In this document: in pieces, positions 1-64,000 of the stretch
How positions within the stretch are numbered: the stretch's first letter is position 1
Layout: every line of letters starts with the position of its first letter
From: Pristiophorus japonicus
Taxonomy: Eukaryota
DNA: 64,000 nt
NCBI RefSeq assembly: GCF_044704955.1
Contig: NC_091977.1
Coordinates: forward strand, 369,830,001-369,894,000
Direction of reading: 5' to 3'
Program-made: the position numbers and the translations under genes
The notes under the pieces: generated by a model
Databases searched by the model: none
What the model was told of the DNA's origin: nothing
The model's input: only the letters and a program-made list of their open reading frames with translations

Positions 1-127
1 GGAAATAGGCTTTCCCAATTCAGCCTATCAAAATGCTGCATAATTTTATAACTCTCTATTAAATCTCCTCTTAGTCTTCTCTGTTCCAGTGGAAATAGGC
101 CCAAGATGGCAAGTCCCTCCTCATAAC
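1..127 (-). mobile_element. Old CR1 LINE relic (ORF2 C-terminal segment)
   Basis: Minus strand translates to LGLFPLEQRRLRGDLIESYKIM, matching the LGLYSLEFRRMRGDLIETYKI motif of the younger CR1 copies in this window. Confidence 0.7.
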
Positions 128-1264
128 AACTGTGTACTTCAGTAATAAATTGCAAAGAACTAGTGGTGTAACACAGCAGTTGTACGAGGTATTAGAAGGC
201 CTACTAAAGAGTTTCACCACCACGACTGGAGTATGGAGTTCACTTTGAGCCTGAATGGTGTCATGTCACATGGTAGTAGAAGTCTACAGCCTATCTTGAA
301 GCAATTTACAATCTCTGAAATGCTTCTGGAATGCATTAATCTGAAAAGCAGAGTAATCCTATTCTGTATTAAGGGAGGTGAGGTCCCTTTTAAATCTGCA
401 AGTCTAATCAGCCAACTTCTGAGGCCAATCCTGTGATTATTGAGCAGGTTTCTTTTTATACATTCATGGGATGTGGGCATCATTGGCAAGGCCAGCATTT
501 ATTGCCCATCCCTAATTGCCCTTGAGAAGGTGATGGTGAGTTGCCTTCTTGAAACGCTGCAGTCGGTGTGGTGAAGGTACTCCCACAGTGCTGTTCGTGA
601 GGGAGTTCCAGGATTTTGACCCAACAAAAGGGAGGAAAGATGACATATTTCCCAGGCAGGATTGGGAAACTTTTAAAAACCAGCAAAGAACGACTAAAAA
701 AAAATAAAGAGAGGGAAGATAGATTATGAAAGCAAAGTAGGATGAGATAAAAAAAACAGATATTAAGAGTTTCTACAGGTACATAAAAAGGAAACGAGTG
801 GCTAAAGTAAATGTTGGTCTCCTCGAGGATGAGACTGGGGAATGAATAATGTGGAACAGGGAAATGACAGAGACTTTGAACAAATATTTTGTGTTAGTCT
901 TCATGGTAGAAGACACTAAAAACATCCCAATAGTGGATAATCAAGGGGCTATAGGGAGGGAGGAACTTAATACAATCACTATCACTAAAGAAGCAGTACT
1001 CGGTAAAATAATGGGACTAAAGGTGGAAAAGTCCCCTGGTCCTGATGGCTTGCATCCTCAGGTCTTAAAAGAAGTGGCTGCAGAGATAGTGGATGCATTA
1101 GTTGTAATCTACCAAAATTCCCTGGATTCTGGGGAGGTCCCAACGGATTGGAAAACCGTAAAAGTAACGCCCCTATTTAAAAAAGGAGGCAGACAGAAAA
1201 CAGGAAACTATAGACCAGTTAGCCTAACATCTGTCGTTGGGAAAATGATGGAGTCCATTATTAA

Positions 1265-1501
1265 TGTGGTGTATGTAGCACACAAATCACTGACTCCACA
1301 CGGTCTGGTGTAAGTCTAACTGCTGTGACCTTCGTCCTTTATTGTTCAGCTCCAGAGTGCCTCCCAGGTGTGGTGGTCACCCTTATATAATCCTTGTTAC
1401 AGGTACTACCAGGGTTTCCCACCGCAGCGCCCTCTGTGGTGTGGCATAGTACTTACATTACATTTAAGGTACTGGGACGATACACACATCATTACATAAC
1501 A
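1265..1501 (-). repeat. 3' LTR of the gag-protease element (237 bp)
   Basis: Direct repeat of 3670-3894; TATATAA and AATAAA on the minus strand. Confidence 0.95.
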
Positions 1502-1813
1502 TCACACTTGTCCAACGGAAGGCAGGTAGGCATAGACAGTGCGTTAATATGGTACATATTATCTGGTACATTAACTGGTTATTGACTGGCAGCGGAACCT
1601 TGATTTCCTTGTTAACCGTTATCATTAATTGTACTTCATCCATTATTTTACACAAATACAGTGGCCATTCAGCATAAAAAAAGTAATTCTTATTATAAAT
1701 TCACTATCTCACATTAACATAGCTCATTTTAGACTCGCTCTGCCAAACAGAAGTCCTTTGTGGGGACCACCTCTTTGTAAGGCCCTTTTAAGACTCCCGG
1801 GTGCATTTCCTCT

Positions 1814-3634
1814 TTAAGGCGCCATCTTTGATGCAGGAGGATTCCACGAGGCTTCTCCTTGGGCGCCGCCATCTTTGATGCTCTGCAGCTCCGACACGAT
1901 GCCGCCGCCATCTTCTTCTCCGCCGCTCCAAATGCCCTCCGCCGTCGCAGCCTCTGCTCCCCTCCTCTGCCACCTGACTTGCCACCTCTCCTGCGGCTGC
2001 CATGGTCTCTCCAGTGGCCGCACTTGCCACGTCCCCCACGGCCTCCATAGCGGCTGCCACCGCCCGACGCTACCAGCTCCTCGGCGGGGCCCGCCCAACG
2101 GCCTCTTCCTCTGCGGGACCCTTCCGAACCGCCGGCCCCTGGATCCCTCAGCACCCCTCCGGCTCACTCCCCCACCACTAGGCCCCTCTGTGCAGGGCTG
2201 CTTGCCTGTGGGGGCTGGGGCTGCAGGGTCTCTGTGTAAGATCCGGGCCTGGGACTTGCCTGTGGGGGCTGAGGCTGCAGGGTCTCTGTGTGAGATCCAG
2301 GCCTGGGACTTGCCTGTGGGTGGATTGAGGCTGCAGCTCCAGCTCGGTCGGCGCTGCTCTCTGGGGACCCGGGGCACGGCAGCACCCCGGGGAGCAGCAG
2401 CCTGTGCAGTGATGAAGTCTTCCCAGCTCCCACGGACCTTCCCCATCCACCTCCGGCCGAGGAGTGTCAGCCCATCGCCTGCAACGACCCACAAAGGTAA
2501 AGCGTGCGTCTCGTCCCCGTGGGATACCTGCACCATCGCTCTGCCGAGAACAGGTATTAGTTCCCTGGTGTAGGTACGCAGCTTTGCCGTGACCGGGACC
2601 AGCTTGGGTCGTGCAGCTGGGTTAATCCACAGTTTATCAAAAGTTCTCCGACTCATCAACGACGGACCCGAGCCCGTGTCCACTTCCATACTCACTGGGA
2701 CTCCGTTGATTTTTACTTCACTTATCACTGGGGGCGAATCGTCGGTACACGTATACAGTCCAAACACCTCATCTTCTTCTACCTGCTCCTCGCTAAACAG
2801 TAGATCATCCCCCATCTCCTCAGCCACACGGTGAGTCCGATTTCTTTTACACATACGCTGAAGGTGGCCTTTAACATGGCAGGTATTGCACGTGTACTCC
2901 GCAAACCTGCACCGGTGAGCCCCATGGCTTCCTCCACAGCGCCAGCATGGTGCTGCTTGATTGGCCCCCCTCGGCGGACTCTGAGCTCCAGGATCCCGAG
3001 GTCCATGCTCTCTGCCCCGGGCAGAGCCACGTTCTGCAGTTTTGTCCGTGGTGGGCGCTATCCTGTGGACATTGCCTGCCGGGTTCGAGACTGTGTGGAT
3101 CATTTGCTTGGTGCTGCAAGTCGAGGTCATATGTGCCCGGCTGATGGCGATGGCCTTTGTCAGAGTGACTGTGGGTTCCGTGGCCAGCAGCTTGTGAAGG
3201 AGGCCCTCGTGGCCAATCCCCATAACGAAAACGTCCCGCAAAGCCTCGTCAAGGTGTGCCCCAAAATCACACAGCGCCGCGAGTCTCCTGAGGTCCGCAG
3301 CATATTTGGTGACATCCTGGCCCTCGGGTCTGCAGTGATGGTAAAATTTGTATCTGGCCGTGAGGATGCTCTCCTTCGGTTTCAACTGGTCACGAATGAG
3401 TTCAGTCAGCTCCTCGTATGACTTGTCCCTGGCGCTCCCAGGTGCCAGCAAATCCCTGACGAGACAGTAAACCTCATCTCCACAACTGGAGAGCAATATC
3501 GCCTTACGCTTCTCTCTCATTGCGTATGTGTCCTCCGTCAGGTCATTTGTTGTGAAGTAGTACTCGAGCCTTTCCGTAAAGGCCTCCCAATCATTGCCCA
3601 TGGTAAAATCCTTTAGCGAGCCCAGAGTAGCCAT
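1814..3634 (-). CDS. gag: Gag-aspartic protease polyprotein with a low-complexity C-terminal extension (606 aa from MATLGS)
   Basis: Uninterrupted ORF; capsid-like W..F.ERL and LLSSCG...Y.L..DLLAP; two zinc knuckles (CWRCGGSHGAHRC, CNTCHVKGHLQRMC); protease EVDTGS and LLGR.W; then about 200 aa rich in R/G/P/A/W. Confidence 0.85.
   Translation of the reverse strand: MATLGSLKDFTMGNDWEAFTERLEYYFTTNDLTEDTYAMREKRKAILLSSCGDEVYCLVRDLLAPGSARDKSYEELTELIRDQLKPKESILTARYKFYHHCRPEGQDVTKYAADLRRLAALCDFGAHLDEALRDVFVMGIGHEGLLHKLLATEPTVTLTKAIAISRAHMTSTCSTKQMIHTVSNPAGNVHRIAPTTDKTAERGSARGREHGPRDPGAQSPPRGANQAAPCWRCGGSHGAHRCRFAEYTCNTCHVKGHLQRMCKRNRTHRVAEEMGDDLLFSEEQVEEDEVFGLYTCTDDSPPVISEVKINGVPVSMEVDTGSGPSLMSRRTFDKLWINPAARPKLVPVTAKLRTYTRELIPVLGRAMVQVSHGDETHALPLWVVAGDGLTLLGRRWMGKVRGSWEDFITAQAAAPRGAAVPRVPREQRRPSWSCSLNPPTGKSQAWISHRDPAASAPTGKSQARILHRDPAAPAPTGKQPCTEGPSGGGVSRRGAEGSRGRRFGRVPQRKRPLGGPRRGAGSVGRWQPLWRPWGTWQVRPLERPWQPQERWQVRWQRRGAEAATAEGIWSGGEEDGGGIVSELQSIKDGGAQGEASWNPPASKMAP
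2201..2320. repeat. 54-bp in-frame tandem repeat (about 2.2 copies)
   Basis: CTTGCCTGTGGG at 2201, 2255 and 2309; encodes PTGKSQAWISHRDPAASA / PTGKSQARILHRDPAAPA. Confidence 0.9.
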
Positions 3635-3656
3635 GGTTGCGTGGAGTTCATCCGCT

Positions 3657-3668
3657 TCCTCGTCGCCA
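3657..3668 (-). promoter_or_regulatory. Primer-binding site complementary to the tRNA-Ser(GCU) 3' end
   Basis: TGGCGACGAGGA immediately inside the 5' LTR; vertebrate tRNA-Ser(GCU) ends ...UCCUCGUCGCCA. Confidence 0.8.
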
Positions 3669-3669
3669 A

Positions 3670-3894
3670 TGTGGTGTATGTAGCACACAAATCACTGACT
3701 CCACACGGTCTGGTGTAAGTCTAACTGCTGTGACCTTCGTCCTTTATTGTTCAGCTCCAGGTGTGGTGGTCACCCTTATATAGTCCTTGTTACAGGTACT
3801 ACCAGGGTTTCCCACCGCAGCGCCCTCTGTGGTGTGGCATAGTACTTACATTACATTTAAGGTACTGGGACGATACACACATCATTACATAACA
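3670..3894 (-). repeat. 5' LTR of the gag-protease element (225 bp)
   Basis: Direct repeat of 1265-1501, lacking AGTGCCTCCCAG; followed by the PBS on the minus strand. Confidence 0.95.
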
Positions 3895-5458
3895 ATTAAG
3901 GAAGCAGCAACAGGATATTTGGAAAAGCATGATTCAATCAAACAGAGTCAGCGTGGTTTTATGAAAGGGAAATCATGTTTGACAAATTTTCTGGAGTTCT
4001 TTGAGGAAGTAACGAGCAGGGTGGATAAGGGGGATCTAGTGGATGTGGTGTATTTGGATTTCCAGAAGGCATTCGATAAGGTGCCACATTAAAGGTTACT
4101 GCACAAAATAAAAGTTCACAGGGTTGGGGGTAATATATTAGCATGGATAGAAGATTGGCTATCTAATAGAAAACAGAGTCGTGATAAATCGGTCATTTTC
4201 TGGTTGGCAAACAGTAACTGGTGGGGTGCTGCAGGGATTGGTGCTGGGGCCTCAACTATTTACAATCTTTATTAATGACTTGGATAAAGGGTCCGAGTGT
4301 AATGTAGCCAAGTTTTCTGATGATAAAACGGTGGGTGGGAAAGCTAATTGTGAGGAGGACACAAGAAATCTGCAAAGGGATATAAACAGGCTAAGTGAAT
4401 GGGCAAACATTTGGCAGATGGAGTATAATGTGGGAAAATGTGAGGTTATCCACTTTGGCAGAAAAAATAGAAATGCAAATTATAATTTAACTGGGGAAAA
4501 ATTACAAAGTACTGCAGTACAGAGGGACCTGGGGATCCTTGTGCATGAAACACAAACAGTTAATATGCAGGTACAGCAAGTAATCAGGAAGGCAAATGGA
4601 ATGTTGGCCTTTATTGCAAGGGGATAGAATATATAAGCAGAGAAGTCCTGCTACAACTGTATAGGGTATTGGTGAGGCCACACTTAGAGTACTACATACA
4701 GTTTTGGCCTCTGTATTTAAGAAAGTATATACTTGCATTGGAGAATGTTCAGAGAAGGTTCACTAGGTTGATTGCGGGAGATGAGGGGGTTGACTTATGA
4801 AAATAGGTTGAGTAGGTTGGGCCTACACTCATTGGAGTTCAAAAAAATGAGATGTGATCTTATTGAAATATATAAGATAATGAAAGGGCTCAACAAGGTG
4901 GATGCAGAGAGGATATTTCCACTCATAGGGGAAACTAAAACTAGGTGACATAGTCTCAGAATAAGGGGCTGCCCATTTAAAACTGAGATGAGGAGGAATT
5001 TCTTCTCTCAGAGTTTGAAAATCTGTGGAATTCTCTGCCCCAGAGAGCTGTGGAGGCTGGGTTATTGTATATATTTAATGCAGAGATAAACATATTTTTG
5101 AGCGATAAGTGAATAAAGGAATATGGGGAGCAGGCAGGGAAGCGGAGTTGAGTCCATGATCAGATCAGCCATGATCTTATTAAATGGCGGAGCAGGCTCG
5201 AGGGGCCAAATGGCCTATTTCTGCTCCTATTTCTTATGTTCTTATGTTTAAGATATGTGACTTGGAGGGGAACATGCAGGTGATGGTGTTCCCATGCGCC
5301 TGCTGCCCAAAATATCAACTAAAGCAGACATTGATGTCGAGATTCAACACCAACTCCAGTGCGCCAGTGCAGCCTTCAGCTGCCTGAGGAAAAGAGGGTT
5401 TGAAGACCAGGCTCTCAAATCTACCACCAAGCTCATGGTCTACAGGGCTGTAGTAATC

Positions 5459-7500
5459 CCTGTCTGGAGTAAAAATAAAACGGGGAAGGTGTCTCAACCG
5501 TGGCTAACAAGGGAAATTAGGGATAGTGTTAAATCCAAGGAAGAGGCATATAAATTGGCCAGACAAAGCAGCTAACCTGATAACTGGGAGAAATTTAGAA
5601 TCCAGCAGAGGAGGACAACATGTTTAATTAGGAGGGGGAAAATAGAGTATGAGAGGAAGCTTGCTGGGAACATAAAAACTGACTGCAAAAGCTTCTATAG
5701 ATATGTGAAGAAATATGTAAGTCGCTTGCAGTCAGAATCAGGTGAATTTATAATGGGGAACAAAGAAATGGCAGACCAATTGAACAAATACTTTGGTTCT
5801 GCTTCACAAAGGAAGACACGAATAACCTTCCGGAAATACTAGGGGATCGAGGATCTCGTGAGAAGGAGGAACTGAAGGAAATACTTATTAGTCAGGAATT
5901 TGTGTTAGGGAAATTGATGGGATTGAAGGCCGATAAATCCCTAGGGCCTGATAGTCTGCATCCCTGAGTACTTAAGGAAGTGGCCTTAGAAATAGGGGTT
6001 GCATTGGTGATCATTTTCAAACAGTCTATCGACTCTGGATCAGTTCCTATGGACTGGAGGGTAGCTAATGTAACCCCACTTTTTAAAAAAGGAGGGAGAG
6101 AGAAAACAGGGAATTATAGACCAGTTAGCCTGACATCAGTAGTGGGGAAAATGTTGGAATCAATTATTAAAGATGAAATAGCAGCGCATTTGTAAAGCAG
6201 TGACAGGTTCGGTCCAAGTCAGCATGGATTTATGAAAGGGAAATCATGCTTGACAAATCTTCTAGAATTTTTTGAGGATATAAGTAGTAAAGTGGACAAG
6301 GGAGAACCAGTGGATGTGGTGTATTTGGACTTTCAAAAAGCTTTTGACAAGGTCCCACACAAGAGATTGTTGTGCAAAATTAAAGCACAAGGTATTGGGG
6401 GTAATGTATTTACGTGGATAGAGAACTTGTTGGCAGACAGGAAACAGAGAGTCGGGATAAACAGGTCCTTTTCAGAATGGCAGGCAGTGACTAGTGGGAT
6501 GCCGCAGGGCTCAGTGCTGGGATCCCAGCTATTTACAATATACATCAATGATTTAGATGAAAGAATTGAGTGTAAAATCTCCAAGTTTGCAGATGACACT
6601 AAGCTGGGTGTCGGTGTGAGCTGTGAGGAGGATGCTAAGAGGCTGCAGGGTGACTTGGACAGGTTAGGTGAGTGGGCAAATGCATGGCAGATGCAGTATA
6701 ATGTGGATAAATGTGAGGTTATCCACTTTGGTGGCAAAAACACAAAGGCAGAATATTATCTGAATGGTGGCAGATTAGGAAAAGGGAAGGTGCAACGAGA
6801 CCTGTGTGTCATGGTACATCAGTCATTGAAAGTTGGCATGCAGGTACAGCAGGCGATGAAGAAGGCAAATGGCATGTTGGCCTTCATAGCTAGGGGATTT
6901 ATGTATAGGAGCAGGGAGGTCTTACTGCAGTTGTACAGGGCCTTGGTGAGGCCTCACCTGGACATTGTGTTCAGTTTTGGAGGAAGGACGTTCTTGCTAT
7001 TGAGGGAGTGCAGTGAAGATTCACCAGACTGATTCCCAGGATGGCAGGACTGACATATGAGGAGAAACGGAATCGACTGGGCCTGTATTCACTGGAGTTT
7101 AGAAGAATGAGAGGGGATCTCATAGAAACATATAAAATTCTGACGGGTTTAGACAGGTTAGATGCAGGAAGAATGTTCCTGATGTTGAGGAAGTTCAGAA
7201 CCAGAGGTCACAGTCTAAGGATAAGGGGTAGGCCATTTAGGACCGAGATGAGGAGAAACTTCTTCACTCAGATAATTGTGAACCTGTGGAATTCTCTACT
7301 GCAGAAAGTTGTTGATGCCAGTTCGTTAGATATATTCAAGAGGGAGTTAGATATGGCCCTTATGATTAAAGGGATCAAGGGGTATGGAGAGAAAGCAGGA
7401 AAGGGGTACTGAGGTGAATGATCAGCCATGATCTTATTGAATGGCGGTGCAGGCTCGAAGGGCCGAATGGCCTATTCCTGCGCCTATTTGCTATGTTTCT
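5459..7500 (+). mobile_element. 5'-truncated CR1 LINE inserted in the RTE
   Basis: RT motifs LDFQKAFD, PQGSVLG and FADD (ORF 6232-7032); 3' tail ending CTATGTTTCT. Confidence 0.95.
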
Positions 7501-7859
7501 ACCTGCCCTCCTGTATGGCTCAGAGGCATGGACGATGTACAGAAGACACCTGTACAGATATATCACCAACGATGTCTCCGCAAGATCCTGCAAATCCCCT
7601 GGGAGGACAGGCGCACCAACATCAGTGTCCTCGTCGGTAACATCCCCAGCATTGAAGCGCTGACCACACTCGATCAGCTTAGTTGGGCAGGCCACATAGT
7701 TCGCATACCAAACACAGACTCCCAAAACAAGTGCTCTATGTGGTGCTCCTTCACGGCAAACAAGTCAAAGGTGGGCAGTGGAAACGTTACAAAGACACCC
7801 TCAAAGCCTCCCTGATAAAGTGCAACATCACCACTGACACCTGGGAGTCCCTGGCCAAA

Positions 7860-8870
7860 CATAAGAACATAAGAACATATAAGAACATAAGAACGAATTA
7901 GGAACAGAAGTAGGCCATCTAGCCCCTCGAGCCTGCTTCGCCATTCAATAAGATCATGGCTGATCTGGCCGTGGACTCAGTGCCACTTACCCGCCCTCTC
8001 CCCGTAACCCTTAATTCCCTTATTGGTTAAAAATCTATCTATCTGTGACTTGAATATATTCAATGAGCTAGCCTCAACTGCTTTCTTGGGCGGAGAATTC
8101 CACAGATTCACAACCCTCTGGGAGAAGAAATTCCTTCTCAACTCAGTTTTAAATTGGCTCCCACATATTTTGAGGCTGTGCCCCCTAGTTCTAGTCTCCC
8201 CTACCAGTGGAAACAACCTCTCTGCCTCTATCTTGTCTATCCCTTTTATGATTTTAAATGTTTCTATAAGAGCACCCCTCATCCTTCTGAACTCCAACGA
8301 GTAAAGACCCAGTCTACTCAATCTATCATCATAAGGTAACCCCCTCATCTCCGGAATCAGCCTAGTGAATCGTCTCTGTACCCCCTCCAAAGCCAGTATA
8401 TCCTTCCTTAATAAGGTGACCAAAACTGCACGCAGTGCTCCAGGTGCGGCCTTACCAATACCCTATACAGTTGCAGCAGGACCTCCCTGCTTTTGTACTC
8501 CATCCCTCTCGCAATGAAGGCCAACATTCCATTCGCCTTCCTGATTACCTGCTGCACCTGCAAACTAACTTTTTGGGATTCATGCACAAGGACCCCCAGG
8601 TCCCTCTGCACCTCAGCATGTTGTAATTTCTCCCCATTCAAATAATATTCCCTTTTACTGTTTTTTTTCCCAAGGTGGATGACCTCACACTTTCCGACAT
8701 TGTATTCCATCTGCCAAACCTTAGCCCATTCGCTTAACCTATCCAAATCTCTTTGCAGCCTCTCTGTGTCCTCTACACAACCCACTTTCCACCTAATCTT
8801 AGTGTCATCTGCAAATTTTGTTACACTACACTCTGTCCCCTCTTCCAGGTCATCTATGTATATTGTAAAC
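7860..8870 (-). mobile_element. 5'-truncated CR1 LINE inserted in the RTE
   Basis: (CATAAGAA)n tail at 7860-7894; minus-strand ORFs 7977-8785 give the CR1 ORF2 C-terminus; near-identical to 44718-45710. Confidence 0.95.
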
Positions 8871-11670
8871 AGATCGACCTAAGTAGAGAAAGTGCATCCG
8901 GGAGGACATTGAGCACTTCGAGTCTCAACACCGAGAGCATTCAGAGGTCAAGCGCAGGCAGCGGAAGGAGCATGCGGTAAACCAGTTCTATCCACCCCTT
9001 CTGTCAATGACTATCTGTCCCACCTGTGACAGAGTCTGTGGCTCTCATATTGGATTGTTCAGCCACCAAAGAACTCACTTCAGGAGTGGAAGCAAGTCTT
9101 CCTCGATTCCGAGGTACTGCCTATGATGATGATGCCCTTGTACTTCTAAGTGGTAATGATTGTAGGTTTGGAAGGTGCTGTCGAAGAAGTCTTGGCAAAT
9201 TGTTGCAGTGCATCTTGTAGATGGTATACACTGCAGCCACGGTACGCTGTGATGGAGCGAGTAAATGTTTAAGATGGTGGATGGGATGCCAATTAAGCAG
9301 GCTGCTGTGTTCTGGCTGTTGTCTGTTCTTGAGTGTTCTTGGAACTGCACTCATCCAGGTTAGTCGAGAGTATTCCATCACACTCCTGACTTGTGCATTG
9401 TAGTGGTGGAAAGGCTTTAAAGAATCAGGAAGTGAGTCACTTGCCACTGAATATCCAGGCTCTGACCTGCTCTTGTAACCACAGTATTTAAGTTTCTGGT
9501 CAATGCTATCCCCAGGATGTTGATGGTAGGGGATTTGATGATGATAATGCCATTGACTGTCAAGAGAAGGTGGTTTGACTCTCTCTTGTTAGAGATGGTC
9601 ATTGTCTGGCACTTGTGATGCAAATGTTACTTGTCACTTGTCAGCCCAAGCCAGAATGTTGTCCAGATCTTGCTGTATGCGGGCATGGACTGCTTCATTA
9701 TCTGGGGAGTTGTAAATGGGACTGAACACTATGCAGTCATCAGGGAACATCTCCACTTCTGACCTTATGATGGAGGGGAAAGTCATTGATGAAGCTTGGG
9801 CCTAGGACACAGCTCGGAGAAACTCCTGCAGTGATGTCCTGGGGCTGAGATGATTGGCGTCCAACAACCACAACAATCTTGCTTTGTGCTCGGTACGGCT
9901 CCAGCCAGTAAAGAGTTTTTCCCTGATTCCCATTGACTTCAATTTAACTAGGGCTCCTTAATGCCACACTTGGTCAAATGCTGCCTTGATGTTAAGGGTA
10001 GTCATTCTCAACTCAGCTCTGGAATTCAGTTCTTTTGTTCATGTTTGGACCAAGGCTGTAATGAAGTGTGGACCCAAGTGATCCTGGTGAAACCCAAACT
10101 GAGTATTACTAAGCATGTTATTAGTGATTAAGTGTCACTTGTTAGCACTGTCGACGGCCCCTTCCATCGCTTTGCTGATGATTGAGAGTAGACTGATGGG
10201 GCGGTAAACTACCCAATTGATTTGTCCTGTTTTTTTGTGGACAGGAAATACCTGGGCAATTTTTCACTTTGTCAGGTAGATGCCAGTGTTGTAGTTGTAC
10301 TGGAATAGCATGACTCGAGGCACGGCTAGTTCTGAACCACAAGTCTTCAGTATTACAGCAAGGATATTGTCGGGGCCCATAGACTTTACTGTATTCAATA
10401 CGCTCAGCTGTTTCTTGATATCACATGCAGTGAATCGAATTGGCTGTTGACTGGCATTTGTGATAGTGGGGACCTCAGGAGGAGGCCGAGTTGGGTCTTA
10501 CCTTCGCCACTTCTGGCTGAAGACGATGGCAAATGCTTCTGCCTTGTCTTTTGCACTCACAAAAGATGGGGATGTTCCTGTCGCCTCCTCCTCCCATTAG
10601 TTGTTTAATTGTCCAGTACTATTCACGATTGGATGTGGCAGGACTGCAGAGCTTTGATCTGATCTGTTGGTTGTGGGATCACTTAGCTCTGTCTATAGCA
10701 TGCTGCTTTTGCTGTTTAGCTTGCATGTAGTCCTGTGTTGCAGTTTCACCAGGTTGCTACCTAATTTTTAGGTATGCCTGGTGCTGCTCCTGACATGTTC
10801 TTCTATACTCCTCTGGCTTGCCGGTAATGGTAGAGTGAAGGATATGGTGGGCCATAAGTTTACAGATTGTGGTGGAATACAATTCTGCTGCTACTGATGG
10901 CTCACAGCACCTCATGGATGCCCAGTTTTAAGCGTCTAGATCTGTTCTGAATCTATCCCATTTAGCACGGTGGTAGTGCCGCACTACACGATGGAGAGTG
11001 TCCTCAGTGTGAAGACAGGACTTTGTCTGCACAAGGTTGACCATTGGACTTCAATCTCGCCAGTGGAATTTGCGTCATGGGAACCCGATTTAAATATATT
11101 CATTAGGAACTGCCTAAAACCAGCAGATGCATTTCAGAACATGGAAAATTGCTGTGGGTCAGTTGATGGGACGAGAGCAGCAAGTAAATTCCCTCGATTT
11201 TAACCATTCACCTGCCCATTAAAACCAGGGCCATCATGTCCAGCAGTTTGATGTTTCCCTGAGTAGCATGAAGCAGACCTAGGAGCCAAAATTGCCACTC
11301 TCGTTAAGACCCATTACCGCCTCTAAGATAGGCCTCACCGACCGGGGGCAGGCAGTTGGGCCAACCTGTCCAAAATTGCCCTGGGCCTGTGTCATGTATG
11401 TAACCTCTATGTAACACCACTGCAATACAGTATTTACTTAAGCAATGTACACCTTGACCACAGGGGGTGAACTTGTGGGAGACACTCCTTACCTGGTCAT
11501 CCAGGTATATAAAGAGAGGTCCCATGCAGGGTCATGACTTCTTGGTCCTGTGAATAAAGGTTCAGGTCATAGAGTGACCTTGTCCATAGAATGTGCCTCG
11601 CGTGGGTTTTGTGCCATTGAGTAAGGACATTACATTGGCGATGAGAAACATGAATCAACGACCCACGAGA

Positions 11671-14600
11671 ATGGCCACCGGTAGCACAGAGGAATGGTAC
11701 TGTGTTGGTGAGGACTGGGACGATTTCATTGAGAGGCTCCAGCAAAGCTTTGTCATGAAAGAATGGCTGGGAGATGCAGCAGCCGACAAGCGAAGGGCCC
11801 ATCTGCTAACCAGCTGCGGACCTAAGACTTGCGCGCTCATGAAGGACCTACTAGCACCCGAAAAGCCGGCGGACAAAACCTTTGAAGAGCTCAGCAAACT
11901 AATCGGTGAGCACCTCAAACTGGCGAGCAGCATACACATGGCCCAACACAGATTCTATACCCACCGACGTCGTGAAGGACAGAGCATACCGGACTTCGCT
12001 GCGGACCTCCGGCATTTGGCCAGCCTCTGTAAGTTCACAGATGCCTGCAGGGGGGAGATATTAAAGGACTTCTTTATTGAGGGCATCGGTCATGTGGGGA
12101 TTTTCCGAAAATTAATTGAGATCAAGGACTTGACTTTGGAAGCGGCGACATTGATGGCTCAGACTTTCATGGTGGGGGAGGAGGAAACCAAAATAATATA
12201 CGCGTGCAATTCTGCCTCCAACGCAGTGGGGGATCAGGGAGTCAATATCATAAACGTGACTCAGAGCCCTGCAGGCAGGCAGGGGCAGTTCCACACACCC
12301 CAGGCAGCAATAGACCCCAGAGTCGGTTTTCAACAGAGACAATGGCAGGCTGAACAGACATTTACGCCATCACAGCGGTCCAGGATGGGGCCATTGACAC
12401 CCACTAACAGGGTACTCAAGTGCAGTCAAAGGGACAATCAGCGAGGAATGCTGGGTCATAGCTCCTTTGTTCACAACAATGGGAATCTCAGCTCATGCTG
12501 GAGGTGTGGCGGCAAACACTCTGCCAGGACTTGCAGGTTTCAACAATTTGACTGCAGAAATTGCAACCTCAGTGGCCATTTAGCTCATATGTGCAGGAAC
12601 CAGGCTAATTTACGAGGCGGATGGACCAGAAGAAGGGTCTGTGAGGCAGGATGACTGTTGGGGCAAATCAATGGACGCTGAAGTTCAGCGAGTTCATGTG
12701 GCAAACATTCACAGCTCATATACCAAAATGCCACCAATGATGATGAAGGTTTTATTAAACGGCATCCCTGTACACATGGAGCTGGACACGGGGGGCCAAT
12801 CAGTCACTCATGATCGTTCAACAATTCGAAAAGCTATGGCCACTCAAAGGCAGTAGACCCAAACTAGAATGCATTGAGACACAACTACGGACATATACCA
12901 AAGAAATCATTCCAGTACCAGGCAGTGCAATGTTGGTGGTCACACACAATGGATCAGTGAATCGGCTGCTGCTCTGGATTGTCCCAGGCAATGGTCCCAC
13001 ACTGTTGGGGAGGAGCTGGTTAGCTGAGATGAACTGGAAATAGGGGTTGTGCACGCAATTTCATCTGTGGAGCGAAGTTCGTGCTCACAAGTCCTACAAC
13101 AACTTGAGTTACTATTCCAACCTGGCATCAGGACGTTCAAATGTACCAAAGTAATGATACGCATCACCCCGGATGCCAGACCAGTGCACCACAAAGCCAG
13201 AATGGTGCCGTATGTGATGCAGGAGAAAATTGAGAGCAAATTGGACCGAGATGAGGAGAAACTTCTTCACCCAGAGAGTGGTGAACCTGTGGAATTCTCT
13301 ACCACAGGAAGTTGTTGAGGCCAATTCACTAAATATATTCAAAAAGGAGTTAGATGTAGTCCTTACTACTAGGGGGATCAAGGGGTATGGCAAGAAAGCA
13401 GGAATGGGGTACTGAAGTTGCATGTTCAGCCATGAACTCATTGAATGGCGGTGCAGGCTCGAAGGGCCGAATGGCCTACTCCTGCACCTATTTTCTATGT
13501 TTGCTGAGAGAGGGCATCATCTCGCCCGTTGAATTCAGCGACTGGGCGAGCCCCATCATTCCCGTCCTAAAAGCGGATGGTTCTGTCAGGATCTGTGGCG
13601 ACTACAGGGCCACTATCAATCGGGTGTCCCTACAAGACCAATACCCGCTCCCAAGAGCGGAGGATCTTTTTGCCACGCTGACAGGCGGCAAGCTGTTTAC
13701 CAAGTTGGATCTCACTTCAGCCTACATGACCCAAGAACTGCCCGACGAATCTAAACGACTGACCACCATCACTATGCACAAGGGACTGTTCATTTACAAC
13801 AGGTGCCCATTTGGCATTCGATCAGCGGCCACGATTTTTCAAAGGAACATGGAAAGCCTGCTCAAATCCATTCTGGGAACAATCGTATTTCAGGGCGACA
13901 TCCTCATCACGGGTCGTGACACGGAGGAACACCTCCACAACCTGGAGGAGGTGCTACGCTGACTGGACCAGGTAGGCCTGCGACTCAAGAAGTCTAAATG
14001 TGTGTTTTTGGCGCCTGAGGTTGAGTTCCTGGGCAGCAGGGTTGCTGCAGAGGGGATTCAGCCCACCGAATCCAAAACAGAGGCGATTCGACGAGCGCCC
14101 AGGCCCGGCAACACATCGGAGTTGCGTTCATTTCTGGGACTCTTGAACTATTTCGGGAACTTTCTGCCGAACTTAAGCACGTTGTTGGAGCCACTTCACG
14201 TGCTACTGCGTAAGGGTTGTGATTGGTTTTGGGGGCACTGTCAAGAACGGGCTTTCAATCGGGCGCGGAACCTACTTTGTTTAAATAAGTTATTGACCCT
14301 GTACGACCCCTATAAGAAATTGGTTCTGACATGTGATGCACCGTCCTATGGGGTTGGGTGCGTGTTACAGCAGAGTAATGCTGAGGGCCAACTACAACCT
14401 GTGGCTTATGCTTCCAGGTCGCTCTCTCAAGCCGAACGGGGATATGGGATGGTTGAGAAGGAGGCACTCATGTGTCTATGGGGTAAAAAAAATGCATCAG
14501 TACCTTTTTGGCAGGAGGTTCGAATTAGAAACGGACCACAAGCCGTTAACATCCCTGTTGTCAGACAGCAAGGCTGTCAATGCCAACGCGTCAGCTCGCA

Positions 14601-16096
14601 TAAAGCGATGGGCTCTCGCGCTGGCTGTTTATGATAACTCCATCCGGCACCGGCCTGGCACCAAAAATTGCGCTGACGCACTCAGCAGGCTTCCACTGGC
14701 CACCACTGAGGGGGCAGCGGAACAAAGCGCTGAGATGGTCATGGCCGTTGATGCCTTTGACAGCGCATGCTCCCCCATCACAGCCCGCCAGATCAAAATC
14801 TGGACCAACAGAGATCCCCTCCTATCCTTGATTAAGAAATGTGTCCTGACTGGGGATTGGGCGCTCGCACACGGAGCATGCCCTGAGGAGGTCAGACCGT
14901 TTCACAGGCGGATGGATGAGCTCTCCATCCAAGCTGACTGCCTACTATGGGGCAGCCGGGTAGTCATGCCCCAGAGGGGCAGGGAAGCATTCATCAGGGA
15001 ACTCCACAGCGAGCATCCAGGCATCGTTCTGATGAAGGCCATTGCCCGGTCACATGTTTGGTGGCCGGGAATTGATTCAGACCTGAAACACTGTGTTCGC
15101 AGGTGCATGACGTGTGCCCAGCTGGGTAATGCCCCCAGGGCGGCCCTGCTCAGCCCGTGGCCCTTGCCCACCAGGCCATGGTCACGTATTCATGTAGTCT
15201 ATGCGGGCCCGTTCATGGGAAAAATGTTTCTCATTGTGGTAGATGCTTACTCGAAATGGATCGAGTGCATCATTTTGAATTTGTGCATGACATCCACCAC
15301 TGTGGAGAGTCTATGTGCGGTCTTTGCAACCCACGGCTTGCCGGACATCCTTGTTAGCGATATTGGCCCATGTTTCACGAGCTACAAATTCCGGGAGTTC
15401 ATGTCGGGCAATGGCATCAACCATGTCAGGACAGCACAGTTCAAGCCGGCCTCCAATGGCCAGGCGGAACGTGCGGCCCAAATCATTAAACAAGGCATGC
15501 TCAGGATTCAAGGACCCTCCCTTTAATGCCGCCTATCGCGCCTCCAGCTGGCCTATAGGTCCCGACCGCAGTCACTCACGGAGGTCCTGCCCGCTGAGCT
15601 ACTTATGAAACGAACACTCAAAACTCGGTTGTCCCTCATTCACCCACTCCTGACCGACATAGTTGAGGGTAAGCGCCAGTCCCAAAACGAGGACCATGAC
15701 CGAAATTCAAGGGGGAGATGTATAGAAATAAATGATCCTGTATTTGTCCTCAATCACGCCGTGGGGCCCACATGGCTTGAGGGTACTGTAATAGACAAAG
15801 AGGGGAACAGGGTCATCGTGGTTCAACTTTACAATGGGCAGATATGCCGTAAGCATCTGGACCAAGTAAAAATAAGATTCAGCATGGACACTGAGGAACC
15901 CTAGGAAGATCATGAGATGGTGCTCACACCACCGCCAGTGAACAAGCAACAAGAACATTCAGCAGCATGCATAGTCCCGGCAGTCAACCCGGAATCATCA
16001 CAGGTGACAGACACTCACGCCAAGGCTCAACAACCAGAGCCCTAACTGCGGCGCTCCATGAGGGAGCATAGACCACGTGAAAGACTTAACCTATGA
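11671..16096 (+). pseudogene. pol: gag-pol pseudogene with frameshifts, stops and a CR1 insertion
   Basis: Two zinc knuckles; MELDTG protease; RICGDYR, KLDLTSAY and PFGI (RT); LTCDA, TDHKPL and ADALSR (RNase H); H-H-C-C zinc finger, VDAYSKW and ASNGQAER (integrase). Confidence 0.9.
13246..13500 (+). mobile_element. Short CR1 3'-end insertion in the Gypsy pol gene
   Basis: [20 protein letters not shown] plus 3' UTR and tail; interrupts ESKLDR|LLREGIISPV. Confidence 0.9.
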
Positions 16097-17077
16097 TCCC
16101 AATAAGACTTTGGGGGGGGGAGGTGATATCATGTATGTAACCTCTATGTAACACCACTGCAATACTGTATATACTTAAGCAATGCACACCTTGATCACAA
16201 GGGGTGAACTTGTGGGAGGCACTCCTTACCTGGTCATCCAGGTATATAAATTAAGTCCCACGCGGGGTAATCACTTCTTGGTCCTGTGAATAAAGGTGCA
16301 GGTCATAGAGTGACCTTGTCCATAGAATGTGCCTCGCGTGGGTTTTGTGCCATTGAGTAAGGACATTACAGCCTGGAATGGCAAGAACTGGTTTCCGCAC
16401 TGCCCATGCTGCCGCCCCATCAGGCACGTGCCATCCCGCTTTCAACAGGCGGTGACCTCACTTTGCACTCCGCGCGGGAAATTGCCCCGTTGGAGTGGAT
16501 CGGCCACCGGTTGCTACCATTGACAGCTTTCCCCTGTGGGAAGCTGTGAGCGGCTATGTGGCCCGTCTGCCCTTAAAGGGGAGGGCGCACTGCCGCGGAC
16601 ACCGTTTTATTTAATTTGTCGGCCGACTCCGGGGTCGACCCAACAATGGTGGCCACGGGTTCGGCCCGGCCGCCAACAGGCAGCACGGCCGAAAACCTCC
16701 CTGGTGGCTCAGTGGGCCTAACTCAATCCCATGTAGAGCTCGCAGCGGCCCTCCCCTTTAACCGCACTGCAGCTGACCCGACATCTGCCGCAACCAAAAA
16801 AAAAGACCTGGATATCGCTCTATTCTCTGCTCCATCAATTGGGGCGGAGATAAATCTTCAAAACCTGTGAGTGCGCCTACTCTTAGTCAGAGGGCAAATT
16901 CATCCCCCTACAGTTTTACTGTGATAGAATTACATCGAAATTACAGCATAGAAACAGGATATTCGGTCCAACTGGTCTATGCCGGTTCCACATGAGCCCG
17001 CTCCAACTCTATTACATCTAACCCTAATCCAGCTTTGAATAAAATGTGAATTTAACACTCAGCAACAAAGTTCTTAT

Positions 17078-17699
17078 GGTCTAGACTTTCGCCTTCAGTT
17101 TTAATGGTTTTCTCGCCCGGCGATAGTTTCCTCTTTATTTTTTAAAGAGTTCCGTCCGCATTTTGAAAAGACCACCAGTGAGCAAACCACCCATGTGCAT
17201 CTGCAGCACCGCTGAGAAAACTGCCAGGATCTAAGTTTTGCCTCAATGGGGACCCATACACAGCGCTGAGGAAACAGCCCACGAAAAGCTGCCGGAAACA
17301 GGGCGGTAGATGAGTACCTTGCAAAGAAAGGTAAGTTAAAGGTATTTAAAAATTATTTTTAAAATGCTGAAACAGCGATTATTTTTAAAAGTGTCTTGAG
17401 GATGTTTTATAAGTTTTTATTTTTTGTTTAAGCGAAAAAATATTTCTTGATTTTTTTCACCCCTCCCTAGGACTAAATGTTAGTATTTCCCAGCCACTCT
17501 GGTAAGAACTGTCCGTTTCACCTAGTATCGTCTTTAACTGCCGAGAAACCGCTGAGAATATTGGTGCAACATCCATTTTCTCGCCGGGCGATATTTTTTA
17601 CCTTTATTATGGAAATGTTCGCCAGCGTTAGTTGCAGAACGTTAGCAGTGTTTTAGGATGACAATTGGGCGGTGAGGGGCTTTAGGGAAAGTCTAGCCC
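17078..17699. mobile_element. Harbinger MITE (622 bp)
   Basis: TIRs GGTCTAGACTTTC and GAAAGTCTAGCCC; 3-bp TSD TAT on both sides; TIR matches the element at 29591-33812. Confidence 0.85.
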
Positions 17700-17939
17700 T
17701 ATGTTCAAATGTCTAGAGTGAATGATTTTATGCTGGAGCAGTCTTCCTGTTCAGCTGAGGTTACGGAACGTTATAATAGGAAACCTTTCCGTCAGCTAGT
17801 TACAAGCTGCACCAAGCAACGTTAGTGCTAAATTAATAATGGTGTCTTGCAATAAAAGTTGGTTTATTTTCTGATTTATTTTACAGATGTGTCATGAAAT
17901 GTAATGGGCATTTATCACTAAGTACAGTAAACACTTACT

Positions 17940-19170
17940 TAGAAACATAGGAACAGGAGTAGGCCATAGGAACAGGAGTAGCCAAGTTTGTTGACGATAC
18001 AAAGATGGGAGGAAAAGCAATGTGTGAGGAGGACACAAAATATCTGCAAAAGGACATAGACAGGCTAAGTGAGTGGGCAAAAATTTGGCAGATGGAGTAT
18101 AATGTTGGAAGGTGTGAGTTCATGCACTTTGGCAGAAAAAAATCAAAGATAAAGTTATTATTTAAATGTAGAAAGATTGTAAAGTGCCGCACTACAGCGG
18201 GACCTGGGGGAACTTGTGCATGAAACACAAAAGGATAGTACGCAGGTACAGCAAGTGATCAGGAAGGCCAATGGAATCTTGGCCTTTATTGCAAAGAGGA
18301 TGGAGTATAAAAGCAGGGAAGTCTTGCTGCAGCTCTACAGGGTATTGGTGAGGCCACACCTGGAATACTACGTGCAGTTTTGGTTTCCATATTTACGAAA
18401 GGATGGCAGTTCAAAGAAAGTTCATTAGGTTAATTCCGGAGATGAGGGGGTTGACTTATGAGGAAAGATTGAGTAGATTGGGCCTCTACTCATTGGAATT
18501 CAAAAGAATTGAAACGTATCAGATTATGAGGGGGCTTGACAAGGTGGATGCAGAGAGATGTTCCCACTGATGGGGGAGACTAGAACTAGAGGGCATAATC
18601 TTAGAATAAGGGGCCGCCCATTTAAAACTGAGATGAGAAATTTCTTCTCTCAGAGGGTTGTGAATCTGTGGAATTCACTGCCTCAGAGAGCTGTGGAAGC
18701 TGGGACATTGAATAAATCTAAGACAGAAATAGACAGTTTCTTAAACAATAAGGGGATAAGGGGTTACGGGGAGCAGGCAGGGAAGTGGACCTGAGTCTAT
18801 GATCGGATCAGCCATGACTTATTAAATGGCAGAGCAGGCTCGAGGGGCTGTATGGCCTACTCCTGCTCCTTTTTCTTATGTTCTTATTCAGCCCCTCGAG
18901 CCTGTTCCACCAGTCAATGGGATCCTGGCTGATCTTTATCCAACCCCATCCACCCACGTTAGCTCTATATTCCTTAATACCCTTGGCGAGCAAATATCTA
19001 TCAATCTCAGATTTAAAATTAATTGGGCTAGAATCTACTGTTTTTTGTGGAAGAGAGTTCCACACTTCTACCATCCTTTGCATGAAGATGTGTTTCCTAA
19101 CTTCTCTCCTGATTGGCCTGGCTCTGATTTTAAGGTTATGTCCCCTTGTTCTAGACTCCCCCACCAGCAG
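17940..19170 (-). mobile_element. Older CR1 3' end on the minus strand, interrupted by the plus-strand CR1
   Basis: AGAAACATAGGAACAGGAGTAGGCCAT (17941-17967) continues as TCAGCCCCTCGAGCCTG after 18886; ORF 18808-19182 has TRGHNLKI...VEVWNSLP. Confidence 0.8.
17978..18886 (+). mobile_element. 5'-truncated CR1 LINE
   Basis: KFVDDTK...WQMEYN...RPHLEY...[14 protein letters not shown]; TTCTTATGTTCTTA tail. Confidence 0.9.
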
Positions 19171-19437
19171 AATGACAATCATTCATTTTTGAAGCATTTT
19201 ATTTTCAACAGAGAGCAGAGAGACCAAACTGCTTGTAAATATGCACAACACTTGTTCAGAATAGAGGATATTTGTTCAGTTTTCACTATACTATTTCAAA
19301 TATAACTTAAAATGTTGCTAATTATTTGAAATGTAAATACTCTTTTTCATTAATAAGCTGCAGACATTCTTAATTGTTGCAGCTTTTAATGTTGCAATAA
19401 CCAATAACTAATTTTTAAAGTGAAGATTCAAGACATT

Positions 19438-20939
19438 GGGCCCAGGTTTCCCTAAAAAAAAATAATGGCGCTCACTTACCTGGACGCCCGTTTTTATTTG
19501 GCCCCTCAGCGCCGAAAATAAAATACCGGTCTCCTTCCACCATACGCATCTTCTGGCGCCAGCCCTACCTGAGCTGAACTCGCAGGGCATGGCTTCAAGT
19601 ATGCACCAGAACCGCACAGAGCATGCGCTCCAGAAAAAAAAAGCGGACAAGTAATTGCGCATGCGCAACGCAAATGGCACAGTCTCGGTTGGCTAAATGT
19701 TACATACTACGTGTGCTGTCTACACTTCTCCTTCCTCAATGCTGCTAACCTGCCATCTATCTTTTGTTTCACAGAGGTTGAGCATCAGGAGGAGACAGAA
19801 GGTGTTCAGGAAACCACCACTCCAAATATTCCAAATCAGGAGAATGATGGAACACTAGAAGACGTCGACGATGATGACATGGTTATCTTGGATTTGGAGA
19901 TGATGAACCCCTTGAGCATTCCAAGCCCTCTCATGAGTGAGTCAAGCAATGGGACTTTTCTAGGTGTGACGTCTGGGGCTGTGGGTCCAGGTGTGTTGCA
20001 GCAAGCCACACCTGCGAGACATCAACAAGGGTGCACTGTAGACCTGATGCAGAAATAATGGATGCAGAGAACATAGGACATCTTGTGGGGATGAGCGGGG
20101 AGAACATCCAACAATCGCGCTTGCTCCGAGAACCCGTTGGTGTGGTGAGGGCAGAGTTAGGGGGACTGTCATCACAGATAGAAAGACTTTCAGGACAGTT
20201 GAGCAAGGTAAAATAGCCTCAACCCTTGGAACATATTAGTTTAAATGATACAAGGGCAGGTTCCACTGGTAAGGTGTTCATGGATCCTAACTTTTTCTGG
20301 GTCACTGATAAATGCAATGCAGGACCATGGTGCATGTATCAGTGACCCAGTGTTTTCAGATCTATAAGCAACTTTGTACAGGAACATGTAAATTTAATAT
20401 CTCCACAAATATATTGTTGTACATTATTGTCCACCTAAGCTCGCCAACACTCCATTTAAACATTAAAGATGTGTGGTGGGATTATTTTGTGGCCTGAATG
20501 CAGCTTATCATCACAGGATCAGCATTATTGGTAAGTTTTCATGTAACATTTTTATTTTTATATTTATTTACAGGTAATGTAGTATTTTTAACTTTGATAA
20601 AAGTTAAAGTATTAGCGAAGGAGTCCATTCGGCCGGGGATAGGAGCGGGCCTGGGGGATTTCTCCAACTGAAGGCAAGGCTTTTTCCTACGGTGATTCTA
20701 TGGTTTGTGCACTAGGGTTAAACATTTTTGTAGGGTGGAAACTTGGTCTTAAGCCCAGAAATGCCGCGGGAACCTTTTTTACAGGTACCCCAGTGCCAGA
20801 ATGTATGGCGTCAAACATTCTGGCGCTGGTAGTGGACGCCGGCGCCCCAACATTGGGGAATCTTTGAACTGGGCTTCGGCACCAAAAAACTCACAGGACA
20901 CCGAATAAACGGGGCCCAGTGCTGGGGAAAATTTGGACC
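19438..20939 (+). mobile_element. Internally deleted Harbinger element (1.5 kb) retaining part of the Myb-like accessory gene
   Basis: TIRs GGGCCCAGGTTTCC and GGAAAATTTGGACC; TSD ATT on both sides; acceptor TTTCACAG at about 19773, then an acidic frame with TFLG...GPGVLQQ resembling TFLG...GPCSLQQ at 49545-49787. Confidence 0.7.
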
Positions 20940-21771
20940 ATTGTTTCTGCAGCCTACTTTTGAGTTAAAAAAAAATTAGATATGAGCTTGATCATGAGAA
21001 TTGAATTATATAAGTGTCCAGTCCTTAGATATGTTTATTATTTACTAAATAATTCAGTAATTTATGTACATAAACATTGAAATGTCCCAATGGTTTGATT
21101 TGTGCTTTCTTTATTCTATTGTCCTGGGGAACAGCATGCTGTTCTTTTTCTGTGACATTTTAGTAACCTGTCCGAATCAAAATGTCAGAATGAATGTCTA
21201 GTCCTTTGAGCATCCTATTCCCTAGTTTGTGATCTTTAAACCTCCTGCTCCTTGACTAAATTCAAAGGTACATTTGATATATAAGTTTTCAAATGTCATA
21301 ATCACAGATGATCTTTTTGCTTTTACAAATAATGGACAAAAATGAAGAGCTTTGGTACCAACCACTTTTGATTTTGCCATCAGTCTTATGTTCCAAAGAA
21401 GACCTTGTTAATCTTTAAGCCTTACAAAAGCCCAACTGCCTCTTATTGTCACCCTCTCAGTCAGCACCTTCAACATCACAAAGGTCTATACATTCATCTG
21501 GTACCCAAAGTGCAGAGGAAGAACTCACAACCTTTCCATGCTGACCCCGATAAAGAATTTCATTTCACCAGAGAGCTCATGGTGGGTGCACATATGAAAA
21601 GATAATTTATTCCTTTTATTTGTTTTTCTTATGTACATTTAACTTTCCAGATTTGAAGAACTTTTATGTTACATTGAACATTAAACTTATAACAATTAAA
21701 TTAAAATTTACATTAATTTTATTTAAAATTGACCTAAAACTTTAAAATGTCAAATAACTATCAAATTGTTT

Positions 21772-22112
21772 CTCTAATATTCTCTCCTTTTCTCTTATCT
21801 TCTCCTGAAGCTGATGCCTCAGACTGCATATAATTCAATCGGCACTGGGAGACTCAAAGAACATTCTAAATGACTATTCTACTGACTTTGACAGGATTAT
21901 CAAATGGGGGAACATCACAGCCAAGTCTGTCAACTTCCCAGCAGCGGTCATTGGATAAACTGGAGGGGGAATACTGGCTAATATGCCCTCTCTTTCTCCC
22001 GGAAACAGTGATGGGATCAACTAACTCATCATCGTTCAAAGACTGAACTAATGAACTACCTGGTCTGTATGGCTCAGTTTTGCACATGTAATGCATTAAC
22101 TCACTAATCCAT
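21772..22112 (-). mobile_element. Diverged tRNA-derived SINE (same family as 57560-59480)
   Basis: Minus-strand head CTGAGCCATACAGACCAGG...GAGTTAGTTGATC; tail similar to 57560-57600. Confidence 0.55.
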
Positions 22113-22452
22113 CTACCATGATCTTAAATGTTCCATTCCTACATCACTCTGATTAACGGTAAGGTTGCTTGTACAGCTGCTTTTGAAATCCTGTATAATT
22201 AGGCTGTTAAATGAAGATGCTGATTTTTGTTTGTGCTGCAAGTTGGGCGGGGTATCTTCTCCGCCCACCCAATGATGTTGACCCAATCACAATCAATTTT
22301 TAAATAATGAATCCCAATCAACCAAGGTGCCAGCTCTAATCACGCTGCCTATAGGCAGTTAACTGATTAGGAGGATGGGAAATCCAGTTGCCCTGCTGCT
22401 TCTTAAAACAGCTGGCACGTCTTAAGGGGAGGTGGAGCTTTCAGTGGTGCGG

Positions 22453-22486
22453 AGTGGTAAGTGGTAAGTGGTAAGTGGTAAGTGGT
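22453..22486. repeat. (AGTGGTA)n microsatellite, about 5 copies
   Basis: Directly visible heptamer repeat. Confidence 0.9.
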
Positions 22487-22742
22487 AGGTATCTCTCTGA
22501 GGCAGCAGGCAGAATAATGATGGCCAGGCCTTCCTGATTTTCAGTTACTAGGAGTTTAAACCTAAACTAATCGCACCAATTTATGTCAATCACAGACACT
22601 GATCTCAACTGTAAATTTACAATCAGCAAGCAGTTAAGTCTGACTTGGTGTAACAAAACTGAACTGCCTTTGTAACATCTGTTATTTCTTTTTCAATTAG
22701 CCCTATCTAATTATTTGCATATTCAGAGGCACGCAGTGCTTG

Positions 22743-23396
22743 GGGGTGGGTGTTAAGATAAGGCAAAGTCCACTTTCCGACCTGAGGCTGCTCGTTCCCA
22801 CCTGGCAACATCTTATCTTCGCCAACTTTGAAGTTGGCCGAGGCTCCGGCTATAGGCAGATGGGGGCCTAATTTAAATCCAAAAGTCGCTGTCCAATAAA
22901 GACATTAGCGCAGCAAAGGCATTTTAGTTACCGCATTCGGGAGGGCCACGCAGACCCAACCCCAACTCCTCAACCATGGCAGAAGTCAGTGGAGTTACCA
23001 GAAGAGGCCAAGGTAAGATTGAGAAAATAATTTTTATGTGGAATTCTTGTGGGACAGGAGGCATATGGGAGCTCCACTGGGCCCTGCAAGGAGAGCTTAG
23101 ACCTTCGCTGCCCCAGGTTTCCCCTCCTCCCCCGACCACAATCATTCCTGATCCCCCTCCTTCCTTACTTAACTTGTCAACGTTCGTTTCCATGGGTCTG
23201 CAGTGGCGGCCCAACTCTCCGCAGCTTTCCATTCCTGCCCACCAGTGTTGGCGTCATTCCCGCCAGTTTCAGGCGGTGGTCAGTCTCCTAGCATTCAAAT
23301 AAGACTTGGGAGTTAAAATCTCCCAGGCCTCACGCTCCGGGTGGCCAGAGAGATTGCCGCCCACTTCAGCCCCACACCCAAGTTAATATCGACCCC
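22743..23396. mobile_element. Putative Harbinger-type MITE
   Basis: Imperfect TIRs GGGGTGGGTGTTAA and TTAATATCGACCCC (11/14 match); no clean TSD. Confidence 0.45.
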
Positions 23397-23659
23397 TCAA
23401 TGTTTAAATTTATGTTCTGCTATGATTCTAAGGTTAATAAATAATTGTTAGTTCAGGATTTTGTCATCTGACTTCTTTGATAAGTCGCAAGAAAGGGTTA
23501 ATTCTGTAGCTTGTGCGGATCCTGATGAGAGGTTAATAATATAAATACTACTATAATCCAAACTGGTTGTTGTGTGATAGTTCTGCAAGTCAATTTTAGG
23601 AATCATTCCCTTCTAAACTTAAACTATGAGTTAATCTACTGTACTTTAACTGTAAGGAC

Positions 23660-23800
23660 AGAACTAGAGGACACATTTAAAATTAGCAATGCTCAAATGA
23701 GACTAATGATTGGGAGAATCAGTTTCCCCACAGAGTAGTGATTACGTGGAATATACTCCGAAAAGGCAGCTGAGGCTGCGTTGCTTAACTTCTTTAAAAA
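23660..23800 (+). mobile_element. Very old CR1 3' relic
   Basis: ACTAGAGGACACA...TGGAATATACTCC...CTTTAAAAA resembles the TRGH...WN.LP...FK region. Confidence 0.5.
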
Positions 23801-23886
23801 TATATACCTGGTTTGGAACAGAACTGAAAATTATAGAGGGGAATCTTTAGCACATCCTGCCTGGCAGGAGTGGGGTGGGTACACAA

Positions 23887-26800
23887 TCAGAATAACTCCA
23901 CAAGATTGTATACTGTAAGCTCAAACTGATCTGACCTTAGTCTCTTTAATCAAACTCCAGAGTGCCGAAGCAGCATGGCAGACAACCTTTTATATTTGCT
24001 TGCACGAGGTGTGCAAGTGACCCTTGGGTCTCCAACAGGTGCGCCCCCTGGTGGCAAGTCTTACACTATTATAAAGTTTACATACATAACATCACTCCCC
24101 CCACCCCCACCCCCACCCCAAAGTCTTAGATACAAGTTATTTACAAGTTGAGGCGATCAGGGGCTCTTTATTCCTGGATTGATCGCCTGAGTTGAAGTCC
24201 TGGCATGGGTGAGTTGGTCGGATCATTGCTGTACTGCAGCGCGGCTGGTCTGATCGGACTGTCGGGCATGGTGGGTTCATCCTCGTGATTGATAGTGAGG
24301 TCGATTGCTGGTTGGGTGTGTGTTGGTGGATCAATGATGGTAATGTCCTCTTCAAACTGTTCTTGGTTGTCAGTGAATCGCAGTTTGGTCTGATCCAAGT
24401 GCTTTCTGCATGTTTGTCCATTCAGAAGTTTGACAACAAACACTCTATTCCCCTCCTTGGCTAAAACAGTGCCAGCAACCCATTTGGGACCATGACCGTA
24501 ATTAAGAACAAATACAGGGTCATTAACCTCAGTGTCACGTGATACAGCCGCGCGATCGTGGTACATGTTATGCCAGTGACACCAGGTTTCTATATGATCA
24601 TTGCGATCCGGGTGGACTAAGGAGAGCCTGGTTTTGAGTGCTCTCTTCATTAACAATTCTACCGAGGGAATCCCGGTAAGCGAGTGGGGTCGTGTCCGGT
24701 AGCTGAGCAGAACCCGAGACATCCAGGTTTGCAGGGAACCGTCCGTCATGCATTTCAAGCTCTGCTTGATAGTTTGGACTGCACATTCCGCTTGACCGTT
24801 GGAAGCGGGTTTAAATGGGGCAGACCTGACATGTTTGATGCCATTACGGGTCATGAACTTGTTGAATTCCGAGCTGGTGAAACATGGTCCATTGTCACTA
24901 ATAAGGACGTCAGGCAAAACATTGGTGGCGAACATGGCCCAGAGGCTTTCAATGGTGGCAGTGGACGTACATGATGACATTATTACACATTCAATCCATT
25001 TAGAGTAAGCGTCCACTGCTAATAGGAACATCTTTCCTAGAAATGGGGCCAGCAAAATCTACATGGGCCTTGAACCACGGTTTGGAGGGCCATGACCACA
25101 GGCTCAGTGGGGCCTCCCTTGGTTCATTGCTCAACTGTGAGCAAGTGCTACATTGGTGTACGCATGCCTCCAATTCCGAGTCAATGCCAGGCCACCAAAC
25201 GTGCGACCCGGCGATAGCCTTCATCATAACTATGCCTGGGTGGGTACTGTGTAGGTCACGTATAAAGGTTTCCCTGCCTTTTTTTTGAAAACCACGCGAT
25301 TCCCCCATAGGAGACGATCCGATTGGATGGACATTTCATCCTTGTCGGTAAAACGGCTTAATTTCGTTTTGCATTTCCCCGGGAACAGCTGACCAGCTCC
25401 CATTAAGGAAGCAGTTTTTTACTAGTGATAGCACAGGGTCCAGGCTAGTCCAGGTCCTGATCTGGCGAGCCGTGACGGGTGACCCCTCGCTCTCAAAGAC
25501 ATCCATTAAAAGAAGCAAGTCTGCGGGTTGCGCCATTTCCATCCTGGTGGTGGGCAATGATAGCCGACTGAGGGCATCAGCACAGTTCTCAGTGCTTGGT
25601 CTGTGGCGGATTACATAGTCATACGCAGATAATGTTAGTGCCCATCTTTGGATGTGGGATAAAGCATTGGTGTTAATAACTTTGATTTCTGAGAACAGCG
25701 AAATGAGCAGTTTGTGGTCGATTTCGAGCTCCAAATAGGTATTGGTGCATTTTCTTAACCCCATATACGCATGCTAATGCTTTTTTCTCACCTGTACTAT
25801 AGGTTCTTTCAGCCTTAGATAAACTTCTGTATGCATATGCAACCGGTTTCAGTTTGCCTGACACATTGGCTTGCTGTAACACACAACCAACCCCCTACGA
25901 AGATGCATCACAAGCTAGTACTAAATGTTTACATGGGTCATACAATACTAGTAACTTGTTACAACATAGCAGGTATCGGGCCTTATTGAAGGCTGTCTCT
26001 TGAGATTTACCCCAAACCCAGTCATCACCCTTACGTAGCAATAAATGCAAAGGTTCCAGCAAAGTGCTCAACCCGGGTAGAAAGTTACCAAAATAGTTGA
26101 GGAGTCCCAGGAACGAACGCAGCTCCATCACATTCTATGGTCTGGGTACATTCTTGATGGCCTCTGTCTTTGATGCTGTGGGTCTGATGCCGTCTGCCGC
26201 AATATTTCTCCCCAAATATTCGGCCTCGGGCACCAGGAAAACATACTTGGAGCGTTTCAGCCTGAGTCCCACTCTGTCCAGTCGCTTTAGAACCTCTTCC
26301 AGGTGTGCAGGTGCTCGCTGGTGTCACCACCAGTGATCAGGATGTCTTGAAACACAACGGTGCGCGGAACCGATTTCAGCAGACTCTCCGTGTTCCTCTG
26401 GAAGATGGCAGCAGCCGAGCGAATGCCAAAAGGGCATCTGTGGTATAGGAACAGTCCTTTGTGCGTGTTGATGCACGTTAATCTTTTTGAAGATTCAGCT
26501 AGCTCCTGTGACATGTAAGCAGAGGTTAGATCCAGCTTGGTGAATGACTTCCCCACCCCTGCTAGCGTTGCGAACAGGTCCTCCACTTTGGGTAGTGGGT
26601 ACTGGTCCTGTAACAAGACTCGGTTGATCGTTACTTTGTAGTCTCCACAGATTCTGGCCGTACCATCGCTTTTCAACACCGGAACAACTGGACTGGCCCA
26701 CTCGTTGAACTTGACTGGCGATATAATTCCCTCTCATTGAAGTCTGTTTAGTTTGATCTCGACTTTCTCCCACATCATATATGGAATCTCTCGGGCCATG

Positions 26801-28401
26801 CATCAGACACTAGATGGATCTGGACTTTGGCGCCTGTGAAGTTGCCGATGCCTGGCTCAAATAGCGACGGAAATTTGTTTAGCATTGAGGGCACGGGGCA
26901 TCATCCACCGAAAACAGCACTTTGATGTTGTCCCAGTTCCATTGGATCTTTCCTCGGCAGCTTCTGCCGAACAGCGTTGGGTCATCGCCTGGTTCAATCA
27001 TGCACAGCTTCATCATACGATACTTTCACTGCTGCACTGCCAATGAGCTGGTATGAGCTCTTTGGTGTAAGTGCACAGTTTTGTATGAATCGGGCTTAGT
27101 TTTGGCCTTTGTGCCTTGTTGCCCCACAGTTTCTCAAAAGCCTTCTGACTCATAATTGACTGACTCGCCCCCGTGTCCAATTCCATGGAAACTGGAATGT
27201 CATTTAATTTGACTTTCAACATTATCGGAGGGTTTTTGGTGGTGAAGGTGCGTACCCCATACACTTCCTCTTCAGCTTCGGATTGAGTTGCCTCTCTTAC
27301 TCGTTCAGCATGATCCGTGCCGGATCGGTCATCTTCTGCCAACTCTGCCACGTGGTGAGTCGCAGCATGTTTGCACATTCACTGGCGGTGCCCCATTGTT
27401 CCGCAGCCTTTGCACACGTAGTGCTTGAATCGACATTGACGGGCTCTATGAATACCCCCGCAGCACAATCATGGTGTTAATGGATTCACATTCACGCCCC
27501 ACAGCGGACTCTGAGTCATCCTAGGTCTGGCCTCTGCGGGCGTGTAGGCCCTGCCATGCACAGTTCTGCCTGCTGAAGGCGTTATTTTATGCACAGTACT
27601 TGCTGGTGAGCTTCGATGCTGAGAAGATATCTGCTTAGTGTTATCGTTCGTGGACATGAAAGCCTGGGCTATCGTGATGGCCTTGCTTAGATCTAGGAAT
27701 TCGACAGACAGCAGTTTGCGAAGAATGACCTCGTGGCCGATTCCAAGCACAAAAAAGTCCCGCAACATTTCCCCCCAAAAATCCAGCAAATTCGCACGGT
27801 CCCCAAGGCATCTTAGGTCGGCAACATAGCTCGCCACGTCCTGGCCCTCGGAGCGATGGTGCGTATAAAAGCGACACCTGGCCATTAAGATGCTCTCCTT
27901 CGGCTTGAGGTGTTCCCGAACCAGCGTACACAACTCTGCATATGTCTTGTCCGTTGGTTTCGTCGGTGCTAGCAGATTTTTGATAAGACCATATATCGTG
28001 GACCCACAAACGGTGAGGAGAATCACCCTGCACTTGACCACTTTACTGTCTGTATCCAGCTCATTGGCAACGAAGTACTGGTCAAGACGCTCAACGAAGG
28101 CTTCCCATTCATGACCCTCAACAAATCTCTCAAGAATACCAACGGCAGCCATAACCACGTGAAAGTTCGTGATCTGTTTCTCGTCTCCAATTGTTATGTT
28201 CAGAATAACTCCAAGACTGTATGCTGTAAGCTCAAACTGATGTGTCCTTAGTCTCTTTAATCAAACTCCAGAGTGCCAAAGCAGCATGGCAGACAACCTT
28301 TATATTTGCTTGCACGAGGTGTGCAGGTAACCCTTGGGTCTCCAACAGGTGCGCCTCTTGGTGGCAAGTCTTGCACTATTCTAAAGTTTACATACATAAC
28401 A
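23887..28401 (-). mobile_element. Full-length degraded Ty3/Gypsy (Mag-like) LTR retrotransposon
   Basis: LTRs 23887-24091 (outer ~8 bp missing) and 28192-28401; PBS TGGAGACGAG; PPT at 24092-24120; gag-PR-RT-RH-IN. Confidence 0.95.
24168..28152 (-). pseudogene. pol: gag-pol pseudogene
   Basis: Fragmented ORFs: WEAFVERL, MELDTGAS, ICGDYK, KLDLTSAY, LACDASS, ADALSR, HVDFAGP, ASNGQAE. Confidence 0.9.
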
Positions 28402-29998
28402 GGAGCTGTCAAAGCTCCTGCCCCATTTCTGCCTATTACCATTTTAACAGGATCTTTCTTTTAGGCCACTGAGGCATCTGCCTGATTCAGGAGGAAGCCT
28501 CAATAATACGTGCGAATCGAGGTCCTATGACGCCACTAGGACTCCCATGGGATTTTACTGGACGCTGGCGTCCCACTCAGTGAACCTGATGGGGAAGATG
28601 AGAAGGCTCTCCCAGGTAAGTCAAAACAGTCATAAACATTCCTTGGTGGGACCAGGAGGAGCATGCCTGCTCTTTCAGGCCCCACAAAAAAGTCTGGGCC
28701 CTTCATACACCACCTTTCCATGCCTGAAACAGTCCCTACCCCTCTTCCACAACTTACCTTGGTGCTGATGGGCAGCCTCTGGGCCCTGTGGTTTTGATCT
28801 ACCCCCAAAGCTGCCGGGCTATCTCTTTCCACCCGTTTCCTCAGGCAGATGTCTGGTGCGAATGAGGCCTGCTAGTTAAAATAGCCATGGTTTTTTTTAA
28901 CTAATACTGTTGGATGGGTTTGGTGCTCATCCCATCCCTCCTGCCCACTCAAAAACCCACCGCTGGTAAAAATACTCCATTTTAGGGTTCGATTTAGACT
29001 GAGATTGGGGTTTGGGGAAGCAAAATCATTGGGGAAAGGAGGGAGGCAGAGATTGGGGCTTGGGGAGGAAGACAAAGGCCATCGCAGAAGGGAGTGAGAG
29101 ATCGGGGCTTAGGCCAGAGGAAGTGAGAAGCCATAGTGAGAGGGAAGGAGTGAGGTCATGGAGGGTGGGGTGGAAGAGAGAGGCCATAGTGAGAGGGAGG
29201 GAGCTGAGATTGGGGGAAGGGAAATGCCATCGCGGGACAGAGAGTGCGAGATCAGGATCCTCTCCCGTCCGTCATGGAGCGCATTTCTAATTTCTGGACC
29301 TTTTCACAGCAGATCTTTACTGCATTACGGACATAGGAAAAATTGTGAATAGTAAAATAGCTACTGGTCCGTCCATCCAGCCTGGCCTGCACAATTGTGA
29401 TGTCTCGTGTATCCACAATAAACACACTCTCCAGCCCATTCTGAGCTGTGTAATCTCCGGGGACCCATTGGACTTGGCAGCATGCACAGATACATTACTT
29501 ATCACCAGATACAGATATAATAGATACAGGTTGCCATATACCAATTTTAAAGAACATTGAGATGAAGTGAAAAGTAAATTTAAAGTCTACGGGTTAAACT
29601 TTCCATCAGGTTCGACCTGCTACCATCCAGTTACCACCCATTTAACCACTGAGATTTAGTCTATTGCCCACATTTCAATAAAAATGGAAACTAACGCCCA
29701 ATTATCGCCCATTTATCGCCAGCGTTAGTTTTGGCATAAAGTTAACGCCGAGAATTAGCTAAACCGCCCACCCACATTTTTAATTAAAATTATGACGTCA
29801 GCAATTCGGAGGACTTTACATAAAAGGCTGCATCAAGTTCATGGGAGCTTTGAAGTAATTCATGAGTGCTTTTAATGTAGTTTTAAAATCTCTTGACAAC
29901 CATCTATCATATTGTGGAGAATTTGCATTTTGTAATGAGTTTTTAGAGGACAATTTAATAATTCTGAGTGCATATAAATAGGGCATTTAGTAATAATA

Positions 29999-31104
29999 AT
30001 GGGGTCTGTAATTTCTCAACCAGTATTGATGACTACTCACATGCTGCAGAGATGGGAGAAGGTTTATTGAAGAGCATTATATGCCCAATCAAAGAGGTGG
30101 CAGACTGCTGAGAAGGAGGAGACCTTACACCCGATGCACTTACAGGAATAAGCAGTCATACCTGAACTTGTCCAAAAACACGTGTCTTAGGAGGCTGCGC
30201 ATCTGAAAGGAGGTCATCAGTGAGATATGCCAGCTCATTAAGAAAGATCTGCAGCCTAACAGCACCATCAGGACTACACTGCCTGTTGAGGTCAAGGTTA
30301 CTGCGGCACTTTCCTTCTATCCATTGGGCTCCTTTCAGGCCTTAGCTGGCGACACTTGCGGTATCTCTCAGCACACCACACATTGCTGCATTCAACAGGT
30401 GATTGAAGCCCTTTATGCACGCAGGATGGACTTTATAAGCTCCCCTTTGACCAGAGAGGCACAGACCGAGAGGGCTTTAGGATTCTCCAGAATTGCAAAC
30501 TTCCCCAAGGTGCAGGGAGCAATAGACTGTATGCACATCACCATGCGAGCACTTTTTCAGGATGCAGAGGTGTTTCGGAACCAAAAGGGATTCCACTCCC
30601 TGAATGTGCAACTCGTTGTTGACCACAAGCAAATAATCATGGCAGTAAATGCTAATTTTCAGGGGTGCATCTATGATGTGCACATCTTGCATGAGAGCGC
30701 TGTAACTGACCTGTTTAAGAATCAGCCACAAGGTCACGGTTGGATGCTGGGGGATAAAGGAAATGGCCTTGCAGCTGGCTCGTGACCCCCCTGCGCAAGA
30801 CCCAGATGGAAGCCGAGAAGCACTGCAATGAAAGCCACAAAGCCACACACAATATCGTGGTGTGCTACATGTGGCATATCCTAGCTATCAGGAGGGGACA
30901 AGAATTGCCAGATGGGACTGCCGGTCCACCTCAGGAGAGACGGAAGGGGAGGACAAGGAGGTGGACGATGATCTCTGGGAGGACAATCAGGCTGGCATTG
31001 AAATCATGCCCCCAACCCACCCTAGACCGCAGGAAAAGCCTTGTGCTGGTTACGCAGCTGCAAGACTGTTGCATCAACAGCTCATAAATGAACGCTTTCC
31101 TTGA
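29999..31104 (+). pseudogene. Harbinger DDE transposase (HARBI1-like) pseudogene
   Basis: LPVEVKVTAALSFY..GSFQ, FPKVQGAIDCMHI, RNQKGFHSLNVQLV and WMLGDKG motifs; stops, frameshifts and a deletion near the catalytic E. Confidence 0.9.
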
Positions 31105-31599
31105 ACTAACGTTGGTGGTAGTTGGCGGCAGTTACACAGCTGCAAGACTGTTGTGTCCGCAGCTCATAAATGAACGCTTTTCATTATGTTGATGACAGTT
31201 ACAGTTAGAGTTGTGTTATGTTACATTTCACCTTTGCCATTCCTGGCCTGGCCTTGCCAGTGTTTGCAAACTTTGTATATGTTTAACGTTTCAGCTATTT
31301 GAAAACACTGCACAACAATCTTAAGTTAAATAAAATATTTTTAATGTTATAAACGTGTTAAACAAATTTTTTTTTTAAACAAACACCATTAAAAGTTAAC
31401 ACCCTTGTACCCCCCACCCCCACCCCAACAGTGAACATTTTATAAAGAACAACAAATAACAATAAAAACCACAGCACCAACAACATACTTTAAAAAAACA
31501 ATATAAATATAACAAACACTCACCCAAAACATTCAACACTTTTTTTTAAACCAACAGCAACAACAACAACAATTTTATAATAATCCCCACCCTCCCTAC

Positions 31600-33452
31600 C
31601 TGTGGCCACGCTTCTCCTTTCCTTTATCCCCCCTCGTTTTAACCACTCACCTTCCTCTTCCCCTACCAACAACTCCAAGCTGCCTTGGAGCAGGGCATCT
31701 CGAGTGCTGCTGCTGTGCGGGGGGGTGATGGGAGATGAACAGATTGGGCTGGAGATGGAGAGGGCGTTACCAGGGAAAAGTCTTCTGAGTCAAAAGCAAG
31801 AGCTTCCTCCTGACCCGCATGTGTCATTTGCAATGGCGCTACGGCACCTTGGGGTTTAGTGCCTCTGGCATCCGTGGACTCGGCTATCCTCTCCATCACC
31901 GCTACCATCCGCGACATCTCCTGTGAGACGATCGCAGTTAGAGTGGCGACGTGTCCGGTTAGCGCACCCATTGCCTGAAGGAGCTCTAGACAGGTTGACC
32001 ATGTCCACACTCAAATCTGCCGGTCTTGGAGCAGATCGACCTCGCCGAACCAATCTCCGTGGGGTCGGCGCAGGCATGGAACCACTCTAGGTGCCCTGCT
32101 GTAAGACGCTTGGCCTCGCTACCTCCTCGATTGAAGAGGACATGGCCGCAGGAACCCACGATGAGAGGACTGCAGGCTCCTCCTCCACCTCCTCACTATC
32201 CTCAGTGGATAGGAGGACCTGCAAAAGAACAGGTAAGGCTCTTGCCTCCTCGCCTCCAGACACAACCACAGGAACTTGGGGATCTTGTGTAGGCTGACGA
32301 ACCTGTGGTGCCTGGGGAACCTGGAAGCCTGTGCTATCTGGTGACCTAGAAAACATAATGAGGTTAGTAGAAAAGAAGGGGTTGCTAGGGTCACATGAGA
32401 ATGCTTATGCTACACAGGCATATGCACGAGGAGCAACACTATTGCTATAAATAAACTGACAGACATCACATATAATTAACATCATAGTACAGAATCTGCA
32501 TTGCATTACAATAATTCATAATACCATCATTAATTACATAACATTACATCAATCAAAGATTATACGGAAATGAATGGCATTAAATTACTTTAAAACACCA
32601 GCGGTTTATACATTACTCACATGGTGCGAGAACGGGTTCAGCACCACCACGGGTGGTCGACCGGTTGTGGACCCCCACCAAGGCCAACGCCCACTCTTCC
32701 AGGTTGGTCAGGGGGCTTATATCTGCTGGGCCACCACCCGTGCGCCACTGCTCAGCCCTATTCTTCGAAAGCTTCTTCTACAAAGGTGACAAAAGCATAG
32801 CATGGCATAAGGTCATTGCTAGGTACTTTTACAGATAAAACAAATAGCAGATTACTGATAGATTTATTATTATTATTATTACTAATACACAACACAACAC
32901 AACACACAGACAATCCATAACTAGTCATCCCATGCTAATCATTGTCACAGTTAATGTTATATGATATTACGCTTCGCATGCATGGTTATATCTACTGTCT
33001 GAGAATAACTTGAATAAGATCGAGGTTAGGATTAAAATGCATGACACCAAGATTACCAGCCTAACTACAATACATCAGATCTTCATTTAAATTAATCATT
33101 GCATCATTACAATTTATTAAATAAATAAATTTAATATTTACTCTGCCAGAACCAACGAGATCATTCCAGCACTTACGGCACTGGTTGAGCCCTTTCACCT
33201 CATGTGTCGTGGATGAAATTACATCAGCAATCTCGATCCATATGCACTGATACACCCTGGAGGGGGTCTTTTCCCACAACCTCCCCGGGTCAATTGGGCC
33301 CATCTATTCTCCACTTCGGAGACCAAGGCAGCATTGGCTTCCTCAGTGAAGCATTTTGCGTGCCTTCGTCCTCCCATCTCTCCCACTTTGCCCACTTCCT
33401 CCTCTTCTTCACTCATAACTACCTCCTCCTTCATAACTTCAATATTCTCCAT
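31600..33452 (-). pseudogene. Harbinger Myb/SANT-like DNA-binding protein gene (exons about 33452-33142, 32777-32621, 32345-31600), degraded
   Basis: F.EE...LV..V...W, W.EIA..I and QCRKCWNDL trihelix signature; exon 2 KKLSKNRAEQWRTGGGP...LTNLEE; GT/AG boundaries visible. Confidence 0.8.
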
Positions 33453-34869
33453 TTTTCCAAAAATTAAACAAATTTACCAATAACAATCAAAAACTCCAAT
33501 AATCTCTCCACTAGCTTTCTCCTCTATCCCTCGCTCTCTCTCCTCTTTCACTCTTTTCTGCACATGTGCAGATGACCCCTAACCTCCTGAAGCGCAGGAA
33601 AAGACCGCTCCTATGGAAGCCAGCCTTGCACAACTGAATAAATTGCTAATGCCCATTTCACATCGCTACAGCGAGCGCTCAAATTAAAAAGTGGAAACTA
33701 ACGGGTTTTAAAATGGCCGATATTCCGGCGATCCCAAAAAAATATATAATCGCTGACGCCGGATATACCGCCCACTTTTGGGTGATCTGGACACCAATGC
33801 AAAGTCTAGCCCTATATCAAGTATATACACTACCAGACAATATTATGGTGCAGCAACTGGAGTACTGAAGCACAGAGCTTCAGTCATTCCCTCAGCTGAA
33901 TACAGCAATATTCAGAGTACAGAAGCTTTCAAAGCTCTTTCTACTCTGTGTCTTCAGTCCAGTAGTGTGACCTTTCAGCCTTTTTAAATCACATTCACTG
34001 AAAACGGGGTATAATGCTATCCATCAGAAATCTTGGAAAGATCAATATTTTTTTCTTTAAAGACTGCCCAAGAAACTTTGCTGAATTTGAGACAAGGCAC
34101 CTTTGGTTGTGTTATAACTGAGCCAATTCAGGATGATTCTGAAAATCGAATCAGACATGATAAATATTGTTTGTAATTTTCAGAACTTTTACTGATATGC
34201 TACAATAATAATGCCATTACAATAACACTCTGATATTAACCGAAGCATGAGCTCTCAAACATTAAAGTAAGACTCTGAAGCTATATCATCACACTGATAT
34301 TAAAGGAGCACTATTGTTATGAAAAATATTTATCACAAACTGGACCACCAAAGAGGAAGCAAGGTTTTATGTTACACTTACGCCGCTTTACAAAGGATGC
34401 TGAGAGATCACCTCCACCTCACAGATCTTCACGAGGGAGGACCACACATCACCTGCCAAACAGGGAATTGCACCAGTGGCATTGAAATTAAGGGACCTCC
34501 CTCTCACCCTACAAACTTTGACGTGGTCAGAGGCAGCAGACCAAGGGGGAGAAATTGGCTAACGACCAAAAACGGGCGTGGGAATTGCGGTACATGATTA
34601 GCCAGTGCCCATTCACTGCGTGGTAAATTGGTGCTGCCTGCTCTTGTAAATGATTGTTGTGTGCAGCCAACACTCCCCACGCTGGTCATTGGCTGCACGC
34701 CTCAATAGGGGGCCCAATATTGTAAGCAGCGAGTGCAACTTAAAGGCAGCCTGCACCTCTTAAAGGGAAGGTGCATTGGCTGCTTGAAGTGGTTGCAATT
34801 TTTTTCAAAAGTCAATCTGGGCATAACAACAGGTAGCAGGAAACAACTGGAACACATCTGCATGTTTTA

Positions 34870-36900
34870 ACCCCAATGGAGGAGACAGTGCAGGCCATTA
34901 TACGAAGGGGCATCACTGAGGCTATAGCCACTGGCAGCAATGGAGGGATTGATGATGAAGGTATCTGCTTACCTAATCCTCCGTCTTTCATCCCACTTCT
35001 CCCTCATCCCACTTCTCCCTCATCCCGCAATCTCTTCTGACTCACAAGCTGCAGATTGTGTAAGCACGCACTTCTTACTTTCTCCTCTACTCTCACCACA
35101 ACCCAACCCTTCTCTCTTTATATTTCACATGATAAGGAGGCAGTGGGAACAGAGAGCAATGGAGGTTAATACCAGGAGTATAGACCCAAGGACCTGGATG
35201 CAGTGACAGAAATTTACTGTCACTTGTGCAAGTGCTCAAGATCAGTGAATGCCTCTTCAAATGCCAAATCCTATCAACTGCACCACTTGCCTCAACCACT
35301 GCTCAATTCACCACACCCCTATCACTCACCAACCAATCACTATCAATCAGGACTTAACATTCTAACATTCCAATCAAACTAACATTCATATGCTTTACCT
35401 CACCCTCACACATTTAGCGCTGTTGCAAGCCTCACACGCACATCTTACAGCTTGCACATACTGACAGCTATTCAACCATGACAGCCATATCACCCAAACA
35501 GATTGCATGACATTCCCTGACCCACTTCTCTATCTCTTGCAGGAGAAGGTGGTTCACAACCGGAGGCAGCAGGAACTAACCAGAGGGAGAGAGGCGTGCC
35601 TGCATGTTCTAACTCCTATAGAGGCGACAGTGCTAGCCATTATGGAAAGAGCTATAAATGAGGCCATGGCCACAGGGAGCGTGGGGGGGGCGGGGGGGGG
35701 AGCTGAAGCCACTGAAGATGACAGTATCCTCATAAGTAATCCTCCTTCTCACATTCCACTTCTTCCTCATCCACTACTCTCTTCTGACTTACAAGCTGCA
35801 GATGGTGTAAGCACACACTTCTCACTTTCTTCTCTCCCTCACCACAACCCAACCCGTGCCCCTTTTTTATTTCACAGTCCCAAGAAGTGCAACGTACCCA
35901 GGCAGTGATGATGAAGACACTCCATCACTTGATTTCATACTCGCAGCCACCAGCTCAGATACCAACACAGCACATAATTTAAAGGATAGCATAGAGGCGG
36001 GATCTGCATGTGGTGAGACACCGGGCACAAGTGCGCTGCAGCGAGGGTAGGGGGAAAGAAGAGCACAGGTGCCAGCTCGCCAGAGGGCGAGGTCACACAC
36101 TAGGTCTGCTGCAGAGGAGTCAGATAGGATTTCGATGGGCCAGGGTACAGAAGAAGGCTGATGGGTATAAATAACCAAATGCACTGGGAAGCCTGCCAGA
36201 GAGCCTGGCCCAATGTCCAGGAGCATGGAGGAGTCCAGCACCAACAGCACAGGGCTTTGCTCAGAGCTTGGAGCCTGTCCTTTCCAAAATGGAATGGGTG
36301 GTCTCCTCAATCAGCACACCTGTGGAACCCACCATGAAGCAGCATCTGATGGCCGATGTCACAACTTCCATTACAGCACAAACAGCTTCCATCAAAGGTC
36401 TGCCACAGTGGAAGCTCAGACTGCTGCCTTGCAAACTCAGGCTGCTGTCATCATGTGTTGATGACAGCTCCTTTTAACGTGTTCAAAGGGGCTTCCTCCA
36501 GGGTATCACATAGTCCATAAATATGTTCTCCAACAGGTCAGTAGAATTGCTGAGGTGCCACCCTGGGAGAGTGGTAGTGACTCCATGGAGTATAAACTTA
36601 CTGTCCTCTCTCAGGATGACCGCATTTCTGCTCCCAACTCTGCCACTCCACCAGTGTCCTTGATACTGCCTGTCAGCCAGCAGCAGTCCAGACTGATGCT
36701 GCCCAGGCCGTGATAGTGCAGTCTGAAACCAGGCCTTCTCGGCCCAGAGCTGCTCGAAGTCACTCTTCAAGGCCATCTGCAGTCTCCTTAATTGGAGGTC
36801 AGCAGCCTTCCAATAGCCATGCTGAAGCCACCTTGTAGGAGCAGTAGGTGTGTCAAAGGCACACACAAGACGGACACTAAAGAAATGCAAAGGTAAGTAG
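34870..36900 (+). pseudogene. Rearranged Harbinger Myb/SANT-like gene
   Basis: RRQWEQRAMEVNTRSIDPRTWMQ (SANT remnant); exon EKVVHNRRQQELTRG...LTPIE after TTGCAG; acidic third exon. Confidence 0.65.
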
Positions 36901-37019
36901 TTTATTTTTGTGTGCATTATGCATTGATTCAATTTATAAATTTGGATTAGACTGTGAATTTTCTGCTAGTTTTTATTTTTGTGTTGTCGGAAAGAGGACA
37001 CTGTGGTTGTCAGTGACAA

Positions 37020-38329
37020 AGCAGCATGTTACCACAAATCTTGATATTCGCTCATTCTGAGTCCTGCAGGGTCTTCCAGAACAGTTCATTCAAAAAAAGA
37101 AAGACTTGCATTTATATAACGCCTTTCATGGCCACCGAATGTCCCAAAGAGCCTTACAGCCAATGAGGTACTTTTTGAAGTGTAGTCACTGTTGAAATAT
37201 AGTAATTGTGACAGCCAAATATGCGATCAGCAAGCTCCCACAAACAGCAATGAGATAATGACCAGATAATCTGTTTTTGTTATGTTGGTTGAGGGATAAA
37301 TATTGGCCAGGACACCGGGGATAACTTCCCTGCTCTTCTTCGAAAAGTGACATGGGATCTTTTACATCCACCTGAGAGAGCAAACAAGACCTCGGTTTAA
37401 TGTCTCACCCGAAAGACGGCACCTCCGACAGTACAGCACTCCCTCAGTACAGCACTGGAGTATCAGACTAGATTTTTGTGCTCAAATCTCTGGAGTCGGA
37501 CTTGAACCCACAACAGCAGAAGTGTTGCTTGAGGACGCCAATGGTGTGCTCTATAATGTTCCATGTGGCAGCATAGCTCTCATTGTAGGCCTGCTGTGCA
37601 TGTGTGTGTGGGTTCCGGACCGGAGTTATAAGCCATGTCATGAGTGGATAGCCCTTGTCACTCAATAGCCAGCCTTTGACTTGCTATGATCAGTCAAATA
37701 CAGCTGGCACAGTTAATTCCCACAGAATTAATGAATCGTGACTATTGCCAGGATAACAGGCATTCACATGCATGATGTGCTGCCTGTGGCCACACACCAG
37801 TGTGCAGTCAATGGCACCCTTGCCCATGGGGAAGCCTGTAATCCATGCAAATACTTGTGCTCACTCCACCTGCTTGCCTCTGGCAAGAGGGAATGAGATG
37901 AAGCTGTCTCTCTGTGTATAGAGCGTCATTAACCTCCCCTATGCAGCAGTGCACTGCAAACTGCGAGACGTTGCTTACATCAGCAACCTGGAAGGAGCTA
38001 GACACATAAAAGTTAAGAGCCACAGTCACCTTGACAGCCACAGGCAATGCTGTCCTTGCCCTACTCTGAGTTTGCAGTTGTGGCTGCAGCAGTTGGCAGA
38101 TTTCAGTCTCAGCCTCTTTTGTGAAGCAAAGACATATCAAGCACGGGTCCTTGCTGAAGCTGAGGTAAGAAAATTGCTTCCTAAAGACCAGCTGCCAATA
38201 TGACTGCCTGTTGAGTGCCCTTCTCTCCCTCCTCCTTTCCCTTCTAGCAGCTTGTCCTGCTCTGCATGGCCTCTCTTCATTGTCCCAATCATGCTCAATT
38301 CCAAGAGGAAACCCTACCAGGCAACCCAT
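37020..38329 (-). pseudogene. Harbinger transposase pseudogene, interrupted by a SINE
   Basis: ALPVAVKVTVALNFY...FQ, SDKGYPL..WLITP and NIIEHTIGVLKQHF motifs. Confidence 0.9.
37092..37514 (-). mobile_element. DeuSINE (SacSINE1-like), 5'-truncated
   Basis: Deu-domain-like GGAGGTGCCGTCTTTCGG...AAAGATCCCATG...CCCCGGTGTCCTGGCCAA; tail TATATAAATGCAAGTCTTTCTTT; B-box GGTTCAAGTCC; family named from recall of the consensus. Confidence 0.8.
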
Positions 38330-38501
38330 GTCAAGAAGCAACTTGTTTCTGCACAAGTTTTTAAATCAACAAAAAAATACTTCAATACCATCCAGATCAC
38401 TTCCTGTTGACCAACTATAGGAAAGCTCCAAGAATGCATACGATTGCACCAGCAGCCAGAAGAAATAATCCAACAACTAACATGTAAGTAGTTCATGCTC
38501 A

Positions 38502-40689
38502 GTAGATCAGGAGGTCCAAGAGCTAATAGATCGCAAGCGCAGGCATTTCTGAGCCTTAAGCAACAACCCAACCCGGGAGCAGCAAAGCAACATTACAGAC
38601 GGCTCAAGGCTGAGGTCCAACAAAAAACCCGGGACCTAAAGAACAGCTGGTGGATGGAGAAAGCACAGGAGATACAGCAGCTGGCCGACAGCCATGATGT
38701 GTGAGGATTCTTCATCGCAGTCAAGGCCACCGACAGTCCAAACTCCCAAGGCCACACCCCACTGCTGGCCATGAACGGGGAAACACTCATGAAGGACACT
38801 GAGGCAGTCAGGGCCCACTGGAAGGAGCACTTTGAAGATCTCCTCAATCGAGACTCTACCTTTAACTCAAGTTTTCTCAACTCCATTCCACAGCATACTA
38901 CCTGCCACCACCTCAGTAAAATCCCAACACTGCACGAGGTAGAAAAAGCCATAAGACAGCTTAAGAACAACAAGGCTACGGGAGTGGATGGAATCCCTGC
39001 TGAGGCACTGAAGTATGGTGGATAGGCATTGTTGGCACGAATATATGACCTCATCTCTCTCATCTGGAGAGAGTAGAGCATGCCGGGGGATCTCAGAGAT
39101 GCAACCATCATGACCATCTTTTAAAAAGGGGACGAGTCCAACTACGGCAACTACTGAGGAATCTCCCTGCTATCAGCCACTGGGAAAGACGCCGCTAGAG
39201 TCCTCCTCAAAGGTCTTCTCCCTGTGGCCAAGAAGCTCCTCCCAGAGTCGCAATGTGGATTTCGTCCCCTACGGGACACAACGGACATGATTTTTGCAGT
39301 GCGACAGCTACAGGGAAAATGCAGAGATTAGCGCCAGCCCTTATACACGGCCTTCTTGAGCTTACAAAGGCCTTTGACACTGTCAACCGCGAGGGTCTAT
39401 TGAGCATATTCCTCCGTTTCAGATGCCCCCAAAAGTTCATCAACATCCTCTGCCTGCTCCACAACAACATGCAGGCCATGGTCCTTACCAACAGACCCAA
39501 ACCACGTCTGGACCGGGGTCAAACAGGGCTGCGTCATTGCCCCAACTCTCTTTTCAATCTTCCTCGCTGCTATGCTCCACTTCAAAGTCAACAATCCCCG
39601 CTGGAGTGGAACTAAACTTGAGAACCAGTGGGAACCTGTTCAAACTTCGCCGTCTCCAGGCCAGCTCCATGACCACCCCAACCTCTGTCGTCGAGCAACA
39701 GTACGCGGACGATACCTGCGTCTGTGCACATACAGGGGCTGAACTCCAGGACATAGTCGATGTATTTACTGAGGCGTACGAAAGCATGGGCCTTACGCTA
39801 AACATCCGTAAGACAAAGGTCTTCCACCAGTCTGTCCTCGCTGCACAGCACTACCCCCCAGTCATCAAGATGCACGGCACGGCCCTGGATAACGTGGACC
39901 ATTTCCCATACCTCGGGAGCCTCTTATCAACAAAAGCAGACATTGACGACAAGATTCAACACCGCCTCCAGTGTGCCAGTGCAGCCTTCAGCCGTCTGAG
40001 GAAAAGAGTGTTTGAAGATCTTGCCCTCAAATCTGGCACCAAGCTCATGGTCTACAGCGCTGTAGTAATATCTCCCCTCCTGTATGGCTCAGAGAAATGG
40101 ATCATGTACAGTAGACACTGGAGCAATACCACCAATGATGTCCCGAGAAGATCCTACAAATCCCCTGGGAGGACAGACGCAACAACATTAGCGTCCTCGA
40201 CCAGGCCAACACCCCCAGCATTGAAGCACTGACCACGCTTGAACAACTCCGTTGGGCAGGCCACATTGTCTGCATGCCAGACACGAGATTCCTAAAGCAA
40301 GCGCTTCACTCAGAACTCCTTCACGGCAAACAAGCCAAAGGTGAGCAAAGGAAACATTACAAGGACACCCTCAAAGCCTCCCTGATAAAGTGCAACATCC
40401 CCACTGACAACTGGGAGATCCTAGCCAAAGACCGCCCTAAGTGGAGGAAGTGCATCCGGCAGGATACTGAGCACCTCGAGTCTCATCGCCGAGAGCATGC
40501 AGAAATCAAGCGCAGACAGCGGAAAGAGCGTGCGGCAAATCTGTCCCATCCTTCCTTACACTCAACGGCTATTTGTCCCACCTGTGACTGGGGCTGTGGT
40601 TTTCGTATTGGACTGTTCAGCCACCTAAGGACTCATTCTAAGAGTGGAAGCAAGTCTTCCTCGATTCCGAGAGGCTGCCTATGATGATG
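38502..40689 (+). mobile_element. 5'-truncated RTE-clade LINE
   Basis: KATGVDGIPAE, LTKAFDTVNR, QYADD, FPYLGS and C-terminal CPTC...SHLRTH; (ATG)n tail; 12-bp TSD AGTTCATGCTCA (38490-38501, 40690-40701). Confidence 0.95.
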
Positions 40690-40773
40690 AGTTCATGCTC
40701 ACTTTAAGTAGTGCTAGTGGGTGGTCCTTCATTTTGTTTAACGCATTCAACAATCTCAGTGCTGGCATCACGT

Positions 40774-43732
40774 CATAGAAACATAGAAACATAGAAACAT
40801 AGAAAATAGGTGTAAGAGTAGGCCATTCGGCCCTTCAAGCCTGCACCACCATTCAATATGATCATGGCTGATCATGCAACTTCAGCACCCCATTCCTGCT
40901 TTCTCTCCATACTCCTTGATTCCTTTAGCAGTAAGGGCCACATCAACTCCCTTTGGAATACATCTAACGAACTGGCCTCAACAACTTTCTGTGGTAGAGA
41001 ATTCCACAGGTTCACAATTCTCTGAATGAAGACGTTTCTCCTCATCTCGGTCCTAAATGGCTTATCCCTTATTCTTAGACTGGTTCTGGACTTCCCCAAC
41101 ATCGGGAACATTTTTCCTGCATCTAACCTGTCCAATCCCGTCAGAACTTTATATGTTTCTGAGATTTCCTCTCATTCTTCTAAATTCCAGTGAATATAAG
41201 CCTAGTCGTTCCAGTCTTTCTTCATATGTCAGTCCTGCCATCCCGGGAATCAGTCTGGTGAACCTTCGCTGCACTCCCTCAATAGCAAGAATATCCTTCT
41301 TCAGATTAGGAGATCAAAACTGCATACAATATTCAATGTGTGGCCTCACCAAGGCCCTGCAGAACTGCAGTAAGACCTCCCTGCTTCTATACTCAAATCC
41401 TCTCGCTATGAAGGCCAACATGCCATTTGCCTTCTTCACTACCGGCTGTACCTGCATGCCAACTTTCAATGACTGATGTACCATGACACCCAGGTCTCGT
41501 TGCATCTCCCCTTTTCCTAATCTGTCACCATTCAGATAATATTCTGCCTTCCTGTTTTTGCCACCAAAGTGGATAACCTCACATTTATCCACATTATATT
41601 GCATCTGCAATGCATTTGCCCACTCACCTAACCTGTCCAAGTCATCCACCTCACAGCTCACACTGCCACCCAGCTTAGTGTCATCTGCAAACTTGGAGAT
41701 ATTACATTCAATTCCTTCGTCTAAATCATTAATGTATATTGTAAATAGCTGGGGTCCCAGCACTGAACCTTGCGGTACCCCACTAGTCACTGCCTGCCGT
41801 TCTGAAAAGGACCCATTTATTCCTACTCTTTGCTTCCTGTCTGCCAACCAGTTCTCTATCCACATCAATGCATTACCCCCAATACCATGTGCTTTAATTT
41901 TGCACACCAATCTCTTGTGTGGGACCTTGTCAAAAGCCTTTTGAAAGTCCAAATAAACCACATCCACTGGTTCACCCTTGTTCACTCTACTAGTTACATC
42001 GTCAAAAAATTCTATAATTCCCTATTTTCTCTCTCCCTCCTTTTTTAAAAAGTGGCGTTACATTAGCTACCCTCCAATCCATAGGAACTGATCCAGTCTA
42101 TAGAATATTGGAAAATGACAACCAATGCATCCATTATTTCTAGGGCCAGTTCCTTAAGTACTCTGGGATGCAGACTATCAGGCCCTGGGGATTTATCAGC
42201 TTTCAATCCCATCAATTTCCCTAACACAATTTCCTGACTAATAAGGATTTCCTTCAGTTCCTCCTTCTCGCTAGACCCTCGGTCCCCTAGTATTTCCGGA
42301 AGGTTATTTGTGTCTTCCTTAGCGAAGACAGAACCAAAGTATTTGTTCAATTTTATTTGTTCCCCATTATAAATTCACTTGATTCTGAATGCAAGGGGCC
42401 TAAGTTTGTCTTCACTAAGCTTTTTCTCTTCACATATCGATAGAAGCTTTTGCAGACAGTTTTTATGTTCCCGGCAAGCTTACTCTTATACTTTATTTTC
42501 TCCCTCCTAATTAAACCCTTTGTCCTCCTCTGCTGAATTCTAAATTTTTCCGAGTCCTCTGGTTTGCTGCTTTTTCTGGCCACTTTATATGCCTCTCCCT
42601 TGGATTCAACACTATCCCTAATTTCCCTTGTTAGCCACGGTTGAGCCACCTCCTCCATTTTATTTTTACGTCAGACAGAGATGTACAATTGTTGAAGTTC
42701 ATCCATGTGATCTCTCAATGTCTGCCGTTGCCTATCCAACCCTTTAAGTATCATTCGCCACCCTATTCTAGCCAATTCACGTCTCATACCATCGAAGTTA
42801 TCTTTCCTTAAGTTCAGGACCCTAGTCTCTGAATTAACTGTGTCACTTTCCATCTTAATCAAGAATTCTACCATATTATGGTCACTCTTCCCCAAGGGGC
42901 CTCGCACAAAAAGATTGCTAATTAAGCCTCTCTCATTACACAACATCCAGTCTAGGATGGCCAGCTCTCTAGTTGGTTCCTCGACATATTGGTCTAGAAA
43001 ACCATCCCTTATACACTCCAGGAAATCCTCCTCCACTGTATTGTTACCAGTTTGGTTAGCCCAATCTATATGTAGATTAAAGTCGCCCATGATAACTGCT
43101 GTACCCTTATTCCACGCATCCCTAATTTCCTGTTTGATGCCATCCCCAACCTCAGTACTACTGTTTGGTGGTCTGTACACAACTCCCACTAACGTTTTCT
43201 GCCCTTTGGTGTTTCGCAGCTCTACCCATATAGATTCCACATCATCCAAGCTAATGTCCTTCCTTACGATTGCATTAATCTCCTCTTTAACCAGCAATGC
43301 TACCCCACCTCCTTTTCCTTTCTGTCTATCCTTCCTGAATATTGAATACCCCTGGATGTTGAGTTCCCAGCCTTGGTCACCCTGGAGCCATGTCTCCATA
43401 ATCGCAATTACATCATATCTGTTTATAGCTATCTGCGCAGTTAATTCATCCACCTTATTACGAATGCTCCTCGCATTGAGAACTTTCAGGCTTGTTGTTT
43501 TTAACACTCTTTGTCCTCTTAGAATTATCTTGTATTGTTTGATTTCTGCCTTTGATTTCTCTGCCCTCCACTTGTCCTTATCTCCTTTTTACCTTTTGCT
43601 TCTGCCCCCATTTTACTTCCCTCTGTCTCCCTGCATAGATTTCCATCCCCCTGCCATATTAGTTTAAACCCTCCCCAACAGCACTAGCAAACACTCCCCC
43701 CATGGACTTTGGTTCTGGTCTTGCCCAGGTGC
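40774..43732 (-). mobile_element. CR1 LINE (end of ORF1, endonuclease and RT) with internal deletions
   Basis: (CATAGAAA)n tail; APE endonuclease NARSI, ETWL, VYRPP, MGDFN, SDH (42671-43507); RT FADD; deletion at about 42012 with TCTA microhomology. Confidence 0.95.
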
Positions 43733-44382
43733 CTGCTCTGCCTGTTGCCGGAGGTTGTTAGGTGCGCATGCGCAAACCCCTTTACCGAGCTGGCGTCCGG
43801 CGCACTTTCCGTCAGAAGTATCCACGCGTATCTCGGACCCCATTTTGGAGCATCAGGAGGCCACATAGCATGTAAAAAAGCGGTATTATGCAGAACAATT
43901 TATTTCGCCTCAGTGTTCCCTTAAGACAAGCCTTTTACTGCTCACACATGGGGCGAGAAATCTGGTTGTGTAGCACCTCATTAATGGCCCGGAGGAGCGT
44001 TAATGCATATCGAATGGCTTACCACCCGGCCCCGCAGATTGTGGTGTCACGATGTGAAATTTGGTTCAGGTTTACTGGCGGCGCAAAGCGCGACCGTCTC
44101 GCCATCTGACTTCAGTCAGATTATGAAGTCAGTAAGCATGCAATAACCCGCTAGCGCCCCACTCACAAAATTAGGTGTGTCTGTCTCATTTAGCGTCTGC
44201 CGCTGAACATGCTGGAGAAACCAGGCGGTCCCACCTTCTTTCGGCAATATCTGGAGGCTATTTGAACGGAGGAGCAATCGGATTAATCGGAGGTCACAGT
44301 GAGTACAACGTTTTGACATTACTTTGCAGCAGCAGATTTATCTGACTTTACAGATTCCTAGCAACATGAGTCTGAGAATTAA

Positions 44383-47300
44383 ATGGGCGCATTACTAGTA
44401 TGCCAGCATTGACTTCTACATGCTCTTGTTAGGTGGTGTCAAGATAGAAGGACTGTTGCCATGTCAGCCCATGACTGAGGCAACCCTGTAGATATCAGGA
44501 CGGGAGGCGTTAGCCCTCCATGGGTTTACTGGGAGCAACGCTCATGCCTTGACCTGTCGGTGGAGCAGTATGTCAGAAGGCTGCGCTTCTGAAAGGGGAT
44601 CCTGACAGAGATATGCCATCTCCTGCAGCCAGACCTGCAGCCTGACATCGGCACCAGAACTGCACTGCCCGTCGCATTGAAGGTCACTGTGGCGCTGACC
44701 TTCTGTGCCTCTGGCTCATAAGAACATAAGAACATAAGAATTAGATACAGGAGCAGGCCATCTAGCCCCTCGTGCCTGCTCCGCCGTTCAACAAGATCAT
44801 GGCTGATCTGGCCATGGACTCAGCTCCACTTGCCCACCCGCTCCCCATAACCCTTAATTCCCTTATTGGTTAAAAATCTGTCCATCTGTGATTTGAATAC
44901 ATTCAATGAGCTAGCCTCAACTGCTTCCTTGGGCAGAGAATTCCACAGATTCACAATCCTCTGGGAGAAGAAATTCCTTCTCAACTCGGTTTTAAATTGG
45001 CTCCCCCGTATTTTGAGGCTGTGCCCCCTAGTTCTAGTCTCTCCGACCAGTGGAAACAACCTCTCTGCCTCTATCTTGTCTATCCCTTTCATTATTTTAA
45101 ATGTTTCGATAAGATCACCCCTCATCTTTCTGAACTCCAACGAGTAAAGACCCAGTCTACTCAATCTATCATCATAAGGTAACCCCCTCATCTCCGGAAT
45201 CAGCCGAGTGAATCATCTCTGTACCCCCTCCAAAGCTAGTATATCTTTCTTTCAGTAAGGTGACCAGAACTGCACGCAGTACTCCAGGTGCAGCCTCACC
45301 AATACCCTGTACAGTTGCAGCAGGACCTCCCTGCTTTTGTACTCCATCCCTCTCGCAATGAAGGCCAACATTCCATTCGCCTTCCTGATTACCTGCTGCA
45401 CCTGCAAACTAACTTTTTGGGATTTATGCACAAGGACCCCCAGGTCCCTTTGCACCGCAGCATGTTGTAATTTCTCCCCTTTCAAATAATATTCCCTTTT
45501 ACTTTTTTTTCCCAAGGTGGATGACCTCACACTTTCCGACATTGTATTCCATCTGCCAAACCTTAGCCCATTCGCTTAACCTATCTAAATCTCTTTGCAG
45601 CCTCTCTGTGTCCTCTACACAACCCACTTTCCAACTAATCTTTGTGTCATCTGCAAATTTTGTTACACTACACTCTGTCCCCTCTTCTAGGTCATCTATG
45701 TATATTGTAAACAGTTGTGGTCCCAGCACCGATCCCTGTGGCACACCACTAACCACCGATTTCCAATCCGAAAACGACCCATTTATCCCGACTCTCTGCT
45801 TTCTGTTAGCCAGCCAACTCTTGATCCATGCTAATACATTTCCTCTGACACCGCGTACCTTTATCTTCTGCAGTAACCTTTTGTGTGGCACCTTATCGAA
45901 TGCCTTTTGGAAATCTAAATACACCACATCCATCGGTAAACCTCTATCCACCATGCTAATTATATCCTCAAAGAATTCCAGTAAATTAGTTAAACATGAT
46001 TTCCCCTTCATGAATCCATGTTGCGTCTGCTTGATTGCACTATTCCTATCTAGATGTCCTGATATTTCTTCCTTAATGATAGCTTCAAGCATTTTCCCCA
46101 CTACAGATGTTAAACTAACCAGCCTATAGTTACCTGCCTTTTGTCTGCCCCCTTTTTTAAACAGAGGCTTTACATTAGCTGCTTTCCAATCCGCTGGTAC
46201 CTCCCCAGAGTCCAGAGAATTTTGGTAGATTATAACGAATGCATCTGCTATAACTTCCGCCATCTCTTTTAATACTCTGGGATGAATTTCATCAGGATCA
46301 GGGGACTTGTCTACCTTGAGTCCTATTAGCCTGTCCAGCACTACTCCCCCGAGTGAAAGTGATTATCTCAAGGTCTTCCCTTCCCACATTCCCGTGACCA
46401 GCAATTTTTGGCATGGTTTTTGTGTCTTCCACTGTGAAGACCGAAGCAAAATAATTGTTTAAGGTCTCAGCCATCTCCACATTTCCCATTATTAAATCCT
46501 CCTTCTCATCTTTTAAGGGACCAACATTTACTTTCGTCACTCTTTTCCCTTTTATATATCGGTAAAAGCTTTTACTATCTGTTTTTATGTTTTGCGCAAG
46601 TTTACTTTCGTAATCTATCTTTCCTTTCTTTATTGCTTTCTTAGTCATTCTTTGCTGCCGTTTAAAATTTTCACAATCTTCTAGTTTCCCAATAACCTTG
46701 GCCACCTTATACGCATTGGTTTTTAATTTGATACTCTCCTTTATTTCCTTGGTTATCCACGGCTGGTTATCCCTTCTCTTACCGCCCTTCTTTTTCACTG
46801 GAATATATTTTTGTTGAGCACTATGAAAGAGCTCCTTAAAAGTCCTCCACTGTTCCTCAATTGTGCCACCGTTTAGTCTGTGTTCCCAGTCTACTTTCCC
46901 TTATGCATTCTATGAATTCCTCCTCAAGGCTACCTCGTGCGATTTGATTTGACCAATCGATATGTTGGTTAAAATCCCCCATGATTACTGCCGTTCCTTT
47001 TTCACATGCCTCCATTATTCACTTGATTATTGTCCCCCCCACCGTGAAGTTATTATTTGGGGGCCTATAAACTACGTCCAGCAGTGACTTTTTCCCCTTA
47101 CTATCTCTAATCTCCACCCACAATGATTCAACATTTTGTTCATTCGAGCCAATATCGTCTTTCACAACTGCCCTGATATCATCCTTTATTAACAGAGCTA
47201 CCCCACCTCCTTTCCTTTCTTGTCTATCTTTCCGAATTGTCAGATACCCCTGTATGTTTAATTCCCAGTCTTGGCCACTCTGCAACCACGTTTCTGCAAT

Positions 47301-48390
47301 GGCCACCAAATCATACCCATTTGTAATGATTTGTGCCGTCAACTCATTTACTTTATTTTGAATGTTGCGTGCATTTAGGTAGAGTGTTTTAATACTAGTT
47401 TTTATACCATGATTTTTAGCTTTGACCCTTCCTGCAGCCCCTTTATATTCATACATATTGTCCCTTCCTAACACCTTGTGGTTTACACTTATCCCAGTGC
47501 TACTCTGCTCTGTTGCCTCTTGCCTTTTGCATTCTTTCTTGGGGTCCTGTTCATTTGAGCTTCCAGGCTGCATCAGGAGACATGTGCAACATCTCTCAAT
47601 TCACTGCACATCGCTGCAACCATGACGTGACGCAGGCTCTGTAGAGACAGAGAACATTCCCAATGAACAGGCTTAAACAGGATGAGTGATCATGTGGGTT
47701 TTCCAGGATAGAGGGTTTCCCGATGGTTCAAAGAACCATTGACTGCACACATGTGGCCTTGAGATCACCATTCCAGAATGCCGAGGTCTTCCGAAACTGA
47801 AATACATACCACTCCCTGAATGTGCAGCTGCTGTGCGACCACACGCAGCACATCCTCACAGTGAATGCCCGCTATCCTGACAGCGCACATGATGCGTTCA
47901 GCCTGCGTGAGAGCACTGTGGCACGAATGTTTGAGCCACCACGGGAAGGGCACGGCTGGCTGCTCGGGGACAAAGCATATGGCGTAGCCACCTGACTAAT
48001 GACCCCCTCCGCAATCCCACCACCCAAGCGGAGCATTGCTACAATGCCAGCCATGTGGCCACCCGCAACATAATCGAGCAGACAATAGGCATGCTCAAGC
48101 AACGGTTCCGCTGCCTGGACCGCTCTGGAGGCAGCCTTCAATACTGCCCTAAACAGGTGTCGCTATTCATTGTGATGTACTGTATGCTGCACAACTTCAT
48201 AATGAGGGCCCAGGCATTGGCAGTGGGGATTGCAGGCCCACCTCAGGAGGCAGAGGAAGAGGAGCCTGCTGAGGCCACAAATGGCCAGCCAGATGAGGAG
48301 GAGAAGCAGCAGCCATGGAGGAGGCACCCTGGCAATGCTGCCGCTGTAAGAGCCATATGTCAGTGGATTATAATGCATCGCTTCTCTTGA
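44383..48390 (+). pseudogene. Harbinger transposase pseudogene split by the CR1 at 44718-47559
   Basis: ALPVALKVTVALTFCASGS|FQAASGD, IDCTHV, HSLNVQL, AHDA, WLLGDKAY and RNIIEQTIGMLKQRFRCLDRSGG motifs. Confidence 0.9.
44718..47559 (-). mobile_element. CR1 LINE (endonuclease and RT) with an internal deletion
   Basis: (CATAAGAA)n tail; ORFs 45499-46341 (RT) and 47019-47573 (APE endonuclease). Confidence 0.95.
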
Positions 48391-48780
48391 ATGAAGGAAG
48401 CAAATGGATGCAGCTGATCTTGACCCGCTATGTGCCATCCATCTCGGTGAAATTCCCCATTAAAGCACAAGACGGGACTGCAAATGGTCAAATGAACATT
48501 GTAATAACTCCATCAAAAGTCTCGCCTCAAACAGCACACCAAAAACCCCTCACCAGCAACTAATAAAAAATGTAACAACTGCCACTTGAAACAGCATAAT
48601 ACACATTCAACTTCAGCAATATGTATACAAACACTCCTGCCATTTGTAGTTCCACACCAGCTTCCATATGCCACAGAAGGCTCAGATCCATATACCGATA
48701 CCAGGCATCAAACAACAGCAACAAGATATTTACAATGATATTTACAGGATGAGGACACCTGTCCATGGTGGCCAAAGTCT

Positions 48781-50821
48781 TTATTGCGACTTGCTCTCCG
48801 ATTTCCATCCCCTTTCCTTAACCCCCCTCCCACGCCTACTGCTCCTCATTAATGTGGCCGCAGTGCCTGCAGCAAGGCCGCTTGAAGGCTGCTGTGTCCG
48901 TAAGGCAGACACTACAGATGTCCTAGCCAGATGCCCTGGACCAGCTCTGGGCCTGGAGGGCCCGGCTGCGGACTGCACCACCTCAGCATCGGTGGCAGAA
49001 ATATCAGATGGCTGAGGTGTAGACCGACTCAGATGCAAAGGCAGAGTGGCAGTGATGGGATTCGGAATGCTGTAATCTTGAGCAAGGACAGCACCTTCCA
49101 TTGCCAGCGGCCCATTGCCACTTCCCCGGGCCAGAGCCTCAGCATCTGGAGCAATCTGTGGGAACACAGAAAGGATGGCAGCAGTCAGTGTGTGCATGGC
49201 ATCACTGACTCACAGCAGACTGAGTCTGAAACATAACAGATTGAGAGTTGATGCCAGCAACCAGTGACTGCATCACATCGTGAAGTCCTTGCGTGGCTTC
49301 GGGCTGTGCTGTGATAGCTGCTGCCAATTCAACCATCGCATGCATCATCACCTGTGGGACTCCACTCTCACTCATTGAGCCCATCTCCCTCTGGAGCTGG
49401 TCAATGATGGGCTCAATGGGTTGCTGAGACGCATGGCAATGATTGAGACAGTCTCCGCCAACCTTGGAGCAAGTGCATCCATGCTCTGCGGAACCCTTTG
49501 CAATGCACCCATAAGCTTGCGATGCATAGCCTCCTAATCCAGGTTCACATCTGAGTGTCTCTGAGCAGGACTATGGGCCGACTCACCCTCTGGGGTGCTG
49601 GCCCCCGAGCTTCCCCTCGCGCTAGGCATTGCTGCAGGCTACAGGGGCCAGGAGCCTCAGGCTCTTCGAACCCCAGGAATGTTGTGTCTTCCACTGAAGT
49701 GGTGTCCCCACTCGGTGCAGCTGATGGAGGGTCCCGCTCTGTCGCAACACTTTTGTACCCTTTCTCCTCGTCTCCCCCATCGTACAATGTAAAGGACTCA
49801 CGGGCAGCCTACTGCGCTTCTGGCTCATCATTTGTAAGCACAAAGCAACAGAACTGTGGTTATCAACAGGGGAAGGAGCAGGAAGGGAAGAAGGAGGTGA
49901 CATTGGACATTTATATGTAAAGGAGGTAAGGCATGTGGTGTCAAGGGTAATGGGTCTCGCATAAAACACAAAGGGCATTAACATACTATCACTGTCCCCA
50001 GGGGGCTCGGCTTCGCCGACTGCTACTGATGTGCCCACGAGGGCAGACATTCATTCGTTCCTCCACCTCCGTGAGGTCCTGGATTTCAGGCTCCCCTCCT
50101 CCAGTGCACATTTCCTCGCCCCTGTTGTGTGCCAGTTTCTACTGAAATAACAAACACAAAAAGGTGTGATTGAATGTGCAGCTCATCGTGTGCCATATAT
50201 GCCTTCCATAGTTGAATAGCTGTTACTGTATGGAAGTGTGCAGATCTCCATTTGAATCTTCGTGGCTGCACAGAGTGGTTGTGTGAATGGTGGGATTAGG
50301 TGACAACCACTTAAGATGAAGGATGAGGTTGAAGTGTTGCGAATGCATATCAAGAGTGAAACGGTCGTGCGAGGAGGGGTCAGGCTGAATAGGGAACAAG
50401 AAGGTCAGCAATGATTGGATGGCCAGGGCACGTCTGCTGAACTGAGCCAGAACTTTTATGGTGTCTTCACCAATGAAGACCATGGCCTGGTACACATAGT
50501 GAAGGAGCAGGTACTGCAAAGACTTTACATTGTGTGAGACAGTGAGGTTCACATTTAGGGCATTGCAACATTAATAGAAAGGGTACTCACCCTGTCAACC
50601 CGAATGAAGTCGTTGAACTTCATGCGACATTGTGTCGCAATTCTGGTCACCGTGTTCCTGGTGGAGATGTGCTGGGCTACCTCCCTCCATAGCCTTCGGA
50701 ACACTAGAGGAATTGGCCTCCTTCCCCCAGGAGGTTGCAGCAGATTGCAGTGCCTCTCCACTGTCTCGACGGCCATGGGCGAGAAATGGAGGGCATGCTG
50801 GCGACCTGCTTCCTCCTCCAT
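48781..50821 (-). pseudogene. Harbinger Myb/SANT-like gene, degraded
   Basis: LWREVAQHIS...RIATQCRMKFND then a GTGAGT donor; exon 2 KLAHNRGE...TGGG; low-complexity third exon with AGPSRPRAG. Confidence 0.8.
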
Positions 50822-53800
50822 TTTCCTGCTCTGAGCAGATTGAGAAGTTGGAACTGCGCATGTACATATTTATCTTGCCATGCCTTTAAGAATTGGCTGT
50901 CCACGGGATGTATAGCGTCCTTCGCAGCAAGCACATTCGTTGTGAACACTTATCGCTGAGATTTTCAGTTGCACTGCCCTAAGAGAATTGTGCAACAACT
51001 GATTTCGTGCTTCCTTTACCGCTTGGGGCGCTGAAACCTAATTTCGCAGTAGGTGGCACAAACTTCTGAGGGTGCTAAAGTTACCGCACCTACAGGATTA
51101 ACGCCTCAAAATGGTCGATACTGAATTTACAGCCTATGGACTTTCCATGAGCAATACTTTAATGCATGATTATGAAAAGTTACTTTGCCATGCTTGTCCA
51201 TTTTTTAACCTTTGATGATTGCTATCTAACTGTCTATTAAAAGCTATTATTAAAGTTTCAACTTGATTCTCTGCTTGTCAGAAGGTAAGATGCTTCTAGA
51301 CAGTTAACTGCCAACAATTACACCCCATGAATGATCAAATTATATTCTGGTAAGCAGCAAAGTAAGATACCCAGTCAGCAATCAGCCATAATAATCAAAG
51401 TTTAGCAACTTATCAGAGCATGGAATGAGCCTCTTGGCCCCTATAGCATGTAATTAAGCAATTATCTAGATGTACTCATCAAAAAAATGATATAACATAG
51501 TGTATAAAATGAGTGGATTTTACAGAGGTAGCGGTCACCTTAGTCTTAAATCACATAGTGTTGAGAAGGGCCATGTTCTTTAGCATGGTCATAGTCATAA
51601 CTATTCCCTTCTCTGAACTCCAGGAATGGGATCTAGAAGGACATTATAAAGTAATTGAATATTATATCAATCCACATAAAGTCCAAAAGAATTTAAGCCC
51701 AGAAATTCTGTAACCTTGGGAGGATCAGAAAATGGGGCTGAACCCAGCAGATCAGCCCGAGTTCGCACCCATTCAGAAAGAGCCTAAAAATTAGGATCCG
51801 CTTACGTGCAGCCAATATTTGGTGGAATAGATGGCGGCATTCCTGGGCCATTCAGGAATCCCATCAGACGTGTCCTCAATACACCTAGAGGTATCTACCT
51901 CTGCTGAGAGCATTATGGGTCTAGTGAAGGCCTGATGTTCAAAAGGTAAATAAAAATCAATCCCAAAAGGGATTCCCACTGGGACAAGAGCCCGACAATG
52001 TCATACGGCAGATATTTTAAATTTGGGATCTGTTTCCTCTTCAGTCTGAAAGGCCCCTGGTTCCCCTCTTGGTTCGGCAAAGTGCCACTCCAAGTTTCCG
52101 ATGGTGCCACAAGCAGGTATTCCTGTTGTGCCGCTACAGATGCAAGCCCCTGATATGGGACAGGGGTCACTGCCAGGTGGAAGTTTTCCCCCATCTCCCT
52201 CCTCGCACTACCAGCACCTCAACAACTCCACGGGAGTTATCGCTTCAAGGGTCCAGAAAAATGCAATAAAAGAAGCCTTTATGTGACTGGTTTCAAATGT
52301 ATTCAGTTGAGTATGAGAACATAACCTATAGATGTTTGCTTAATATGAGTAAGTGCCATACCAATGTTGGAATTAAGCAACCAGTTGGATTCAGACCTAA
52401 AGAAGTCAGTTAGTGTGCAAAATAAATAAATGTAAAGTTATTTTGAACTGATAGGAAACCCAGTTGATGTTCCTTCATCACTCAATGCTGCATTTTTGGG
52501 AACCATAATAAAAACATAAGATACTGCCCCAATATAAGGCCCCTGAATGCAGTCTCTTGTTTTCTCCCCACATCCTGAGGCATGGGGATGATTCTTTGTT
52601 TGGGTAGTAAATTGGCAGAGTGGATCACCTGCCCGTTATTGAACTCGCTTTGTTTTCATTTCAATTGAAAAGAATGAGCCACTTCATCCATCTCAGAAGG
52701 ATAAAAGGCCAAGTGAATCCTGGTCAGGATTTGAAACCAAGACCTCATGGCTTCATTGAATTATTTAATGAACTGAGTTACCCAACTTCCAACAAGTGAA
52801 GGGCCACTTAATGTAGAAGAGATTATAGATTAAACCGTGCAAAGCAAACATTATAGGAACTGGGCAGAATATTCCTTAAATTTTGTTGTGAGAAAAAAAC
52901 AACCTATGCTTGAGTTATGTTAAAAAAAGATGGTGATGTAAGACTTAATTTTTTACTTTGTCTTAGAAATAGTCTCATTAGTTATTGCATTAAGAGGTAA
53001 GGATTTCCTAGAGAGTCTGGGGGCTATTATTTCAGCAAGTTCTCTTGTATTCTAATCAGATAATAAAAACTATTGAAGTTACTCCACCCATATTATTTTG
53101 TTGAACTCAGCATTTAAACAGATATGCAACTGTTGGGAAATAGGAGGAGATCTATCACTATTGGATGGTGGAATTCCATCTGTTTCTTGCCAGAAAAGCA
53201 AAGGAGGAACTGGTGGGGTACCTTGGACACCCATTTTCCCGCTTGATTCAATTTTCAGGAAGGTATTTAAATGGGCGCCCAACACTCCCGCCCAAAACAG
53301 GTGGGAGGCTGTTCAAATATGAAAATCAAGGTCTTACAACTGCTCTAAGATACTAATTGCAATTTTAATGTAGACATAGGCGGAACAACCATTATACATG
53401 TTAGTCCTTGTTGAACCGGGCATTGAACGCTCTAACCAACCGTCCTTAAAAGGACCGCTGGAGGCTGCTCAAAAAAAAGTACGTTTTTGTTTATTTCACG
53501 ATTTTTGTGGGGCTGCAAGTACTTGTGCACCTTCTGGCCCCAAAAAGATCTTTCCGCCTGTTGCCATCCCATTCTTGCCACACACGAGAATCTGCTCCGT
53601 GTGGAAGCCAGCCAATTTCCATTGTCCAAAACCGGTGAGCTGCAGTGAAATGCCCATTTGGCGCCTGCAATCTGTGGGTAAAATTCAAATAATTCCCGAT
53701 CCTCACAATGGTACGGGCCTTGGCGGGTGCACTGCCAACGTTGTGCCCATTTTGGACATGAATTTAAATTCCCTCTCAGGGACCTATCAAGTTGATTCTA

Positions 53801-55049
53801 AACTAGTAACTTTTCTGAAATGATGATATCTCACCCTGTGGATCCTTCTTCCTCCAGCCTTTCTCTACTGCTGAAAGGTTGCTGCTTCAAAGCGTGAGAT
53901 ATTGGTACTACTCACTGATGAGATTAAAGGCATTTTTGTAAGTGAATGGTATGTAATACTACACTAGCTATGATAGTATTAAATGGAGGTTTCTGGTATT
54001 TAATGCTGAAAATTACATGTTCACTTATTCAAATCAACCATTTGGTTATTGGTTTAATTATTGTTTTAATCATATTGTGTAAATGTACTTATGGCTGTGT
54101 TTAACGGACTACAAGTTTGCGCTAACTACATCAACAATAGTTATTTCAAAATAACTATAACTATAAGCAGTAAATATGCAACAACACTACCACAGAGAAG
54201 ATGATTCACACCCTATTTTATAGCATATACCAGAGCTATCAGGTTGTGTGATATTGCCTTGTGTCCCAATATTAATATTGGACTGAAACAGGAAGCAACA
54301 GGTGCTGAGTGCAGTCATTCTGCTGGAAGTTTATTATGTACTGAAGTAATCAAAATTTATTTATTCCGAATCTTAAGAAAGAACCTGTAAGCTTGTTTGA
54401 ATGCTGAGCTCCCCTCACTTTGCAAATAAGTCAAAGTGAATGCATACTTTTTCTTTGTCAGTCACATTGCCTTATGGTTAGTTCCATTTAAATACCATTA
54501 TCTGTCAGGATAATTCATGAAGCTTCATGCTTTGCACTAGAGTTAAGGACATCTGTGAATACCCATTTTTTAAATTCAAGTAAAACCACCACAGCCTTAG
54601 CAAGAATTTATTATGTTGATTAGGTACAATTTAGTAGCCAGCTGTGAGTGTTATAAATATCTTCACCTGCCTAGTTGACCATAACTCACTCATTATCCAG
54701 TCAACTTCTCTTGTGAAGATACTTACTCATTTTACATCTAGACATTACCTCAAGTTATAGGCGACTGGGAGTAAATAAAAAGGCTGTAATTAATCTCGCA
54801 ATTCAAACTAGCACCATAAACCTAAGAGTGAAGCTTGCGATTTATACATCTCCAAAACCCTAAGAATAAATGACAGCTGTTTACTTATTTATAACTATGA
54901 TCCTGAGTAAAATGTAAATGATATCACCAAGGAGTGAGATTTTGATGGATAACAAAGCCTCTAGCTAGAGAGGATTTATATTTTTTCGTTTGTGGTAGAA
55001 AATTATATTGGGGGTGAAATTGATTTTTGTCAGTAGCGCAAACTGGGTA

Positions 55050-55985
55050 ATGGCAAATCAGATACCCGATTCACAACCCTCCCGTTTCTCTAATTCACAC
55101 CCGTCCCGTCTCTCACCCTCCCGTTTCTCACCCCTCCCGTTTCTCACCTCTTCCGTTTCTCACCTCTCCTGTTTCTCACACCGCCCGTTTCTCCAATTCA
55201 CACACCTCCCGTTTCTCCAATACACACCCGTCCCGTCTCTCACCCTCCCGTTTCTCACCTCTCCCGTTTCTCACCTCTCCTGTTTCTCACACCTCCTGTT
55301 TCTCACACCGCCCGTTTCTCCAATTCACAACCCTCCCGTTTCTCTAATTCACACCCGTCCCGTCTCTCACCCTCCCATTTCTCACCTCTCCCGTTTCTCA
55401 CCTCTCCTGTTTCTCACACCTCCTGTTTCTCACACCTCCTGTTTCTCACACTGCCCGTTTCTCCAATTCACACACCTCCCGTTTCTCCAATACACACCCG
55501 TCCCGTTTCTCACCCTCTCATTTCTCACCCCTCCCGTTTCTCACCCTCCCATTTCTCACCCTCCCATTTCTCACCCCTCCCGTTTCTCACCCCTCCCATT
55601 TCTCACATAGAAACATAGACATAGAAAATAGGTGCAGAAGTAGACCATTCGGCCCTTCGAGCCTGCACCGCCATTCAATGAGTTCATGGCTGAACATGCA
55701 ACTTCAGTCTCGCCATCCTGGGAATCACCTCTCCCGTTTCTCCAATTCACACCCCTCCCGATTCTCACCCCTCCCGTTTCTCACCCCTCCCGTTTCTCAC
55801 CCCTCCCGTTTCTCCATTTCTCACCCCTCCCGTTTCTCCAATTCACACACCTCCCGTTTCTCACCCCTCCCGTTTCTCACCCCTCCCATTGCTCCATTTC
55901 TCACCCCTCCTGTTTCTCCATTTCTCACTCCTCCCATTTCTCTCCCCTCCCGTTTCTCACCCCTCCTGTTTCTCACCCCTCCCAT
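55050..55985. repeat. Pyrimidine-rich minisatellite, unit about CCCGTTTCTCACCCCT (15-24 bp variants), with a ~272-bp higher-order duplication
   Basis: Directly visible; blocks at 55050/55324 and 55169/55439 recur. Confidence 0.95.
55604..55727 (-). mobile_element. Tiny CR1 3'-tail insertion in the minisatellite
   Basis: ACATAGAAACATAG tail; UTR matches the reverse complement of 13410-13500. Confidence 0.9.
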
Positions 55986-56404
55986 TTAATTCGCTGTGAA
56001 TTCGCACCCCATCTGATTTTTTTTCCATTGTAAAATGGGCTGCTGCTTTATCGCCTGCTTTACATCTGCCGCAGAACATCAATTTCAATCCCTGTTTCTC
56101 TAACATTTGTTGCTAATTTGAAAGAATCATTAGCACAGATTACAACCAGTTGAAGGTTTTGTATTTATACTAAAATTTACAAATACATACACATCTCAGT
56201 TGCATTCTGGACAATGCAGTTTCCTCCGCCATTTTATTGTTCATATTGACCTATTTTCCATACCTTAACCTCAGTGGAGAATGACTCACCATTCCATTTC
56301 TCTCCTCTTCCTACAGTGCAAGCATTCTTTTTTTCTTTCAAGAATCACTCTGTTGATTCGAAAGAGAAGACCTCTCCAGCTAGAGATTTTGGTATCCATC
56401 AAAT

Positions 56405-56481
56405 TATTGAATGGCGGAGCAGGCTCGAGGGGCCGAATGGCCTACTCCTGCTCCTATTTCTAATGTTCTTACATTCTTATG
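56405..56481 (+). mobile_element. CR1 3'-tail remnant
   Basis: ATTGAATGGCGGAGCAGGCTCGAGGGGCCGAATGGCCTACTCCTGCTCCTATTTC plus tail. Confidence 0.85.
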
Positions 56482-57559
56482 ACTCTATTTTGAGGTCGTT
56501 ACTGCCCATTAACACTAGGAACAACAGATTAAAATTGCCCCTGTACAACATGCACATCAGAGAGCTGTTAAAATGGAGTGACAAGTGTACAAAATTTTCT
56601 GACACTTTTCATAAGGCCATCAAAAATCACCCTGACATTTTATCTCAACCATAAAGAAAAGTAAAAACACAGTTGATGTAAATTTGTACGGATGTGGTGA
56701 TAGAATTTTGAGGAAATTATGCTGTAAATATGATTGATATTGCAGTTCTCGGTAAACTTTTCAAAAGTTACTTGACAGTTGACTTATCTGATCTTGTTTA
56801 AATTAACTACTCATTCACGACTTGAACTTTAACCTGGAAAAATGAATTCTAAAAAGGAGCAAAACACAAATTTTGTGTAGATAAGATACTGGATGTGGGT
56901 GGGTAAGAAATACTAAAGGTTGCAAAGAAAGAGTAAGAAGCAGGGAAAGAATCTTTGGAGGGTTGGAGGTTAAGGAACACCCACACACTGGTGTAAGTTG
57001 AGAGATAATGAGCACATACTGTCTCTCAACTCACTAGAGCTGGGAAGTAATTCACTCTTGGGTAGTTGGCTAGTGGAATTTTCCACCTCATTCTTTGGCA
57101 TACTGGAGACACAACACTCTTAAAAATACTTAAAGCTATTCACTAGCATGTGTCTGAAATTACACATGAATACAGTAATGTAAGCATGCTTTTGTTTTGT
57201 AATAGCTCTACTTTAATCGTATTCTTGATCTTGGTGATCAGTGACAAAGTGAACCAAGCTGCAGTGAAGTAAATCTAGCTGACTGCAGAAACGTTTTAAA
57301 CTGTGCTTTAGGTGAACTTGTTCTGTTCTGAGAAAGTAGGCTACACAAATATGCAGACAAGGATAAGTCCTGTTGAACCTAATGTTTATTTGAAGAATTT
57401 AACAACAGATACAAAACTCTCAGCTCATATAAACATTTTGACTCTTTTAATATCTACAGCTGGCTGATAGAAAAAGTAGAGCTAGCCAAATGCAGGGAAC
57501 AGTGTTGTCATGGAAATTGTTGAAAAATATATAAAAGTGTGGATCTCTTTTATTACTTT

Positions 57560-59480
57560 CCTCCAATTTCTACCTCTGATTTTTCTCCTGGAGCTGATAG
57601 AGCATGGTACAATGGAAAGATAGTTTCCTGCAGCATCACCCAAGTGGCCATTCTTCATGTGTAAGCCTAAACAGTGAGTCAGGCTGTTCAGCTTTCCTAA
57701 CATAACATCCACACATGCACGCAAGGATAGTGAAAAGGAGCTGGAACCCTGAATAGCTTTTCCCTCTCTTAGCCCAGGGATACTGAGGTCAATTATTGAC
57801 CCCCCCCCCCACCCACTGTCACTCCAAAAGGGATCAGCTTGGGACTAAAGGCGGACAAGTCGCCTGGATATGATGGCGTACATTCTGGGGTCTTAAAAGA
57901 AGTGGCTGCAGAGAGAGTGGATGTATTGGTTGTAATCTCCCAAAATTCCCTGGATTTTGAGGCGATCCCAGCGGATTGGAAAACCGTAAATGTAATGCGC
58001 CTATTTAAAAAAGGAGGCAGACAAAAAGCAGGAAACTATAGACCAGTTAGCCTAACATCTGTTGTTGGGAAAATGCTGGAGTCCATTATTAAGGAAGCAG
58101 TAGTGGGACATTTGGAAAAGCATGATTCAATCAAGCAGAGTCAGCATGGTTTTATGAAAGGGAAATCATGTTTGACAAATTTGCTGGAGTTCTTTCAGGA
58201 TGTAACGAGCAGTGGGGATAAGGGAGAATGAGTGGATGTGGTGTATTTAGATTTACAGAAGGAGCCACACAAAAGGTTACTGCACAAGATAAAAGTTCAC
58301 GGGGTTGGGGGTAATATATTAGTATGGATAAAGGATAGGCTAACTAACAGAAAACAGAGAGTCGGGAAAAATGGGTCATTTTCCAGTTGGCAAACAGTAA
58401 CTAGTGGGGTGCTGCAGGGTTCGGTGCTGGGTCCTCAACTATTTACAATCTATATTAATGACTTGAATGAAGGGACCAAGTGTAATCTAGCCAAGTTTGC
58501 TGATGATACGAAGATGGATGGGAAAGCTAATTGTGAAGAAGACACAAAAAATCTGCAAAGGGATATAGACAGTGAGTGGGCAAAAATTTGGCAGATGGGG
58601 TATAATGTGGGAAAATGTGAGGTTATCCACTTTGGCAGAAAAAATAGAAAAGCAAATTATAATTTAAATGGAGAAAAATTGCAAAGTGCTGCAGTACAGA
58701 GAGACCTGGGGATCCTTGTGCATGAAACGCAAAAAGTTAGTATACAGGTACAGCAAGTGATCAAGAAGGCAAATTGAATGTTGGCCTTTATTGCAAGGGG
58801 AATAGAGTATAAAAGCAGCGAAGTCTTACTACAACTCTACAGGGTATTGGTGAGGCCACACCTTGAGTACTGCGTACAGTTTTGGTCTCCGTATTTAAGG
58901 AAGGATATATTTGCTTTGGAGGCTGTTCAGAGAAGGTTCACTAGGTTGATTCCAGAGATGAGGGGGTTGACTTATGAAGATAGGTTGAGTAGGTGAGGCC
59001 TATACTCATTGGAGTTCAGAAGAATGAGAGGTGATCTTATCGAAACATATAAGATACTGAGGGAGCTCGACAAGGTGGATGCAGAGAGGATATTTCCATT
59101 CATGGGGGAAACTAAAACTAGGGGACAAAGTCTCAGAATAAGGAGATACCCATTTAAAACTGAGATGAGGAGGAATTTCTTTTCTTTCGGTTGTAAATCT
59201 ATGAATTTCTATGCCCCAGGGAGCTGTGGAGGCTGGGTCATAGAATATATTTAAGGTGGAGATAGACAGATTTTCGAGCGATAAGGGAATAAATGGTTAC
59301 ATGAGTGGGCAGGGAAGTGGAGCTTAGTCCATGATCAGATCAGCCATGATCTTATTAAATGGTGGAACAGGCTTGAGGGGCCAGGTGGCCAACTCCTGCT
59401 CCTATTTCTTATGTTTTTATGTTAGCTAACTCAGTGCAGACCAGGGCACAAATTTGGGACCTTTCCTAGTTTACCTAGCT
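57560..59480 (-). mobile_element. tRNA-derived SINE interrupted by a CR1
   Basis: CCAAGTGGCCATTCTTCATGTGT...GATCAGCT, then the CR1, then AGCTAACTCAGTGCAGACCAGGG...GGGACCTTTCCT; AGCT duplicated. Confidence 0.65.
57840..59423 (+). mobile_element. 5'-truncated CR1 LINE (same subfamily as 663-5247)
   Basis: RT motifs in ORFs 57839-59254; TTCTTATGTTTTTATG tail. Confidence 0.95.
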
Positions 59481-60440
59481 CTGTGCAATAGCAAGATAGT
59501 AGACACGTGTTACCTGGCTTTGGCTATGGCACTGACAAGAACTTCAAAAGGGAATTAACATAGCAGCTCAATGTCACCGAGACAAGAAAGAAAAAATGAA
59601 ACTAAGGTTCTGGAAAGATTACAAACTTATTTGAACTCTAGCTGAAAAGGTAAAATGTGACAGAACATATATTTCATTAGAGTATTTTTCCGACTTTTCA
59701 CTGCTCGCAGAGAACCTGGCCTGCCAAGTGCACATTTCAGAAATGAGGGTGACATTTCCAAAATTTAAATTAACGGTCAGAAAGTCAAGCGTAGAATGTG
59801 CCTGAGCTTCCAATATGCACGACTGACAGGCAATGTTTTCTGTTGCAGGGAAGACGTAACAAAATTGCCCCTTATCATCAAAGACCATTGTTGCCTGACA
59901 ACAACAACTGGCAAAACACAGAAAGCTGAAGATTTTGTCTTGCTGACACAGGTCTTCACAGATTAAATCCAGTTGGTTTATGATAACAGTTTTATATTCA
60001 GTTTAAAAATGTTTTTTTTTTTAAAATCTTGTGAGCCATTTTTAAGGCTCATGTGATTTTATAAAATGAACACTTGTATGTCCGATTCTATCCTAGGGCA
60101 AGATGCGAGGGTGGGGCCAGCTGACCAAGTGACAGGCTCACTCTAACTCGCCACCACTACAGCTCAGTGAACCCTGTAGTATTTTCCATCCATTAAGCAC
60201 AAATTTATAAAATTACCCCTTAGTTGTACAAATTATAATAGCTGATTGGTGAAACAATATAAATTATAAATTGCATCCTTTTCTTTATTTAAATTATGGC
60301 GCTCTTGCTGTTATCACATCTGGGGAAGGAAATATTTATACTTCTGTAATCCAAAACTCCTTTCTCATCAGTTCCAGCGTTTCTCATTATAAATAAATGC
60401 TGGAAATGAACAGTGTTTCTGTTTGCCTAACACAGCACCT

Positions 60441-60531
60441 GATTGGCAGACAGGAAGCAGAGAGTCGGGATAAACGGGTCCTTTTCAGAATGGCAGGCAG
60501 TGGAGTGCCGCAGGGCTCAGTGTTGGGACCC
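60441..60531 (+). mobile_element. About 90-bp CR1 RT fragment
   Basis: Matches 6430-6525 (LADRKQRVGINGSFSEWQAV...PQGSVLGP) with a small deletion. Confidence 0.85.
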
Positions 60532-61309
60532 TATTCATCTGAGCTATCCTACGATTCCTACTCTGACTAGCACGTGGCACTGGTAGCAATCCTGAGATTA
60601 CTACTTTTGAGGTCCTACTTTTTAATTTAGCTCCTAGCTCCCTAAATTCATCTTGTATGACCTCATCCCGTTTTTTACCTATATTGTTGGTACCTATATG
60701 CACCACGACAACTGGCTGTTCACCCTCCCTTTCCAGAATGTCCTGCACCCGCTCCGAGACATCCTTGACCCTTGCACCAGGGAGGCAACATACCATCCTG
60801 GAGTCTCGGTTGCGGCCTCAGAAACGCCTATCTATTCCCCTTACAATCGAATCCCCTATCACTATAGCTCTCCCACTCTTTTTCCTGCCCTCCTGTGCAG
60901 CAGAGCCACCCACAGTGCCATGAACTTGGCTGCTGCTGCCCTCCCCTGATGAGTCATCCTCCTCAACAGTACCCAAAGCAGTGTATCTGTTTTGCAGGGG
61001 GATGACCGCAGGGGACCCCTGCACTACCTTCCTTGCACTGCTCTTCCTGTAGGTCACCCATTTACTATCTGGCTGTGTATCCTTTACCTGCGGTAAGACC
61101 AACTCACTAAACGTGCTATTTACGTCATTTTCAGCATCGTGGATGCTCCAGAGTTCATCCACCCGCAGCTCCAGGGCTGCACTGTGGTCCGTCAGGAGCT
61201 GGAGGCGGATACACTACCCGTACACGTAGTCATAAGGGACACTGGAAGCGTCTCTGACTTCCCACATAGTACAGGAGGAGCATAACACGTGTCCGAGCTC
61301 TCCTGTCAT
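60532..61309 (-). pseudogene. CR1 ORF1 (zinc finger/coiled coil plus SGNH esterase), 3'-truncated
   Basis: ATG at 61309; CSSCTMW; PLQNRYTAL; IVIGDSIVRG, CLPGARV and VVHIGTN SGNH blocks; internal stops. Confidence 0.9.
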
Positions 61310-61485
61310 GACTTAACCCCTAGATAAACTTAATTTGGCAACAACAATGCTAAATGTTACTTACTGATAAAGAAAAGAAAAAAGAAAAGCTATTTACCAA
61401 TCACCAGCCAATCACTTACCCCTTTGGCTGTGACATCACCTTTCGATTTCTTTCTACTTTTTTGCCTCCCTGCTACAGGTGCACC

Positions 61486-61755
61486 GGTAGGCCTTTTGTA
61501 GGCCGCTCGCATCCCGAACTCTCGGACTGCTCACTGACGGGCCTCTTGTAGGCCACTCGCCTCCCGAACTCCCGCTGCTCACTGACGGGCCTCTTGTAGG
61601 CCGCTCGCCTCCCAAACTCCCGCCTCTCACGAACTCCCGCTGCTCACTGACGGGCCTCTTGTAGGCCGCTCGCCTCCCGAACTCCCGCCTCTCAAGAACT
61701 CCCGCTGCTCACAGACGGGCCTCTTGTAGGCCGCTCGCCTTCCAAACTCCCGCTT
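61486..61755 (-). repeat. Tandem 48-67 bp monomers in the CR1 5' UTR
   Basis: About 5 copies of GGCCTCTTGTAGGCCGCTCGCCTCCCGAACTCCCGC. Confidence 0.9.
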
Positions 61756-62027
61756 CTGTTGGCTATAAGAAAGGAGATGTATATTTTGAAAGCTGAAAAG
61801 CCCCTCAGTCCTCAAGAGTTAAGTCCTGTGAACATTTTTCATTCAAGTACTTAATTCACATGGCTGGCCGTGGATTTTTTTTTCCATTTACACAATTTGT
61901 CCTCATTAGGCTATTACTCTTTCTCACATAGTAATTGTCAAACACTCTGGCTCTCTGAAAGATTCTGCACCTTGTCACATTTGACAGAATTTATGCTGCT
62001 TGGTTGTTCTCTGGGAAATGCTCACAA

Positions 62028-62233
62028 GGTAATGTAGTGGTTGTTTTACTGGACGAGTAATCCAGAGAACCTGAGTTTAAATCCCACCATGTCAGTTTGA
62101 GAATTTGAATTCAGTTTAAATAATCTGGAAATAAAAAGCTGGTATCAGTCGGATGAAGCTGTCGGATTGTCATAAAAACCAAACTGGTTCACTAATGTCT
62201 ATTCGGAAAGGAAACCTGTTCTTCTTACCTGGT
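62028..62233 (+). mobile_element. tRNA-derived SINE, 5' half
   Basis: A-box-like GTAGTGG...ACTGGA, B-box-like GAGTTTAAATCCC, body AATCTGGAA...CTGGTTCACTAATGTC...CTTACCTGGT. Confidence 0.65.
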
Positions 62234-62486
62234 ATGAAATTTAGTTCCACAGTTCAGTACTGACCTACTTGTGTAAATCAAGTCATTTAGCATAATGAAC
62301 AGGAGTAATTCAAACTGGAGTGTACGTTTCAAAATTGGATATTCTTGATATCATTGAATCCAAAATAGGCTGGCTGGAAAACCAACTCGCAGATGATTTT
62401 GTGTATCTCGGTCATAATAACAGTTACGTATCAAAACAAAATTCACCTGAATCTGTTTTAATAAAAAGTCATTGATCTGAAACGTT

Positions 62487-63208
62487 GGCCTGGATATTAA
62501 CAGGGGTGAATTTCGTAGGTGGCGGAGGTGGGTGGGAGGGACTTTCGAACCGGAATCCCGGAAGTCCAGTTTTCCTCACGTGTTAAAACTGCACAACAAG
62601 CGTCTTTTGGCCCTGACGGGGTCCCTGCCCGGCTGTCAGCCTGATTGACAGGTTTGGCTTCCAGTCAGGTGGAGAGGACTCTGGAGCTGGTAATAGCATC
62701 AGGTATCCAGGTTTGTCTGGTCCATGACTTGGGGGGGTTCTGATCCCCGACCCTAGGGTAGGGGGTTGTCCAATCCCATGGGGGGAGGTCCGATCCCAAC
62801 GGGGGTGGGGGGGGCTCCGATCCACAACCCCGTGGTCTTTGTATGGGGAGGAGGGGTTATGGGTGGGAGCTTGGGGGCCGGTGGGGAGAGCTCCTGCCCC
62901 TCCTGGCCCACAAGGTGTGCTGTAAAGTCACTTGCCATCTCCCGAAGCTGTCCTCGCCTTGCTTCAGCTGTCAGCTTTCCTGACCACCCACTGTAAAACC
63001 TGCAAAGCAGGTTAAATCAGAGGCTGCCAGCCTCATGAAAATATTTCAATTGTCAACCCGCCTCCTGGGAACCAGTTGCCTGCATGGCCCTTGTCCTGCC
63101 TCGGTAAAACCCGGAAGTGGATGGGATAGGATCAGGTTTCAAATTTTAAAAATGTTAACATCTGCCCGGAACCCAACCCACCTGTTTTTGCGTGTTAAAA
63201 TTCTGCTC
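62487..63208. mobile_element. Harbinger-type MITE inserted in a Penelope-like terminal fragment
   Basis: Imperfect TIRs GGCCTGGATATTAAC and GTTAAAATTCTGCTC; TSD GTT on both sides; flanks rejoin as CTGAAACGTT|CAC...CTGACCTGCTGAG...TCCAGCATTTTCTG. Confidence 0.6.
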
Positions 63209-63362
63209 GTTCACTTTGCTTCTCTCTCCACAGTTGGTGCCTGACCTGCTGAGTTTTTCCAGCATTTTCTGTTTTTATTTCAGATTTTGCTTTTCTTTTA
63301 GGGTTTTTGTCTGGTTAGCTGAACGAAAGTCAGTCACAGGTCGTGTTTTAATATGTCACTAC

Positions 63363-64000
63363 TGTTAAGTCTTGAATAAAGAGTCAGACTAGATACTGCA
63401 AGCTCAAAGTAAGTGTGACCGTAGTCCTTTAATTACAAATCTGAGTGCCTCTACAAACTGTGAGGCCTCCTTATATACAGGTGCTCCCAAGGAATTGTGG
63501 GATCCTTTGGGACTCCAGGAGATAAGCCCTCTGGTGGTTAGATATGGTAATTACAGGTTTACATACATAACAACACTCCGCCCCCCCCCCCGCACCCCCC
63601 CCAAAAGTCAATAGTGTAATTATTTACAATGTGAGTCAATCTGGGGCCTTCCTTTCCCTAGTTGCTTGTCTCGGTGCAAATGCTGGTGTTGGTGAGTCGT
63701 TTGTTGGGCCTTCACTGGGCTGCTGCGGAGCTGGCCTTGCTGGACTGATGGGGGTGATGGGTTCTGCTTCGTGGTTAACCGTTGGGTCGATTGCCACTTG
63801 TGTGTGTGTTGGAGGGTCGAATGTGGGTTGTTCTGGACAGTCCGTAAGTCTGAGTTTAGTTTGGTCCAAGTGTTTTCTGCAGGTGAGTCCATTTGCGAGC
63901 TGGACCACAAACACCCTACTCCCCTCTTTGGCCAAAACAGTGCCAGAAATCCACTTGGGACCTTGTCCATAGTTCAACACAAATACAGGATCATTTACTT
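63363..64000 (-). mobile_element. 3' end of a fourth Ty3/Gypsy element (3' LTR 63363-63572, PPT, integrase C-terminus), running off the window
   Basis: TG...CA LTR; PPT at 63573-63602; NYGQGPKWISGTV...CRKHLDQTKLR homologous to the C-terminus of ORF 24168-25055. Confidence 0.9.

What the first reader, a model, noticed from the sequence alone, without database searches (positions are those of the whole stretch)
1265..3894. Young gag-protease-only LTR element with an intact ORF and a novel tail replacing pol
Seen: near-identical LTRs, a perfect 5-bp TSD, a PBS and the only long uninterrupted TE ORF in the window (606 aa). After the protease there is no RT, RNase H or integrase remnant, only about 200 in-frame codons of GC-rich sequence and a 310-bp AT-rich UTR unlike the three sibling Gypsy elements. 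Known: gag-only non-autonomous families (TR-GAG) are described in plants. Inference: this is a separate trans-mobilised family that keeps capsid and protease under selection and borrows Pol, rather than a one-off deletion. The tail could act as packaged cargo or as an interfering Gag.
Basis: partly seen in the sequence, partly recalled or inferred. Interest (0 to 1): 0.7.

Follow-up and report, generated by a model that had tools for sequence, protein, structure and literature searches.

The report
Pol-less retrotransposon carrying captured host gene
This shark jumping gene lacks its copying enzymes yet has more than a thousand relatives in the genome, and its odd tail is the worn-down remains of a host cold-shock RNA-binding gene, likely picked up from a co-packaged mRNA.

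Summary
It is a Mag/K02A2.6-type Gypsy element with gag and protease but no pol. A 24-nt tail motif occurs 1,334 times genome-wide. None of 177 fetched stretches has pol between the protease end and that motif. Gag-protease is under purifying selection between subfamilies (net dN/dS 0.24, neutral expectation 0.67).

The tail is not novel. Window ~1920-2336 is a decayed piece of a host intronless RBM3/CIRBP-like gene. Sister subfamily C carries that gene at 82-83% identity, fused in frame to the protease. Subfamily D carries a second paralog with its 5' UTR plus an antisense dsRNA-binding-motif fragment. The cargo evolves neutrally as protein.

The window copy is less intact than reported: its distal tail is read in a minority frame and its polypurine tract is deleted. 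No Pol donor with the same LTR was found among 22 full-length elements compared. No RNA run was listed. No earlier scan note describes this family. Verdict: a new variant of known kinds (TR-GAG/Athila-like, plus Bs1-like gene capture).

The parts
3670..3894 (-). 5' LTR (225 nt; 12-nt deletion relative to the 3' LTR)
3657..3668 (-). Primer-binding site complementary to the tRNA-Ser(GCT) 3' end
   Evidence: copy L010 carries a longer tRNA-matching PBS
2720..3634 (-). gag: capsid region, linker and two Cys/His knuckles; Mag/K02A2.6-type
   Evidence: net dN/dS 0.18 capsid, 0.08 knuckles
2420..2720 (-). Aspartyl protease, ending where RT begins in full-length relatives
   Evidence: Pfam PF13650; catalytic Asp kept in 75 of 77 copies; net dN/dS 0.27
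2337..2420 (-). Post-protease linker shared by subfamilies A, C and D; 5' edge of the cargo slot; origin unknown
1920..2336 (-). Decayed RBM3/CIRBP-like cargo: RRM start expanded into a 54-nt tandem repeat (2201-2308), G-tract, remains of the RRM C-half, then RGG/GY-derived sequence
   Evidence: alignment series host-C-C2-A2-A and shuffle test; blastn E 1.5e-6 at about 1939-2001; repeat number 1-37 among copies
1700..1915 (-). Conserved ~200-nt block present in all subfamilies, differing by frameshifting indels, so likely a non-coding cis element; function unknown
   Evidence: no structure signal; no Rfam match
1502..1700 (-). AT-rich 3' UTR, a shortened form of the longer UTR in subfamilies B, C and D; polypurine tract deleted at its 3' end between direct repeats of the LTR start
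1265..1501 (-). 3' LTR (237 nt)
1260..1264 (+). Target-site duplication, left copy
3895..3899 (+). Target-site duplication, right copy

Best explanation
This is one copy of a large Gypsy (Mag-type) family that keeps gag and protease under purifying selection but has no pol, so it likely builds its own particles and borrows RT and integrase from other families; its tail is the decayed remains of a host RBM3/CIRBP-like gene, likely captured by template switching onto a co-packaged mRNA. Shown: a variable slot between the protease and a conserved 3' block holds different host pieces. Subfamily D holds the 5' UTR and RRM first half of one paralog plus an antisense dsRNA-binding-motif fragment. Subfamily C holds another paralog from codon 5 to past its stop, in frame, with a 69-nt in-frame deletion. 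The window's subfamily A is a further-decayed form of C's cargo. Inferred: selection on Gag and protease acts in cis because each copy's Gag helps package its own RNA, while the cargo rides along neutrally. The window copy has lost its polypurine tract by a recurrent deletion between direct repeats and is probably a dead end.
For: Multi-copy: all 40 scored junction hits are 97-100% identical (3,181 candidates); 1,334 exact motif hits, control 0. 68 of 70 loci have two LTRs, median 2,726 bp, 55 of 68 with exact TSDs. Of 40 position-ordered copies, 37 have paired LTRs; the only one with pol inside is a nested foreign element with its own TSD. Selection: net dN/dS A vs B 0.24 (0.16-0.36), CpG-masked 0.21; unbiased A vs C 0.24 (0.14-0.37), vs D 0.24; neutral expectation from 98 LTR pairs 0.67. 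Cargo: subfamily C hits PDB RBM3 at E 1.6e-7 and CIRBP at 1e-5; Pfam RRM_1 E 8e-12 in D. Four intact intronless host genes on C7; three have no element sequence within 10 kb and none has this family's LTR or gag. Both paralog types exist in rays. C is 82-83.5% identical to L189/L190 and D163 87% to L188. Window tail vs host CDS scores 54, against 300 shuffles with mean 21.9 and max 32. D's match starts 30 nt after a TATA-like box, near the expected mRNA start. Cargo neutral.
Against: No Pol donor found: 20 RT-selected elements have 35-48% gag-protease identity; six of them plus two other full-length elements have 41-52% LTR identity. They share only termini, PBS type and PPT context, and are 20 of 211,894 RT candidates. 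The donor genes are intronless, so DNA-level capture is not excluded. The fusion is in frame in C (16 of 30 in frame to the host stop, 9 of 30 fully open) and in 7 of 10 D copies printed, more orderly than pure hitchhiking needs. Net dN/dS of host vs C is 0.44 (0.23-0.94), but this mixes in the host branch. C vs D gag-protease divergence is too small to test (0.69, 0.28-2.39). A direct match to the host scores only over about 65 nt of the window tail; the rest rests on intermediates.
Confidence: 0.82

Rival explanations
1. The RBM3-derived basic RGG tail was kept because, fused to Gag-protease, it aids RNA packaging, particle assembly or cold performance, and is or was a selected part of the element.
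For: In-frame 5' junction, an in-frame 69-nt deletion and use of the host stop in C. In-frame fusion in 7 of 10 D copies shown. Two separate captures from one gene family. A keeps a G/R-rich tail, and its repeat unit is 54 nt.
Against: dN/dS within C is 0.57 (0.46-0.72), against neutral 0.52-0.57. The A tail is 0.78 (0.61-1.02) against 0.88, and its RGG part 1.02. Only 36 of 80 A copies keep the frame across about 200 nt of tail, against 49 of 84 across 1.2 kb of gag-protease. RNP1 is deleted in C. Subfamily B spread without a recognisable RBM3 piece.
Confidence: 0.1
2. The subfamilies are repeated deletion products of an unseen autonomous family with the same gag and LTR, and the selection signal was inherited from it.
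For: Only 20 of 211,894 RT candidates were inspected. The searches list only top hits.
Against: All subfamilies share one protease-end junction and one 3' block. A's cargo is a decayed form of C's, so the A-C gag divergence (net dS 0.19, dN/dS 0.24) arose after pol was gone, unless gag was swapped in. A pattern for this protease end followed by an RT start gave 0 hits (no positive control). 0 of 177 stretches have pol in the slot.
Confidence: 0.05
3. The copies are kept by the host as an interfering Gag (copy-number control) or as domesticated genes.
For: 22 of 68 copies have an ORF of 410 aa or more from the gag start. Four copies are annotated as RBM3-like proteins.
Against: Many dispersed insertions with different TSDs. 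Most copies are broken. The tree is star-like with ordinary terminal branches, and no single conserved locus stands out.
Confidence: 0.03

Closest known systems
TR-GAG elements of plants (PMC8704663, passages on TR-GAG read)
   Same: Two LTRs, one gag-type ORF, no pol, trans-mobilised.
   Different: This one is a vertebrate Gypsy element, keeps the protease and carries host cargo. The Arabidopsis example is Copia-derived and has a highly similar autonomous partner; none was found here.
Pol-less Athila families (PMC2410132, passages read)
   Same: Whole Gypsy families without pol, with ORFs under purifying selection, thought to use Pol of other families.
   Different: Athila keeps gag with or without env; the word 'protease' has 0 occurrences in that paper's main text, and the passages read describe no host-gene capture.
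Maize Bs1 (as described in review PMC13317346, passages read; primary paper PMC2899935 not held)
   Same: An LTR element with segments of several host genes forming a chimeric ORF.
   Different: Here the cargo is RNA-binding-protein genes, differs between subfamilies, was amplified to hundreds of copies or more, and evolves neutrally.
LTR-mediated retroposition in animals (Tan et al. 2016, PMC5131818; abstract and passages read)
   Same: Host mRNA pieces inside LTR elements, multi-gene chimeras, often in frame, with further retroposition as non-autonomous elements.
   Different: In the passages read the cases are young retrocopies found in small numbers. Here the chimeras founded large subfamilies that kept gag-protease under selection through serial cargo turnover.
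Mag/K02A2.6-like Gypsy elements (P0002, P0009, window siblings)
   Same: Gag-protease 30-48% identical; same PBS type, PPT context and LTR layout. The 'Mag' clade name is recalled; 'K02A2.6-like' comes.
   Different: No RT, RNase H or integrase; long 3' region with cargo.

Membership tests
Gypsy LTR retrotransposon (Mag/K02A2.6-type) derivative | TG..CA LTRs, TSD, tRNA PBS | tested here: met
Gypsy LTR retrotransposon (Mag/K02A2.6-type) derivative | Gag-protease homologous to full-length elements with RT and integrase domains | tested here: met
   54 proteins at E <= 1e-20, best 40% identity; sibling 46%
Gypsy LTR retrotransposon (Mag/K02A2.6-type) derivative | Clade placement by RT phylogeny | not testable with these tools
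   the element has no RT
Gypsy LTR retrotransposon (Mag/K02A2.6-type) derivative | Polypurine tract before the 3' LTR | tested here: not met
   absent in the window copy and 9 of 79 A copies; present in the family
TR-GAG / Pol-less gag-keeping families | Two LTRs, gag ORF, no pol, multi-copy with independent TSDs | tested here: met
TR-GAG / Pol-less gag-keeping families | ORF encodes Gag only | tested here: not met
   protease kept and selected, cargo fused; works like TR-GAG but is not filed as one
TR-GAG / Pol-less gag-keeping families | Purifying selection on gag | tested here: met
TR-GAG / Pol-less gag-keeping families | Identified autonomous partner | tested here: inconclusive
   none among the 22 full-length elements compared; pattern search 0 hits
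LTR-mediated gene capture (Bs1 type; Tan et al. 2016) | Host gene segment inside an LTR element, with an intact donor elsewhere | tested here: met
LTR-mediated gene capture (Bs1 type; Tan et al. 2016) | Intron loss proving an RNA intermediate | not testable with these tools
   donor ORFs are intronless; the D piece starts near the predicted transcription start
LTR-mediated gene capture (Bs1 type; Tan et al. 2016) | Microsimilarity at the switch points | tested here: inconclusive
   short shared words visible at the junctions; pre-capture sequence unknown, no statistic run
LTR-mediated gene capture (Bs1 type; Tan et al. 2016) | Chimeric transcript expressed | not tested
   no RNA run was available to test it

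The most novel reading that the evidence does not exclude
A vertebrate retrotransposon lineage gave up pol and became a cargo vector that repeatedly captures mRNAs of host RNA-binding proteins (two cold-shock RBM3/CIRBP paralogs and an antisense dsRBM gene) because they help it. Either the RGG tail fused to Gag-protease aids packaging in a cold-water germline, or the host-like sequence blunts small-RNA silencing because the host cannot target it without hitting its own genes.
Probability: 0.12. Interest if true: 0.85.

Novelty: new variant of a known kind. Interest (0 to 1): 0.58.

Why it matters
It gives a large natural series, in a vertebrate, of Pol-less elements that keep capsid and protease under selection. 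Cis-preference of Gag and cross-family borrowing of Pol become testable on more than a thousand copies. It shows LTR-mediated gene capture continuing to mass amplification, with the whole path from intact host gene to unrecognisable tail preserved in one genome. The captured pieces also hint at which host mRNAs enter retrotransposon particles in the shark germline. Practically, such copies inflate gene annotation: four UniRef 'RNA-binding protein 3-like' entries begin with element sequence.

Tried and rejected
Tail as decayed pol: rejected. L149/L161 as the autonomous partner: rejected, a foreign element nested in the protease with its own TSD. Intron-bearing CIRBP-type genes on C18 as donors: weaker, 70-81% over 104 nt or less. 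A PPT-less transposing sublineage: not supported. No substitution is shared by more than 4 of 9 such copies, their mean distance is 0.059 against 0.054 to others, and they span two LTR variants. An AU test on 8 of them did not reject one clade (p 0.53), and L001 and L014 are sisters, so it is not excluded. RNA structure in the conserved block: z 0.59, 1 of 31 pairs compensatory, no Rfam match below E 0.75. Origin of the block, the UTR, the B/D GC-rich insert and the L151 insert: 15 frames with no significant Pfam hit; the UTR search returned 40 full-length hits at 98-100%, taken to be family copies. Donor of the dsRBM fragment: no nucleotide match among 12 dsrm loci; the closest protein is about 25% identical (L235; the ADAD1-like label is recalled). 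ESM Atlas gave no usable hit for the window tail. Expression: no RNA holder listed; contigs of X1 and X2 cover 30 and 29 of 30 bins, which says nothing on transcription. Tree: L204 and L217 have very long branches (likely inserts) and were dropped; bootstrap had not settled. Rows dropped before counts: duplicates L024 and L025, tiny L032 and copies with large inserts, as listed in each script. The B set was chosen by protein similarity, which can lower dN; the result repeats with position-ordered A and DNA-chosen C. Literature: searches returned 0 papers; the listings showed no title describing this family. Repbase and Dfam could not be searched, so it may exist there. No supplements were read.

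Full report
Anatomy. The element lies on the minus strand at 1265-3894. Its LTRs (3670-3894 and 1265-1501) differ by 1 base in 225 and one 12-nt indel, and an exact 5-bp TSD flanks it inside a LINE RT-type frame. The PBS matches the 3' end of tRNA-Ser(GCT): the pattern has 120 genomic hits, and 2 of 4 loci scanned were called as that tRNA. The 606-aa ORF holds gag, two knuckles and an aspartyl protease. Its first 410 aa match 54 gag-pol proteins at 27-40% identity, two named K02A2.6-like. The tail has no pol similarity and no match to the window's other Gypsy elements.

It is a family. The protease-tail junction gave 3,181 candidates, and all 40 scored are 97-100% identical across it. Of 70 loci, 68 have two LTRs (median 2,726 bp, 55 exact TSDs, median LTR divergence 2.5%). 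A protein 80% identical to the ORF, labelled Pristiophorus japonicus by UniRef, matches the genome at 100% and opened subfamily B. A 24-nt motif shared by A and B occurs 1,334 times, with control 0. The first 40 such places on C1 gave 37 two-LTR elements; the one with pol inside is a nested foreign element. Over 190 fetched stretches (some overlapping), 177 had both the protease end and the 3' block, and none had pol between them. A gag-protease tree orders the subfamilies B-D-C-A, with intermediates between C and A; it is unrooted and support is rough.

Selection. Net pairwise dN/dS in gag-protease is 0.24 (0.16-0.36) between A and B, and 0.21 with CpG columns masked. It is 0.24 (0.14-0.37) between position-ordered A copies and C. 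The neutral value expected from the mutation spectrum of 98 LTR pairs is 0.67. The catalytic Asp is kept in 75 of 77 copies. Because A's tail is a decayed form of C's, this selection acted after pol was lost; this is an inference and assumes no gag swap.

The tail. In subfamily C the frame after the protease hits RBM3 (E 1.6e-7) and CIRBP in PDB, with about 20 RRM residues missing. Subfamily D (359 candidates) carries a different RRM piece (Pfam E 8e-12). A degenerate motif search found six host loci: four intact intronless genes on C7 and two CIRBP-type loci on C18, of which the one read has introns. C matches L189/L190 at 82-83.5% from codon 5 through the stop into about 45 nt of 3' UTR, with a 69-nt deletion. 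D matches L188 at 79-87%, including 79 nt of 5' UTR that begins 30 nt after a TATA-like box. Both paralog types occur in rays, so the direction is host to element. The alignment host-C-C2-A2-A shows stepwise decay: a duplication inside the RRM start becomes A's 54-nt repeat, the RRM frame breaks, and the 3' part is lost. The window's 1930-2345 scores 54 against the host CDS, against a mean of 21.9 and a maximum of 32 in 300 shuffles. D also holds an antisense fragment with a dsRNA-binding motif (Pfam E 3.7e-6 in 1 of 3 D frames scanned), of which C keeps a remnant. Its donor was not found.

Is the cargo selected? In 30 C copies, 16 are in frame to the host stop and 9 are fully open. Their dN/dS is 0.57 (0.46-0.72) against a neutral 0.52-0.57, while gag-protease in the same copies is 0.44 against 0.67. 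In 84 A copies the tail gives 0.78 (0.61-1.02) against 0.88. The frame across the G-tract region is kept in 36 of 80 copies. The window's stop-free tail is unlikely under plain base shuffling (48 of 5,000), but the other two sense frames have only 1 and 3 stops and one antisense frame has none. The distal part is read in a minority frame. An open tail is therefore weak evidence of function.

The 3' region. A block of about 200 nt is 71-79% identical between A and B while its neighbours turn over. It differs by frameshifting indels and lies after the stop in C, so it is likely a cis element. No structure or Rfam support was found. Most A copies have a duplicate of the LTR's first ~25 nt upstream of a G-rich polypurine tract. 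The window copy and 8 others of 79 have deleted the tract between these repeats, apparently independently (a single clade is not rejected).

Partner. Twenty RT-selected elements share 35-48% gag-protease identity. Six of them, the window's sibling and the nested element share 41-52% LTR identity, and most share the PBS type and PPT context. No same-LTR donor was found, but the sample is small against 211,894 RT candidates.

Mechanism and comparison. Shown: Pol-less spread, selection on gag-protease, host origin and neutral decay of the cargo. Inferred: own particle formation, borrowed Pol, and capture by template switching, as proposed for animal LTR retrocopies in PMC5131818 (abstract and passages). 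Pol-less families under selection are known in plants (PMC2410132, PMC8704663; passages), and multi-gene capture in Bs1 (PMC13317346; passages). MaLR as a mammalian gag-only parallel is recalled, not checked. The combination in a shark, with protease kept and serial capture of RNA-binding-protein genes, did not appear in my searches or in earlier scan notes. Verdict: new variant of a known kind, interest 0.58.

Noticed in passing
L162:1540-2190 (-); subfamily D, L162-L181: Antisense host fragment with a dsRNA-binding motif inside a subfamily with about 359 candidate places; donor gene not found.
   Followed up: partly
L188-L191 (G000:C7:219.50-219.76 Mb): Cluster of four intronless RBM3/CIRBP-like genes, apart from the intron-bearing CIRBP-type locus on C18; ray protein models fuse similar tandem genes.
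   Followed up: partly
P0078-P0081: Four database proteins named 'RNA-binding protein 3-like' are element copies; they begin with protease-end or gag sequence.
   Followed up: yes
L049, L067 and other A copies; window 2201-2308: The 54-nt repeat varies from 1 to 37 units; L049 reaches an 1,124-aa open frame.
   Followed up: partly
L156, L114 and D copies, just after the protease linker: A GC-rich insert shared by B and D, with no Pfam hit; possibly another captured 5' region.
   Followed up: partly
L151, about 330-690 nt after the protease end: A further unrelated insert replacing part of the C cargo.
   Followed up: partly
L032: A 597-bp two-LTR derivative with an exact TSD (TRIM-like or an internal deletion).
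   Followed up: no
L161:2096-6187 (counted on the reversed strand): A full-length Gypsy element of another family nested in the protease of a C-type copy; several family copies in turn sit inside pol of other Gypsy elements (L141, L143, L157).
   Followed up: partly
window 23900-28400 (-), 11590-16100 (+), 63639-63998 (-): Broken pol-bearing Gypsy siblings; the one at 23.9-28.4 kb has 46% gag identity and about 51% LTR identity to this element.
   Followed up: partly
L010, L144 PBS: The PBS extends further along the tRNA-Ser end than in other copies, as expected if the primer end was copied in.
   Followed up: partly
run X2 (organism B): Contigs of a run with a different organism label cover 29 of 30 bins of the element.
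   Followed up: no
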